From NCBI GenBank assembly GCA_038087875.1, contig CM075988.1:14634001-14698000 (forward strand): DNA of 64,000 bases, given 5' to 3'. The DNA comes from Malacoraja senta. Lineage: Eukaryota. Under the pieces are notes generated by a model. It did no database searches, was not told the origin of the DNA, and saw nothing but the letters and a program-made list of their open reading frames with translations. Positions 1-64,000 of this stretch are shown here, piece by piece. The translations under genes and the position numbers were made by a program. How positions within the stretch are numbered: the stretch's first letter is position 1; each line of letters starts with the position of its first letter.

Positions 1-245
1 TGCAGTTCGTTCCATACACCCACTACCCTCTGTGGGAAAAGGTTACCCCTCAGGTGCCTATTAAATCTTTCCCCTCTCACCTTAAACCTATGTCTCCTGC
101 TTTTTGATTCCCCTGCGCTGGGTAAAAGACTATATGCGTTTATCCTATTTACACTCTAGGTATAAAGTCCTAGCCTGTCCAACCTCTTCCTATTCCTCAG
201 TCCCTCAAGTCCTGGCAATATCCTCTCTGCTCTCTTTCCAGCTTA
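1..245 (-). mobile_element. CR1/HER1-like LINE 3' fragment (runs off the window start)
   Basis: Matches the minus-strand CR1 copy at 31040-31340 (ttccatacacccactaccctctgtg, ctcaccttaaacctatg, tccctcaagtcctggcaa). Confidence 0.75.
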
Positions 246-319
246 ACAACTGCCTGTTGCATCCAGGAACCTGTTGCTGTGCTTTGTTTGTGAACTCGGA
301 TTTCAAGTGATGAAAAAAC

Positions 320-518
320 CCCACACAAAGTGCTGGAGGAACTCTGCGGGTCAGGAAGCATTTGTGGAGGGAACGTTTCAGGTCGGGACCCTTCTCTCTG
401 AGGAAGAGTCGCAACCTGAGTCGGTCCATTCTCTCCGTAGATTCTGCCTGACCTGCTAAGTTCTTCCCGCACTTTGTGTTTTGTTCAAGATTCCAACATC
501 TGCAGTTCTTTGTGTTTC
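320..518. repeat. Penelope-derived short repeat, two copies head-to-head (palindromic)
   Basis: cacaaagtgctggaggaactctgcgggtcagg (324-) is mirrored by cctgacctgctaagttcttcccgcactttgtg (447-478); same family as 59305-59460. Confidence 0.65.
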
Positions 519-1276
519 CAGGAAGTGATGACAACCTGTTTGACTGTGAAAGGCTTCATAGCAGATTTTAACTTGAGATGCAGTTCCTTGCATTTTCTAA
601 GAAAGAGGTTAATGGATAGCGACTAGTACTTAATCCATTGGGCACTGAATTTATTAGTACACCTCAGCTATCATTCTTCATGGGCTAACTAGGTGAATGT
701 TATGGAATATATCTTCCATTGAACAAATCACTGGAACTCATTGCATGAGTTTTACCCATGGAGATAGAATAGGAGACAATGATTAGATGTAACAGAACCA
801 ACGAATGTGTACCAGACAGCAATTAAATCAGTGAATAAATTCAAAACAATCATATATTTTGACATCTCTTCAGCTCTTCAAAATATAGTCTATTTCCATT
901 CTGAAAATTATGAGGGATGATTTTCAACTACAATCATGTTTCATTAAAAAAAATTCAAAAAATGCTAGACCTGGAAATATCAGTAATCAAATAGGATCAA
1001 ATAAATGTCCAGAAAGTGCTCAAGTCAGCTACTTGTTTCTTTGCTACAGTTCAGATTAAACATATTCGAGCTGAAAAGGACATTGAGTATTCATTAAATA
1101 GCAAAATATGTCTGGTTAAAGATCACATCTTCATTATATGACTAGTGTCTGAGAAGATAGTTTCAGTTTGTTGATGTGGCCGTGGAGCCAACTGTAGGCC
1201 TACTCCTGCACCTATTGTCTATTGTTAGAATGGGTAATGCAGGCAGGAACCCATTTCCAGGTTACAAGTGTTTAAG

Positions 1277-1968
1277 AGGGAACTGCACATGCTGGAAAAT
1301 CGAAGGTAGACAAAAGTGTTGGAGAAACTCAGCGGGTGCAGCAGCTTCTTCAGAAGTACCTGGAGCAAAACCTGGAGCAAAACACAATGTGCTGGAGGAA
1401 CCTAACAGGTCAGGCAGCATCTTCGAAGGGAATGACAGAAGAGATTTTGAGTTGGGGCCCTTCTTCAGACTGACTGCAATCGGGAGGAAGAAGCTGGAAG
1501 AGAGAGGTGGGGGTGAAACAAAGCCAGGTAAGTGATAGGGGAAGGTACACAAAAATGCTGGAGAAACTCAGCGGGTGCAGCAGCATCTACTGAGCGAAGG
1601 AAATAGGCAACGTTTCGGGCCGAAACCCTTCTTCAGACTCCATAAGTGATAGGGGAACACTGGTGAGGGTGATTTGATAGCAGACTGGTGAATTAAGTGA
1701 TACAGGCTAGAGTAAAATGGAAACCAAAGGGTGTCGGATAAGGAGAGGTGAAATGTAAAGCAGCAGGAGGGACGTGGACGGGTAGACAAGGGGAAAGGAA
1801 TGCGGGGATGAGAGGGAAATCTGCCCCAAATGAATCCTTTTTTTTTTTTTTTTTTTCCTTCTCCCCCCTTTCCTCCCCCAAATGAATCCTGACCCGATAT
1901 TGCCTAATCCACTGAGTTCCTCCAGCACTTTGTGTTTTGCTCGAGATTCCAGCATCTGCAGTTTCTCA
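1277..1968. repeat. Cluster of nested Penelope-derived short repeats
   Basis: Several copies of gctggagaaactcagcgggtgcagcagcatct...cgtttcgggccgaaacccttcttcagac, plus a reverse copy at about 1885-1968. Confidence 0.65.
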
Positions 1969-2204
1969 AACCTACAAATACCTGGATGCAAACTTGAAGC
2001 GTCATAACCTATAAAGCTACAGAGAGCGAGCTGGGTTTAGCTTCAATAGCTCTTTTTTCTGCACAATGTGCTGAATGGTCTCTATCTATGAAACACAGTT
2101 CTATGATACAGACACCGATTGACCAAAAGGACATTATTGTTACAAAGTCTATTGCAATCCAGCATCAGAACTGAACTTTTAAGGTTGTGCTTTTAAGTTT
2201 GATC

Positions 2205-2720
2205 ATAGAACATAGAACACAAAGCAACACAGCACAATAACAGGTCCTTCAGCCCACAATGTCTGTGCCAAACATAATATCAACTGGTACACAAAAATGC
2301 TGGAGAAACTCAGCGGGTGCAGCAGCATCTATGGAGCGAAGGAAATAGGTAACGTTTCGGGCCGAAACCCTTCTTCAGACTTTTTTGTGTACATTCGATT
2401 TTCCAGCATCTGCAGTTCCTTCTTTAACACATAATATCAACTGTTATCTGCCTGCACATAATCCATATCCCTCCGTTCCCTGCCTATCCATGCATCCATC
2501 CAAATGTCTCTCAAAAGCCACTGTCGTATCTGCATCCAGTAGCACTCTTGGCACCAGGTTCCAGGCCTCTGCGTAAATAAAACGTACCCTGAACATTTTC
2601 TTTAAACTTTACCCCTCTCACCTTAAAGCTGAGCCCAACTAGTATTTGATTTTTCCATCCTGGGAAAAGGGTTCTGAGTACCTACCCTGTCTATGCTTCT
2701 CATAATTTTATATACTAATA
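2205..2720 (-). mobile_element. CR1-like 3' tail interrupted by a Penelope-derived repeat (about 2287-2430)
   Basis: catagaacatagaac tail repeat and cttcagcccacaatg; acataatatcaactg occurs on both sides of the internal insert (about 2272 and 2429), like a TSD. Confidence 0.65.
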
Positions 2721-3419
2721 TTAGATATACTTGAATTTTCTCTGCTCAAGGCCTGAATTGTATTTTGAGGATGTATAATACAACAAATTGCCCCAGTGAT
2801 CAACCAACGCAGAAAGTTTCAAATCATTCTTATGAGAGACATCACTGTTCTGCTGGAGATGTCCTCTTCCAGACTCAGATAGCTGTTGTTCACAATTCAC
2901 TCCTTTGTCTAAATATAGAGCGACAATCAGCTCCTCAGCAACACTTGCTGGAGGTTGTTATTAAAATAGCCAACATAAAACCAGAAAGGAAATTAGCTCA
3001 CTGATGCAGCACATCAAAAATATGGGAGGAAAGGTGAATGAGATAGTAAGCCGACTCCTTTCGATGCAAATTGTACAATTCGTGTTGCCTTGAGTCTATC
3101 AAGATGAATGAATAGTTTCAGATAAATATTCCACGGTAACAAAACTAAAGCATCTGCATACTTGCTGAAGGCAATAATACCAATCACTAGTATCTTAATC
3201 TGTAATGCAAATTTGTGGTGTCTTAAACATTGCTTATAGTTTACTGGTAGCTTTACATATGAATGAACAACAAGGGTGGGGAATGTTCAGTCCAGCCAGT
3301 TGATGTGCTTTGCTTCTGGATGCTATAGAGATGGCTGCTTCCTTTCACCCTCTGTCCCTGCCCCGTCCTCTCCAGTACCAATATCATCAGAGCCACAATG
3401 CTCAGTTCAAAATTACATC

Positions 3420-3895
3420 TGCCACACAAGGCTGCGGAGACAAAGTCAGTGGATATATTTAAGGCAGAGATAGATAGATTCTTGATTAGACAACAGACAT
3501 TAGGTGCAGGAGCAGGCCATTCGGCCCTTTGAGCCAGCACCGCCATTCAATGTGATCATGGCTGATCATCCATGCCTTCTCCTCATATCCTGCCTTCCTG
3601 CCTTCTCCTCATATCGCCTGACTCCGCTATCTTTAAGAGCTCTATCTAACTCTCTCTTGAAAGCATCCAGAGAACCGGCCTCCACCACCATCTAAGGCAG
3701 AGAATTCCACAGACTCACAAATCTCTGTATGAAAAAGTTTTTCTCATCTCCATTAGTATGGTTGTCACAGGTTATGGGGAGAAGACAGGCGAATGGGGTT
3801 AGGAGGGAGAGATAGATCAGCCATGATTGAATGACAGAGTAGACTTGATAGGCCGAATGGCCTAATTCTACTCCCATCACTTATGATCTTATATC
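3420..3895 (+). mobile_element. CR1 3' tail with an antisense CR1 tail nested at 3490-3751
   Basis: The + copy (gatatatttaaggcagagatagatagattcttgattag ... tatggttgtcacaggttatgggg) is split by a reverse copy; attag flanks both sides (3485-3489, 3752-3756). Confidence 0.7.
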
Positions 3896-4812
3896 TTAAT
3901 ACTGGGGCTGGACATGGATGGATCATGTTTGACCTCTCCCCTAATATCCTTGCAGCCACATTAACCTTTTGAGGACAAATCAAGCTTCAAACCATGTATT
4001 TGTGTGCTACGAATCTCATCAAGGTCTCTCGTGGTAGTTCGTGCCTTCCTTCCAGACCATCTGGATGTCTTGTTTTAGTTTACCTCTGTCAAAGCTCTTA
4101 CCAATTCATTTTAAAATGCCTCTAGACCATAAATCATTTGTAAAAAGTTCTAAAGGGCTAAATTATCCAAGTATTAAATTAGATAATAAAGTTACCGGAA
4201 ACACATTTACATTGATTAAATACAAATTAATTGAGTGTAGTTAGTTACTGTAAGTTAATTAAAAGTGCAAAAAACAAAATTTAGACAGAATCCAAAACAC
4301 TTACCTATACGTAACTATTCAATTCAGGTCGGAGATTCTACTTAAATAAAAGGGGACGTCACTACATACACGTTAATCCCATTATCCTGTATCTGTACAC
4401 TGTGGACGGCTCAATTGTAATCATGTATAGTCTTTCCGTTGACTGGTTAGTACGCAACAAAAGTTTTTCACTGTACCTCGATACATGTGACAGTAAACTA
4501 AACTAAACTACACTACACCAGTTATCTTACAACAAGCCTCCAAATCCCATGAAATGTTGTCATCATATATCTATTAATATTCTCTTACTGTAACTTTTAC
4601 CAAATTTGACTCTTCCAGCATTTTACCATTTTCCTTTCTAACATCTGTGGTATTTTCTTGAGTGTTTCCTTTATTTCATTATACTGGATCTGGGCATCAC
4701 CAGCCTGTATTGTCCATCCCTAATTGCTCTGGAGAAGATGAGACATCTTTCTGAACCCTTGCAATCCATCTGGATGAAGGCATTTGGACACAGGAGAGAG
4801 TTAGATTTAGTA

Positions 4813-4872
4813 TTACTTCGGAGTCACGCGAGTGACTACGTGAAGAAGACCCGTCAGGGCGCCTGCGCGTCA
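4813..4872 (+). repeat. DIRS copy A left ITR
   Basis: cgtgaagaagacccgtcagggcgcctgcgcgtca is the reverse complement of 10196-10229 (one mismatch); the outer part is complementary to the ICR start. Confidence 0.92.
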
Positions 4873-5023
4873 TTACGTCAGACGCATTGGCACGAACGGA
4901 CGTGAGGAGCAGCGCGAATGGACGTGGTCTAGTGGAAATGTAGTTACAAGGTAAGTAAAAACGTTTTCAATAGTTTCCGGGTCCGTTTGCTGTGGGTCTG
5001 TGGGGATTTTTTCCACAGGCGCC

Positions 5024-6280
5024 ATGGAAAAAACGGACAAGTGGAAGAGGCGAGCGGCAAAGCCGGTGGAAAGTCGCGAGATTGCGGTCGGCGAACAGCT
5101 GCCTCAGACCCCTGTACAGTCGCCGGGTGGGAGCGTAGCGACTGTGGACTTGGGTCTTAAAAAAACACAGTCAGCGCCAGTGGGGCGCAAGGCTAAATTC
5201 AAGTCCGTCAAGCCCACGGAGGAGGAGTCCGATCAGGAGGATTCGACTCCAGGGCTGGATACTGCTTTTTGAGCGGATTTCTCAGATGGAAAGCCTGTTA
5301 CACAGATTACTGGAGAAAAGCACACTCAGGGAAGATTGTAGTCAAAGCCAGCCTCCAGAAGCCAGGTCAGCAGCACCTAGCAAAGGGCTGTTTGAGAGCA
5401 CCCTCATTGATGAGGCGCGTGCACAGGGTCAGCAGAGTTTTCCGATACAAGCGAAGATGGCAGCTGCCAGATGTTCTAGTTCTGGCAGTATGATTCGCTG
5501 CTCTGTGAGAGTTCTGACCCTGAGTCTGATGGTGAGGCCGATACAAGCGAAGACGGCAGCTGCCAGATGTTTTACTCCTGGCAGTACGATTCGCTGCCCC
5601 GTCAGAGTCAGGAGAGCCACTGGGAAAGGAAGTGGCCTCTACGATCAACTATTGTGTCTTCCATCAGCTCCAGTAGCTTACGATGGATGAAAATGCCAAA
5701 AAAGCACGAGACCCCAAGGAACTACGTATTGCTGAAAGTACTAGCAGTGAACCAAGATATAAGGGGTCAGATGGGCGAGGGCATGTGAGCCTAAGAAAAG
5801 TAAACTGCAGAGAATATTGAAGCTGCTGGGTTGAGGAACAACTGCAATTTTGCAAGAACAATGGATGGAGGCCAGGGATGGAGATGCATCGTGGCACTAG
5901 GGTTTCTATGTAGCGCCCACTTCGAGATGAATTGTTTCAGGAAGTATGCCATTCGGCCCACCATCAACCCCAAGTTGCAGCAACTCTGTAAAGCCCAGCA
6001 ATGTGCAGTCATTCAACTTACTCTTCAGAGAAAAAACCTCACGAAACATGGGAAAGAGTTGGATGATGAGAAAAAACAGCAAGGTTGATCAAAACATCAA
6101 TGGTCGGCAAGTCTGTGAAGAGGAGGTATCCTTTCAGACATCATACAAAATCCTGGGCCTACAACAGGAACAAGTCGACCATTGAAGCAGGGGCGCAGTT
6201 GGTGTCCTGCAGCGGGAACACGAAAAAGCGTGGGTTTTTCCTGCCAGGAGCCAGGGACCACAGGTCACTCAGGTGACAAA
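5024..6280 (+). pseudogene. DIRS copy A ORF1 (gag-like), broken
   Basis: Starts at GCCATGG (ATG 5024). ALGFLCSAHFEMNCFRKYAIRPTINPKLQQLCK aligns with copy B ALALMCSAHFEINCIHKNAIRPNIHPKYAGLCK; many frameshifts. Confidence 0.8.
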
Positions 6281-8150
6281 CGAGGTAGGTGGACCTGGTT
6301 CTCATGGGAACATATTAAGGCAAAAACAGCCAAATATTGGAAGCAAATTACTTCAGATTTATTATTCTGAGTATTATTCAAAGGTTTCGAATTGATTCGA
6401 TCCAAATAGTGATTTGCCATCCAGCATGTTCCTAGCAGAACACTCCAATTTCACAAAAATAAGTGATGGAGGTTCAAGCTGAATTTGAAAACTTGTCTAT
6501 AAACAAGTAATTGAAAGGTTGGTTTATCAAAACCACCAAATTGTGTTTAAATTTTCTCGACCTAAAAGGTGAGGAGTATTTTAGATCTGACAAGTCTTTA
6601 AAATTTTGTGAAGTATAGACACTTCAAAATGGAGACTTTGAGACTGCCAAACAACTTGTTGCAAAAGATGTTATATGGCACCTATAGATCTGAAAGATGT
6701 ATATTACTTATTGTCTGTTCATTTGTAAGATACAAATATTTGAAATTTATCTGAATGAACAATTATGGCAATTCAAAGTTCTGTCTAATGGGTTAACTTC
6801 AGTTCCTAGAATTTCACTAAATTGGTAAAACCAATTTTTGGGGCTAATTAGAGTCCAAGGACAGATCTTGATGGCGTAACTGGATGATGTCCGAATTAGG
6901 ACAAACAAGAGAATTAGTGAGTTATCTCTCTCAATTGTTCAATCCACTTTTGAAAGTTTTGGGTTTAATTCATCCAGAGAGAAATTAAGGTTAACGCCAC
7001 TTACAACAATTGATTATTTTAATTTCACAATTGATTCAATTAACAGGGTAGTAATTTTACCCAGTGTAAAGGGTGGAGCTGATTGATGGTTGCATTAAGC
7101 TGTTGAAAAAGCAACAATCTTCAATTAAGACAAGTGGCCAGCTTGCTAGGAAAATTAGTGTTATTTCCAGCAATACAATATGGGCCATTGCTACCAGCAG
7201 CTACAGACGGCAAAAAGAAAAGGCACTAAGATGCATGGTGGCCATTTTTGATAGGCCATGCAGTTAAACAACAAATGCTGCTTCTGATTTGCAGTGGTGG
7301 ATTTAACATGTCTCCAGTAGTTCAAGCAAGATACTGATTGAATAGCCTTCCATGGTCTTACAGACTGATGTCAGTGCACTAGGATTGGTGCCACTGAAAA
7401 GGTATCCATCTGTGGACAGATGGAATATGGAAGAGGCATTATGTTTGCAGACATGGAGAATCGACGTTTTACAGCTATTGGAAGGCTTATGAGCTCCAAG
7501 CTTGTTGTTAATACAACTAATCTGCATGTTCAGCTTCAAATTAACAATACTACAGCATTAATTATTAATACTACAGTATTAATTGTATGGGTGGAATTAA
7601 GTTGGTGTCATGTGACAAATTGGCTAATCAAATCTGGACTTGGTGTGTTGACAAATATTTGGTTTCAGCTATTTATCTACCAGGTAGATTCAATATAGTA
7701 GCAGACACCAGGTTATGGGAATTTCCATGATAACAAAAGAATGGATGTTGAACCTTAAGATTTTAATGATATAGTAGTCAGATTTGGGAAGCCAGATACG
7801 GCTTGTTTCCATCCAGACTCAATCACCAGTTACAGAGATATGTGTTATGGGAACTACATCGGGAGACAGTAGTGATTGATGTTTCTCGCTACATTAGGGT
7901 GGTATGTTTTTATATGCATTTTCCATCATTCTGTCTCATAAACCGGTGTCTGCTTAAAATGAAGCAGGATGCTGCCTCTGAGGTACTGGTGGTACCGGAC
8001 TGGTCTACGCAGCCATGGTTCCCTTTGATATTGGAATTAATGACACAGTTTCTGATAAAGGTTCCCAAAAGAAGGGATTTACTGGTGTATCCGATAATTG
8101 GAGAGTAATATCCGTTATATGCCTGTATGGATCTGTTAATTTGCAGGATT
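6281..8150 (+). pseudogene. DIRS copy A RT / RNase H / methyltransferase-like region, broken
   Basis: Fragments such as WKQITSD, HFKMET, QFKVLSNGLTSVPRIFTKL, *LDD and FCLINRCLLKMKQDAASEVLVVPDWSTQPWFP match copy B; numerous stops and indels. Confidence 0.85.
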
Positions 8151-8165
8151 TTAAAAGAGGATTGT

Positions 8166-8646
8166 AATCAATCTCCTGCCAACCATAGCCATATGTTTTG
8201 GTCTTGCCCTAAGCTAGCAGCCTTTTGGAGGAGTGCTTTCGAATTGATAAGCAGAGCTTACGACCAGACTATTCCTCCAAACCCAATGTCAACCATTTTC
8301 GGTACCCCTCCCAACACCAACCTCTCTGTTGCGGTGAAACGTGTCCTAGCTTTTACAACCTTGTTAGCCCGGAGACTGATCTTGCTTAACTGGAGGCTTA
8401 CCTGTCCCCTGACACACGCCCGTTGGATTAAGGAGGTGCTCTACAATTTGAAACTTGAAAAAATTAGGTTCTCTCTCAAAGGCTCTACCAAGACATTCCT
8501 AGATACATGGAACCCTTTCTTTGAACTGGTTAACTCTCTTAACTTGTCCCCGGACTCGGAAGAGGACTGAGTGTTCTCCACCATTGCTTTGTTCTACAGC
8601 AGCTGCTTTCCCCTTAATCCCCCCCTCCCCACAATTATTTATTTCA

Positions 8647-8678
<32 letters not shown>

Positions 8679-8937
8679 TATTTTTATTTATTTTTATTTT
8701 TTATATAGCACATTTTGTTTTGTTTATTTTACCATTTGTGTGTGGATGTGTACGTATGTGAGTGTTGTTTGTCCCCGTTTGGTTCCGAACTGACATGGGT
8801 GGGTTGAAGGTGGGTAAGGGTAAGGGTTTTGAGGATCGCTTACATACTGTTGTACAATTATGCCTTGACTGTCACTGTCTGTTATTATAGTATGTATGCA
8901 AATTGCTGTGAAATTCAAATAAAAAGATTTAAATTTA
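8166..8937 (+). mobile_element. 5'-truncated L1-clade LINE (ORF2 C-terminus plus 3' UTR) inserted in DIRS copy A
   Basis: Open frame to 8570 with HMFWSCPKL..FW, ARRLILLNW and LKLEKIRF...TWNPF. AATAAA at 8918-8923, A-rich tail, 13-bp TSD aaaagaggattgt (8153-8165, 8938-8950) at a TT/AAAA site. Confidence 0.88.
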
Positions 8938-8950
8938 AAAAGAGGATTGT

Positions 8951-9917
8951 CTGGGCATACTGTGGACATGCTTACAGCAGTCTGGCGGAAGAGCACTCAA
9001 AAGCAGTACATTTGCGAATCTGAGGTTGTGACTCTGTAAATGCTACTTTCCCATTATGTAAAGAATGGGGAAAATTTTCTGTGTACAAAAGAATATGGAA
9101 TGTTGTACGGCACATGTCTCAAATGTCTTAAGTTTTCTCAACACTCTATTTGAGGAGTTGAGTTATAGTGTGATTTATTCAGCCAGAAGTACATTGTCCT
9201 TGTTTTTTTATTTGGGGTCGGAAAGACATCCTGTTGAGTCTCGTTCTTTCATTTCCAGATTAATGAAAGGAATTTTAAGTCCAGATCTTCTAAACCTAGG
9301 TATGGCAATCTGTAATATAGAGTGGTTTTAAGCTACTTCATCAATGGACTCTTGGTACGATTCTGATTTGGCCAAAATCAGCAGGAAGGTAGTCATGCTT
9401 ATGGCACTTGTAACAAGCACAGAGAGTGCAGACATTACAAAAGTTACAGATACACAGGATGGAAGTACCTCAGGATTATGTTATGTTTTACATTTTATGA
9501 CCTACTCAAATGAAGTAGGGTCAGGTGTGACAGGATTCAAGAGTGTTTTATTAGCATATTCAATGGATCCATGTCTATGTGTTAAGACATATTTGTTGTA
9601 ATACATTGAGGCTACAAAGGTCTTATGAAATATGAAAACAAGATTGTTTATCATTCACGAAAAACCATACAAGATAGTGTCAGTTCAGACTATTTCAAGA
9701 TGGTTAAAACAAGTCTTGGTTGCTGCAGGTGTGAACAGTGATGTTTTTACATCCCATTCGATTTAGCAGCAACATTGGCAGCCAGGTCGAAGGACGTCCC
9801 GTCGACCATATTTTCGCAGCCGCCAGGTGATCTAATAAGTTGGTGTTTCAACACTTTTACCATCGGCCTATTGCCAATACGGAACTGTTTGCAGATACTA
9901 TATTAAGTTCTGCTTAA
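8951..9917 (+). pseudogene. DIRS copy A tyrosine recombinase, broken
   Basis: VLSFLNTLFEELSYSVIYSARSTLS, FISRLMKGI, KVVMLMALV, DPCLCVKTY and VQTISRWLKQVL are collinear with the copy B YR. Confidence 0.85.
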
Positions 9918-9971
9918 AATCCCCTGGGGCCGGGATTTGTATCTGCGGCATGAAATCACAAAGTTTTAAAA

Positions 9972-10073
9972 TCTTCACGTAGTCACTCACGTGACTCCGA
10001 AGTAAAATAGTAAGATTAAACGAGAACTTACCAGTTTGAAGTTTGATCTTTATTTTATGTTGGTGATTACGTG
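9972..10073. repeat. DIRS copy A internal complementary region (ICR)
   Basis: The first part is complementary to the element 5' end and the second part to the 3' end (54 nt identical), joined at gaagtaaaatagtaag. Confidence 0.92.
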
Positions 10074-10195
10074 CCCACCACGGCCCAACCCTCTTTCATA
10101 AAGGTCAGATGGAAGTTCTAAATTTACTCGTTTTACTATGTTACTATATTACTTCGTTCTTGTTGTTTGTGATTTCACACCGCTGCTTTGAAGAT

Positions 10196-10303
10196 TGACG
10201 CGCAGGCGCCCTGACGGGCCTTCTTCACGTAATCACCAACGTAACTCCTCATAAAATAAAGATCAAACTTCAAACTGGTAAGTTCTCGTTTAATCTTACT
10301 ATT
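10196..10303. repeat. DIRS copy A right ITR with extension
   Basis: tgacgcgcaggcgccctgacggg...cataaaataaagatcaaacttcaaactggtaagttctcgtttaatcttactatt. Confidence 0.92.
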
Positions 10304-10448
10304 CTTAGGGCTAAAGGAATCGAGGGATATGGGAAAAAAACAGGTACGGGGTACTAATTTTAGATGATCAGCCATGATCATATTGAATAATTCGAAGGGC
10401 TGAATGGCCTCCTCTGCACCTATTTATCTATGTTTCTATGTTCCTATG
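10304..10448 (+). mobile_element. CR1 3' tail, distal part (proximal part at about 4791-4812, split by DIRS copy A)
   Basis: gagagagttagatttag on the left flank joins cttagggctaaaggaatcgagggatatggg on the right flank, matching CR1 tails at 49441 and 60171; ends in ctatgtttctatg. Confidence 0.8.
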
Positions 10449-10818
10449 AAGGTCAGATTTGAAGTAAAATAATTGAACTGATCTATTTAACTTTGGAGGT
10501 ATAGTGATACAGCATGGCAACAGGCCCTTCGACCAAGACCATCAAGGCTGACTAAGATACCCATCTACACTGGTCCCATTTGCCAGCATTTGACCCCTAT
10601 CCTGCTAAACCTATTCCTCTTCATGTACCTGTCCAAATGTCTGTTAAACATTCTAATTGTACCTACCTCAACCACTTCATCTGCAGTCAACTTCTTTCAT
10701 TTTGATATGTAAACAATTTCCTGAAAATTAGATATATTCCCAGTTTGTTAATGTCATGAAAAATTATTAAAGCTCAGAACACCATAATGGGGAAATCTTT
10801 AGATAAACAATAAACATT

Positions 10819-10928
10819 AATAGTAAGAATAAACGAGTACTTACCAGTTTGAAGTTTGATCTTTATTTTATGAGGAGTTACGTTGAGGGATTACGTGAAG
10901 TAGACCCCGTCCAGCCGCACACGCGACA
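10819..10928. repeat. DIRS copy B right ITR with extension
   Basis: gaccccgtccagccgcacacgcg is the reverse complement of cgcgtgtgcggctggacggggtc at 15846-15868; the outer part is complementary to 11043-11121. Confidence 0.93.
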
Positions 10929-11042
10929 ATCTTCAAAGCAGCGGAGTGAAAATCACAAACGACAATTACTGAAGTATGATAGTAAGATGCATAAAGACTA
11001 GAACTACCAGCTCGATCCTTTTATGAGGGTGGGAGCGGAGGG

Positions 11043-11155
11043 CACGTAATCCCTCAACGTAACTCCTCATAAAATAAAGATCAAACTTCAAACTGGTAAG
11101 TTCTCATTTAATCTTACTATTTTACTTCGGAGTCACGTGAGTGACTACGTGAAGA
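11043..11155. repeat. DIRS copy B ICR
   Basis: Contains the end-to-end junction cttactattttacttcggagtcacgtgagtgactacgtgaag, complementary to both termini. Confidence 0.93.
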
Positions 11156-11310
11156 TTTCAAAGCTCTGTGTTTTCACACCGTGGATTAAATCCAGGTGCT
11201 CACTGCACTAATTGACTCTATTTGAGTAAGCACAATCAACAATGCATAACCACAACATTAAATGTAATCAGTTAATGGTTTTATTTATTTTAACAAAAGT
11301 AACCCATTTA

Positions 11311-12302
11311 TCATAATGGGGGATTTAATACTGAATCCAGCACGGCATCACCAAACACCCCGGGATCTTTAATCTCCTTATGGTAATACTTGTGAAACAT
11401 CTGTTCACTTGCCCATCCTGCGGCCGCGAGGATAAGGTCTATTGGAACGTCTGAATCCCTGGCCGCCGATGTTGATGCCGCCCTGGTGGAATGAGATTTA
11501 AATTTATCAGTATCAATACCTGAATAAATCAACACCTGTTTCAACCATCTTGAAATTATCTGTGTTGCCACTTTCTTATGAGGACTTTTATGACTAATAA
11601 AAAATGCTAATTCTGTGCCTCTTAAGATTCTGGTTGTTTCCATGTAACATCTTATATATGTTGCTACACATAGCCGTGGATCCGTAGGATATGCTGAAAA
11701 CTCCAACTTACATCACGTGAACCCAGGTCTACTTTGTTTCAGCAAATCATAGACATAGAATGTAACAGCATTCGCCCCTACTTTCATTCTGTCAATTCTT
11801 AATTTCTGTAATGTTTGAACTCTCTGAGCTGAAACTAATGCCATGAGCATAACCAACTTCATGGTGATTTTGGCTAATGACAGTTTCAATAGGATTCCAT
11901 TCCCTCAGCAGCATCAGTACATATTTTACATTCCAGATTTCTGTATACCTAGGTCTAGGAGGATTGGAGTTGAAAATTCCCTTCATAAACCTACAGACCC
12001 AAGGATGTGATCCTATTGGATTTTGTTCTGATTCACTGCTTAAATATGCAGAGAGTGCACCGTGCAGTATTGATTGCACTATAACTTAATTTTAATTTGT
12101 AGTAAAGAGTTGAAAGAAACTCTAATACATCTGAAATTTCAGCTGTGTTATATGCAATATTCTTTTCTGAACAAAACACCTCCCATTTCTTTATATAAGA
12201 AATGTACTGCTTCTGGGTACTATTCCTCCAGGCTGCTACCATAACATCCACCGTACGGTCTAATAATCCTCTTCCAAGATATGGCCTTTTCAGAATCTGC
12301 AA
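11311..12302 (-). pseudogene. DIRS copy B tyrosine recombinase (frameshifted)
   Basis: ORF pieces 12033-12302, 11792-12079 and 11311-11706. Catalytic-type residues are visible: SAQRVQ (R), LLKQSRPG (K), SHSTRAAS (HxxR), AAGW, FHKYY. Confidence 0.93.
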
Positions 12303-12660
12303 ATCAACAAACCAATACGATCATGTAAAGGATGTGGTTCATTAGTTACAGGGTTTACAAGCAGTTTCACCTGCTTTGGAATCACCATAAGGGGTTCTTT
12401 GATTATGTTTAACACCAGTGGGTACCATAGCTGTGTAGGCCAATCTGGCACCACCAAAATCCTCGAGGCTGAGTCCTGTTTAATTTTCTGTATGCATCGA
12501 TTGATTAAACAAAATGGAGGAAATGCGTACAGAAACATATCACCCCAATGTAGCGAGAAAGCATCCACCGCTACTGCACCAGGATCAGGTTCCCATGACA
12601 CTTAGGCAATTGGTGGTTAAGTCTTGATGCAAACAAATCAATCTCTGGCATTCCAAATTG
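12290..12660 (-). pseudogene. DIRS copy B DNA N6-adenine methyltransferase-like domain (one frameshift near 12600)
   Basis: PEIDLFASRLNHQL ... SWEPDPGAVAVDAFSLHW ... LYAFPPF ... LVVPDWPTQLWYP, the MT-like motifs that follow RNase H in DIRS elements. Confidence 0.85.
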
Positions 12661-14170
12661 TGTTACAATTTGCTTAAATATTTCCTGATGCAACATCCAT
12701 TCTGTATTATTATTAAATTTACGTGATCTTTTGTCTGCAATTATGTTAAATTTTCCTGGTAAATATATTGCTGACAGACAGATTTTCCTGGCAATACACC
12801 AGGTCCAAATTTCATTTGCCAATTTATCACATGATTCTGACTTGATACCACCCATGTGATTTATGTATGCTACAGCTGTAGTATTGTCAACCTGTACCTG
12901 AACATGCACATTTTCCATATTAGTGCAATAAGCTTTAAGGCCATAAAATGCTCCTAACAGCTCTAGGTAATTTATCCCTTGATTTTCAAGCAAAGGTACT
13001 TCATCCACATTCCACCTACCTCCACAGCTGGAAATCATGTTAGTTGCGCCCCATCCAAGAGCACTTACATCAGTCTGTAGAATGACGGAAGGTGTTTCTA
13101 CCAAAACTTTTCTGGAAGCATTAGAGACATTGTTAATCCACCATTCTATTTCTGTAATGGGTCCAATTGTCAATTGCATGGGCCTGTCAAAATGCCCTGT
13201 ATTCATTTTTAATGCTTGTACCTTAGCCCTCTGCAAACATTGATAATGCAATGGTCCAAATCTTACAGCTGTAAAAGCAGCAATTAATTTGCCCAGCAAG
13301 CTTGCCACATGTCTAATTGAAGACTTATCCTCGTTTATGAGCTTAGTGCAACCTTCAATTAACTGCAGCCTTTTGTCTTTTGGCAAGGTGATTACCATGT
13401 GTTCAGAGTTAATTGTGAACCCCAGGTAATCAATCTTCTTGCTTGGTAACAATTTTGATTTTTGTAGGTGAATAATGAAACCCATTTTTATAAAAATGTA
13501 CGACTCTAGATACTGACAACATTGCGGTAGCCAAAGTGTCCCCCACAATCAGAATATCATCTAAATAAGCCATTAATACATGGCCCTCAGCTCTTAGCAG
13601 AGCTAAAATTGGTTTGAGTAATTTTGTGAATAATCTTGGTGCTGAAGTCAGACCATTGGGCAATGCTTTAAATTGCCATAACTGACTCATCCATCTAAAT
13701 TTCAAATATTTTTGATCATTACCATGCTTTGCCACAGAATAATATGCATCTTGCAGATCTATGCTTGCCATGTAGCAATTACTTGTGACCAGCTGAATGG
13801 CATTAGTAAATGTTTCCATTTTGAAATGTTTATATTGTACATAAAGGTTAAGACTTGTCAGATCCAGAATGATTCTACATCAACCATCCTTTTTTGTTCT
13901 AGGAAAAATATTTGACACAAACTGATGGTGTTGTTCTACTGACTTTTCTATTACCCCTTTTTCGCATAAAATTTTCAATTCTCCCTCGATCAGCTTATTC
14001 TCTTCCTTTGAGAAAATCCATGACCGGTTTGAATTATGCTGAATAGGAGGATCCATATGTGGATAGAACTCAATTTTGAATCCCACAATGCTGCACAGTA
14101 TAAATGAATCATTTGTTATTAATTGCCATTCTTTTAGGAAGAATCGTAACCTTCCCCCAATTTGTGAGTG
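12661..14170 (-). pseudogene. DIRS copy B reverse transcriptase and RNase H
   Basis: IGGRLRFFLKEW, YMASIDLQDAYYSV, LPNGLTSAPRLFTK, YLDD, LQTDVSALGWG, INYLELLG, QVDNTTAVAYINHMGG, LPGKFNIIADKRSR. In-frame TGA at 13880-13882 and a frameshift near 13505. Confidence 0.95.
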
Positions 14171-15682
14171 TGAAACATTTGTTGTGTTTCTTACCAGACC
14201 AGGCCCCCCTACCTCGGGGTTTGCCACCGGCAAATGTTGTCCCCTTCTAGTAGGCACGTTGTAACCTCCACGTATCCCCGGTGCAGCACGCCAACATGTA
14301 TATGAGAATGATCGGCTTGTTCCTTCTCCAGCACCAGCATTCCGCACCACTCTGCTCAGCACAGGTGGTTTCATCATCATACCACTCATGGTCTTTGACT
14401 CTTCATTTAAGTCCTTTAGCTTCTTTGCTAGATTTTCTCCAAAAAACAGATTAGGCATTTGTATATTGGATGGTTTGCAGAGCCCTGCATACTTAGGATG
14501 AATATTTGGTCTTATTGCATTTTTATGAATACAGTTTATTTCAAAGTGCGCACTACACATGAGTGCTAAGGCATCTTGTTGTGAATCTGATATAAAATCC
14601 AACCCCCTGGCAAACGCCATAATGCCTGACCCCAGCAATTTCAGCACTCGTTGTAATTTAAATTCTTGTGAGCGTAATCCAATGCTCAAATAACCCCACA
14701 TCAAGTTATTCACCGCTGGAACTGCTCGCAATTCACAATTTGCCGGGGTCTCATACTTTTTAATAGTCTCATCCACAGTTAATTCCTGGAGCTGATGGGA
14801 GAGCAGATAATTTATAGTCATTGCTATTTCCTCTCTCAAAGGTTCCCCTGTTACTCTGGGAACAGCAAACTTTTGTGTCAGCCCTGGAACTTTGAGCTCT
14901 GATAATGGGCTCTGGTCCTCATATAAATCATCATCTGAATCTAGATGTTCATCTTCATGATGGGAAATTTCTAGCTCCCCTGTTTCAGGTAAGTCTCTGC
15001 CAGATTCCCCCTGCGCGGGCTCTCTTGTAGGCCCACGGATAGGCAACCCTGTTTCAGGTGCTGCTGGCGCTGGCTCAATTCTAGGCCAACGCTTCATTTG
15101 TTTTTCTTTTGACATTGTCGGTGCTGGCACATTTTTCATCCCACGTTTCTACTGCCTTTGTTCAGGCATTTCTAGTACTGGCTCTCCGGTAGACCAACAC
15201 ATATATTGCCTTTTTGCGGGCATTTCGGGCACTGGCTCTCCTGTAGGCCAACCACTGTAATGTTTCTGCACAGGCATTCCTGATGGCTCTCCTGTAGGCC
15301 ACCCTTGTGCCTGTCCCATCCAAGGCACCCCCAGTGCTATATCCTCGATAGGCCAACACGGACTGAAATCCTCCTGTGGGGGTTCTTTATAAATCATTTT
15401 CCCCATCAGAAGTTCCAAACTCGCGACCCTCGCAGCCATTATATTTTCTGCCTGAGGAGGGTATATCTCCGGGTCTGACTCATCGGAGTCTACAGGTCGG
15501 GCCGACTTTTGTCCTGCCTTGCGCCCCGCCGCCGGCGGTATAACGGCACTATCGACCGCAACGGGAGTTAATGGCCTCGCTGCCACTGACTCCTCTAACT
15601 GACGCCCGCTACCCTCAGGATCTTGGGTTGTACCTGCGGTGCGTCCCTGGCTGCCTCTCCTTCCCCTATGCCCTTTCTCCAT
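14171..15682 (-). pseudogene. DIRS copy B ORF1 (gag-like)
   Basis: ORFs 15149-15682 and 13880-15139 share a frame, separated by one TAG. Contains YETPANCELRAVPAVNNLMW and LFFGENLAKKLKDL; the gag assignment is by position. Confidence 0.8.
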
Positions 15683-15842
15683 AATAAACTTGCGTGGAGC
15701 TCCACCAACAGGTCTGACGAGAAAAAAGCGCTCCTGGAAGTGAAAGTGAAAGCACTTACCTTCCGACTTTTTGCTTTACTCACCGCTTGGAGGAGCTCCT
15801 GCTCCTCCACACACGGTCATGAACGCTATGCGTCTGACGATA

Positions 15843-15906
15843 TGACGCGTGTGCGGCTGGACGGGGTCTTCTTCACGTAGTCCCCTCACGTGACTCCGAA
15901 GTAAAA
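15843..15906. repeat. DIRS copy B left ITR
   Basis: tgacgcgtgtgcggctggacggggtcttcttcacgtagtcccctcacgtgactccgaagtaaaa. Confidence 0.93.
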
Positions 15907-17484
15907 TTAATACATTTCCCTCCACTAAATCCCATGGAAAGTAATCCCTGTGGAGCACCACAATCTCATATCGATGACCCAGAGTGAGGTAACACGATAA
16001 TTTTAGGCTCCCATTTTGAATGCCATGAATATGTTTTGAAAAACATCCTTGACCACAGTTTGGGAATTTCTGCTTTCCTGTGGAAATAACTAACATTACT
16101 TAGCATGGAACTATCGTTCTTTGCAATCATAGTAATACAGCCATATTGTTGGGCGATAACATTCCTAGAGAATCGTCTGTATCATGATTTTCTAAAATGT
16201 GAAGCCAGGTCATCTGCACGTGCATCAAAAAACACAAGCCGGAACAAGATTATTTTGGGCAGATTAATTTTTTTTCCCCACACAAATTCCAACAGAGTGA
16301 ATTTTATTCTATATATCAAAATGATTTGTAAACACAGCAAGCGCAAACATATTTGAAAAGCACTAACATCTTTATTAACAAAAGGCAAATAAATGAATGC
16401 CTTTTTAAAAAACTGAATATAACAAATTGTAAGTAACAACTTTGGAAAGGATAATTCGACTGATTGCGCTTATTTCCAAACGCCAGTTTAAAGAGATTTG
16501 AAATAACGTGATCAATTGTGTTTGGGGTATTTTAACAATTATGTAGTTCACATTTAAATTAAATGGTTTAACAGAATATTAATAACTGCAAAATGTACCC
16601 AATAATGGCAGTTGAATTATCGATAAACCTTTACGTGAAATCTAATTCATGAAAGAGTGTGATTACTTTTTGACAGGTTCCAAGTTCAATAGAACAATTA
16701 TCGTTTGTCTAAGTTTTCATCTGCTGCGGTGTATGGCTGGAGTTCTTCACAAAGTGAAAGAAATTCAATGCAAAATAATGAACTGTAATTTAAAAAGAGA
16801 GCTTCAGTTGCAACACAAGATAATAAGGGTTTCCAAGCACTGCCAGTGATTGATGTTGGTCAATTCCGCTGAATTTTAATTATCCATTTGTATGTTGATC
16901 ACTTTAAAAATACACCACATTATCTTACACCTCAGTTCCCTCCTATCACCGAGTTGATATAGTATTGATGAAGGAAATTCTGAAAATTATCATGAAGAAG
17001 ACTGGTTTGTAATCTGTTTAACCCAAGGGCTTACATAGTGGGAAAACATGATGGGAAAAGAGGCCAACTTATGTTCGGAGAGGCAATAAATAGATTCATC
17101 ATGGTATTTAGGTTCCATAGCAAAGTTAAAATAAAGATTGGGGGGTGTAAATTAAGCTGAGGGCAATAAATCTGATCAGGGAGTAGTGACTTTTATTGTG
17201 CCCATTTGTCAGATGAACAGGAGGTGGTTTTGTAAATAGCAGGGAGCATAAGAACATAAGAAAGACAAAGATCTTTGCAGAGATATTGATCAATGATGAA
17301 TTATTTCAAAAATATAGAATCCACATGTAATCTTTGTGACATAACAATATAAAATGCAGTGGGTATTGTGAATCATCTAAATACTCGATTCATAAACACC
17401 AGATTCAGGGTACAGGCTAAATACTACATTCCCTCCTACAGTATATAACATGCTAAAATCATATAGCAGTCAATTTGTGTGCAA

Positions 17485-17735
17485 AAAAGATACAAAGTGT
17501 TGGAGTAACAGCGATCCAAGCAGCATCTCTGGAGAATATCAATAGGTGACATTTTGGGTTGGGACGTTCCTTTGGACTGATTGTCAGGGACTGACTATAA
17601 TCAGTCTGAAGAATGATACTGACCTGAAATGTTACGTATCCATGTTCTCCAGAGATGCTGCCTGACCCGTTGAGTTACTCTTGCAATTTGTGTTCTTTTG
17701 TGTATTAACTAGCATTGGCAGTTCCTTGCTTCTAC
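17485..17735. repeat. Penelope-derived head-to-head repeat pair
   Basis: cagcatctctggagaa (17521) is mirrored by ttctccagagatgctg (17646), with a central tcagtctgaagaa. Confidence 0.65.
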
Positions 17736-18109
17736 AATTTGTGTGCAAGGTTCTTTAAATGTTTTGTAAAAGTCACTCCAACAAAGAGTGGCTTTTGTAT
17801 AACATAGAAAAAAACTTTGCACACAAGTTGAATTGCTGCATAATTTTAGCAGACCATTGATTCCACTGAATCAATGTAATGCCGTCAACCTGAATTGTTA
17901 ACTGTTTCTCTAGAGATGCTGCATGATATGTTTAGTATTTCTAGCATTTTCTGTTTTAATTTGTCTGAAAATGGCTCCAGTCACATACATGCTGGGTATC
18001 CATGCTAACGTTGTGGTACAGACGAAGGTAATCAACAAAGTATTTGCTTTAAAAAATTAAAAGTGCTGGAAACACTCAGCTGGTCAGGCAGCATGTGTGG
18101 GGAAGTGGG

Positions 18110-18932
18110 AAATGTGAGGTTATCCACTTTGGTAGCAAAAACAGGAAGGCAGATTACTATCTAAATGGCGTCAAGTTGGGAAAAGGGGAAGTACAACGAG
18201 ATCTGGGGGGTCCTTGTACATCAGTCTATGAAAGTAAGCATGCAGGCAGTGAAGAAAGCGAATGGCATGTTGGCCTTTATAACAAGAGGAATCAAATATA
18301 GCCTTTATAACAAGAGGAATCAAATATAGGAGCAAAGAGGTCCTTCTGCAGTTGTACAGAGCCCTAGTGAGGCCACACCTGGAGTATTGTGTGCAGTTTT
18401 GGTCCCCTAATTTGAGGAAGGACATTCGTGCTATTGAGGGAGTGCAGCGTAGGTTTACAAGGTCAATTCCCGGGATGGCGGGACTGTCATATGCTAAGAG
18501 AATGGAGCAGCTGGGCTTGTACACTCTGGAGTTTAGAAGGATGAGAGGGTATCTCATTGAAACATATAAGATTGTTAAGGGCTTGGACACGCTAGAGGCA
18601 GGAAACATGTTCCCGATGTTGGGGGAGTCCAGAACCAGGGGCCACAGTTTAAGAATAAGGAGTAAGCCATTTAGAACGGAGACGAGGAAACACTTTTTCT
18701 CACAGAGAATGGTGAGCCTATGGAATTCTCTGCCTCAGAGGGCAGTGGAGGCAGGTTCTCTGGATGCTTTCAAGAGAGAGCTAGATAGGGCTCTTAAAAA
18801 TAGCGGTCAGGGGATATGGGGAGAAGGCAGGAACGGGGTACTGATTGGGGATGATCAGCCATGATCACATTGAAAGGCGGTGCTGGCTCGAAGGGCCAAA
18901 TGGCCTACTCCTGCACCTATTGTCTATTGTCT
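18110..18932 (+). mobile_element. CR1/HER1-like LINE, RT C-terminus plus 3' UTR
   Basis: KCEVIHFG, LYRALVRPHLEYCVQFWSP, RTRGHSLRI, FFSQRMVSLWNSLP; tail ctattgtctattgtct. Internal 28-bp tandem duplication at about 18273-18328. Confidence 0.92.
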
Positions 18933-19834
18933 AAATAGTGCATGTTTTAGTCTGGGATCTATCATGAGGACTGGGAAATAATTTACTTTGCCAGGTTATA
19001 TAACAGTATCTGCTGCTAGTTAGTTTTTCCCAAGAACATACTAAGTTCCCGAAAATGCTTACTGATCGTTATGCAGCAAGGAAAAGTGGTATGTAGTGAA
19101 CGGGATCAATATCTGTTTACCTCCTTCAGTTATGTAAGAAGGAACTGCAGATGCTGGTTAAAACAGAAGATAGACACAAAAAGCTGGAGTAACAGGCAGC
19201 ATCTCTGGAGAGAAGGAATAGGTGACGTTTTGGGAGTTACTCCAGCTTTTTGTGTCTACCTCCTTGTTGCTCAATTAATGGCTTGTAAAATAGTGCTAAG
19301 TCCAATTTATCAGTGTGCAAAATTGATGCCAAATCAAATACTGAAAGTGAAATAAAAAGAAAGAAATATTGTATTACAAGTTGGGAAAATGAAGAACGGT
19401 CATAAAATAGAATTTAAAAAAAAATTCTAACAATGTATAATGGGTATTATACCCAGTATAATGTATAATTGTTATTATACATTGATAACAATTATAATGT
19501 TTTATTCATGTCCTAAAGATGGGCAAATCCTAAAGATGTGCAAATAGATATGGCAAGTGTTTACTATAAATTCCCTCTCATGCAGGTAGGTGGTTGGAGA
19601 ATTAAGGGGAGTTGGTGGGTATGTGAAAATAGGTTACATGTGTAACCTAGTTTACATGGGTAACCTCATTCATAGGCTACTATTGTAAGAGGGCATATCA
19701 AAGGTAAAGAGTTGCTTTTGCAGTAATTAACATTTGTGAAACTGTTAAATAGGAGATATAATTAATATGAATCGAAACATCTTCCTATATTAAGTTTAGT
19801 TTGCAAACACCATGTGATTACAACCATGTCATGC

Positions 19835-20130
19835 CATTGAATATAACCCGAGTCAAAAAGTTTTGAGTTCAAGTCGCCTTCAGAGACTTGAAAATAAAGT
19901 TTGGTCTGAGACTTCAGTGTAGCACTGAGAAAGTTACACCACAGAAGTGTTATTTTCCACACGCATTATTACAGAACAAACTCTTCTCAAATCGGTATAA
20001 ATTATCCTTTGGCAATTTTTCCAGAATAGTTCTCCCCAATATCCTTGCCAATACTTATCTCCCAATCAATGTCAGGAAAACAGATCAGCTGGTCTTCATC
20101 ACACTGCTATTTGTTTGAGCTTGCTGTAAG
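19835..20130 (+). mobile_element. Decayed DeuSINE (SacSINE1/AmnSINE-like)
   Basis: gagttcaagtcgccttcagagacttga, acttcagtgtagcactgag, ccttgccaatacttatc and aaaacagatcagctggtcttcatcacactgctatttgtttgagcttgctgt resemble the Deu domain as recalled from memory. Confidence 0.6.
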
Positions 20131-20599
20131 TTAATGGAAATTAATTTTAGAAATGTTTCAATGGTTCTTTATTGTCACATGTACCGAGATAGAGTGAAAT
20201 TCCTTTTCTGCATACAGTTCAGTAAAAGCATTACTATACATAAGCACACAAGTACGGGTGTATAGGGATAGTACACTGGAAATGGAATAGAAAGTGTAGT
20301 GGTTGATATTTTCTTATGAGGAGGCCATTCAACCTATTGAGTCAATACTGCCTCTCAGAGCATTCCTATCATTCTCATTCTGACATTTATCTCCATGTAA
20401 ACTATTTTCACATACCCACCAACTCCCCCAACTCCTCCTAATTCTCCTACTACCTGGGTAGGGGGGTAATTATAGTAAACACTTGCCATATCTATTTGCG
20501 CATGTTTAGGACATGGAAAGAAACAAGATCAGCTTGGGGAAACCCTTGAAGTCACAAGGGAAACATGCAATCTCCACACAGTCAGCACCCAAGGTCTGA

Positions 20600-21180
20600 T
20601 GTGTAGGAAAGAACTGCAAAATGCTGGTTTAAATCGAAGGGTCTCTACCCGAAATGTCACCCATTCCTTCTCTGCAGAGATGCTGCCTGTCCCGCTGAGT
20701 TACTCCAGCATTTTGTGTTTACCCAAGGTCTGATCGCACCTTCCCCTTCCATTCCCACACTGACCTTTCTGTCCTGGGCCTCCTCCACTGTCAGAGTGAG
20801 GCCCAACACAAATTGGAGGAACAGCACCACATATTTGACTTGGGCAGCTTACAACCCAGTGGTATTAATATTGACTTATCTAACTTCAAGTAACCCTTGC
20901 TTTTCCTCTCTCTGCATCCCTCCCCCATCCTAGTTCTCCAACTAGTTTCACTGTCCTCCTGATTAAATGTTACTGATTGTATGCCCCGTTGTCACCTTCC
21001 TGTCAGTTAACATTGATCCATTCTCTGTTTTCCTTTGATCTCTCATTTTCACACTTTACCCTTCCATTTCTTTATCTCTCCCTCTCTCCAGCCTCAGACT
21101 GATGAAGAGTCTTGACCTGAAAAGTCACACATTCCTACTATCCACAGATGCTGAGTTACTACAGCATTTTGTGTCTAAAA
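20600..21180 (+). mobile_element. Penelope-like element 3' end (GIY-YIG C-terminal remnant plus pLTR-type repeat)
   Basis: About 20767-20893 reads SVLGLLHCQSEAQHKLEEQHHIFDLGSLQPSGINIDLSNFK*, then a pyrimidine tract and ctgatgaagagtcttgacctgaaa. Confidence 0.75.
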
Positions 21181-22109
21181 ATGCTATGGCAGCAGCTTTA
21201 CCAGAAGGACTGAAATAGCTCAAGGCAGCAGATCACCACCACCATCTCCAGGGTTAATAGGGATGAGCAATAAATGCTGGCCTTGCTTAGGTTTAGGTTT
21301 ATTATTGTCACATGTACTGAGGTCCAGTGAAAAGCTTTATTTTGGATGCTACCCAAACAAATGCAGAGTTCATAATATAGTTCTCAGTATTGTAGGACAT
21401 CTGTTCCTTAGACAGAGTCCAAAGTCCTCAGTGGGGTAGTGAATTGAACTGTACCCTAGAAGCTTAAATGCAGAGAAAAAGAGAACAAAAAGTAGAAAAA
21501 AAAGCTTTCCATTAACAATATCATATTTTTGCTTTCACGAGCATAAGCAATCATCTGTAATAGTAAATGTGAAGGAAAGAAATTCATATCTACAAAATGG
21601 TAAAACAACCAATTAATGAAGACTGGTTTAGCAATTTGATAAAGCAAATTAACTTTGCTAAACTGATGATAGAACTCTTCCCACCCACCACCTCCAAAGT
21701 TTGTAAATTAGTATCGGTGTGATCTGTGAGTGTATTCACTCTACTGAATTTTATTTTTGATGATGTGTCAACATTTTTATGACTCTGGAATTGCTAAGTG
21801 TTCAGTTCTATATTTGTCATAGTTTGGAGCCAGAATTAGAATCTGAATGCAAAAAGTGCGAAACCATATAACTGTTCAAGGAAACAAAACATCTGCTTCT
21901 CAAATTAAGTGTCATTCGTGCTGAGAGTAATTTCTAAATAGGTACAGGGAAATATTCATCTTGAGCATGTTAAAGGAAAACCTTCCTATTCTATCCATGT
22001 GCAAAAATATATCAACCATGGTGTCTGCCATCTGAGGCCTGTAAGGCAAAAGCTGCTGTTAGGCCTATTTTTATTTAAGCCCTAGAATGAATAACCATCT
22101 TGCAACAAG

Positions 22110-22407
22110 CTGGTGGCACTGCAGCACCATGGCGCAGCTGTAGAGTTGCTGCCTTACAGTGCCAGTGACCCGGGTTAGATCCTGACTCTGGGTGCTGTCT
22201 CTACGGAGTTTGTACGTTTTCCCCGTAACCTGTGTGGGTTTCCTCCTGCACTCCAAAGTCGTATAGATTAATTGGTTTGGTAAAATTGTAAATTGTCCCT
22301 AGTGTGTGTAGGATAGTGCTAGCGTGCGTGCATCGTTGGTAGGCGTGGACTCGGTGGGCCGAAGGACCTGTATCCACGCTGTATCTCTAAACTAAACTAA
22401 ACTAAAC
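22110..22407 (+). mobile_element. tRNA-derived SINE (HE1-like)
   Basis: A/B-box-like head (tggcgcagctgtagag...gggttagatcc), CR1-type tail gggccgaagg...ctctaaactaaactaaac; at least 10 related copies in the window. Confidence 0.8.
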
Positions 22408-23084
22408 TCCCATCTACCTGTTACTGTATATATTTGGACCCCAGAGACTGATTCCTTTTCAGCTGCCATGTTAACATATCATTAAGCAGTTTGTAGCACT
22501 GCAATTAAATTGTTGTTAAATCCTGGTTTTATTCATTTTAAGTCGACTGCGTTTTTCTCAACCAGGTGCTTTCAAACAACAATGTTGTTGGACAAAAATA
22601 ATTATTGCTTTTTAAAATACACATTCATTTTTTTGCACTGGTATTGTGATTATTTTTAATCGAGTACCACCCTTCGCCTCAATATTATTTCTGTTATGTT
22701 CTCTGTGGAAACTGCACACCACAATATGTCACCTTCAATGGAATAAGGGAGGCAAATATGATTTTGTCAGCTCCACTAATATTTATGGTACTGCTTGAGA
22801 AGAGCAATCCGAAAAATATCTCAGATTAATAATGAGGAAAACACCTCTCAGAGGAGCATGCTACCTTAGAGTTAAATACACAGAGTGCGAGCACAATTCA
22901 ACGGGTCAGGCAGCATCTCTGGAGAACAGGGATAGGTTATGCTTCACGTCCAAGACCTTGTGCAGGTCGACAGTGATGGGGGAAAGAAAGCTGGAAGAGA
23001 GGAGGGAAAGGACAAAGCCTGGCAAATGATAGTTAGATACAGATGAGGGTTGATATGCAGATGATTAGACTTGGATTCATGGGA

Positions 23085-23432
23085 TTCAAACTGCGGAGCA
23101 TCCTGTGCAATACAGCTCACCCCCTCCATGACATTGGTCAACCTGAGGAATACCTTCAGCAACAGACTGGTTCCACCAAGATGCAGCATAGAATGCCACA
23201 GGAGATCCTTCTTCGCTGTGGCTATCAAACTGTACGACTCCTCCCCCTTCTGTCGTGGGGTAGACTGAGACTGAGACTGACTCCTCCCCCCCTCCAAAAT
23301 CTTTGCACATCCCCAATCCTTTCCACTCGTCACTTTAATTTCATGTTTCATGTATTTTGTGTTTTTGTGTTTTTATGACTGCTGGCAAATCAATTTCCCT
23401 CCTGGGATAAATAAAGCTCTATCGTGTCGTAT
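23085..23432 (+). mobile_element. Rex1/Babar-like (L2-related) LINE 3' fragment
   Basis: KLRSILCNTAHPLHD / LVNLRNTFSNRLVPPRCSIECHRRSFFAVAIKLYDS, then a tail with cctgggataaataaag. Confidence 0.7.
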
Positions 23433-24519
23433 TGTAAAAATAAGTCACCCATGAGTAGGAAGAAGTTGTATTAAGAATAGAGTTAAGCATATAAGTAGTA
23501 GCTGAATAAGGCAAGATGGCCTTAATGATGTTGTAAACTGAAGAAGGGTCTCGACCCGAAATGTCACCCATTCCTTCTCTCCAGAGATGCTAAGTTACTC
23601 CAGCATTTTGTGTCTATCTTTGGCCTTGATGATGGCTCCTTTGAACTTATCCTGAACTACACCTTGTTTTCTGCACCCCAAAACCTTTGATTTTCCCCAA
23701 AGAATAAAATATCTCTTTACCTCAGCCTTGGCTATATTCAGCAATTTAGCTCTATGATATTCTTTCTTGGAGAATTCCAAACATTAATGATCCTTACTGC
23801 CGAAATATCCCTTTCTTTCCATCTTACGCGGAGAAAACCTATGTAGAGAAAGCATTCTCTCAGCCTCTCCCTTGTTATTGTGTTTGCTGTAATGTTTTTA
23901 TTAGTTACACGTATTTTGCATGACTTATCATTAAAAAAAATCTATTTAATTTAAAAATACGTTTTTGAATACTGCCCACTGTCCCGGATATTTAGAAGTA
24001 TTGACAAAACAACTGTTTTGTCCGCTGGCAGTGAGGGTGGGGAGTATTGCTTGGCCATGAGCCAATGCGTTTTGAAAGACTTCAGCTACACAAGGGTCTG
24101 ATGTTTACAAGCAGTGTGAGCTGTTAGCCCCATTGAGCAAAAATCAATGCCGGAAAGGCTTTGGGAAACTGTCCGATGCAATACACATCAAGATAAAGCA
24201 TGGTAAGAACATTATTGTCAAAGGCAAATCTCAAACATGTGGACGTACTCTACACTCCAAACCAAGAATCTTGTCTACTATACAAAAAAAAGGTCTTTCC
24301 TGGGATTTTCTCTTTGGATTTAAGTGAGACACAATCTGAACCATGCTGCTTAATAAGATAACAAGTGTCAAAGACCAAAACATAACCAGCTGGATTCCTT
24401 ATATTTAATCAATTTATAACTGAAAGGATAAGGTCAGCAGAGGAATGGGAAATTCACCAACTACATAAACTCTTCCAAGTAAGGTATTGAATCGGAAATA
24501 TATTATCGCTGTTTCTTTC

Positions 24520-25185
24520 TTTTCTATTTATCAACACAAGTTCACCAGGTGGGGATGACTTTACACCATGGAATATGGGTGTTGGTGTTAAGACTAACAT
24601 TTATTGCCCCAGCCCATTTGCCATGGTGTTAAACTGCCCCCTTTAACTAATTCGTAGTTTAGTTTAGAGATTTTCCACGGAAAGAGGCCCTTCAGCCCAC
24701 CGAGTCCGCACCGACCAACGATATTGGGTCCAAATGCAGAAAGTCTCTATCAGAGACTCGGGTTCAAACATGACTATGGGTACTGTCTGTATGGAGTTTG
24801 TGCGTGCTCCCTGTGACCGCGTTGGTTTTCTGCAGGAGCTCCAGTTTCCTCCAACATTCCAAAAACGTACAGGTTTGTCGGTTAAATGGCTTCGATAAGG
24901 ATTGTAAATTGTCCTTAGTGTGTAGTACTAGCATTCGGGGTGATCGATGGTCAGTATGGACTTGGGCTGAAGGGCCTGTTTACGCACTGTATCTCTAAAC
25001 TAAACTAAACAAAATGCCTTTGATTAGGGCACTTTGATTAGAAGACTGGCTAAAGAAAGCAACTTAACACCATGTTCCCAAAGGCTATTGGGCTTGGGCA
25101 ATATATGCTAGCGTTACCACCAACACCCATATTCCATGGTGTAAAGTATACCTCACCTGGTGAACTTGTGTTGATAAATAAAAAA
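24520..25185. repeat. Long imperfect inverted repeat (fold-back) enclosing SINE sequence
   Basis: tttatcaacacaagttcaccaggtg...tttacaccatggaatatgggtgttggt (24527-24587) is mirrored at about 25118-25178; SINE tails face outward on both arms. Confidence 0.85.
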
Positions 25186-26004
25186 TATCATAATATCGTA
25201 AAAAAATCATAATATCACAAAATACTTGTGCAAACATGGAGACTCCTTGATTATCATTGGCAATACGAGTGCTGAGTTAAGATAATTTGAGAAGTTTAAT
25301 GGTAGATAGATCTATATAGACCATCTATTTAGAAATTGTAATCTGAAAATAACGAAGGAATAAAGTATGTAGGAAGCAACTGCAGATCATGTTGGTTTAC
25401 ACCGAAGATAGACACAAAATGCTGGAGTAACTCAGCGGGTCAGGCAACATTTCTGGATAGAAGGAATACGCTGATGTTTTGGGTCGAGGCCCTTCTTCAA
25501 ACTCAAAGGAACAAAGTATTTGTATAAACATAATGATTTTTCTATTACATGTTGACTATATTGATATCGGCATGACGTATGAAATTTGCTGAATATGTGC
25601 TTGCACCGCGATATCACATACTTAATTCACAGCAAGTTAACCCATTACATTGTGTTATTCCAAGTGCTTCCACCGCACTAGGTGTGAACACTGGACTCCA
25701 GGACATCGGGAAGTTAGGCCTTGTCTAAGTAGATTTGTGCAAGATGTAACCATAGACCATGCCACTAATATTTTGCAAAAACAAAATCGGTTGAAAGTAA
25801 AACGTTGCTGCAAATACAAAATAATTTAAAACATGCATGTATCCAGTCCAGATTAAGTGTTTCTATCTGAAAATATGACTATTCATTTCCCTCTACAGGT
25901 ACTGCCTGACCCATTGTGATTTTCCAGCAGCTTGTTTTTTCTTTGCACCAGATGCTGGCATCTGCAGCCACTTGTGTCTCTGTGCAACTATTCATTCATA
26001 TTAC

Positions 26005-26405
26005 CATCACCCATGGAGGGGAGCTTCGACCGCCAGCCCTGCGGTCTGCGGTGCTTCTGGCTGCCGCGGCGGGGACTTTAAATCTTCGACCGCCGGCCTG
26101 CGGCCTACACCAACCTGAAGCCGCGGTCTCCGGTGGGGAAGAGCCGATTCTGGACTTACCTGGACTTTTACCTATCTGTACATCTGGAGGGTTGAGGTCC
26201 CGACCACGGGGGAAAATGGAGGAGGACTGGCCAAATTTTTGTGCCTTCTACCAGAGTGATGAATGCTGTGGTGGATGTTTGTGTTAAGTTTTTAGTGTGT
26301 TTTTGTGTGTTCTTTATCATTGTACCGCTGCTGGCAAATTAATTTCACTTGCACTTTGCGTGCAATGTGACGAATAAAACTGATTGTTGTTGTTGTTGAT
26401 TGATT
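26005..26405 (+). mobile_element. GC-rich non-autonomous retroposon-like repeat with a LINE-type tail
   Basis: CpG-rich body with repeated cttcgaccgcc; tail gctgctggcaaatt...gtgacgaataaa plus (ttg)n resembles the tail at 23378-23415. Confidence 0.5.
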
Positions 26406-27696
26406 GTCTTATTTGTAGTCCTCACATCTGTAAAATCTCCATTCAAAAACTTAGCTCATGATCCTGAAACAGGATCTATGAGCACATTCCACAATTTAAG
26501 TGCTGGGGAACTCCAGCATATTTCTGCTGTCAGTGGCCTCGACCTTGCTCATTGCAATGGAACACATACTAAGGAGAGAATCAATTGACAAGTTGGAGAC
26601 ATCTTTGTTCAAGTATACATTCAAAGTCCTGAAGCAAAACACAAAGTGCTGGAGTAACTCAGCGGGTCAGGCAGCATCTCTGGAGAAAAAAGATGGGTGA
26701 CGTTTCGGGTCAGGATCATTCCTCAGTCCTGAACTTGCTCTTCATTACACAAGCAAACATTAGCTGAGCGTAGTGGAACTGCTGGCAAGATTCAGGCTGT
26801 ACACTTTCCAATTTGGAAGAGAATCGCAGTACATTGAGTTAATGAGAATGAGAACTCACAATCTATTGGAGAATGAGGCACAAATTTGGGGTCATTACAC
26901 TTCATTTATGAGAATATATATTGGCCTTGGAACACTACAATATGCACTCACTGAAATTCTATCAGACTTCCAGCACTTATGTAACATAAACTTGGCTTAT
27001 GGCCCTTTAAGTCTGGCAGTTTGAGAAGAAATCTTGTTGAGGTGCTTTTATACTGATAGTGAGATCGATTGGGAAGAGAAACTACTTCGGCTGATTAGTG
27101 CATGTTAACGAGATGTATCACAAAATTAAATCAAGAGTATTTACAAAGCACTTTTCCACCAAGATTCAGTGGAAATCTGGAACTCTCTACCAGCGGTCAA
27201 TTGAAATTAATAAGATGGATCAATGGATCTTTATTCAGATTGGGTTGTTTGGGATATAGTCAATGCCAAGAACAATTAACAATTAACTGAATATTAAAAT
27301 GGGTTACATCAATATAGCAGGGCTGCCAACTCTCACGCTTTCAGCGTGAGAATCACGCCTTGGAGCAAATTCTCACGCCCTCACGCTCATGACCGAGTTC
27401 TCACGCTGAGTTCAGTCCCTGCACAGTTTGTCCCTTTGCGCCACGTGCCAGGGATCTGCACGGTCTGGCGAAGCGCGTCGGTTGCCGGCTGTGAGTGACG
27501 TCGCGTCTCTTCTCTCTTGGTTGGATGTGCAGCCGCCGGGTGTCAGCAGCTCTATGTGCCGGCTGTGAGCGCTGCGCTGCCGGCCGCCGCTGCAGCCTCG
27601 CTCCCTCCCTCCCTCCTGCCCTTCAACTCACACGGCAGCGCCAGCGCCGCCAATCCACGCTGCACCATGCCCGCCAGACTCCCCATTGGGCGGCCG

Positions 27697-27713
27697 GGGA
27701 GAGAGAGGGAGGG

Positions 27714-27757
<44 letters not shown>

Positions 27758-28320
27758 AAGAAAGAAAGGGAGGGATGGAGGCAAAGAGAGACAAGGGGAG
27801 GGAATGTAGAAAGGGGATGAAGGGGGGGGGAAGGAGAAGGAGGGAGGGTGAGGAAAGAGAGGGAGGGGGAGGAAAGAGGGAATGATGGGGGCAGGAGGGA
27901 GGAAGGGGTGGATGGAGGGAGGGGGAAGAAAAGGTGTGTGTGTGTGTGCTTGTGTGTCTGTCTCCCTGTGTGTGTCTCCTTGTGTGTGTGTGTCTCCGTG
28001 TGTGTGTGTCTCCCTGTGTGTGGGTTTCTCCCTGTGTGTGTGTGTCTCCCTGTGTGTGTGTGTCTCCCTGTGTGTGTGTGCGTGTATGTGTGTCTCCCTG
28101 TGTGTGTGTCTCCCTGTGTGTGTGTCTCCCCGTGTTTGTTGTTTGTCTCCCTGTGTGTGTGCGTGTCTGCGTGTCTGTGTGTCTCCCTGTGTGTGTGTCT
28201 CCCTGTGTGTATGTGTGTCTCTGTGTGTGTGTGTGTGTGTGTCTCCCCGTGTGTGTGTCTGTCTGTCTGTGTGTGTGTGTGTGTCTTCCTTTGTGTATGT
28301 GTCTCCCTGTGTGTCTGTTG
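27697..28320. repeat. (GA)n and purine tract followed by a complex (TG)n/ctccc microsatellite
   Basis: Directly visible; explains the low-complexity ORFs in the track. Confidence 0.95.
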
Positions 28321-28649
28321 TCACATCCTGGCCTTAGACAGGGCTGCCAACTCTCACGCTTTGAGCATGAGAGTCACGCATTTCAGCCAATGCTCACGCT
28401 GATGACAGAATTCTCACGCTGTCTTCAGTCCCTACACAGTTTGTCTCTTTTGCGCCACATCACAGCGATTAGTGCAGTCTGGGGAAGCGCGTCAGTTGGC
28501 GGCTGTGAGTGACGTCGCATTTCTTCTCTTCTCTTCTTTCTTGGTTGGATGTGCAGCTGCCGACAACATGAAGCAGCCGGAGATAGAACTAATCAGGTGA
28601 ATTGGTTGTAAAACGTGGGGGTGACCACAATGAGGCCAAGCATCTAGGA

Positions 28650-28860
28650 CAGGGTTCGGCAACCTACGGCACACGGGCCGAATCCGGCCCGTAACCCGAA
28701 AAACTGCGGGGTTTTTTTCCAATTCGTTTTCACGGGGTCGGGGCAGGCAAGCCAACCTGAGAACTGCAGCCAGTCCCTGGGACGCGAGCTGATCTGGGAA
28801 CGGCAGCCAATCCCTGGGCACGCAGCATGCCAACTTGATCATTATGGACAAATTGGGCCA
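28650..28860 (+). mobile_element. hAT/Charlie-like terminal fragment
   Basis: Begins CAGGGTTCGGCAACCtacggcacacgggccgaatccggcccg after tctagga; no partner TIR found. Confidence 0.5.
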
Positions 28861-30614
28861 GCCATGTACATGTTGTATAACTCTGACTCTATGCAGATCT
28901 GAATGGGCTTAGGATGACCATTTAAGCAAAATTGCCCTCACTTTCCCCATTTTGATTCTTGAGATTAATATCCCTTTGCTCTGTTAACAGCGTTAAAGTA
29001 CTTATGAGGTAGAGTCAGGAAAGGGAACATGTTATTTTTTTTTAGTTTGCTTTAATTTGTTAGTTGATTTTTTGTTGACTGCCATAATTTCTGTAACTTA
29101 ACTGTTATAAAGCAGTAATAAGTGATTTTTGTCCAAACAAATGGAACTTGCATAAAATGTTTGCATTATTAGCAGGGCTGCCAACTCTCACGCGTTGAGC
29201 GTGAGACTCACGCATTTCACAAAACTCTCATGTTCTCACGCTGATCACAAAATTATATAATGAGAATAGGACCTGTTTTGATTAACAAATAGTGTAGGAA
29301 GGAATTGCAGATGCTGGTTTAAACTGAAGATAGACACTAAAAACTAGAAAAACTCAGCAGGACAGGCAGCATCTCTGGAGAGAAAGAATAGGTGATGTTT
29401 CGAGTCGAGACCTTCAGCCTGAAGAGGTTGAAAACCAGCCATAAAACACAATGACTGGACATGTGTGTTATCCAATTAAGGGCAGAAATCAGAATCATGT
29501 GTTCATCTTTATTCACGTGACACCATAATACATATATTACAGAAAAAATAATTTAATGGGGTGGCACGGTGACGCAGTGGTAGAGCTGCTGCCTTACTAC
29601 CACATGGGTTTTCTCTGGATATTCCGGTTTGTCCCATATCCGAAAGAAGTGCAGGTTCTGTAAATTGTCCCTGGCGTGATGGATGGAATTGGTGTATGAT
29701 AGATTGCTGGTCGGTGTGGACTTTGTGGGCGGAAGGGCCTGTTTCCATATATATTTTTACATATATATCTTAATTTCATTGAACCATATATGATTGAATA
29801 TGTGGCATTATTTTCGTCTTGTTTCTATATTCAAAGGTTAAGGTTGAAACCGTCTGAAGAAGGGTTTCGGCCCGAAACATTGCCTATTTCCTTCGCTCCA
29901 TAGATGCTGCCGCACCCGCTGAATTTCTCCAGCAATTTTGTCTACCTTTGATTCTCCAGCATCTGCAGTTCCTTCTTGAACAAGGTTGATTGATTTATTT
30001 GTGCAGAACAGTGATGGAAGTCCGACTTTTGCTTTGTTTCTCTGAGTTTTTCCTCTATATATATATATATACATTACATCATGAATATAATCTGATTTCC
30101 ATATATGAATACAGTCATTCATGTGCTGCACCTGTTGATCAGAGCCTGGCTCTATTGTGGAATGTAATTAGGAATGTAATTTAGCCTAACCTTATTCATA
30201 CCTAATCCAATTTAAAGCATAAATGTTGCATTCAAATGCAAGTTTAAAGACTCGCTACAGTATGCACCAGATTGCACAATTTCAAGCTGAAAAATGCAAA
30301 AGCTCCCTACCGTGGGAGGGGGAACACACCCTCCCCCCCACCCCCCCCCCCCGGTCGCTACGCTCCCTCACAATTTCTCACACTCAGCTCTCACCCAATG
30401 TTGGCAGCCCTGATATAGAAAACAAGCATTTCTTAAATTGCAGAGAGCAAAATGGATGACAAGAACAGAGGAAATAGATCTAGATTATCCAAGTGATACA
30501 ATGCTGTTGGTGCCTTCTAAGAGTGCTTGTTAATCATAAGTGATCTGCATTGAGAAGTGTAATCTGAAAATAATACATAAGGGACAAATAGATTTTAAAA
30601 AGCCAGTCCTGGTG

Positions 30615-30850
30615 GTTGTATGAAAAACTGCCGTGACAGGGGGAGTATTTGTTAGGAATGGAAGAGTGAACCAAGAAGCTGCGGAGGGAATGATCCCTTT
30701 GAATGCTGAAGGGGAAAACAAGAGAAGATGCAAACAGGGGTGGAACCTCAATGAAGCTAGAAGAAATTGTGAACAATGATCCATTGATTATGGAGGCTGG
30801 TGAGTTAGAAGGAAAAGATAAAGGGAACCCTATCTCTGTCTTGCCTGGGA
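30615..30850 (-). mobile_element. Penelope-like ORF remnant (RT to GIY-YIG linker)
   Basis: FSIQRDHSLRSFLVHSSIP resembles the PLE motif AFRRDxSLRxSLVHS as recalled. Confidence 0.6.
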
Positions 30851-30861
30851 GAAGAAGAGTC

Positions 30862-32425
30862 ATGGAGTCATAGAGTGATACAGTGTGGAAACAGGCCCTT
30901 CGGTCCAACTCGCCCACACCGGTCAACAATCTCTCAGCTACACTAGTCCCACTTACCTGCGCTTGGTCCATATCCCTCCAAACCTGTCCAATCCATGTAA
31001 CTGTCTGTTTCTTAAATGATGGGATAGTCCCAGCCTCAACTACCTCCTCTGGCAGCTTGTTTCATACACCCACCACCCTTTGTGAGAAAAAGTTACCCTG
31101 GTAAATCTTTTCCCCTTCACCTTGAACCTTTGTCCTCTGGTCCTCGATTCCCCTACTCTGGGCAAGAGACACTGTGCATCTACCCGATCTATTCCTCTCA
31201 TGATTTTGTACACCTCTATAAGATCACCCCTCATGCTCCTGCGCTCCAAGGAATAGAGACCCAGCCTACTCAACCTCTCCCTATAGCTCACACCCTCTAG
31301 TCCTGGCAACATCTTCGTAAATCTTTTCTGAACCCTTTCAAGCTTGACAATATCTTTCCTATAACATGGTGCCCAGAACTGAACACAATATTCTAAATGC
31401 GGTCTAACCAAAGTCTTATACACCTGCAACATGACCTCCCAACTTCTATACTCAATACTCTGACTGATGCCAAAATAATTTTTGACCACCTTATCAACCT
31501 GTGACTTGACCTTCATGGAACCATGCACCTGTACTCCTAGATCCCTCTGCTCTACAACACTACCCAGAGGCCTACCAATTATTGTGTAAGTCCTGCCCTT
31601 GTTAGACATCCCAAACTGCAACAACCTCACATTTCTCTGTATTAAATTCTATCAACCATTCCTCCGCTCACCTGGCCAATTGATCCAGATCCTGCTACAA
31701 TATTTTATAACTATTTTCACTATCTGCAGAATCACTCACTTTTGTATCATCAGCAAACTTGCTAATCTTGCCCTGTATGTTCTCATCCGAATCATTGATG
31801 TAGATGACGAACAGTAACGGGCCCAGCACTGAACCCTGAGGCACACCACTAGTCACAGGCCTCTGGTCCGAGAAGCAACCTTCCACCATCACCCTCTGCT
31901 TCCCTCCATGGAGCCAATTTGCCATCCATTCAGCTATCTCTCCTTGGATCCCATGCGATCTAACCTTCTAGAGCAGCCTACCATGCGGAACTTTGTTGAA
32001 TGCCTTACTGAAATCCATGTACACAACATCTACAGCTCTGCCCTCATCGACCTTTTTGTTCACGTCTTCCAAAAAAATCAATCAGATTTGTGAGACACGA
32101 CCTCCCACATACAAAACCATGCTGACTATCTCTAATTAGCCCTTGCCCATCCAAATGCCTGTATAGTCTATCCCTCAGAATACTCTCCAGTAACTTTCCA
32201 ACTACAGATGTTAAGCTCACTGGCCTATAGTTCCCAGCATTTTCCCTATAGCCCTTCTTGAAAAGAGGCACAACATTTGCCACCCTCCAGTCTTCCGTTA
32301 CCTCTCCTGTATTTAAGGACGACTTATGAATTTCAACCAGGGCTTACGCAATTTCCTCTCTAGTTTTCCCCAATGTCCTCGGATATATCTGATCAGGCCC
32401 TGGAGATTTGTCTACCTTCATACAC
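30862..32425 (-). mobile_element. CR1/HER1-like LINE, about 1.5-kb 3' portion
   Basis: ANVVPLFKKG, NYRPVSLTSVVGKLLE, SQHGF, VTSGVPQGSVLGPLLFVIYIND, SKFADDTK, LVRPHLEYCVQFW; tail (ctatgact)n. Confidence 0.95.
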
Positions 32426-35400
32426 GAGAGGCAAAATAAAATGCAGAGTGGACAGAGTTTACAGATCTGTCAACTATGGTAAAGGGGAAGATATCTCAGA
32501 AGTGTTGGGGTGGAAAGACTCAACTTGTTTTCTCCCTTTTCTCGTGTAGCTTTGTTTAGTTTAGTAAAAGCATAGAAACAGGCCATTTAGCCCACCATCT
32601 CCACACCGTCCATCCATCACCCGTTCACACCATTTCTATGTTTTCCCACTTTCCCATGCAGTATGGGCACTTTTACAGTGGACAATGAACCTACAAACTC
32701 ACAAGTCTTTGCAATGTGCGAGGAAACTGGAGGAAACCTATGCATTCACAGGAAGACTGTGTAGGTTTCCTTCACACAGAGTGCACATGAGTTCAGGATC
32801 AAACACTGGTCTCTGGCACTCTGAAGCAGCAGCTCTACCAGCTGCATCACTGTGCCATGAATGAGATCTGATGCAAAGGTCATTGACCTGCATAAGAACC
32901 TTTGTCTCTTTCCACAGATGCTGACTGACCTGAGGGATAATTCTCTGGTTCTGTTTCTATGTCAAAATAAGCTTGAGAGGCTGAATGGCTTCACAGTGAC
33001 TGTGACTGAACCAAGCAAACCACAGTGAACTAGTAGGCCTTTTGAGATTTCATGAGCTGACGTTAATCTGGTGAGTTCACAGAGTGCCAGAAACAAGATT
33101 AATGTTAATGTTGTGACGACAATCACACTGCACAAAGTTAAAGCCGCATCGAAAACAAACAGGAGATTCCTCACTAAATTGGGAGGGTAGAGATGGGAGT
33201 TTTAGTGGAAGAAGCCAGAGGTGATTTCTCCCAAGCACGCAAGACGGAATTTTATGCTGGTGCCAGGAGCGAGTGTGCAAGATTGAAAACCCCAATCGAG
33301 CCAACAAGCAGCAGAATTGGAACCATGAGGAGATACCGGAGGATCTACAGCAACTCTCCTCATGGTCCCTAATCCCTAGGAAGAGGATCAGAAATTACTG
33401 TCTAGTCCTCAACGTGCATTTTTCAAGCTGGGTTGAAAGAATCAAATTTCATCCATTCACAGAAATTGGAGAAAGAGTTGTTTACTTTAAATTCCTTTTT
33501 GACTTCTATTATAATTTCTCACACTATTTTCAATATCATTGGTAGAATGAATACATAGCCCAGATGAGGTGTTAAACTATTCTAAAAAAACTCCAGCTTT
33601 CATTTATTGATTTAACAGTTTTATGTTTTTGCCTTAGAGTAAGTTGGTCGCCAAGTGTAAAGGTGGAGATACAAGAGACTGTGGGTGTTGAAATCTGGAA
33701 CAAACAACAATCTGCTGGAGGAACTCAGCAGGTTGAGCAGCATCAACTGGGGAAAGGGAGCGGGGGGGGGGGTGAATTGTTGATGTATCAGGCCAAAACC
33801 CTGCATCAGGACTGAGTGGAGAGAGAGGCAGACAGAATAAAACAGAGAGAGGGAGTGGTAAAACATAAGGCAGAGGACCAAGAATCAGTGAAGGCAGATG
33901 GAGCCAGGTAGGGGAAGGGAAGGAGTGGAGTTTATGTGATAGAGGCAAATGGATGATAAATGGAAGCAAAGTAAAAGTGGTCAGGGTGGTGCAGCAGACA
34001 CTGGTAATGCAGCAAAGTGACATCCTTTTCCAGGCATGAAACAAAGGTAACTGTGTGTAGCACTTTAATTGTTAAATTAAGATTTCTGTACATTGGTGGC
34101 TGCATCATTGTGAAGGGAACACATGGTGATAGTTGGTTAGTCACCATCTTGAATGGCTAGTCTTTCTGGTGAGGGTACTCTCCAGTGAAGGTGTTGTTAA
34201 GGAGGGAGCTCCAGTATAAAAAAGGCACAGTAATGATGAAGGACTTGTAACATACTATTAAGTCAGGGTGATATGCCACATAGATTGGAACCTGTGGTTG
34301 GTGGTGTTCCATGTACCTACTGCACTTGTCCTACTTGGTGGGAGAGGTGGCAGGGCTATGAGGAGCCAGGATAATAGACTAACCGAATAACTACAGTGCG
34401 TTTGTAGTCGGCAGCTGCAGTGGGACAATTGTGAGGAATGAAATGAAGCAAACAGAATGGTGTTGAACTTCATGAGAGTCGTTTGTGATGCATTCATCCA
34501 GGCAAACAGTAGGTATTCCATCACATTCCTGACGTGTGCCTTGCGGATGGAGGAAGGGTTTTGGGTTTCAGTAGTGGAGTCTTTTGCTGCAGGATATTCA
34601 GCCCTTGATCTGATCTGATATGACGGGTCCAATGGCGTTTCTGATCAATAGTGACCCTGGGATTGATGGTGGATACCTAGCAAAGGCAATCCCACTAAAT
34701 GTTAAGAACAGGAGCTAATCAAATCCCAATGTGTTCCTTCATTGTAATTGCCTTTGTTTTTGCCTTTCATTCACTCTCCTATTTTGTTGCCTCTTGGCTT
34801 TTTTCGCCTCCTTATCCCTGAAGGCATCAGTTCACCATCAGCTCATCAAATAGACAAATGTGAAGGGTAGGTAATGAGACTGTGGAGTTAGGTCAGACCC
34901 TGAACATGCATCTTCATTATAACTGTCTTTGTTACTTTGCAGACAGCCTTTCCTCCAAAGGGGAGTCTGTACTCCCTGAGGAAGCTGTGGCTTTAGTTCA
35001 GCCTACGTCTGTACACAGTTCACACGCTGATGAAGTGTCTGTTTGTAGACACAAAGAGATTTCCCCACCGTGCATAACAATGTCTACTGAAACTTTCAGA
35101 ATATTTTTGCTCTCTTCAGAACCTTTCGTCAGGCTTTGTGTCAGTTAGATAACAAAATAACAAGATGCAAGATACACTAAGAAGTCCTTGCATGAGTGAA
35201 GGTGGAAACTGCCAGATGGGTAAAACACTCCTTTATGATATTATCTGCTCCAATTTTTCTGAACAGATTTAAAAATACAACAGCAGTAATATAATGATAC
35301 TTTTCACAGACTGGCTATCCTCAGCTGTATCTGTGCCTGCAACAACTTTGCCTGAATGTTTAATTAGTATCCCTACTGCAAACTTCAAAACCAAAATATG

Positions 35401-37344
35401 TCCCCTTGTGAAAGTAGATGTCTGAGTGGCTGCTATTCAATATCTATTTCTGCTGATCTATTTCCTTTGCTGTGATGTGATAGTGCTGGAATACTGGAGC
35501 AAGCTGTATGCTCCAGGCATTTATATTCAGCTGGTTCCAACCCTTTCCTTGCCCACCCATTCAGCTAGAACCAAACCCTCAGCATTTGGCTTTAAGCTTG
35601 CCCATCATCCAAATCTTACTGACATTTGTGCTTATCCTCTATCTATTTATATATATTCCTCCATCTTATCTACCAATCAACAGCTCCTTATCTAGGTCCA
35701 CTTATTACTTGACAATTCATGCCCCACCCCTTCCCCTCATCTCTTTCCACCAGCTATCTCCCCATGACTGCAGCCTTGAAGAAGAGTCCCAATCAAAAGC
35801 ATTGTCTATATACCTCCTCAGATGCTGCCTAACCCATTCAGTTTCTCCTGCAATTTGTTTCTGGCTTAAAATCACAGCATCTGCAGTCTCTTGTGTCTCC
35901 AGTTTATCCATTCCTGCCTGTTGTAAAAATACCAGCGCTAAATTGGCCCAACAGTGACTAACAGAAATCAAGGATTGTATTAGATCAAAAACAGAATCAT
36001 TCAAGATTTCCAGACAAAATATCCTCAAACCAAATGATTCAAGCATTTCAACAAAGAAGAACAAGGAAATCGATTGAGAGTAAAAACAGAATACGATGGT
36101 AAACTTATCGGGACTAGTGGTCAAGAGTGATCATTGTTCCTGAGTGTGGTGACTAGTAATGGATACAAACCTCAGCAACTGTGATCTTCCATGGACTGAG
36201 TCTTCGGTTGCACTTCAAACCTCCATTTTTGTGCGGTTATGGTTACTTACTATCATGGTTATCAAATTATCGTATTTTTAATTGTTATATATTATTTGTG
36301 ACTTATTGCATTTACAGGCCTGTTAAGCTACAGCAAGAAATAATGTAATCATTCCATTGTCAATGACAAACACTCTTGACTCGTTTGATTCTTAACAATA
36401 CTCCATTTGTGTTCAGAGTCTTCAATACATTTCACAACAGAAGGCTGCATGTGCATTGTAGAGTGTATATTACAACTAAGGGAACATATAGTGGCAAATA
36501 AAATGAACTGTTGCAAGCTCAAAAACCCATGTTATTCTTAATGGATAAGGAAACCCATAACAGATGTAACAAAAGTGCAAGCAAAAGAGATGCCCTACCA
36601 ATCTATGGCCATCTGGAAACAGAGAAACAATGCTAGAGATTGTAAGAATCAAAGTGCATTGTACCTTAACACCGTCTCAATCTCTCTCTGTTCTCGCTCT
36701 TTCCCAAACACAAGCCCTTTATCAGGCACTTGATGTTGCAAGGTGCTGAAATTTACAACATCATGTGGAATTCTTCCTCATCTTTCCATCCCAGACATGG
36801 AACTTTCAAATGAATACCTTCCTCCCCCAGATTGCTTTGGTGAGACCCACTGTGAGTGTTCAAGTCCCAGTAGGAGGAGGTGGAACAGTGAGGACAAAAA
36901 TAATTTAAAAGTCCAACTAAAAGAATGGCAAATACAATGCATCTAATTAAGTGCCACCAAAACCAATGGAAACTGCCAAAACCGAAACTCTTGAAATTCC
37001 TGCCTATAGACTTAGAAAATTGAAGCATGAATTCCAAATTAGCCTGATTTTACCACAGAGATTATACTTATCTTAGGTCAACTACACCAAGTAAAAGTAT
37101 TGTGGCCTCATCATCAATATAGTAGCCATCAGAAATTGTGTCTAGTTTCAGTGTTCTTCCATCTACATTCCAGTCCCCAAATAAAATCAACCTACATTAC
37201 ATCAACATTGAGCTACCTGACCTCTCACCCTCCCCCATCGCACCCCACTGCCATTATTTTGCATCGACTGTGCACATATACAACAAATAGATTACCATTT
37301 TACTCTGATTCAAATGATTTATTATTTTACACAACACAACTCAA

Positions 37345-37635
37345 GGGCGGCACAGTGGCACAGAGTTGCTGCCTTACAGCGCCAGAGACCCGGGTTTGAT
37401 CCCGAATCTGTACAGATGTTGTATATTCCCTCTGCAACTGGCTGGGTTTTCTCCGGGTGCTCCGGTTTCCTGCCACACTCCAAAGACGTACAGGTTTGTA
37501 GGTTAATTGGCTTCCGTAAAATTGTTAATTGCCCCTAGTGTGTAGGATAGGGCTAGTGTACGGGATGATCGCTGATCGGCGTGGACTCGGTGGGCAGAAG
37601 GACCTGTTTCAGCTCTGTATCTCTAAAGTCTAAAC
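37345..37635 (+). mobile_element. HE1-like tRNA SINE
   Basis: Same structure as 22110-22407. Confidence 0.8.
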
Positions 37636-39126
37636 TTGAAAAAACTTTTAAGTGTTCATTATAACTTTGAAGAGGCTCCAAGTCAAAAAGTGCAAAGGGA
37701 CTGATTTGATAAATTTGCATTTGAAAGGACACAATGGCTGACATACTCTGAGATATTAATGGAGTTGACTGTGATTAATTTGTTGCCAATACCATCAGAC
37801 ACACTAACCTCCTAGAGAATATTCCCAGTCATTGATATTCATTGGTTAAACATAATTAGTCAGAATCTGTACAGAAATAGACACAGTATAGCCTAATTTT
37901 ATTCTTGTTTGCAGAAATATCAACTGTTTTGCATTAACATTACTAAGAGACAAAAATAAGAGCTTAGTGTGAAATTAATTATGCAAATCATAAGCATAAT
38001 AAATGGTCTTTGACCTAATGATTAAGACATGGTTATTGCACCAGAATTTAATCATCAAGCTCCCTGTGTAGTGCCCTCTACTGTTCAATGGTGAAACTGC
38101 TACAGCTATAATCCAACCATCTGGAATGTTAATTGAGTTATTATCATTGTTAACCAATTATCTAAAAATGCAAAACAGAGCTTAACTACTGAGAGGAAAT
38201 CCAAGAAATTAAAAAAAACTATTCATGTGGAAAATTGAAGGGAAATTTGTTTGCACAATAAATAAAGACTAACGTTCCACAGACAAAAAATATATAAGAA
38301 GTCAATAGGTAAGGATGGACATTTTGGTGAAAAAATTCATGCATCCTAATGGTGTTACTTTGCATTCAATTTGCCTGAATGACGCCAACAGTAATTTCTA
38401 AATGACACCTAAATTCTGTTACTGGCATGAATTTCAAATACATTACAGCTGCTGCTCACTCATAGAACAACCAGCTATAAATGATACTCATGACTCAAAC
38501 AGTGTGTGATTTTACAGGTTCAGGCACATCTCTCCTGAAATAGCAGAGTACTGCTCAACTTTCTACCAAAAAAAACTGAGGTTTTCTGATCCAAACTGGG
38601 AATCTCTTCACCACATCTCCTGAGATAGTATTGGTTGGGATGTCAATATAGTACGAGATGCTTGAAGGAAGTGCATAAAATCTGCCTAGGCTTCTCCCAG
38701 GTAACTTTAATGATGATGGGGCCAGCTATCTTCTTTTGGTTTGTTAGCACGGACAAATGTCAACTACACTGAAGATTGGGTGAAATCAGGCCAATTCGGG
38801 GAGCCGGCATCAATTTTCAGAATAAGTCTTCAGTCAGGAATTTCAACGTTTCTTTGCATTTTGGCATTTTGAATTTACCATCCAGAATTATCAGCAGAAA
38901 TCCTGCAAAAAGAGAAGTAGTTCAATATTCAGCATATCAGAAATTATTTAAAAAAACAGTGGAAAGCAGTCTGACGGGGTTGTACCAGGGAGGTGTTTGC
39001 ACTTTTGGGAGCCTTGTTCCACAGCCTAACGTCCTTTTCAGCCAACCCAGAATGTAGTCAGGAAATGGAGCAGAGCATATTTACTCTACATGAGTAAAGT
39101 GACAATAAAGGCAAAAACTTATTTTT

Positions 39127-39295
39127 TGTGATGTTAGCTGAGGAATAATTACTACCAAATTGAACATAATCTTTGAATACATCGGGATATCTTACGAGAG
39201 ACCACAGATAGAATTTGAGTTAACAGGTCAGCGGAAAGATAGTGCCTCTACCACTGCAGCTCTCCAGCAGTACTACATGGAGGACAGTGAGATCA
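39127..39295 (-). mobile_element. Decayed DeuSINE-like fragment
   Basis: gaaagatagtgcctctaccactgcagctctccagcagtactacatggag resembles the reverse complement of the Deu-domain core (recalled). Confidence 0.45.
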
Positions 39296-41485
39296 GTATG
39301 AACATGCAAGGGCAGTTTCAGATCAAGAAGGAGGTGGTGCTGGGCTCTTGAAGAATTTTCAGGTGGATAAATCCCCAGGGCCTGATGGGATCTAATTATT
39401 ATGAAATGTAAGAGAGGAGATTGCAGGGACCTTAAAAAGAGCGTTGCATCTTCTTTAGTCACATGTGAGGTCGTGAAGGTCAGGAAAGTAGCTAATGGTG
39501 TTCCTTTGTTTAAGAAGGGAAATAGAGAGAATCCAGGAAATGATAAGCTGGTGAGCCTCACATCAGTGGTAGGGAAGCCACTGGTGAGGATTCTTCAGGA
39601 TAGGGTTTACTTCCATTTGGAAGAGAATGGATTTATTATGAACAGTCAGCATGGCTTTGTACGCGATAGGTCATGTCGTACTAACTTGATCAAGCTTTTT
39701 AAAGAGGTGATGCAGGATTAATGAGGGTAGGGCGGTGGATGATGCCTAGATGAATTTTATATGGCACTTGATAAAGTACCCTAGAAGATTAAGATGCATG
39801 CGATTAAAAGTGGCTTGGTCATGCAGATTCATAACTGCCTTACTGTTATAAGACAGGGGGTTGTGTTGGAAAGGAGTTATTCTGGCTGGATCTCCGTGAC
39901 TGGTAGAGTTCCACAGGGAACTGTGCTGGTACCTTTGTTGTTTGTGATATATATTATTGAGTTGGACATGAATGTAGATGGGTTGGTTTGATAATTGTTC
40001 GTTTCTAAGCTTCCCCTCAGTCTAGTTTCAGTAAAAACACTGAATCAAGCACTTGAAACAACTACATTTTATTTTACCAAAAGCGTGGCACAGATCACAC
40101 ACTGTACCTATCCCACCGCGGGTTCGATCCTCGCGTCTGCCTGTTCAAGCCCTCTAGGCCTCGCTCAGACATAGGCACTCCACAAGTTCACGCAGTCCCA
40201 AGCGTTCTTCCAGAAGATCGACGCTGAGCCTCGTGATCGTGGACTTTTATATGTCCCAGGACCTCAAGGGGCCAAACCACATGGGGGTGGTCTCCCAATA
40301 ACCCATTACAGATATCGATTAACCCCATACATAACAGACATTCCCCTAACCCAATGATACAACAGTTCAATACATTGTATTCAAAACGGACTTCAAGAGG
40401 AAGTCAACTGGGAAACATTTACCCTGATTTACAGATAACCCAGACAAGGCTCAACACCTCATCCAATCAACACTTGGCAAAGTCAAACTCTGCAACATTA
40501 TTTACACTGATTTACAAGGTGTATGTCTGGTTTGCAGCCATCCAATCCATTCTATGCATTTTGCACCAAATTGACAGGGTTTGCGGATCTCCCCATTCTT
40601 TGCTTGCAAATTGTATCTAAGCTCCAGACACTCTGGCACCTCTCCGCAGCTTGTCCCAGCTCTGCAGAGAGTAATTCCAATTTGGCCAAATCTCCCAGCA
40701 ACCCTGAATCTTAACCCCATTTTTAAGTCCTCGCTGCTCCAATTTAGCCAGGATTAACAGGTTTGTAAGTTTGCAGACAACACCAATATTGTTGGAGTTG
40801 TGGACTGTGAGGAAAGGTGTTAATGTATATAACGGGATGCAGATCAGCAACAGAAATGGGCTGAGAAATGGCAGACGGAGTTTAATCCGAGTGAGTGTGA
40901 GGTGTTGCACTTTGGGTAGTTGAATGTAAGGAGTAAGTGTAGGTTCATGGCAAGACCCTTAACAGCATCCCAACAGAGGGATCTTAGGGATGAAGTCATT
41001 AGCTCTCTTAAAGTGGCAACACAAGTAGACAGAGTGGTAAAGAAGTCATATAATGTGCCTGATTTCATTGGTCAGCAAATTAAGAGTCAGCAAGTCATGA
41101 TGCAGCTCTATAAGATTTTGGTTAGGCTACATTTGGAGTATTATGTGCAAGTTTGGTCACCCTATTACAGGAAGGATGTAGAGGATTTGGAGAGGGTGCA
41201 GAAGAGCATTACCCAAATGTTGCCTGGATTTGGGGGTATTAACAATAAAGGAAGTTTGCACAAACTTGGTCTGTTTTCCAAGTTGGCAAATTTCCAAGTT
41301 TCCTAATTGTTTTCCAAAAGACCTGATAGAAATATATTAAATAAATAAAATTATGAAATTATAGATAGGGTAGGCAGTCCAAATCTTTATCCCAGGGTGA
41401 AAATGTCAAAGACAAGGGACAGAGATTTAAGGTCATGGGGGAAATGTTTAAAGGGCATGTGCAGGGCAAGTTTTTTTTTCACAAG
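39296..41485 (+). mobile_element. Decayed CR1 LINE ORF2 interrupted by a solo LTR
   Basis: VPLFKKGNRENPGN..VSLTSVVGK, SQHGF, VPQGTVLVPLLFVIYI, then after the LTR KFADNT and LVRLHLEYYVQVWSP. Confidence 0.88.
39989..40759 (-). mobile_element. Solo LTR (771 bp)
   Basis: TG...CA ends, 4-bp TSD ggtt (39985-39988, 40760-40763), minus-strand TATAAAA (40245-40251) then AATAAA (40068-40073); removing it restores the CR1 sequence. Confidence 0.85.
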
Positions 41486-42363
41486 GTAACCAAGACGATG
41501 TGGTAAGCTCATCTACAAAATATAAAGGGTAACCTCGGGCAAAGTTACACTGATGGAATGGGTGCAACTCTGGAAAGGTGGGTCTGGAACTCAAATTGAA
41601 GAGTCAAATCTCAGAAGTCAGTGCAACTCTGAGGAGTTTCAAGAATTAGACGCAGTCGTAGAAACATAGAAAATAGCTGCAGGAGTAGGCCATTCAGCCC
41701 TTCGAGCCAGCACCGCCATTCAATATGATCATGGCTGATCATCCAATATGATCATGGCTGATCATCCGGTACCCTGTTCCTGCTTTCTCCCTGTATCCTT
41801 TGATTCTGTTAGCCCTAAGAGCTATATCTAACTCGTCATTTTCTATAAGCCAAAATAAATAATACCATTGTGCTTAAAAACCGAAGTTGTCATGTCAGGA
41901 AGTAATAAAGCACTTGCGGAATGATCAAAGCACATCTGAACTGCTGTATTTGTTATCTTGTTCACTTTCAGTGTTTTATTGCAGAATTCTTCCAGAAACA
42001 AAGGACCTGCAATTAACTTAGTACAACGCACTGAACAATTAAAGACACAAGACATTATTTCAGGGGATTATTTAGCTTTGATTAAATATTACTTCTGGGC
42101 CAACTCTGTAGAATTTATGAATGTAAAATGCTACTAAATTTAACAAGTAGACACTTAGCAATAATCAGTAGGGGATGCGCTCTTTATGTTGTCACCAGGA
42201 AAACAAAAGATAAGACAAAGCCACTGTGTGAAATAAATTATAGAGCAAGTCTCCAATAGTAGATTAAATAATTCAGCAATCAATATTTGGTCATAAAAGG
42301 AATCTTGGAGAGCCATGTTGCCTTGTGGCTTCACTAATAACTGTCTATGTTGTGGATATAACA

Positions 42364-42642
42364 ACACGGTGGCGCAGTGGCGGAGTTGCACACTTATAGC
42401 GCCAGAGACCCGGGTTCGATCCTGACTATGGGTGCTATCTGTATGGAATTTATACATTCTCCCTGTATGCTCCGGTTTCCTCCCACACTCCAAGGATGGA
42501 AAGGTTTGTAGGCTAATTGGCTTGGTAAAATTGTAAATTGTCCCTAACGTGTGCTAGTGTGTGGGAAACGCTAGTTGGCATGGACTCGGTGGGCCAAAGG
42601 GCCTGTGTTTGTGCTGTATCTCTAAACTAAACTAAACTAAAA
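42364..42642 (+). mobile_element. HE1-like tRNA SINE
   Basis: ggtggcgcagtgg A box, gggttcgatcc B box, (ctaaa)n tail. Confidence 0.8.
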
Positions 42643-45600
42643 TACAACAAGCTGGAGAAAGTGGTTTGAATTTGGTAATCGTGATTACCTATCACTGGTC
42701 ATTAAACGGAGCTGTTTTATTATTGAGAAAATACATCCTTTAATTTGATTTGTTGTTTTACTGAAACAAGCAATTCAACAAAAAGTTCATGTTGAACATT
42801 AATGCATTCGCCGAAGTACACAGGAGAATGCTGTACGACTCGAGTCTGCAAACTGCTCCCTTGGTGCTTTGCCAACAAATTAAAGGCCAACTTCCAATGT
42901 AAATCTGATGAGGAAGCTCTGAGACTCAGGATTAAAGCTGCTGAAATGAATTATTTGAAGGCACTCCACAAGAAGTTTGCTATCGAGTGTGGGTATACAT
43001 TCCATGAATTATGTGGAAAGATCTTCTCGGAAAGGGTGGTAAATCTCTGGAATTCTCTGCCCCGGTGGGTGATGGAAGCTGGATCATTAGAAGCGTTTAA
43101 AGTGGAGGTGAATAAATATTTGATAGATCGAACACGGAAAGAAGAAGTTGAAACCTGCTTAAATCAGCGTTGGTTTGGACAAACATGAAGATCTGATGAT
43201 CTGCTTTTATTTCTATTTTCTCGTGTTTTCTTGTATTTTTGTGAAATCATTTCAGCAAATTTATCCAGATTGTAGGCAGTTATATGCTCCCTGTTAAATG
43301 CACCTCTATTTTCCTGATATATGGCTCCAAATAATTCCTATTATTTTTTGTCCTTTGTTACTTCTAAGCACAACCCAAATTAATTAACAGTCTGAACTAG
43401 TGTTCTGACCTAAAACACCACCTGTCCATTCCCTCCACAGATGCAGCCTGACCCATTGAGATTCCCCAGGCCTTGTTTTACTCAACATTCCAGCGTCTGC
43501 AGTTCCCTATGCCTCCAAATTGATTCTACCTCTGCATCATGACCTATCAAGCCAAGACTTTTTTTTTAATGGTGATGCCTACAACGTGCTGCCAAGGGAG
43601 CTGAAAGAAGCAGATATAACAGTGATGTTTAAGAGGTATTTAGATAGACATATGATTGAGCAGGGAATAGAAGGATATGGACCATGTGCAGGTAAATGGG
43701 ATTAGTTAGATTGGCATCAGGGTCGGTGCAGATGTGGAGGGCTGAATGGCCTGTTGTTGTGCCATATTGTTCTACGCTCGATAATCATCTCTCACCATTG
43801 TAGCGATCTCCTCGCTTATCAAAAATGCTACACCAAACCCCTTTCCCTTCCACCTCAGGGCCCACTTTTTGCACTTTATTCCTAAATGTAATTTATCCTG
43901 GAATATTTAGGTCCCAGCCTTGTTTGCACGACAGTCGCACTTCAGTAACAGTAATTGGATTACAACCATTCTCTGCCACTTGTGCATTAATTAACTTATC
44001 TTGTTGCAAATGCTGCAAACATTCAGCTGCACTGATGTTTAACATGTGTCTGTACTTCAGCCATCTTAGCCGCCTGAGTTTATTCTTGCTATTTATTTCA
44101 GTTTTCAAACTCCCCCTCCCTGCTTTGTTTCTCCTCTTTGTGAATTCCAGTTGAGGTTCCCGCAACCTCATCAAGGAAGATGAAAGCCTCCCCAACACCC
44201 CCAGAGAACTGTGACCGCTGAATCGCTGAATGTATTCAAGAACAGGGCATGCAGTCCATAGTAATTTTTTTACTCCTCTCAAAAACTTGAACCTGTTTCC
44301 TCAGCAACAGCCTTACTGTTATTAAGGAAAATAAACTGATAATAAGATTTATTGCTGAATATGAACTTAAGTTATTTCAGTACGCATAGGATGATGACAG
44401 GGTTACCAGATTACAGTAATCCTTGATTAAAGCAATTACAAACCAAATTGTATGCTGGATTTTTAAGTAGAACCATACTGTGTAAACAAATTAAAAGAGA
44501 GTGATTCACTGTCTTATTTTCTTCTGCCTATTTGTGGAATTTGTGAATATTAATGGCAGCTAAATGCTGCAATAATGCTAAAAGCAGTCGGATTGAATCA
44601 GTCCGAGATGTATTCTGTCTCAGAGTCGCTCCCATTTGCTATTCCCCTCGTGTCACTCTCTGATCGCCAGTGGTGCTTGTTCTCAACACCTCTAATAGAA
44701 AACCCATTGCCAGTTCTTAGATCTCTCCCTGGTCTTTCTCCACTTTGTCAGTTCAGCTTCATTCATTCATCCACACACTTCCCTGAGCGTTAGAATCATG
44801 GACTCATGCAGCAAGGAAACAAAGTTCTAGGTTTACCGAGTTCACGCTGTCCATTAAACTCCTATCAGTTCAGTTTAATTTATTCTCACGTGTACCAGGG
44901 GTACAGTGAAAAGCCTTTGTTGAGTGCTAACTAGTCAGCAGAAAGACAATACATGATTACAATCGATCCATTTACAGTGTATAGATACATGTTAAGGGAA
45001 TAACATTAAGGGAATTTACCGTAATCCTATTTAATTCTCCCGTATTCCCATCAACTCCCCTCAGAGTCTACCACTCATCTGCATACTAGGAGCCAATTAC
45101 AGTGGCCAATTAATCTACCAACCTGTAGGTCTGTGGGATGTGGGTGGAAACTGGGACTCACGGCGAACACCCATGCAGTCACGGGGAGAATGTGCAAACT
45201 CCACACAGACAATGCCAGAGCTGGAGGTGGTAGGCAGCAGCTCGACCAACTGTGCCACTGTTATGTGACATTACCTCACCATTGGTGGAAAGGATTTCCA
45301 ATATCAGCAAATCTTATGATTCATGAGATGCAGAAAGTAAAGATGTTTAAAGAAATTACAAATCCAAAGTGAAGCAACACTGTGTAAGCTATCTAAGCTG
45401 TAAGCATGTTTCTCTAGGCCAGGGTATGGTGGTGGCAAATTGGTTAAATTACCAGAGCTAAGAACCCCAAAGGCGTGGACTAATTCCACAATTAGATTAA
45501 ATCTCACCGTTTCCATTGTAGAATCAAAACAAACAAATGGTCTTCGTTGTGGTGATCATGAGACTATCAGAATGACATATAAACCTACCACACTGAAGAC

Positions 45601-47721
45601 CATTGGGTGGGAAAAATCTCTCATCCTTCTCCAGTCCTGTCCACATGTGATCGCAGATCTACACCCTAACCGCAACCTGAAATGTTCTTGCAGTTTACTT
45701 AGTTCAATGCAATAGATATATCAAAGCCAAGAAAATAATATAACCAGGTAGAACACCGAGCATTGACTCTGGCTACAAATCTGGACACTACAAGGTTCCT
45801 CCCAACCCAGTCAACCTTGCACGATTGTCCTCATGAATGTCCAGTGATTGATGTAGCTTCGAACAAGGTGCTCTTTCAATGTGCTCTTCCATTGGCAGTT
45901 CAGACCGATCAGACAGCACTGTGTTATATGGGAGTCCCTTTGGGAGTCTTCGACAATTTCAGTCTCACGACTTCAGGACAAACAAAGGCAGGGAAGCATC
46001 ATCCTGAACACCATCTACCCTCATTCCTCAGAATGAGAGATCTCCATGTCGGGCTACTTGGAAGAATTGAAAGTACGAAGTGCACGGAATGCACTCTGGA
46101 TAAGGGATTTCAACATTCTTCACCAAGAGTGGCTTGGTGGAACTCTCTCTAACCAAGTTGAATGAATTTTGAAAAGCTTGGATCCAGATTGGGTCCATAG
46201 CCTGTGGTGAGGGTCCATAACCTAGTTTTAGACTCCCCAATGAGGAAACACCCTCCTACATTCCACTGTGCTAGGACTTTTTCAAAATCTTCTATGTTTT
46301 AATGAAATTGCCACTCATTTTTCATTGATCCAGAGCATTGGTCCAGTCTTGTTCATCTTTCCCCATAATGCAATTTCGCCAAAAGCTGAGACACCACATG
46401 AGTGATAGAAGTTATCATGAGAGTGGCATTGTTAATGGTGCTCAGGAATACCCAGAGAAGAAATGGAAAGAATTACTCTGCTAGGATTTCAAATCATGGG
46501 GCGGATGTACAGAAGCAGTGAAGTACAGGCAGAAACAAAGAGAGGAGTCAGAATTAGATGGGGAGAAGGGTGAGCAAGTCTAAAGAAAGCTAGAAGTATT
46601 GAGAACATGTACTAAAGTAACATTATAAGATAAAATGTTTCAATAAACGGTAAATTAATTAATTAAGCTAAAATATTAATGGAAAATAAATCTTCTTTAC
46701 GTGTTCAAGAAATTCAAGAAATGTTTGCTCATAAATGAGATAGCTTGGACTTAATAAAGTTAATGACTCTATTGGTAATCTGATCTGCAAGGACACGATG
46801 GCCCATACGGTTTTTTTCTGTGCTGAAATGATCCCACATGAAACATTGGCTTGTCCAGGAACATCAGCTGGGCTGCCTGGCCTGTCCTCCTGAGCAAGGA
46901 TCCAGAGGTGGATCCAAGAATAGGAATGGTACAGGAATAAATATGTTGGTTTTGAGAAGTATCTTTAGCCAGTTGTTGCACTTTGTTGCAAAGTATGTCG
47001 GCCCTCAAACCACTGAAAAAAATAAAACTCAATGCTTGCTGATCCCTGAGTTGAACTTGCTGGTCCTTCAGTAACAACTGATAGCAGGTTGCTTTGCCTC
47101 TGTCCCATTTGTCACAAGGGTTCTCTCAATTTCGATACATCAAGGGACCTCCTGGTCAACTAGATGTTTCAGCCTAGATGCTGCACGTCCATGACAACCC
47201 CTGTCGCTACTGTAACCAACATCTTCTCCCCTTTGCTTATGTTTGCTGCTAAGAATTAGCAGTCATCTAACCTTTGTCACCTCTTTCCACAGTTGTCCCA
47301 CTGTCACCATAGGTTATTTCCACTTCCTACCCTGTCACCTTGCCCTGCTCCATAATAGAAGTATGCTTCAGTCTTTAATTGAAGGAAATGACACCACAGT
47401 GATTGGGCTATGTATGACTACACAAGGGAATTTTCAACTGAGCTATCAAGAAATTAAAGTAAGATGGCATTTGATTTACCCAGGACAGCCAACTGATGCC
47501 CTGTTCCCCTTGCTTTCCCTGGAGTTTACCCAGGTTTTTCAGCAAGGGTCCTCCCCTGTGTGCAGCTTGCCCCATGGAGGCATCTTTTTGACACCGAAAT
47601 GTCCAATTTGCTGCAATATCCAAAGAAGGTCATGTCCAACCCTTGCCAGACTGGTGCTCGTGGTGCTAATCTCCAGGGACGCTGCCTGTCCCGCTGAGTT
47701 ACTCCAGCTTTTTGCGTCTAT

Positions 47722-47985
47722 AGGGCCTGTCCCACTTGGGCGTCATTTGCGCTTCACGCAGGTGGCGCGCAAAGATTTTGTGAATCCCAAAATCCTGGAG
47801 CATCCCGCGCGACCGCGCATCACTACCTACATCACCACGCACCATGCGTGCATGATGCATGCCATGCGTGCATAATGCACGCCATGCGCGCATCACGTGC
47901 GCGTCATGGCGCGCATCGTGCGTCATGATACGTAAATGATGTAGCGTAAATTACTCGCAAATGCCGCCCAAGTGGGACAGGCCCT
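47722..47985. mobile_element. MITE with TIR AGGGCCTGTCCCACTTGGGCG (PIF/Harbinger-like)
   Basis: 21-bp perfect TIRs, flanks tat and taa, CpG-rich quasi-palindromic interior. Confidence 0.8.
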
Positions 47986-48989
47986 TAACTTTGTGCTAAT
48001 ATTGGTTAGCTTCTTTGTGCTCAGCTCAGCAGCTATGTTCTGCCTGTTTGTCCACTGTAGCCCAGGTCAACAAAACCCCGTGAGCAGCAGAGTCAGGAGT
48101 AATGCAGAATGCAAATACTTGTCAAGCCGTTGGAATGCCTACACAGGCCATTAAATTATCCACCATATTAAAACAGAAGTTGTATTAATTAGAGGCTGAA
48201 ACCTAGTAAAACTATTCAGGCTTGCTTCATCATTAAACAGAAGTAACATTAAACCACATATGGAGGTATTTTGGCAGCCCTTTCAGAAAAATCTGTTGCA
48301 TGTATATGTTCCTAACATCCTAAGATACTGATAGAAAATCATTATAACAGAAAATATAATTATTGTCATATGTCCCAGATAGAACAATGAAATTCTTACT
48401 TGCAGCAGCACAACAGAATATGAAAACATAGTACACTGCAAACAATATAATAAACGAGAGAGAAAAAAAAAGCTCAGATGGGGCATCTTGGTCAATGTGG
48501 ACCAGTGGGATCAAAGGGCCTGTTTCTGTGCTTGTGAATTCAACATATCAGGCAGCTTCCTTGAAGACAAAGAGGTAGTTGTCGTTTCAACCCCACATCT
48601 GGATTTTTCTTTTCTATCTTGCGCTATACATTGCAACATTATAATACACATGAACAATGATATAAACAAAGATATTATTACATAAATATCTCATTTGAGC
48701 TTATGATTGCAACACCTGCATCTATGTGAAGGAATGTTTGATGTCAGAGCGTTTCTTGAAAAGTTTTCTTTTATGTATAGTGTATGTAGTAAAAATTCAG
48801 CCTCGTATACAAACAGTTCACTGGTTGCATAATTAATACAAATGTTGTACAGATCTTTATTCACATTCAAGCATAGCCTCATTATGCATAGTTCATGTTT
48901 CAATCTGCATGTATCCAAAGGCTGAGCTCCCTTAAACTTAATTTGAAGACACACTAAACTTTTCCAAGTTAATACCGATATCAGTGCTC

Positions 48990-49611
48990 CTTAAGAATAA
49001 GGGGTAGGCTATTTAGAACGGAGATGTGGAAAAAAAATTTCACCCAGAGAGTTGTGAATCTGGAATTCTCTGCCTCAGAAGGCAGTGGAGGCCGATTCTC
49101 TGGATGCTTTCAAGAGAGAGTTAGATAGAACTCTTAAAGATAGCGGAGCAAGGGATATGACAAAAGATTGGAAAGACTGGGCTTTTATTCACTGGAATTT
49201 AGAAGGATGAGAGGATATCTTATAGAGACATATGAAATTATAAAAGGACTGGACATGCTAGATGTAGGAAATATGTTCCCAATGTTGGGGGAGTCCAGAA
49301 CCATAGGCCACAGTCTAAGAATAAAGGGGAGGCCATTTAAATCTGAGATGAGAAAAACATCTTTCACCCAGAGAGTGGTTAATTTTGTGGAATTCTCTGC
49401 CACATAGGCAGTAGAGGCCAATTCAATGGATGAATTTAAAAGAGAGTTAGATAGAGCTCTAGAGGGTAGCGGAATCAAGGGATATTGGGAGAAGGCAGGC
49501 ACGGGTTACTGATTGTGGATGATCAGCCATGATCACAATGAATGGCGGTGCTGCCTTGAAGGGCAAAATGGCCTCCTCCTGCACCTATTTTCTATGTTTC
49601 TATGTTTCTAT
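48990..49611 (+). mobile_element. Two tandem CR1 3' fragments
   Basis: LERLGFYSLEFRRMRGYLIETYEII; tail tctatgtttctatgtttcta. Confidence 0.88.
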
Positions 49612-51147
49612 CTCACAAGCTACTCATCTGCCTGTTCTGTCAATGTGAGAGACAGGAGTAGTTTCTGTTCCATGAACACAAACATCTGAGTTATGTCAAT
49701 AAGGTGACCTAGTAAAATCAATACAAAAGTCATTTCTTCAATTTGTCTTGAATTCAATAGCCATTGTAGGTGGGCTATCAAGCCAAATAAGGAAAATGCC
49801 TGCCCAAATAAAATGGAATCAGACGATTATATATACAGCCCTTGAGACTTTACCTTAGTCTTAAAATACAGCATGGAAACAGGCCCTTCGGCCATGCCAA
49901 CCAGCATTCACCTTGTACACTAACACTATCGTACACATATAGGACAATTCACAATTTTACCGAAGCCAATTAAGCTGCAAACCTGTATGTCTTTAGAGTG
50001 TGGGAGCAAACTGGCGCTGTAAGGCAGCATTTCTACCGCTACGCCGCTGTGCTGCCCTTCTCTTAATCTCCCCTACCCCAACTCAGCCCCTTCAAGACTG
50101 GCACAGTAAAGAGAATAAATTGCTTGCACTGGTAGAGCTGGATGAAGTTGACCGCAAATATTGAAGCTCCAATTTAAACAAAGCTCAAAGCAACACTGTA
50201 GACACACAGCCTCTTGTATCTGTGCAATGAAATGGCAGCTTTCAGAGATGGGACATGGTTGCATCATTATAGGTAGGCTCACCCTTGGGACAGGAGTGGA
50301 GCCAGAAGTTAACTCAGGCTCTGGAGGAATAAGTAGAAGCTCAGTGTGAGCTCATTAATGTGAGAGACAAGATCAGTTTCTGCATAAATAAATGTACCAA
50401 AATCCTCACCTGCATTGAACAAGCTCTCTTCACAGATTGTCACACCAACAAGAAGTATTCTTGGTTGAGAAGTAGTTCAAACGAGAAGGATAAATCTGCA
50501 CTGAGGTGATTCTACACTGGAGGCATTCGACTGAAATCTATACACAACAAATTCTACTTATAAATTCCAGGCATCACATGGAATAATGGATGGCAGGGAA
50601 CCTTTATTGCATTTTTATCCACGCAGAAGTTCAGAAGACATCAACAATAGCAAGAGAGAAAGAGGAGTATTGTTGGCATCATCGGAGTCCTCAGAATTGG
50701 CCTGTCGATTTGCAATTACAGTCCTTCAATGATGTAGTAGTGTGTAATTTCCTCATCTCCTGTATTGCCACATCCAATAACCAAGATGTGGTAAGCTCAC
50801 CTACAAAATATAACAGTAATCTCTGGCAAAGTTACACTGGTGGGATGGGAGTAGCTCTGAGGAAATTCCTCTAGCCATGTTAGAATTCCATATTATCATG
50901 AGTATTGTTAAACCAACTTTGAAATAAGCACAGATTTTCCCAGGACTAATTTTATTTCCCTTTTAACTTTATTATAGGGTTGATAGTTGTAACCTGATCG
51001 GTCTTTGCACTATTATTGGTCTGTTTGTTTTTTATATATGAACTTTGTTTCGGTGTTATGGTTTTTACAGGATGCTATGTTTACATATTTGTCGTGGTGC
51101 TGCAAATAAGAATGTCATTGATTAATTTCGGGACATTTGACAATTTT

Positions 51148-51555
51148 GGGTGGCACAGTGGTGCAATGGGTAGCACAGTGGCGCAGTGGTATAGTTGCTT
51201 CCTTACAGCGCCAGAGACCCAGGTTCGATCCTGACCACGGGTGCTGTTTGTGCGGAGTTTGCAACGTTGAAAATTCAGCGGTGACAAAGAAAGACGCTAC
51301 GACTCTTTGGATGACTAGGAGACCTCTCACGACCATACAGGCGAACCCTGGCGACGTGTCGTGGGTGTCGCGGGGTGTCACCAGGGGGCATGTCGCCAGG
51401 GGGTCGCCTGTATGGTCGAGAGAGGTCTCCTAGTCACCCAAAGAGTCGTAGCGTCTTTCTGGTCGCCGCTGAATTTTCAACATGTTGAAAGTTTTCGGCA
51501 ACCTTTGACGGGTGCCGGCAGTCGCCAAAAAGGTCACGTAAGTGGGACAGGCCCT
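51148..51555. mobile_element. SINE head fused to a left-truncated palindromic MITE
   Basis: SINE head 51148-51262, roughly 93-bp inverted arms at 51266-51359 and 51388-51481, right TIR aagtgggacaggccct as at 47970-47985. Confidence 0.78.
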
Positions 51556-51865
51556 TAAGGATGTGAATGTGAGGGAAAGGTATACATTTTACATGTGCAA
51601 ATCTTTGTTTCACGTATTGCATAAAATTGAATTTTGGAGTGATGAATAGTTAATAGCTGTGAATGAATTCTATTTTCAACAGTGTAAACATAATTGTTGC
51701 AGGTATGATATCCTCACTTCTGAAAAGGTCATTCTGCATGGTCATTCTTGGGTACATTGCTTCTTCACATATACTGTACGCATTCTAATGATTTGTACAT
51801 TATCACATGCAAATATTCTCTTTTGTGTTGCCCACATGTGCTCACTAGCACAGTAGTAGTTCATC

Positions 51866-52228
51866 TGTGTGCGTGCGTGTGTGTGTGTGTGTATGTGTGC
51901 GCCCGTGTGTGTGTGTGCCCGTGTGTGTGTGTGTGTGTGCCCATGTGTGTGTGTGTGTGTGTGTATGTGTGTGTGTGTGTGTGTGTGTGCCCGTGTGTGT
52001 GTGTGTGTGTGCCCATGTGTGTGTGTGTGTGTGTGTATGTGTGTGTGTGTGTGTGTGTGCTCATGTGTGTGTGTGTATGCCCATGTGTGTGTGTGACCGT
52101 GTGTGTGTGTGCCAGTGTGTGTGTGTGTGTGTGTGTGCCCGTGTGTGTGTGTGCCTGTGTGTGTTCGCACGCGTGTGTGTGTGTGTGTATGTGCGTGTGT
52201 GTGTATGTGTGTGTATGTATGTGCGTGC

Positions 52229-52263
<35 letters not shown>

Positions 52264-52382
52264 TGTGCGTGTGTGTGGGTGTGTGTGTGTGTGTGTGTGC
52301 ATGTGTGTGTGTGCGTGTGTGTGTGTGAGTGCGCATGAGTGTGTGCGTGTGTGTGCGCGTGTGTATGTGCGTGTGTGTGTGC

Positions 52383-52425
<43 letters not shown>

Positions 52426-52489
52426 TGTGTATGTGTGCGCATGTGTATGTGTGTGTGTGCGTGTGTATGTGCGTGTGTATGTGCGTGTG
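51866..52489. repeat. Complex (TG)n microsatellite, about 620 bp
   Basis: Directly visible. Confidence 0.97.
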
Positions 52490-53439
52490 GTGAGGTTGTC
52501 AGGAGATGATATAATGCCTATGCTATATTATACACTGCAGTCATTTTGAAGGTTAGCTGAAGGTACTGGAATCTAACCAATGATATTAATGGTATTGATG
52601 CATAGCTTGACACCAGGTTCTGATGAACAATTGTTAATGATTTGCTGTTCCTCCTATACATCAGTGTTTTGCTGGCATCGGTTGTATCAAAGTCAATGCA
52701 ATGATACCTCCGGCAAATCTTTAGCTGGGTTCAGAGAGAAGAATTTGGCAGTGGGGAAAAAAGAAAGTTCCTTTACTGCTCCAAATCAATGCTCACTTTA
52801 TGAGTGAGCAACGTGGGGCTAAATGCACTGGCTGGCAGATTGGGAAGAATTTTCACTCTGACCTTGCACAGTGACGTCAGCTGGAAGGATGTAAAGAAGG
52901 CAGGTTATATTTATCAGCTTACAGTGGTGATTTGGATGTTAGCACAGGCACTTTGGAACCCAGCAGCACAATTCAACAGCATCAGGGCACTCTAACTGCA
53001 CCACCTGAAGGGATCATTAACTATTTACTGGTTGATTCCTGTATCCATGACAACAAGTGCATGGTGCTTCAACTTACAGTGAGGGGTACGGCAGGATATT
53101 TCAGACTTTAGGACCTTTCACTTGCTGTGACGGATATTAAGCGGACAGGACAAAGAACGAGACAAGCCCCATGGAGAAAGAGGTGGGAGAATGGAGAACA
53201 GAAGGAGCCATGTTCAGCCTGAATGGCATGCAAATCACCTGCTTTCACTGCCATTTGCCACTCACATATTCACTGCCATAACTTTACACTTGATCTGGAA
53301 CAAAGGCCACACGTGGGTAGAATTCTGTTGTTGGATGGGGATAAGAGATACAGTGCACCATCCACTGCTTGGAATTTTGAAGAGGTCATGGGTGAGAGAA
53401 AGGCCAAATGTCAGATGAAGAAAGATAGAGCGGTCAAGA

Positions 53440-54485
53440 TGGAATGCTTGCCTTTATAAGTCGGGGCATTGTGTATGAGTCAGGAAGTATGTTGGATTGG
53501 CTTGTGTATAAGAGTCAGGACGTATGTTGGATCGGCTTGTATATAAGAGTCAGGACGTATGTTGGAGCATTGTGTGCAGTTCTGATCGTCCCATTACAGG
53601 GAGCATGTAAAGGATGCAGAAGAGGTTTACCAGAATTTTACCTGAAATAGAAGATATTAACTATAAGGAGAGGTTGGACCAACTTGGATTTTTTAAAGAT
53701 TAACTTAATATTATGTTCAGCACAAGGGCCTGTTCCTGTGCTGTACAGTTCTACATTCTATGATGAATTTATTCCAGAATAGCATAATTTAACTCCACAG
53801 ATAACTGCATATTTTGCCAACACTATCACCTCTATATCTGGCTTTGGGTGGGACAGTGGTGGTTAAGACCTACACTCCAGGTAATTTCTCTTAATTCTGC
53901 TCTGAGTTTAACCTAAACCTGTCCAGGTTTGAATAGCTCATCAAGCATTATGGAGCTGCACAATCCAAAAATGTTGAAACAAAAATTATTAATAACCGAC
54001 CAAATATCAAAGTAGTGTAAATATAAATAAAACAGATCATAGGACAAAAAATACTTCAACACCAATTTGTGGCATGCATAAGCTCCCTACAATTTTACTT
54101 CCTCTGTATTACAAGATGTTCTCTGCAGAACTCGTTCTGGTGACCACACAGAATGTGGGAAGAGAGAATGATAAAGGAAGCTTATTGAAGGCTTGCCTTC
54201 ATAAGTTGGGGCATCGAGTATCAGAGTCAGGAAATCATGTTGCTTCGGCATTGTGTGCAGTTCTGATCGCCCCATTGCAGGAAGGACGTGCAGGCTTTGG
54301 AGAAGGTGCAGAAGAGGTTTTTCAGAATGCTGCCTAAATTAGAGGATATTAGCTAAAAGGAAAGGTTGGTAAAACTTGGATTGTTTTCCCCAGAGCATCA
54401 GAGGCTAATGGGAGACCTGTTAGAAGTATACTACATTTTGAGAGGCATATAGAGTGTAGATAGTCAGAATCTTTTTTCCAGGGTG
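53440..54485 (+). mobile_element. Two decayed CR1 fragments (about 53440-53760 and 54180-54485)
   Basis: Both contain gcattgtgtgcagttctgatcg and tgcagaagaggttt; a roughly 35-bp unit is triplicated at about 53470-53565. Confidence 0.7.
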
Positions 54486-54684
54486 TGGCACCTCTCTTTC
54501 TTGGTCCTGCCTTGTTTTACACTGCAAAAATGACATCCATGACAGTTCGAACAAAGCTATCGTCTTTTTCAATGGTAACCTGTTTGCCCTCTACAAGGAT
54601 ATGGTTTGTCACATATAGAAAAGTTTGTCATCCTGCCAACTAAACTGCTCCGATGTAGGAGAAAGTTGGAGTTTATTGACATAC

Positions 54685-54930
54685 CAATGCTGTTAATGAG
54701 TTTTTCTCCGGAAGCTTCCACTTGCAAACTCCTGTTGAGAACAGATCCAGCCACGCTACAGCTATCCTGGTATCTATGCAATGATTTATAACTTTGGTGA
54801 TATTGTCACATAGTAGTGATCCAGGAGAAAGTCGTATGTTTGTATTAACAAATACTTCAAGAATTTCTTTCTGGCTTGCTGCCTCTTTCAGCAAGTTCAG
54901 CCACTGTTCAAAAAGTGTTCCCCATTGCAT
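54685..54930 (-). CDS. Candidate 246-nt coding exon of an unidentified gene
   Basis: Acceptor cttacttttcttaag, donor TTG|gtatgt, open in phase 0 only (MQWGTLFEQWLNLLKEAAS...KLPEKNSLTAL); no family recognised. Confidence 0.3.
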
Positions 54931-55209
54931 CTTAAGAAAAGTAAGTTCAGTCAATTTTGGTTTACCATGAATTATGTATTTTCTCTGAAGATACGAGTTA
55001 AAGCAGTGGCCCATATCATGCTAGATCCTGATGTGCCTTCCTAGGCTGCAACTGAAAAGGGAACACTGAGTTGGTGTCTTTGTATGATGTATCATAGTTG
55101 AATAATGGGTGGTTTTATGTTTTATTGTCCTACGTCCCAGATAGAACAATGAAATTCTTACTTGCAGCAGCACAACAGTGATTGTAAGTGTAGGTGATGT
55201 AAACTAATA

Positions 55210-55800
55210 GCACACGAAGTCTTGGAGTAACTCAGCAGGTCAGGCAGAATCTCTGGAGAACATGGATAGGTGATGATTCGGGTCGAGATCCTGGGTGGGA
55301 CGGGTCCAATAACACATGGACTGACTCTCGTGGGTCCTACTTCCCCCTCCCCCCCACCCCACTCTCAGAGGGAACCTCAGTAATGGCAGCAATGGGTCCT
55401 GCTGCCTTTCCCCTCTTCTAACCTCACTACTTCTCCTAACCCCCACCCTTACACCAACCATTCCTCACACCCCCTCCCCTCTCAGCCCACATCACCCCCC
55501 CACAGGATCTCCCCCTAGACTCTCCACCACTCTGCCCCCACCCCTCACCCCCATTGTGTTTTCTCCATTTCCTCAGACCTCCCGACACAGAAAGGTCAGC
55601 CCTTAACAGAAGCCTCACCTTTGTACCCCTCCGCCCCAACCTCAACGAGTTCCAGACCCGCCATGATCTTGATCTTTTCTTTTGTTATCTCTACCTCTGT
55701 GCCCTTCTCTATGGGAAGGAGCCTTCACCTCCCAGTGACCCCTTCTCCCACCTACAACATTCCTCTTCTTCTTGGAAATTACATCTGCAGTTCTTTATTT
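55210..55800 (+). mobile_element. Penelope-like element 5' ORF remnant with an upstream inverted pLTR-type repeat
   Basis: DTERSALNRSLTFVPLRPNLNEFQTRHDLDLFF resembles the PLE ORF N-terminal motif (LSxGLxFVP) as recalled. Confidence 0.65.
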
Positions 55801-58700
55801 CTACATTCTGAGGTAACCCAATGATGCTGAACATAAGATCTGATTAATAGTGATCTTTTCTGTAGAGTGTAGAGTGTAGAGAATTTAGAATGTGCACAGC
55901 AGTGGGCATGAGATAGCATTCAGTGATTTTGACCACATACGGAAGATTATTAGCTGTTTGTACATGTGTAAGGTCATGTAGATGTTTGTTCTTTACATAA
56001 AATATTCCCTGAAACATTCTGTGGCTACTTAATGAGTCATTTTATAAGATTCATTTCTGAGCTACTCACATGCCTACAATGTGATAGTCCTCCACTTGGA
56101 AATGCCTCTGGAGCACCAGATTTTCAACTATGAGCACAATGCTAACATTTGCTGCATTACCAAAACATGAAACCAAGTGGCATATATTCAAGCTAATGAA
56201 GTTTAGTTTAGAGATACAACAAGAAAACAGGCCCTTTGGCCCATCGAGTCCATGATGACCATTGATCACGTGTTCACACTAGTTCTATGCTATCTCATTT
56301 GCTCATCCACTCCCTATACGCAAGGGGTAATTTTACCGAGGTGAGATTATCTACAAACCCTGGGATGTGGGAGAAAACTGGAGTAACTGAAATAAATCTT
56401 TGTTGATTGTTGGCTCAGCACTTTGCTTTTGACAGAACTGATACATTGGAAGTTTTTTCCTTCCATGTGTTATCATGGTTATATTTATCTATTATCTGAT
56501 TACATGATCCATCAGCTCTCCATGTCAGCAGATGCATCCAAAATCCTTCTCTTTCAAATTCTACCATATCTCCTATAGATTCGCACGCAGCACTTCTCAC
56601 TAGCACATCATTGTTCCAAACAAAAGCATACTCACACTCAAATAATCTATTCTAACACCAGGTTTCCCATAAGCTGTTCTCTCTTTTAGTAAAATAGCCC
56701 TCGAAACACTCAGTAAGATCTGAATGATCCTCCATCTTGGTGAAGGGTTCGAAGAAGTCTGACGAAGGGTCTCGATCCAAAACGTCGCCTTTTCCTTCTC
56801 TCCATAGATGCTGCCTCACCTGCTGAGTTTCTCCAGCATTTTGGTCTAAGCTCACCCAAAGAGCTTGTGCTCATAATATCTCCATTACCATGGGGTGGCG
56901 CCAGAGAGCACTGCATTTCTTACAGTTTCATTAAGGAATGATTTAATGAAATCTTACTTCATCTAGAAAAATACATTGAATTTAAGACCCATTCATTCTT
57001 CCAAGAATACAATCTAGTTGGATTATTTGGAACCCCTATCATATCAATGAAAGGATGAAAAACATTTTAACCATTCCTTTAAAAATTCCAAACAATAAAT
57101 AAAACCTGAAGGAAGTTAGACATAAATAGCTGGGGTAACTCAGCGGGTCAGATAGCATCTCTGGAGAAAAGGAAAAGGTGACATTTTGGGTCGAAACCCT
57201 TCTTCCGACCCATTCACCAGAAGTGCTGAGTTGCTCCAGCTTTTATGTCTATCTTCAGTTTAAACCAGCATCTGCACTTCCTTCCTACACATAAAACCTC
57301 AAGGAATTAATCTCAAAATTTGCATTGGTTAATTTTCAATCCTAGAGGAGCTGAGGTGTAGATCTAAAAATCACAAAATTGGCATCTTGATTTTTGAAGT
57401 AACGACAAAGATAGTGAAACTTCATTGTCACTGAAGTGTCACAGAAGTCACTGAAGCCTGTTGAAGTACTCCCACCTCCCAATTCACTTTCTCACCCAGT
57501 TCTGCATCATGAACAAACTTAAAAGTTTAGATGTGTACTCTTAAATCATGAATATAGAAAGTAAATAGCTGAGACCCAGAAATGATCCACGTGGCATCTC
57601 ACCAGAAACTCTAGACAAGATGAAGAGGGTATTTGTTCTAAACTCTGTAGGAAGGAACTGCAGATGCTGGTTTAACCTGAAGATAGACACAAAAAACTGG
57701 AGTAACTCAGCGGGACAGGCAGCATCCCTGGAGAGAAGGAATGGGTGACGTATCAGGTCGAGACCCTTCTTCAGACCTAAACTGTTTAAAACTGTTCACT
57801 GTCCTTTAGACAATCTGAAACGGATGTTTATCAGATCTCTGGAGCCGAGGACGAGAGCAAAAATTAAAATAGAAGTCTATGATAACTGTGAGACATTGCA
57901 TATATCATATAACCTTCTGTAAGAGCATTACCAATTCCTTTACGAACAATGTTACTCTTCATACATCCATAAGACAGCAAAAATAGCCATTCATAAGATC
58001 TATGAAAACATAATACTTTATCCATGATAGGCCAAATAGTCTCCTTTTGTGTCATAAATGTTACATGATTTATGGTTCCTCATTCTCTGGCTGATGTTTA
58101 CAATTCCTTATTTATTACAGCAGATATAACCTTGGATGCATTGCTAATAAATCCAAAGACAATGCATTTCCATAGCTCAGTGCACAGCTGCAAAATCATT
58201 GACTGTCAGTTGGCCTTCAACCGAAGAGTGAAGAAAATACCGCTTCTGTACCTTGTGGCAGTTAGAAGTTATAAGTTAGCCAGTGTTGTTATTTGTCCAG
58301 ATCTGAATCATAAAATGGACAGATGCTTTTAACTGCTGGGATGGTGCAGACACATGTTACACAACTTCTCTCCTATATTTGGACTACTCTATCCCCGGCC
58401 ATGTGTGGAGTTTGCCAGGTTACCTCATTTTAAGGGCAGAAGGTGAGATGTACAACTGACCAGCCAACACTGAGAGAGACAATGGTATCACTTTAAGATG
58501 TTCGGGGTGGCAGATTTTGATCTCCCATACCTCTCGCATAATACAGGCTTAGACGACAATAATTTATTGTTCCCCAATTACATGCCTCCTCTTCAGCAAA
58601 TTGCATGCAACTACAAGTGGTTGTGACTGATTGTGCTGTAACACCAATGTGATCAATCAAATTCATGGAAATATCAGAATGATGAAACAATGACACTCAC

Positions 58701-58718
58701 CGACAGAACGTTCCAAAG
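58701..58718 (-). other. Candidate 18-nt microexon
   Basis: On the minus strand: cacttacatttttctttgctcataag|CTTTGGAACGTTCTGTCG|gtgagt; stop-free in all three frames. Confidence 0.4.
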
Positions 58719-59304
58719 CTTATGAGCAAAGAAAAATGTAAGTGGTTTAATTTACTATTTACTATTTCTGTGTGTGAGTGCGTATCCATGCGTGTGTGAG
58801 TGCGTGGCATATGTGCTTTTGTACAAGCATGCGCACTCATGTGCATATGTCCATTAATGTCCAGAATGAGGTGAGGCCATCAATGGCAGGGACTCTGAGA
58901 ACAGATTATTGACATGCAGTCCTTCATGCTGTAAAAGCCACAGAAAGGGGCTAAAGGGGGAGGCAAAGGGAATGAAGTGACAGGAGCTAAGCAGTTAAAA
59001 GACGACGGTTTAAGCTTGTAGAGGTTGATGTGAGAGTGTTGCTTGTCTAACATTAGGGGATGGAGGAATAGTACAGCTTGGAACACCAGCAATCCAGTGT
59101 TGTAGAAAGAAGCAGCATGGGTTTGACTGCAGCCTCTCCAAACCCCAAGGATGAACAGATAATTGGAAGAAGTTTAATAACCTCACAGAATCAGTGAGAT
59201 TATTATGTTTCCATGTGAATAAAAAGACATAATTATGCCACAGGGATATCCCAAGAAAAATATCCCCCACAATTGTCTTGCTCCAGAAAGCATTATATGA
59301 TTAA

Positions 59305-59460
59305 GAAAGAACTGCAGATACTGGAAAAATCGAAGGTAGACAAAAATGCTGGAGAAACTCAGCGGGTGAGGCAGAAGGGTCTCGACCCGAAACGTCACCT
59401 ATTCCTTCGCTCCATAGATGCTGCCTCACCCGCTGAGTTTCTCCAGCATTTTTGTCGACC
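59305..59460. repeat. Penelope-derived repeat with 40-bp near-perfect inverted arms
   Basis: 59335-59374 versus 59421-59460, one mismatch. Confidence 0.85.
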
Positions 59461-59819
59461 AAAGTATTATATGACATCATTATCTCTATCCCAGAGGCAA
59501 AATCATTTGAGAATAGGTGGCATACTATCTCACATCATGGAATGTCTGCTAACACACTATAGCTTCACCTACTGATATTTTACTTTACTGCTTCCATCCC
59601 ATGGATCCTGCTTACTAATTAATGATCTAGGAAATGTGACGAGCCAAATGTGACATTCCTTCCTTCTGGAGAGAAAACAGCTTGTTGTCCTGGAGAATGA
59701 TGGACTGATGGAGTAGGATATGCCTTCATCTAGTGCTCCACACCATGTGAGCTTCCAATATGGTTGGGCAGGCCAAGTGGAAACATTGAGAATATTGTGC
59801 AATATCAGTGGGCAAACAA

Positions 59820-60342
59820 GAACATTCTTGCCATAGAGGGAGTACAGAGAAGGTTCACCAGACTGATTCCTGGGATGGCAGGACTTTCATATGAAGAAAG
59901 ACTGGATAGACTCGGCTTGTACTCACTAGAATTTAGAAGATTGAGGGGGGATCTTATAGAAAGGTACAAAATTCTTAAGGGGTTGGACAGGCTAGATGCA
60001 GGAAGATTGTTCCCGATGTAGGGGAAGTCCAGAACAAGGGGTCACAGTTTAAGGATAAGGGGGAAGCCTTTTAGGACCGAGATGAGAAAATCATTTTTCA
60101 CACAAAGAGTGGTGAATCTGTGGAATTCTCTGCCACAGAAGGTAGTTGAGGCCAGTTCATTGGCTATATTTAAGAGGGAGTTAGATGTGGCCCTTGTGGC
60201 TTAAGGGATCAGGGGGTATGGAGAGAAGGCAGGTACAGGATACTGAGTTGGATGATCAGCCATGATCATATTGAATGGCGGTGCAGGCTCGAAGGTCCGA
60301 ATGGCCTACTCCTGCACCTATTTTCTATGTTTCTATGTTTCT
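59820..60342 (+). mobile_element. CR1/HER1-like LINE 3' fragment
   Basis: ILAIEGVQRRFTRLIPGMAGLSYEERLDRLGLYSLEFRRLRGDLIE; tail ctatgtttctatgtttcta. Confidence 0.92.
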
Positions 60343-61469
60343 AATATCTACTCCCCATTTAATAGATACTTTCTCCTTTTACAACTTCACCAACTACCAT
60401 TTCCTCATCAACAACTGCAGAATCCAGTCACGTTCACAATATTTAACCTCCAGAGGGTGCAAGATAAGATTGTCGAAGATTATTGAAGTGTAAGAGTGTA
60501 CAACTCACTTCGTCTCTGACATTATTTATTGATAGACACTCTTATCTAATGCGAAGTCCAGCATAATTTAGTGAAAGCATAAGACAGATCAATCTCTAGC
60601 CAATGAGCATAGGGACAATCTCAAAGCTCTTGCCTTACAAGATTGAGCAGAACAACATGGAAAAGGCAATGTGTGTTAAAGTGCTAAATTGACCAGCACT
60701 GAGGCTCACAATGTGGTTATGGGAGGTTGTGCATGATGTGACTCATATAGTGTGGAACCAGGCCCTTCAGCCCAATTTGCCCATACTGACCGACATGTCC
60801 CACCTGCTTGCATTTGGCCCATATCCCTCTAAAACTGTCCTATCCATGTGCCTGTCTAAATGTTTCTGAAACGTTGCAATAGTACTTGCCTCGACCACCT
60901 CCTCCAACAGCTCATTCTATACACCCACCGCCCTTTGTCTGAAGTTATTGAACTTCTTGTGGCAAAGCATCCAGATCTTTAGAGCTTGACTCCCAGCACT
61001 GAGCACCACAACTATTTGTTGCCGCTACCCTCTGAGAATTTGCCCAGAGGGTCAACATGTCAAACTGAAGATCAATTACATTTCTCCTCCATCTCCATCT
61101 CCTCCTTGCAGTGGAAGATCAGAACATCTTACAGCTTGTTCCCTGGTATATTTTACCATTCTTTAACTGCTCCCAGAAATGTCCGAATCCTGATTTGCTT
61201 GTTGGCACATATGATCATAATCCACCTCTCCCTGAAGTGCAAGCTGACTGTAATTCCTAGTTCAGATCATGGCTGTTATCGGGCAACTGAAACATTTTAT
61301 CAACAACTAGAGAATGGGCCTGGGCTGCTATCTACCTCACAGGAGACCATTAGACTATCTTTAATCAGATTTTATCTTGCACTAAATGTTATTGTTTTTA
61401 TCATGCATCTGTACACTGTGGATGGCTCAATTGCAATCATGTATTGTCTTTCCACTGATTGGCTAGCAT

Positions 61470-61785
61470 GGGGCGGCATGGTGGCGTAGTGGAAGAGTTG
61501 CTGCCTTAGAGTGCCAGAGACCCGGGTTCAATCCTGACTAAGGGTGCTGTCTGTACAGAATTTGTACGTTCTCCCCATGACCTACGTGGGGTTTTTCCCG
61601 ATATCTCCAGTTTTCTCCCACACTCCAAAGACGTACAGTTTTGTAGGTGAATTGGCTTGGTATAAATGTAAATTGTCCCTAATGTGTGTACGATAGAGTT
61701 AGTGTGCACGGGATCGTGGTCGGTGCGGACACAGTGGGCCAAAGGGCCTGTTTCCGCGCTGTATCTCGAAACTAAATTAAACACG
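61470..61785 (+). mobile_element. HE1-like tRNA SINE nested in an older LINE tail
   Basis: The host tail (ctgtacactgtggatggctcaattg ... cgcaagaaaagcttttcactgtacct) matches the uninterrupted copy at about 4385-4510. Confidence 0.78.
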
Positions 61786-62609
61786 CAAGAAAAGCTTTTC
61801 ACTGTACCTGCGTATACGTGACAATAAACTAAGCTAAACTAAACTGACTGCCACTAATCGCTTATGATATGGTTATCCCATCTTAGGTCGCAACCACTTA
61901 GCAACACAGAAGTAACAGGTGGTATTAAGATGATGTGTTGTGTTGCGCTGGAAGCAAATTGCATAGATCAACTGGGTCGCATGTTTCCAGTGCTCATTTC
62001 TGGGGACTGACTAATTTACTCCTCAAAGAACCTCACAAGAAAATGGCAAATATATTAGTCTGGCTTTAGTCATGATTTCAATCTGATTAAGTCCCCAGCA
62101 GCACACATTTAGCTGGTCCAGTAAGCCATTCTATTCCCAACACAGTTCAATGCATATTTTACTCAGCACTCAGACACAAATCACTGGCTCTGACACAGAT
62201 TTAATGATGAAGTGGTTGCTGCCAACTGCAGCTCTATTGCATGACTTCATACAAAATATTAAATTGTCCTTTTTCATTGCAACCATCCTAATGAAACAAT
62301 CAATGAAAACTAAATTTAAAAGCAAGTACCTGGCTTTTTGTATGGAAATTTGTGCGGAATATGTTTGTTCAGAAGACAGCATATTAACTATTTCAAAGAT
62401 GATGGCAGCACATTATGGATTATGTGCAGTTTATGGGCCTTGGGGATGAGGTTACTGTACATAACCCATCCATGACTAACCCTGAGAAGGCAGCAAGCTA
62501 TCACGCTTCATCTTGGAAGGAGTTCCCAGAGCGTTATAAGGTTGGGTGTTTAGATCTGGTCAAGATGAAGGAACAGCAGAATATTTCCAATTCAAAAGTG
62601 TTGTGCTAC

Positions 62610-63159
62610 TTAGAGTCATAGAGTCATAAAATGATACAGTGTGGAAACAGGCCCAACAGCCCAACTTGCCCACACCGGCCAACATGTCCCAGCTACACTA
62701 TCCCACCTGCTCGTGTTTGGTCCATATCCCTCCAAACCTCTCCTATCCATGTACCTGTCGAACTGTTTCTTAAACGATGGGATTGTCCCAGCCTCAACTA
62801 CCTCCTCTGGCAGCTTGTTCCATTAACCCACCACCCTTTGTGTGAAAAAGTTACCCCTCGGATTCCTATTAAATCTTTTCTCCTTCACCTTGAAACTATG
62901 TCCTCTGGTCCTCGATTCGTGATACGTGATAGAGACAAAGAATGTTAACGGTGGAGGACTACATGCCCACCAAGTGGACTCTTTCATCCTGAATGGGATT
63001 GAGCTTCCATGGTAAAAAAAAAAACAATCTCCAGGTGGAACGCAGCAGGTCAGGCAATAACTGTGGAGGAAAACGGAGAGACAACATTTTCAGTTGGGTC
63101 CTTCTTTTTCCTCCACAGATAACCATATAACCATTACAGCACGGAAACAGGCCATCTCG

Positions 63160-63198
<39 letters not shown>

Positions 63199-63385
63199 AG
63201 ATACTTCCCCCTAGTCCCATCTACCTGCACTCAGACCATAACCCTCCATTCCTTTCCCGTCCATATACCCATCCAATCTATTTTTAAAGGATAAAATCGA
63301 ACCAGCCTCCACCACTTCCACTGGAAGCTCATTCCACACAGCTACCACTCTCTGAGTAACGAAGTTCCCCCTAATGTTCCCCCTA
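62610..63385 (-). mobile_element. Two CR1 3' tails (about 62610-62920 and 63120-63385)
   Basis: 62610-62920 closely matches 30865-31150; the second reads FVTQRVVAVWNELP on the minus strand. Confidence 0.82.
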
Positions 63386-64000
63386 ATGCTACCTGACCTG
63401 CTAAGTTGCTCCAGCAGCTTGTTATTTGCCCAAGATTCTAGCATCTGCAGTCTCTTGCATCTTCATTGAGCTTCCTGGGTGTTGTTGGAGAGGTGGACAG
63501 CACTGTAAAATACTTCCAACTCAGTAGCTTGTTAATCATGGAAAGGCTCTTGGATATTATTAAGTGCATCGTTCTCTGCCAGAAACCAGCCTGGCCTTCT
63601 GGTACATTATTTGGTTGCTTCATGTTAAGTTTCTGGCCAATGATGAATCTTAGGGTTTAAAACTTAGCAATGGCAACTTTAGAAACTTAGCTTTTACTTT
63701 AGTTTAGAGATACATCGGGGAAACTGGCCCTTCGGCCCACCGTCTGCGCCGACCAGCGATCGCTTTGCGCTACAACTATCCTACACACACGAGGGTCAAT
63801 TGTACATTTTTACCAAGCCAATTAGCATTACTCTACCACTGTGCCTGCCCCCTTCCCTGGTTTGTGATTAGATTTTCTTGTTGATAATGAAAGATTTCCA
63901 TTCCCAAAGTATTGGGAAAGGAATAGAAAGTAGCTACAGGTGAAAAGGCATTCATCAACCTTTATTACCCTCCAGAGAACCCGAAGCCTCTCCAAGGCAC

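Follow-up and report, generated by a model that had tools for sequence, protein, structure and literature searches.

Two DIRS1-like retrotransposons lie tail-to-tail in the 64-kb window (the whole stretch of DNA that was analysed), element A at positions 4810-10303 on the forward strand and element B at 10819-15907 on the reverse strand, boundaries that include the terminal trinucleotides. We consider it reasonably probable that these are elements of different subfamilies which inserted independently, came to lie close together by chance, and of which A was mobilised when it was already largely dead. The gap between them is exactly 515 bp (10304-10818). An earlier note on this DNA had described the two-copy tail-to-tail layout, and its coordinates and order of parts were borne out, as was the assignment to DIRS, which the end anatomy, the internal complementary region (ICR) and the homology of the coding regions all support. 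The copies had also been called full-length; this holds for the layout, which is complete in both, but not for intactness, as coding regions are broken in both and the open gag, pol and tyrosine recombinase (YR) frames of an autonomous DIRS copy are absent from A and from B. The proposal of distinct subfamilies and not a duplication agrees with our alignments, in which the identity of A to B is only 54-74% in the coding body and falls to 44-48%, too low to align, over the 5′ half of ORF1. An inverted duplication was rejected on the same identity.

The left terminus of A (4810-4875) comprises the 3-bp core position, a part complementary to the ICR (4813-4846) and a subfamily-specific conserved inverted terminal repeat (ITR). 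Its right ITR and right extension (10196-10303) close with a terminal ATT, the left end carries a variant triplet, and the ITRs pair 4820-4872 with 10196-10248. In B the left terminus and left ITR, with an initial ATT, occupy 15828-15907, the right extension and right ITR, with a terminal ATT, occupy 10819-10935, and the ITRs pair 15835-15910 with 10862-10935. The ICRs (9972-10073 on the forward strand in A, 11043-11155 on the reverse strand in B) are complementary to both termini of their element, with halves that overlap at the 3-bp junction; the right half in A lacks 10 bp that its right end has. In both elements a right extension of ~45-48 bp is complementary to the ICR only. The terminal repeats are inverted within each element, and the split direct repeats that characterise PAT and Ngaro elements were not found in either. 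Ends of the NTT type and integration without target-site duplication are seen in B, which has ATT at both ends and an empty site, and in A, where the length fits the LINE target; an apparent 4-bp target duplication at A was rejected because the LINE target length fits a 3-bp core.

Four copies of the right-end core, alternating in orientation as had been claimed, lie at 10006-10059 (A ICR), 10237-10303 (A right end), 10819-10885 (B right end) and 11055-11121 (B ICR), with 96-100% identity among them, and the outer ends form the inverted pair that the earlier note had recognised (4807-4887 with 15828-15910, 83% identity). Since two copies of the core lie close to the 3′ end of each DIRS, any tail-to-tail pair with common ends shows four, and the fourfold core is no independent surprise.

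The coding region of B is lightly decayed. Its YR (11311-12296, reverse strand) matches PF00589 (E 3.9e-7) and PF13495 (E 1.8e-4), has a visible HSTR motif and carries one stop and two frameshifts. The pol region (12290-14215, reverse strand) contains a reverse transcriptase (RT) matching PF00078 (E 4.9e-16), with one stop and 2-3 frameshifts against 12 reference proteins. ORF1, in the gag position (14190-15682, reverse strand), has one in-frame stop and repeats of 54-bp period at 15017-15304; it gave a weak lead in Atlas (0.77), and its C-terminal half is 47% identical between A and B; in both it is, by position, a putative gag-like ORF. No family was recovered in a Pfam scan of the ORF1, RNase H and methyltransferase frames of B. 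RNase H followed by methyltransferase was assigned downstream of the RT through end-to-end alignment of A and B with relatives having those domains; among five scanned relative proteins RT_RNaseH was detected in one and Dam, always below the curated cut-off, in four.

The coding region of A is, by comparison, heavily decayed. ORF1 (5024-6300, forward strand) is broken and holds an internal repeat of 96-bp spacing at 5442-5608, the RT-RNase H-methyltransferase pol (6282-8150) contains 7-12 stops and 18-29 frameshifts against the 12 reference proteins, and the broken YR frame (8935-9925), which as in B lies downstream of pol on the same strand, has 5 stops and 9 frameshifts against one reference. 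Read through its frameshifts, the RT of A is 42-47% identical to intact relatives, and its YR is 41% identical to that of a relative; a Pfam scan of A in three frames returned no family.

A feature absent from the earlier note is a 5′-truncated, 772-bp L1-type LINE fragment inside A (8166-8937, forward strand), with an open C-terminal frame to 8570 and an A-rich tail. It interrupts A at the pol/YR boundary, at a TTTT/AAAA target site, and has a 13-bp duplication of that target on its two sides (8153-8165, 8938-8950). The ORF2 C-terminus, A-rich tail, target duplication and 5′ truncation are traits of the L1 clade; the best PDB match is human L1 ORF2p residues 1141-1251 (E 0.008), and there is a zf-RVT lead, with no Pfam family in any of the four L1 and CR1 fragments scanned. 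Contigs of the A family without the insert were found (joint 8132-8937), and the fragment would have entered A after A's own insertion.

Judged from anatomy and best hits only, A and B resemble the DIRS1-like elements LgDIRS1, LgDIRS3, AcaDIRS1 and NveDIRS6b of molluscs and cnidarians given in Table 3 of Piednoel et al. 2011 (PMC3266345). Going by that table, the likeness extends to ATT ends with an AAT circular junction, a short conserved ITR (31-32 bp in A and B, 31-36 bp in the molluscan elements), a divergent ITR of ~34 bp with a right extension of ~45-48 bp, ICR halves of ~37 and 79-82 bp, and a length of ~4.7-5.1 kb without a long pol/YR overlap. In contrast, the teleost and Xenopus elements of the same source have conserved ITRs of 100-148 bp and long ORF overlaps. 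A and B differ from the elements tabulated there in that their host is a batoid fish and both copies are broken. The end anatomy of the batoid elements is of the mollusc/cnidarian and not of the teleost type; no description of batoid DIRS structure was found in the literature searched, a search with most subscription papers and Repbase entries outside its scope.

The insertion sites were compared with contigs of four sequencing runs (X23, X24, X1 and X3; 20 small-share runs were left out), of which X23 is possibly the source sample and so not independent. All four runs are contigs, so that depth is no true copy number, single-contig depths being floors and summed depths loose ceilings. A interrupts the 3′ tail of a CR1-group LINE, the left part of which lies at 4786-4809 on the forward strand; intact copies at 18811, 41659, 49471 and 60198 in the window continue through this point with matching length. 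The host spacer between the elements contains the rest of the LINE tail (to ~10447), a second interspersed repeat (~10500-10700) and AT-rich DNA, and is also found in the relatives. The earlier note had called for a search for empty alleles, and an empty B site was present in both relatives examined, where in each case a single contig runs from 10811 straight to 15905, the two points being separated by 6 letters. B inserted after the split from these two relatives. At A, the left-flank contigs stop at 4811 in both relatives, with 31 and 13 letters unplaced, and no contig joining the two flanks of A in the relatives was found among the matches listed. Depth over bin 4901-5367 of A is 1.06 and 0 in the relatives, against ~50 and ~30 for single-copy DNA, and at 88% likeness hardly anything of the A family is present in either. 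The flanks differ from the relatives by 4.3% and 4.8%, and an insertion of A younger than this 4-5% species split is strongly indicated by the comparison. As each element has its own 3-bp core, A splits the LINE tail, the B site is empty in the relatives and neither relative has A here, A and B are, on the sequence evidence, independent insertions. Each would have entered at a 3-bp NTT core through an exchange carried out by a tyrosine recombinase, at points 515 bp apart, and the insertion of A, like that of B, would follow the split of this ray/skate from the two sampled relatives. B would derive from a coding-competent family and have decayed by ~2% since.

These flanks also bear on whether the pair is an assembly artefact, or one 11-kb unit, composite or inverted duplication, that originated or was moved in one piece, a reading we regard as hardly credible. 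The region is repeat-rich, no spanning contig is among those listed, and the right junction of A is not among the listed pieces, an absence that carries no weight by itself. However, in a run that contains this sequence, contigs without a single difference cover three outer junctions out of four. Under a 31-letter rule the junctions at 4810 (33 letters) and 15907 (53 letters) are bridged and that at 10819 falls one short (30 letters); the listed X24 pieces cross no junction. In the relatives the spacer is joined to the outer flank of B, and so is host DNA that was present first; the 11-kb composite unit was rejected because the spacer predates both elements. The limited likeness of A to B speaks against a duplication, and the L1 frame inside A is clean, so that the frameshifts of A are not local assembly noise. 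Misassembly had been named beforehand as fatal to the original reading, and no sign of it was found in the contigs; nor was a clear rearranged allele of the locus seen among the 15 listed of 1,065 contig joints.

The decay of A is unevenly distributed. Of the near-invariant pol columns, 31 of 137 are changed in A (~11% of nucleotides, CI 7.6-16) versus 7 of 142 in B (2.2%; Fisher p 1.6e-5), the figure for A being inflated by misalignment next to frameshifts and by family-level differences. Seven stops of A that are present in at least 11 of 12 alignments suggest ~9% decay. Were all of the 5% divergence between species to fall on this lineage, the excess of stops would by itself be marginal (p 0.03-0.07). 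Between the paired end repeats there are, in contrast, 2 substitutions over 266 nt and a single 10-bp gap in A (0.75%), and 6 substitutions over 294 nt in B (2.0%). From a pol that is ~9-11% decayed, ends at ~1% and a site younger than the 4-5% split, we infer a late jump of A, probably made after its own genes had died and with the enzymes of another family. Cross-mobilisation through common ends, which the earlier note had suggested, thereby gains partial support, the body of A being far more decayed than its ends or the age of its site allow. Another copy, 7-8% different from A, spans A's frameshift near 6360 without a gap, so that at least one lesion of A is common to another copy. The indels near 6835, 7735 and 9493 differ from many family contigs, and the A family may overall be less broken than this copy.

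The ~9-11% decay of the body could also mean that A is an old insertion which decayed in place, had its ends refreshed by gene conversion and was then lost from the relatives. Four near-identical inverted cores within 1.2 kb would be able to pair, and the many lesions that set A apart from family contigs fit decay in place. However, equal freshness is seen in the left end and ITR of A, which lie 5 kb away from the other cores, and each ICR has retained letters diagnostic of the end of its own element, not of the neighbour's. Moreover, what the relatives nearly lack is the whole A family and not just this copy, and the flank ends cleanly at the A boundary in both, which makes an old insertion very unlikely. 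Local conversion between A and B was separately rejected, each ICR tracking its own terminus. For the late mobilisation that we favour, A would have been largely dead at its last move, its RNA keeping working ends, and this RNA would have been copied and integrated by proteins that came from an intact family having this core in common with A. DIRS-1 of Dictyostelium, as described in PMC7192593, likewise has an ICR complementary to both ends, and its proteins are able to act in trans, the route proposed for A.

Depth over the core-bearing bin 10972-11438 reaches 775k and 634k in the relatives, more than 100x that of their B-type pol bin (12840-13306), which shows that the core is common far beyond this pair, also in the relatives. 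It would represent a cis-acting signal retained across the whole DIRS clade in these fishes, and not one swapped between A and B.

The closeness and tail-to-tail orientation of the pair are most likely due to chance, the genome having hundreds to thousands of DIRS copies. Single contigs give floors of ~600 copies for the A family and ~490 for the B family, or half if flank depth is per haplotype. With copy number bracketed only, a random model predicts 0.03-5.9 tail-to-tail pairs within 520 bp (1,000-10,000 copies, 2.2-4.0 Gb); at the ~1,000-copy floor there is a 3-6% chance of one such pair per genome, and with at least 5,000 copies chance is enough. The insertion hotspot raised by the earlier note is not needed, since plausible copy numbers yield such a pair. 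We nevertheless weighed a recombinase on a resident DIRS end, or the chromatin there, that would attract an incoming circle, if its core is the same, to an NTT close by. The two insertions lie within one 520-bp interval and are both lineage-specific, the cores of A and B are near-identical, and the chance expectation at the copy-number floor is low; in fish and Dictyostelium, DIRS1 is reported to form hot spots and to insert into its own earlier copies (PMC5941688, PMC6387122, PMC7192593). Such homing is nonetheless unlikely: the elements adjoin and neither is nested in the other, apart from the core the target flanks show no likeness to the circle junction, ATT/AAT occurs ~50 times per kb, none of 37 tblastn hits revealed a third DIRS piece in the window outside the pair, and one pair out of a very large scan is a selected observation. 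As described in those sources, the notothenioid hot spots (PMC5941688, PMC6387122) likewise bring DIRS1 copies of a fish genome close together, but take the form of chromosome-scale centromeric FISH clusters, whereas A and B are one pair in LINE-rich DNA. Dictyostelium DIRS-1 copies cluster too, but nest in earlier copies within centromeric clusters (PMC7192593), whereas A and B are side by side, of different subfamilies and alone in the window.

It is extremely unlikely that the pair was retained because convergent read-through gives dsRNA that silences DIRS elements. Together the two 3′ ends make up an inverted repeat (390 bp, 81% identity), and DIRS-1 is reported to be under RNAi control in Dictyostelium (PMC7192593); the long stem predicted in silico, without a shuffle control at that length, restates the inverted repeat only. 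However, inverted repeats are already present in every single DIRS, and selection on the pair is not indicated, both copies being in decay. Inverted Alu pairs are likewise related elements in opposite orientation that form a spaced inverted repeat, and are described as depleted or unstable when close and alike (PMC3215922, PMC10164571). By analogy, much greater stability would be expected of the A/B repeat, with its 81% identity and 515-bp loop, unless the DNA is single-stranded over a long stretch.

The pair itself is of little weight, being two transposon fossils side by side. A broader model, in which batoid DIRS subfamilies keep one core, intact families mobilise dead copies and the recombinase steers insertions to within 1 kb of resident ends, appears quite unlikely as a whole; a genome-wide excess of close pairs, if true, would make target choice by the DIRS recombinase directly testable. 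Its hitch-hiking half, the mobilisation of dead full-length copies by intact families, is probable. A would seem to be a natural example of a full-length DIRS that was able to move even when fully decayed. Dating by coding decay may thus overstate the age of DIRS insertions several-fold, and the identity between ICR and terminus would be the better clock.

Repeat finding, self-BLAST and the raw sequence bear out the tail-to-tail DIRS pair with ITR/ICR layout described in the earlier note. Element A (4810-10303, forward strand) and element B (10819-15907, reverse strand), terminal triplets included, each run inverted terminal repeat (ITR), open reading frames, internal complementary region (ICR) and ITR, and a spacer of 515 bp lies between them. 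The observation is correct and both elements are of known type. The right-end core common to the two was located, as claimed, four times in alternating orientation (10006-10059, 10237-10303, 10819-10885 and 11055-11121; 96-100% alike); since it occurs twice per element by design, this is expected of any tail-to-tail pair with shared ends. ‘Full-length’ holds for the complete layout of both elements, but not for their coding frames, which are broken in both. Identity between A and B is 54-74% across the coding body, drops to 44-48% in the ORF1 5' half and reaches 79-96% over the last 380 bp. Both ORF1 5' halves carry short tandem repeats of their own (A 5442-5608, 96-bp spacing; B 15017-15304, 54-bp period).

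B matches RVT_1 (E 4.9e-16), Phage_integrase (E 3.9e-7) and Phage_int_SAM_4, and a profile scan of three frames gave no domain match in A. With the RT/RNase H frame of B as query, 469 proteins from 2,208 candidates matched at E 1e-20 or better; among the 120 matches listed the best are 56-59% identical, and the best named relative of B pol (RT-RNase H-methyltransferase) among those listed is a sea cucumber protein (50%). Five relatives of B pol were scanned, giving RVT_1 in 5/5, RT_RNaseH in 1/5 and Dam in 4/5 (below the curated cut-off), and both A and B could be aligned end to end with such relatives. The conserved ITRs are 31-32 bp, the right extension ~45-48 bp and the ICR halves ~37 and 79-82 bp, with ATT ends and no long overlap between pol and the tyrosine recombinase (YR). 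These end dimensions agree with the molluscan and cnidarian rows in Table 3 of PMC3266345, whereas they do not agree with its teleost and Xenopus rows. Going by end dimensions, the lack of pol/YR overlap and the sea cucumber relative, the elements at 4810-15907 resemble DIRS of an invertebrate-type clade, here in a ray host. A literature search that reached few subscription papers and not Repbase turned up neither close convergent DIRS pairs nor an account of DIRS anatomy in batoids.

A splits the 3' tail of a LINE whose further copies in the window are continuous through that point, and the LINE target length is consistent with exchange at a 3-bp core. B has ATT at each end; DIRS ends are described as NTT, mostly ATT, without target duplication (PMC3266345). 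Relatives were compared using contigs of four of the 24 runs listed, two from one organism that carries the insertions and one from each of two related organisms. The look for empty alleles proposed earlier found B's empty site in 2/2 relatives, where one contig each links 10811 to 15905 with 6 letters between and the spacer attached. The spacer is therefore old host DNA, and B inserted independently. Movement of the 11-kb unit as one is ruled out, as the spacer is present in relatives without B. For A, contigs of the left flank end at 4811 in both relatives (31 and 13 letters unplaced), and the body bin 4901-5367 has depths of 1.06 and 0 against ~50 and 30 for single-copy DNA; no contig linking A's two flanks in the relatives was among the rows shown. 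Independent insertion of A is strongly indicated. The earlier view that the pair is not a duplication stands, the coding bodies being only 54-74% alike. The flanks differ from those of the relatives at 111/2,558 (4.3%) and 137/2,867 (4.8%) letters. In one holder run (X23, possibly the source sample) zero-difference contigs cross junctions 4810, 10819 and 15907, that at 10819 by 30 letters, one below the 31-letter rule; junction 10303 was not among the 8 pieces shown. Misassembly of the locus is unlikely.

Two further LINE fragments with open C-terminal frames lie at 18283-18864 (forward) and 31040-31648 (reverse), both listed under the CR1 group, to which we take the first to belong. The three best named relatives of its frame are from stingray, devil ray and skate (73-79%), which marks the host as a batoid, and its bird and shark relatives are consistent with the CR1 group. 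CR1-group LINEs are described as abundant in elasmobranchs (PMC13343379). Long degenerate CA/GT microsatellite blocks (27550-28500 and 51720-52550) give spurious His/Thr and Cys/Val frames.

The proximity of A and B is probably due to chance. From single contigs, the copy floors are ~625 in the A family and 490 in the B family, or half as many should flank depth be per haplotype; loose ceilings from summed contig depths are 5,800, 8,300 and, for the core, 31,000. Batoid genomes are reported at 2.2-4.0 Gb with 2.5-3.7% Gypsy/DIRS1 (bioRxiv 10.64898/2026.10.27.761883). A uniform model predicts 0.03-0.06 tail-to-tail pairs within 520 bp at 1,000 copies, 0.8-1.5 at 5,000 and 3.3-5.9 at 10,000. By these figures the pair is unremarkable if copy numbers are mid-range and slightly unusual if they are at the floor, before considering that it was picked out of a large scan and that retroelements can be regionally co-enriched, as reported in zebrafish (PMC9341512). 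The insertion hotspot suggested earlier is therefore not needed to explain the pair. Local steering of DIRS insertion toward resident copies is a less likely possibility: DIRS1 hot spots, as well as insertion into copies already present, have been published (PMC5941688, PMC6387122, PMC7192593), but A and B are not nested, 3-bp insertion cores are plentiful (~50 per kb), target flanks beyond the core are unlike the junction, and all 37 tblastn hits of four DIRS proteins in the 64-kb window fall within the pair.

Relevant to the dsRNA and rearrangement ideas raised earlier, the tails of A and B form a 390-bp inverted repeat (81%) around a 515-bp loop. Inverted-repeat instability is reported to fall with distance and divergence, except in long single-stranded DNA (PMC10164571), and close inverted Alu pairs to be depleted (PMC3215922). 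Contigs of the four runs gave 1,065 joints, and none of the 15 that were listed is a clear rearranged allele of the locus.

Alignment with 12 reference proteins puts 7-12 stops and between 18 and 29 frameshifts in A pol, compared with 1 stop and 2-3 frameshifts in B pol; against one YR reference, A has 5 stops and 9 frameshifts and B 1 and 2. Seven of A's stops hold in at least 11/12 alignments. At 142 near-invariant pol columns from 59 relatives, A is changed at 31/137, or ~11% nucleotide decay (CI 7.6-16), an estimate somewhat raised by misalignment beside frameshifts, and B at 7/142 (2.2%); an estimate for A from stops, using 8 on which three alignments agree, is 9-11%. At its pol/YR boundary A carries a young, 5'-truncated L1-type passenger of 772 bp (8166-8937) with an open frame of 134 codons and an A-rich tail; its target duplication is exact, 13 bp long and at a TTTT/AAAA site, the L1 target motif. 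The best solved match of the frame is the human L1 ORF2p C-terminus (E 0.008; 14 sequences matched, E up to 10), and A-family contigs are without the insert (joint 8132-8937). This frame is clean, which at the lesion rate of A would happen by chance with a probability of 0.0025, so local assembly noise does not account for the lesions in A.

The ends of A are fresh. Paired end repeats of B differ by 6 substitutions in 294 nt (2.0%), in line with its body. A's pair is out of line with its body, showing 2 substitutions over 266 nt and a single 10-bp gap (0.75%, variant left triplet uncounted); at 5% decay, three or fewer changes would have p 0.0008. A's ICR core is also nearly identical to B's. 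At 10059-10060 the ICR lacks 10 bp found in A's right terminus, so the loss probably postdates A's most recent jump. As A's site is younger than the 4-5% split, most of its decay is older than its arrival, and A is apparently a decayed copy that hitch-hiked. On the simplest mechanism, a dead copy with working ends would be transcribed, and its RNA reverse-transcribed and integrated by proteins of an intact family carrying the same core, with selection at each hop limited to the cis signals. A lesion near 6360 is apparently common to A and another copy 7-8% away (two contig records, no gaps). Many A-family contigs differ from A at its lesions near 6835, 7735 and 9493, and the family as a whole may therefore be less broken. 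Family contigs differ from B at its RT stop, so the stop is private to B and B-type elements are a plausible helper; DIRS-1 proteins are reported to act in trans (PMC7192593).

Each ICR still matches the end of its own element at the diagnostic letters, which is evidence against conversion between A and B. B's left end (15870-15890) and ICR (11122-11155) show two adjacent differences, where the left end resembles B's right ITR and the ICR reads like A's left end; this is possibly the footprint of a template switch rebuilding the left end. Going by the DIRS model, the core may serve as recombinase and end-repair signal, and the ICR is reported as essential in Dictyostelium (PMC7192593). In the relatives' runs (X1, X3; 4901-15641) A-type and B-type bodies are rare at 88% likeness and the terminal core is very abundant. 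In the four runs, bin 10972-11438, which holds B's ICR, reaches summed depths of 743k, 159k, 775k and 634k (the last two in the relatives), against 7.2k and 1.4k for the relatives' B-type pol bin (12840-13306), so the core is clade-wide and sits on many elements besides the A and B types, also in species without A and B at this locus. Expansion of the A and B subfamilies seems confined to the species of the window, and further elements that share these ends must be present in the relatives.
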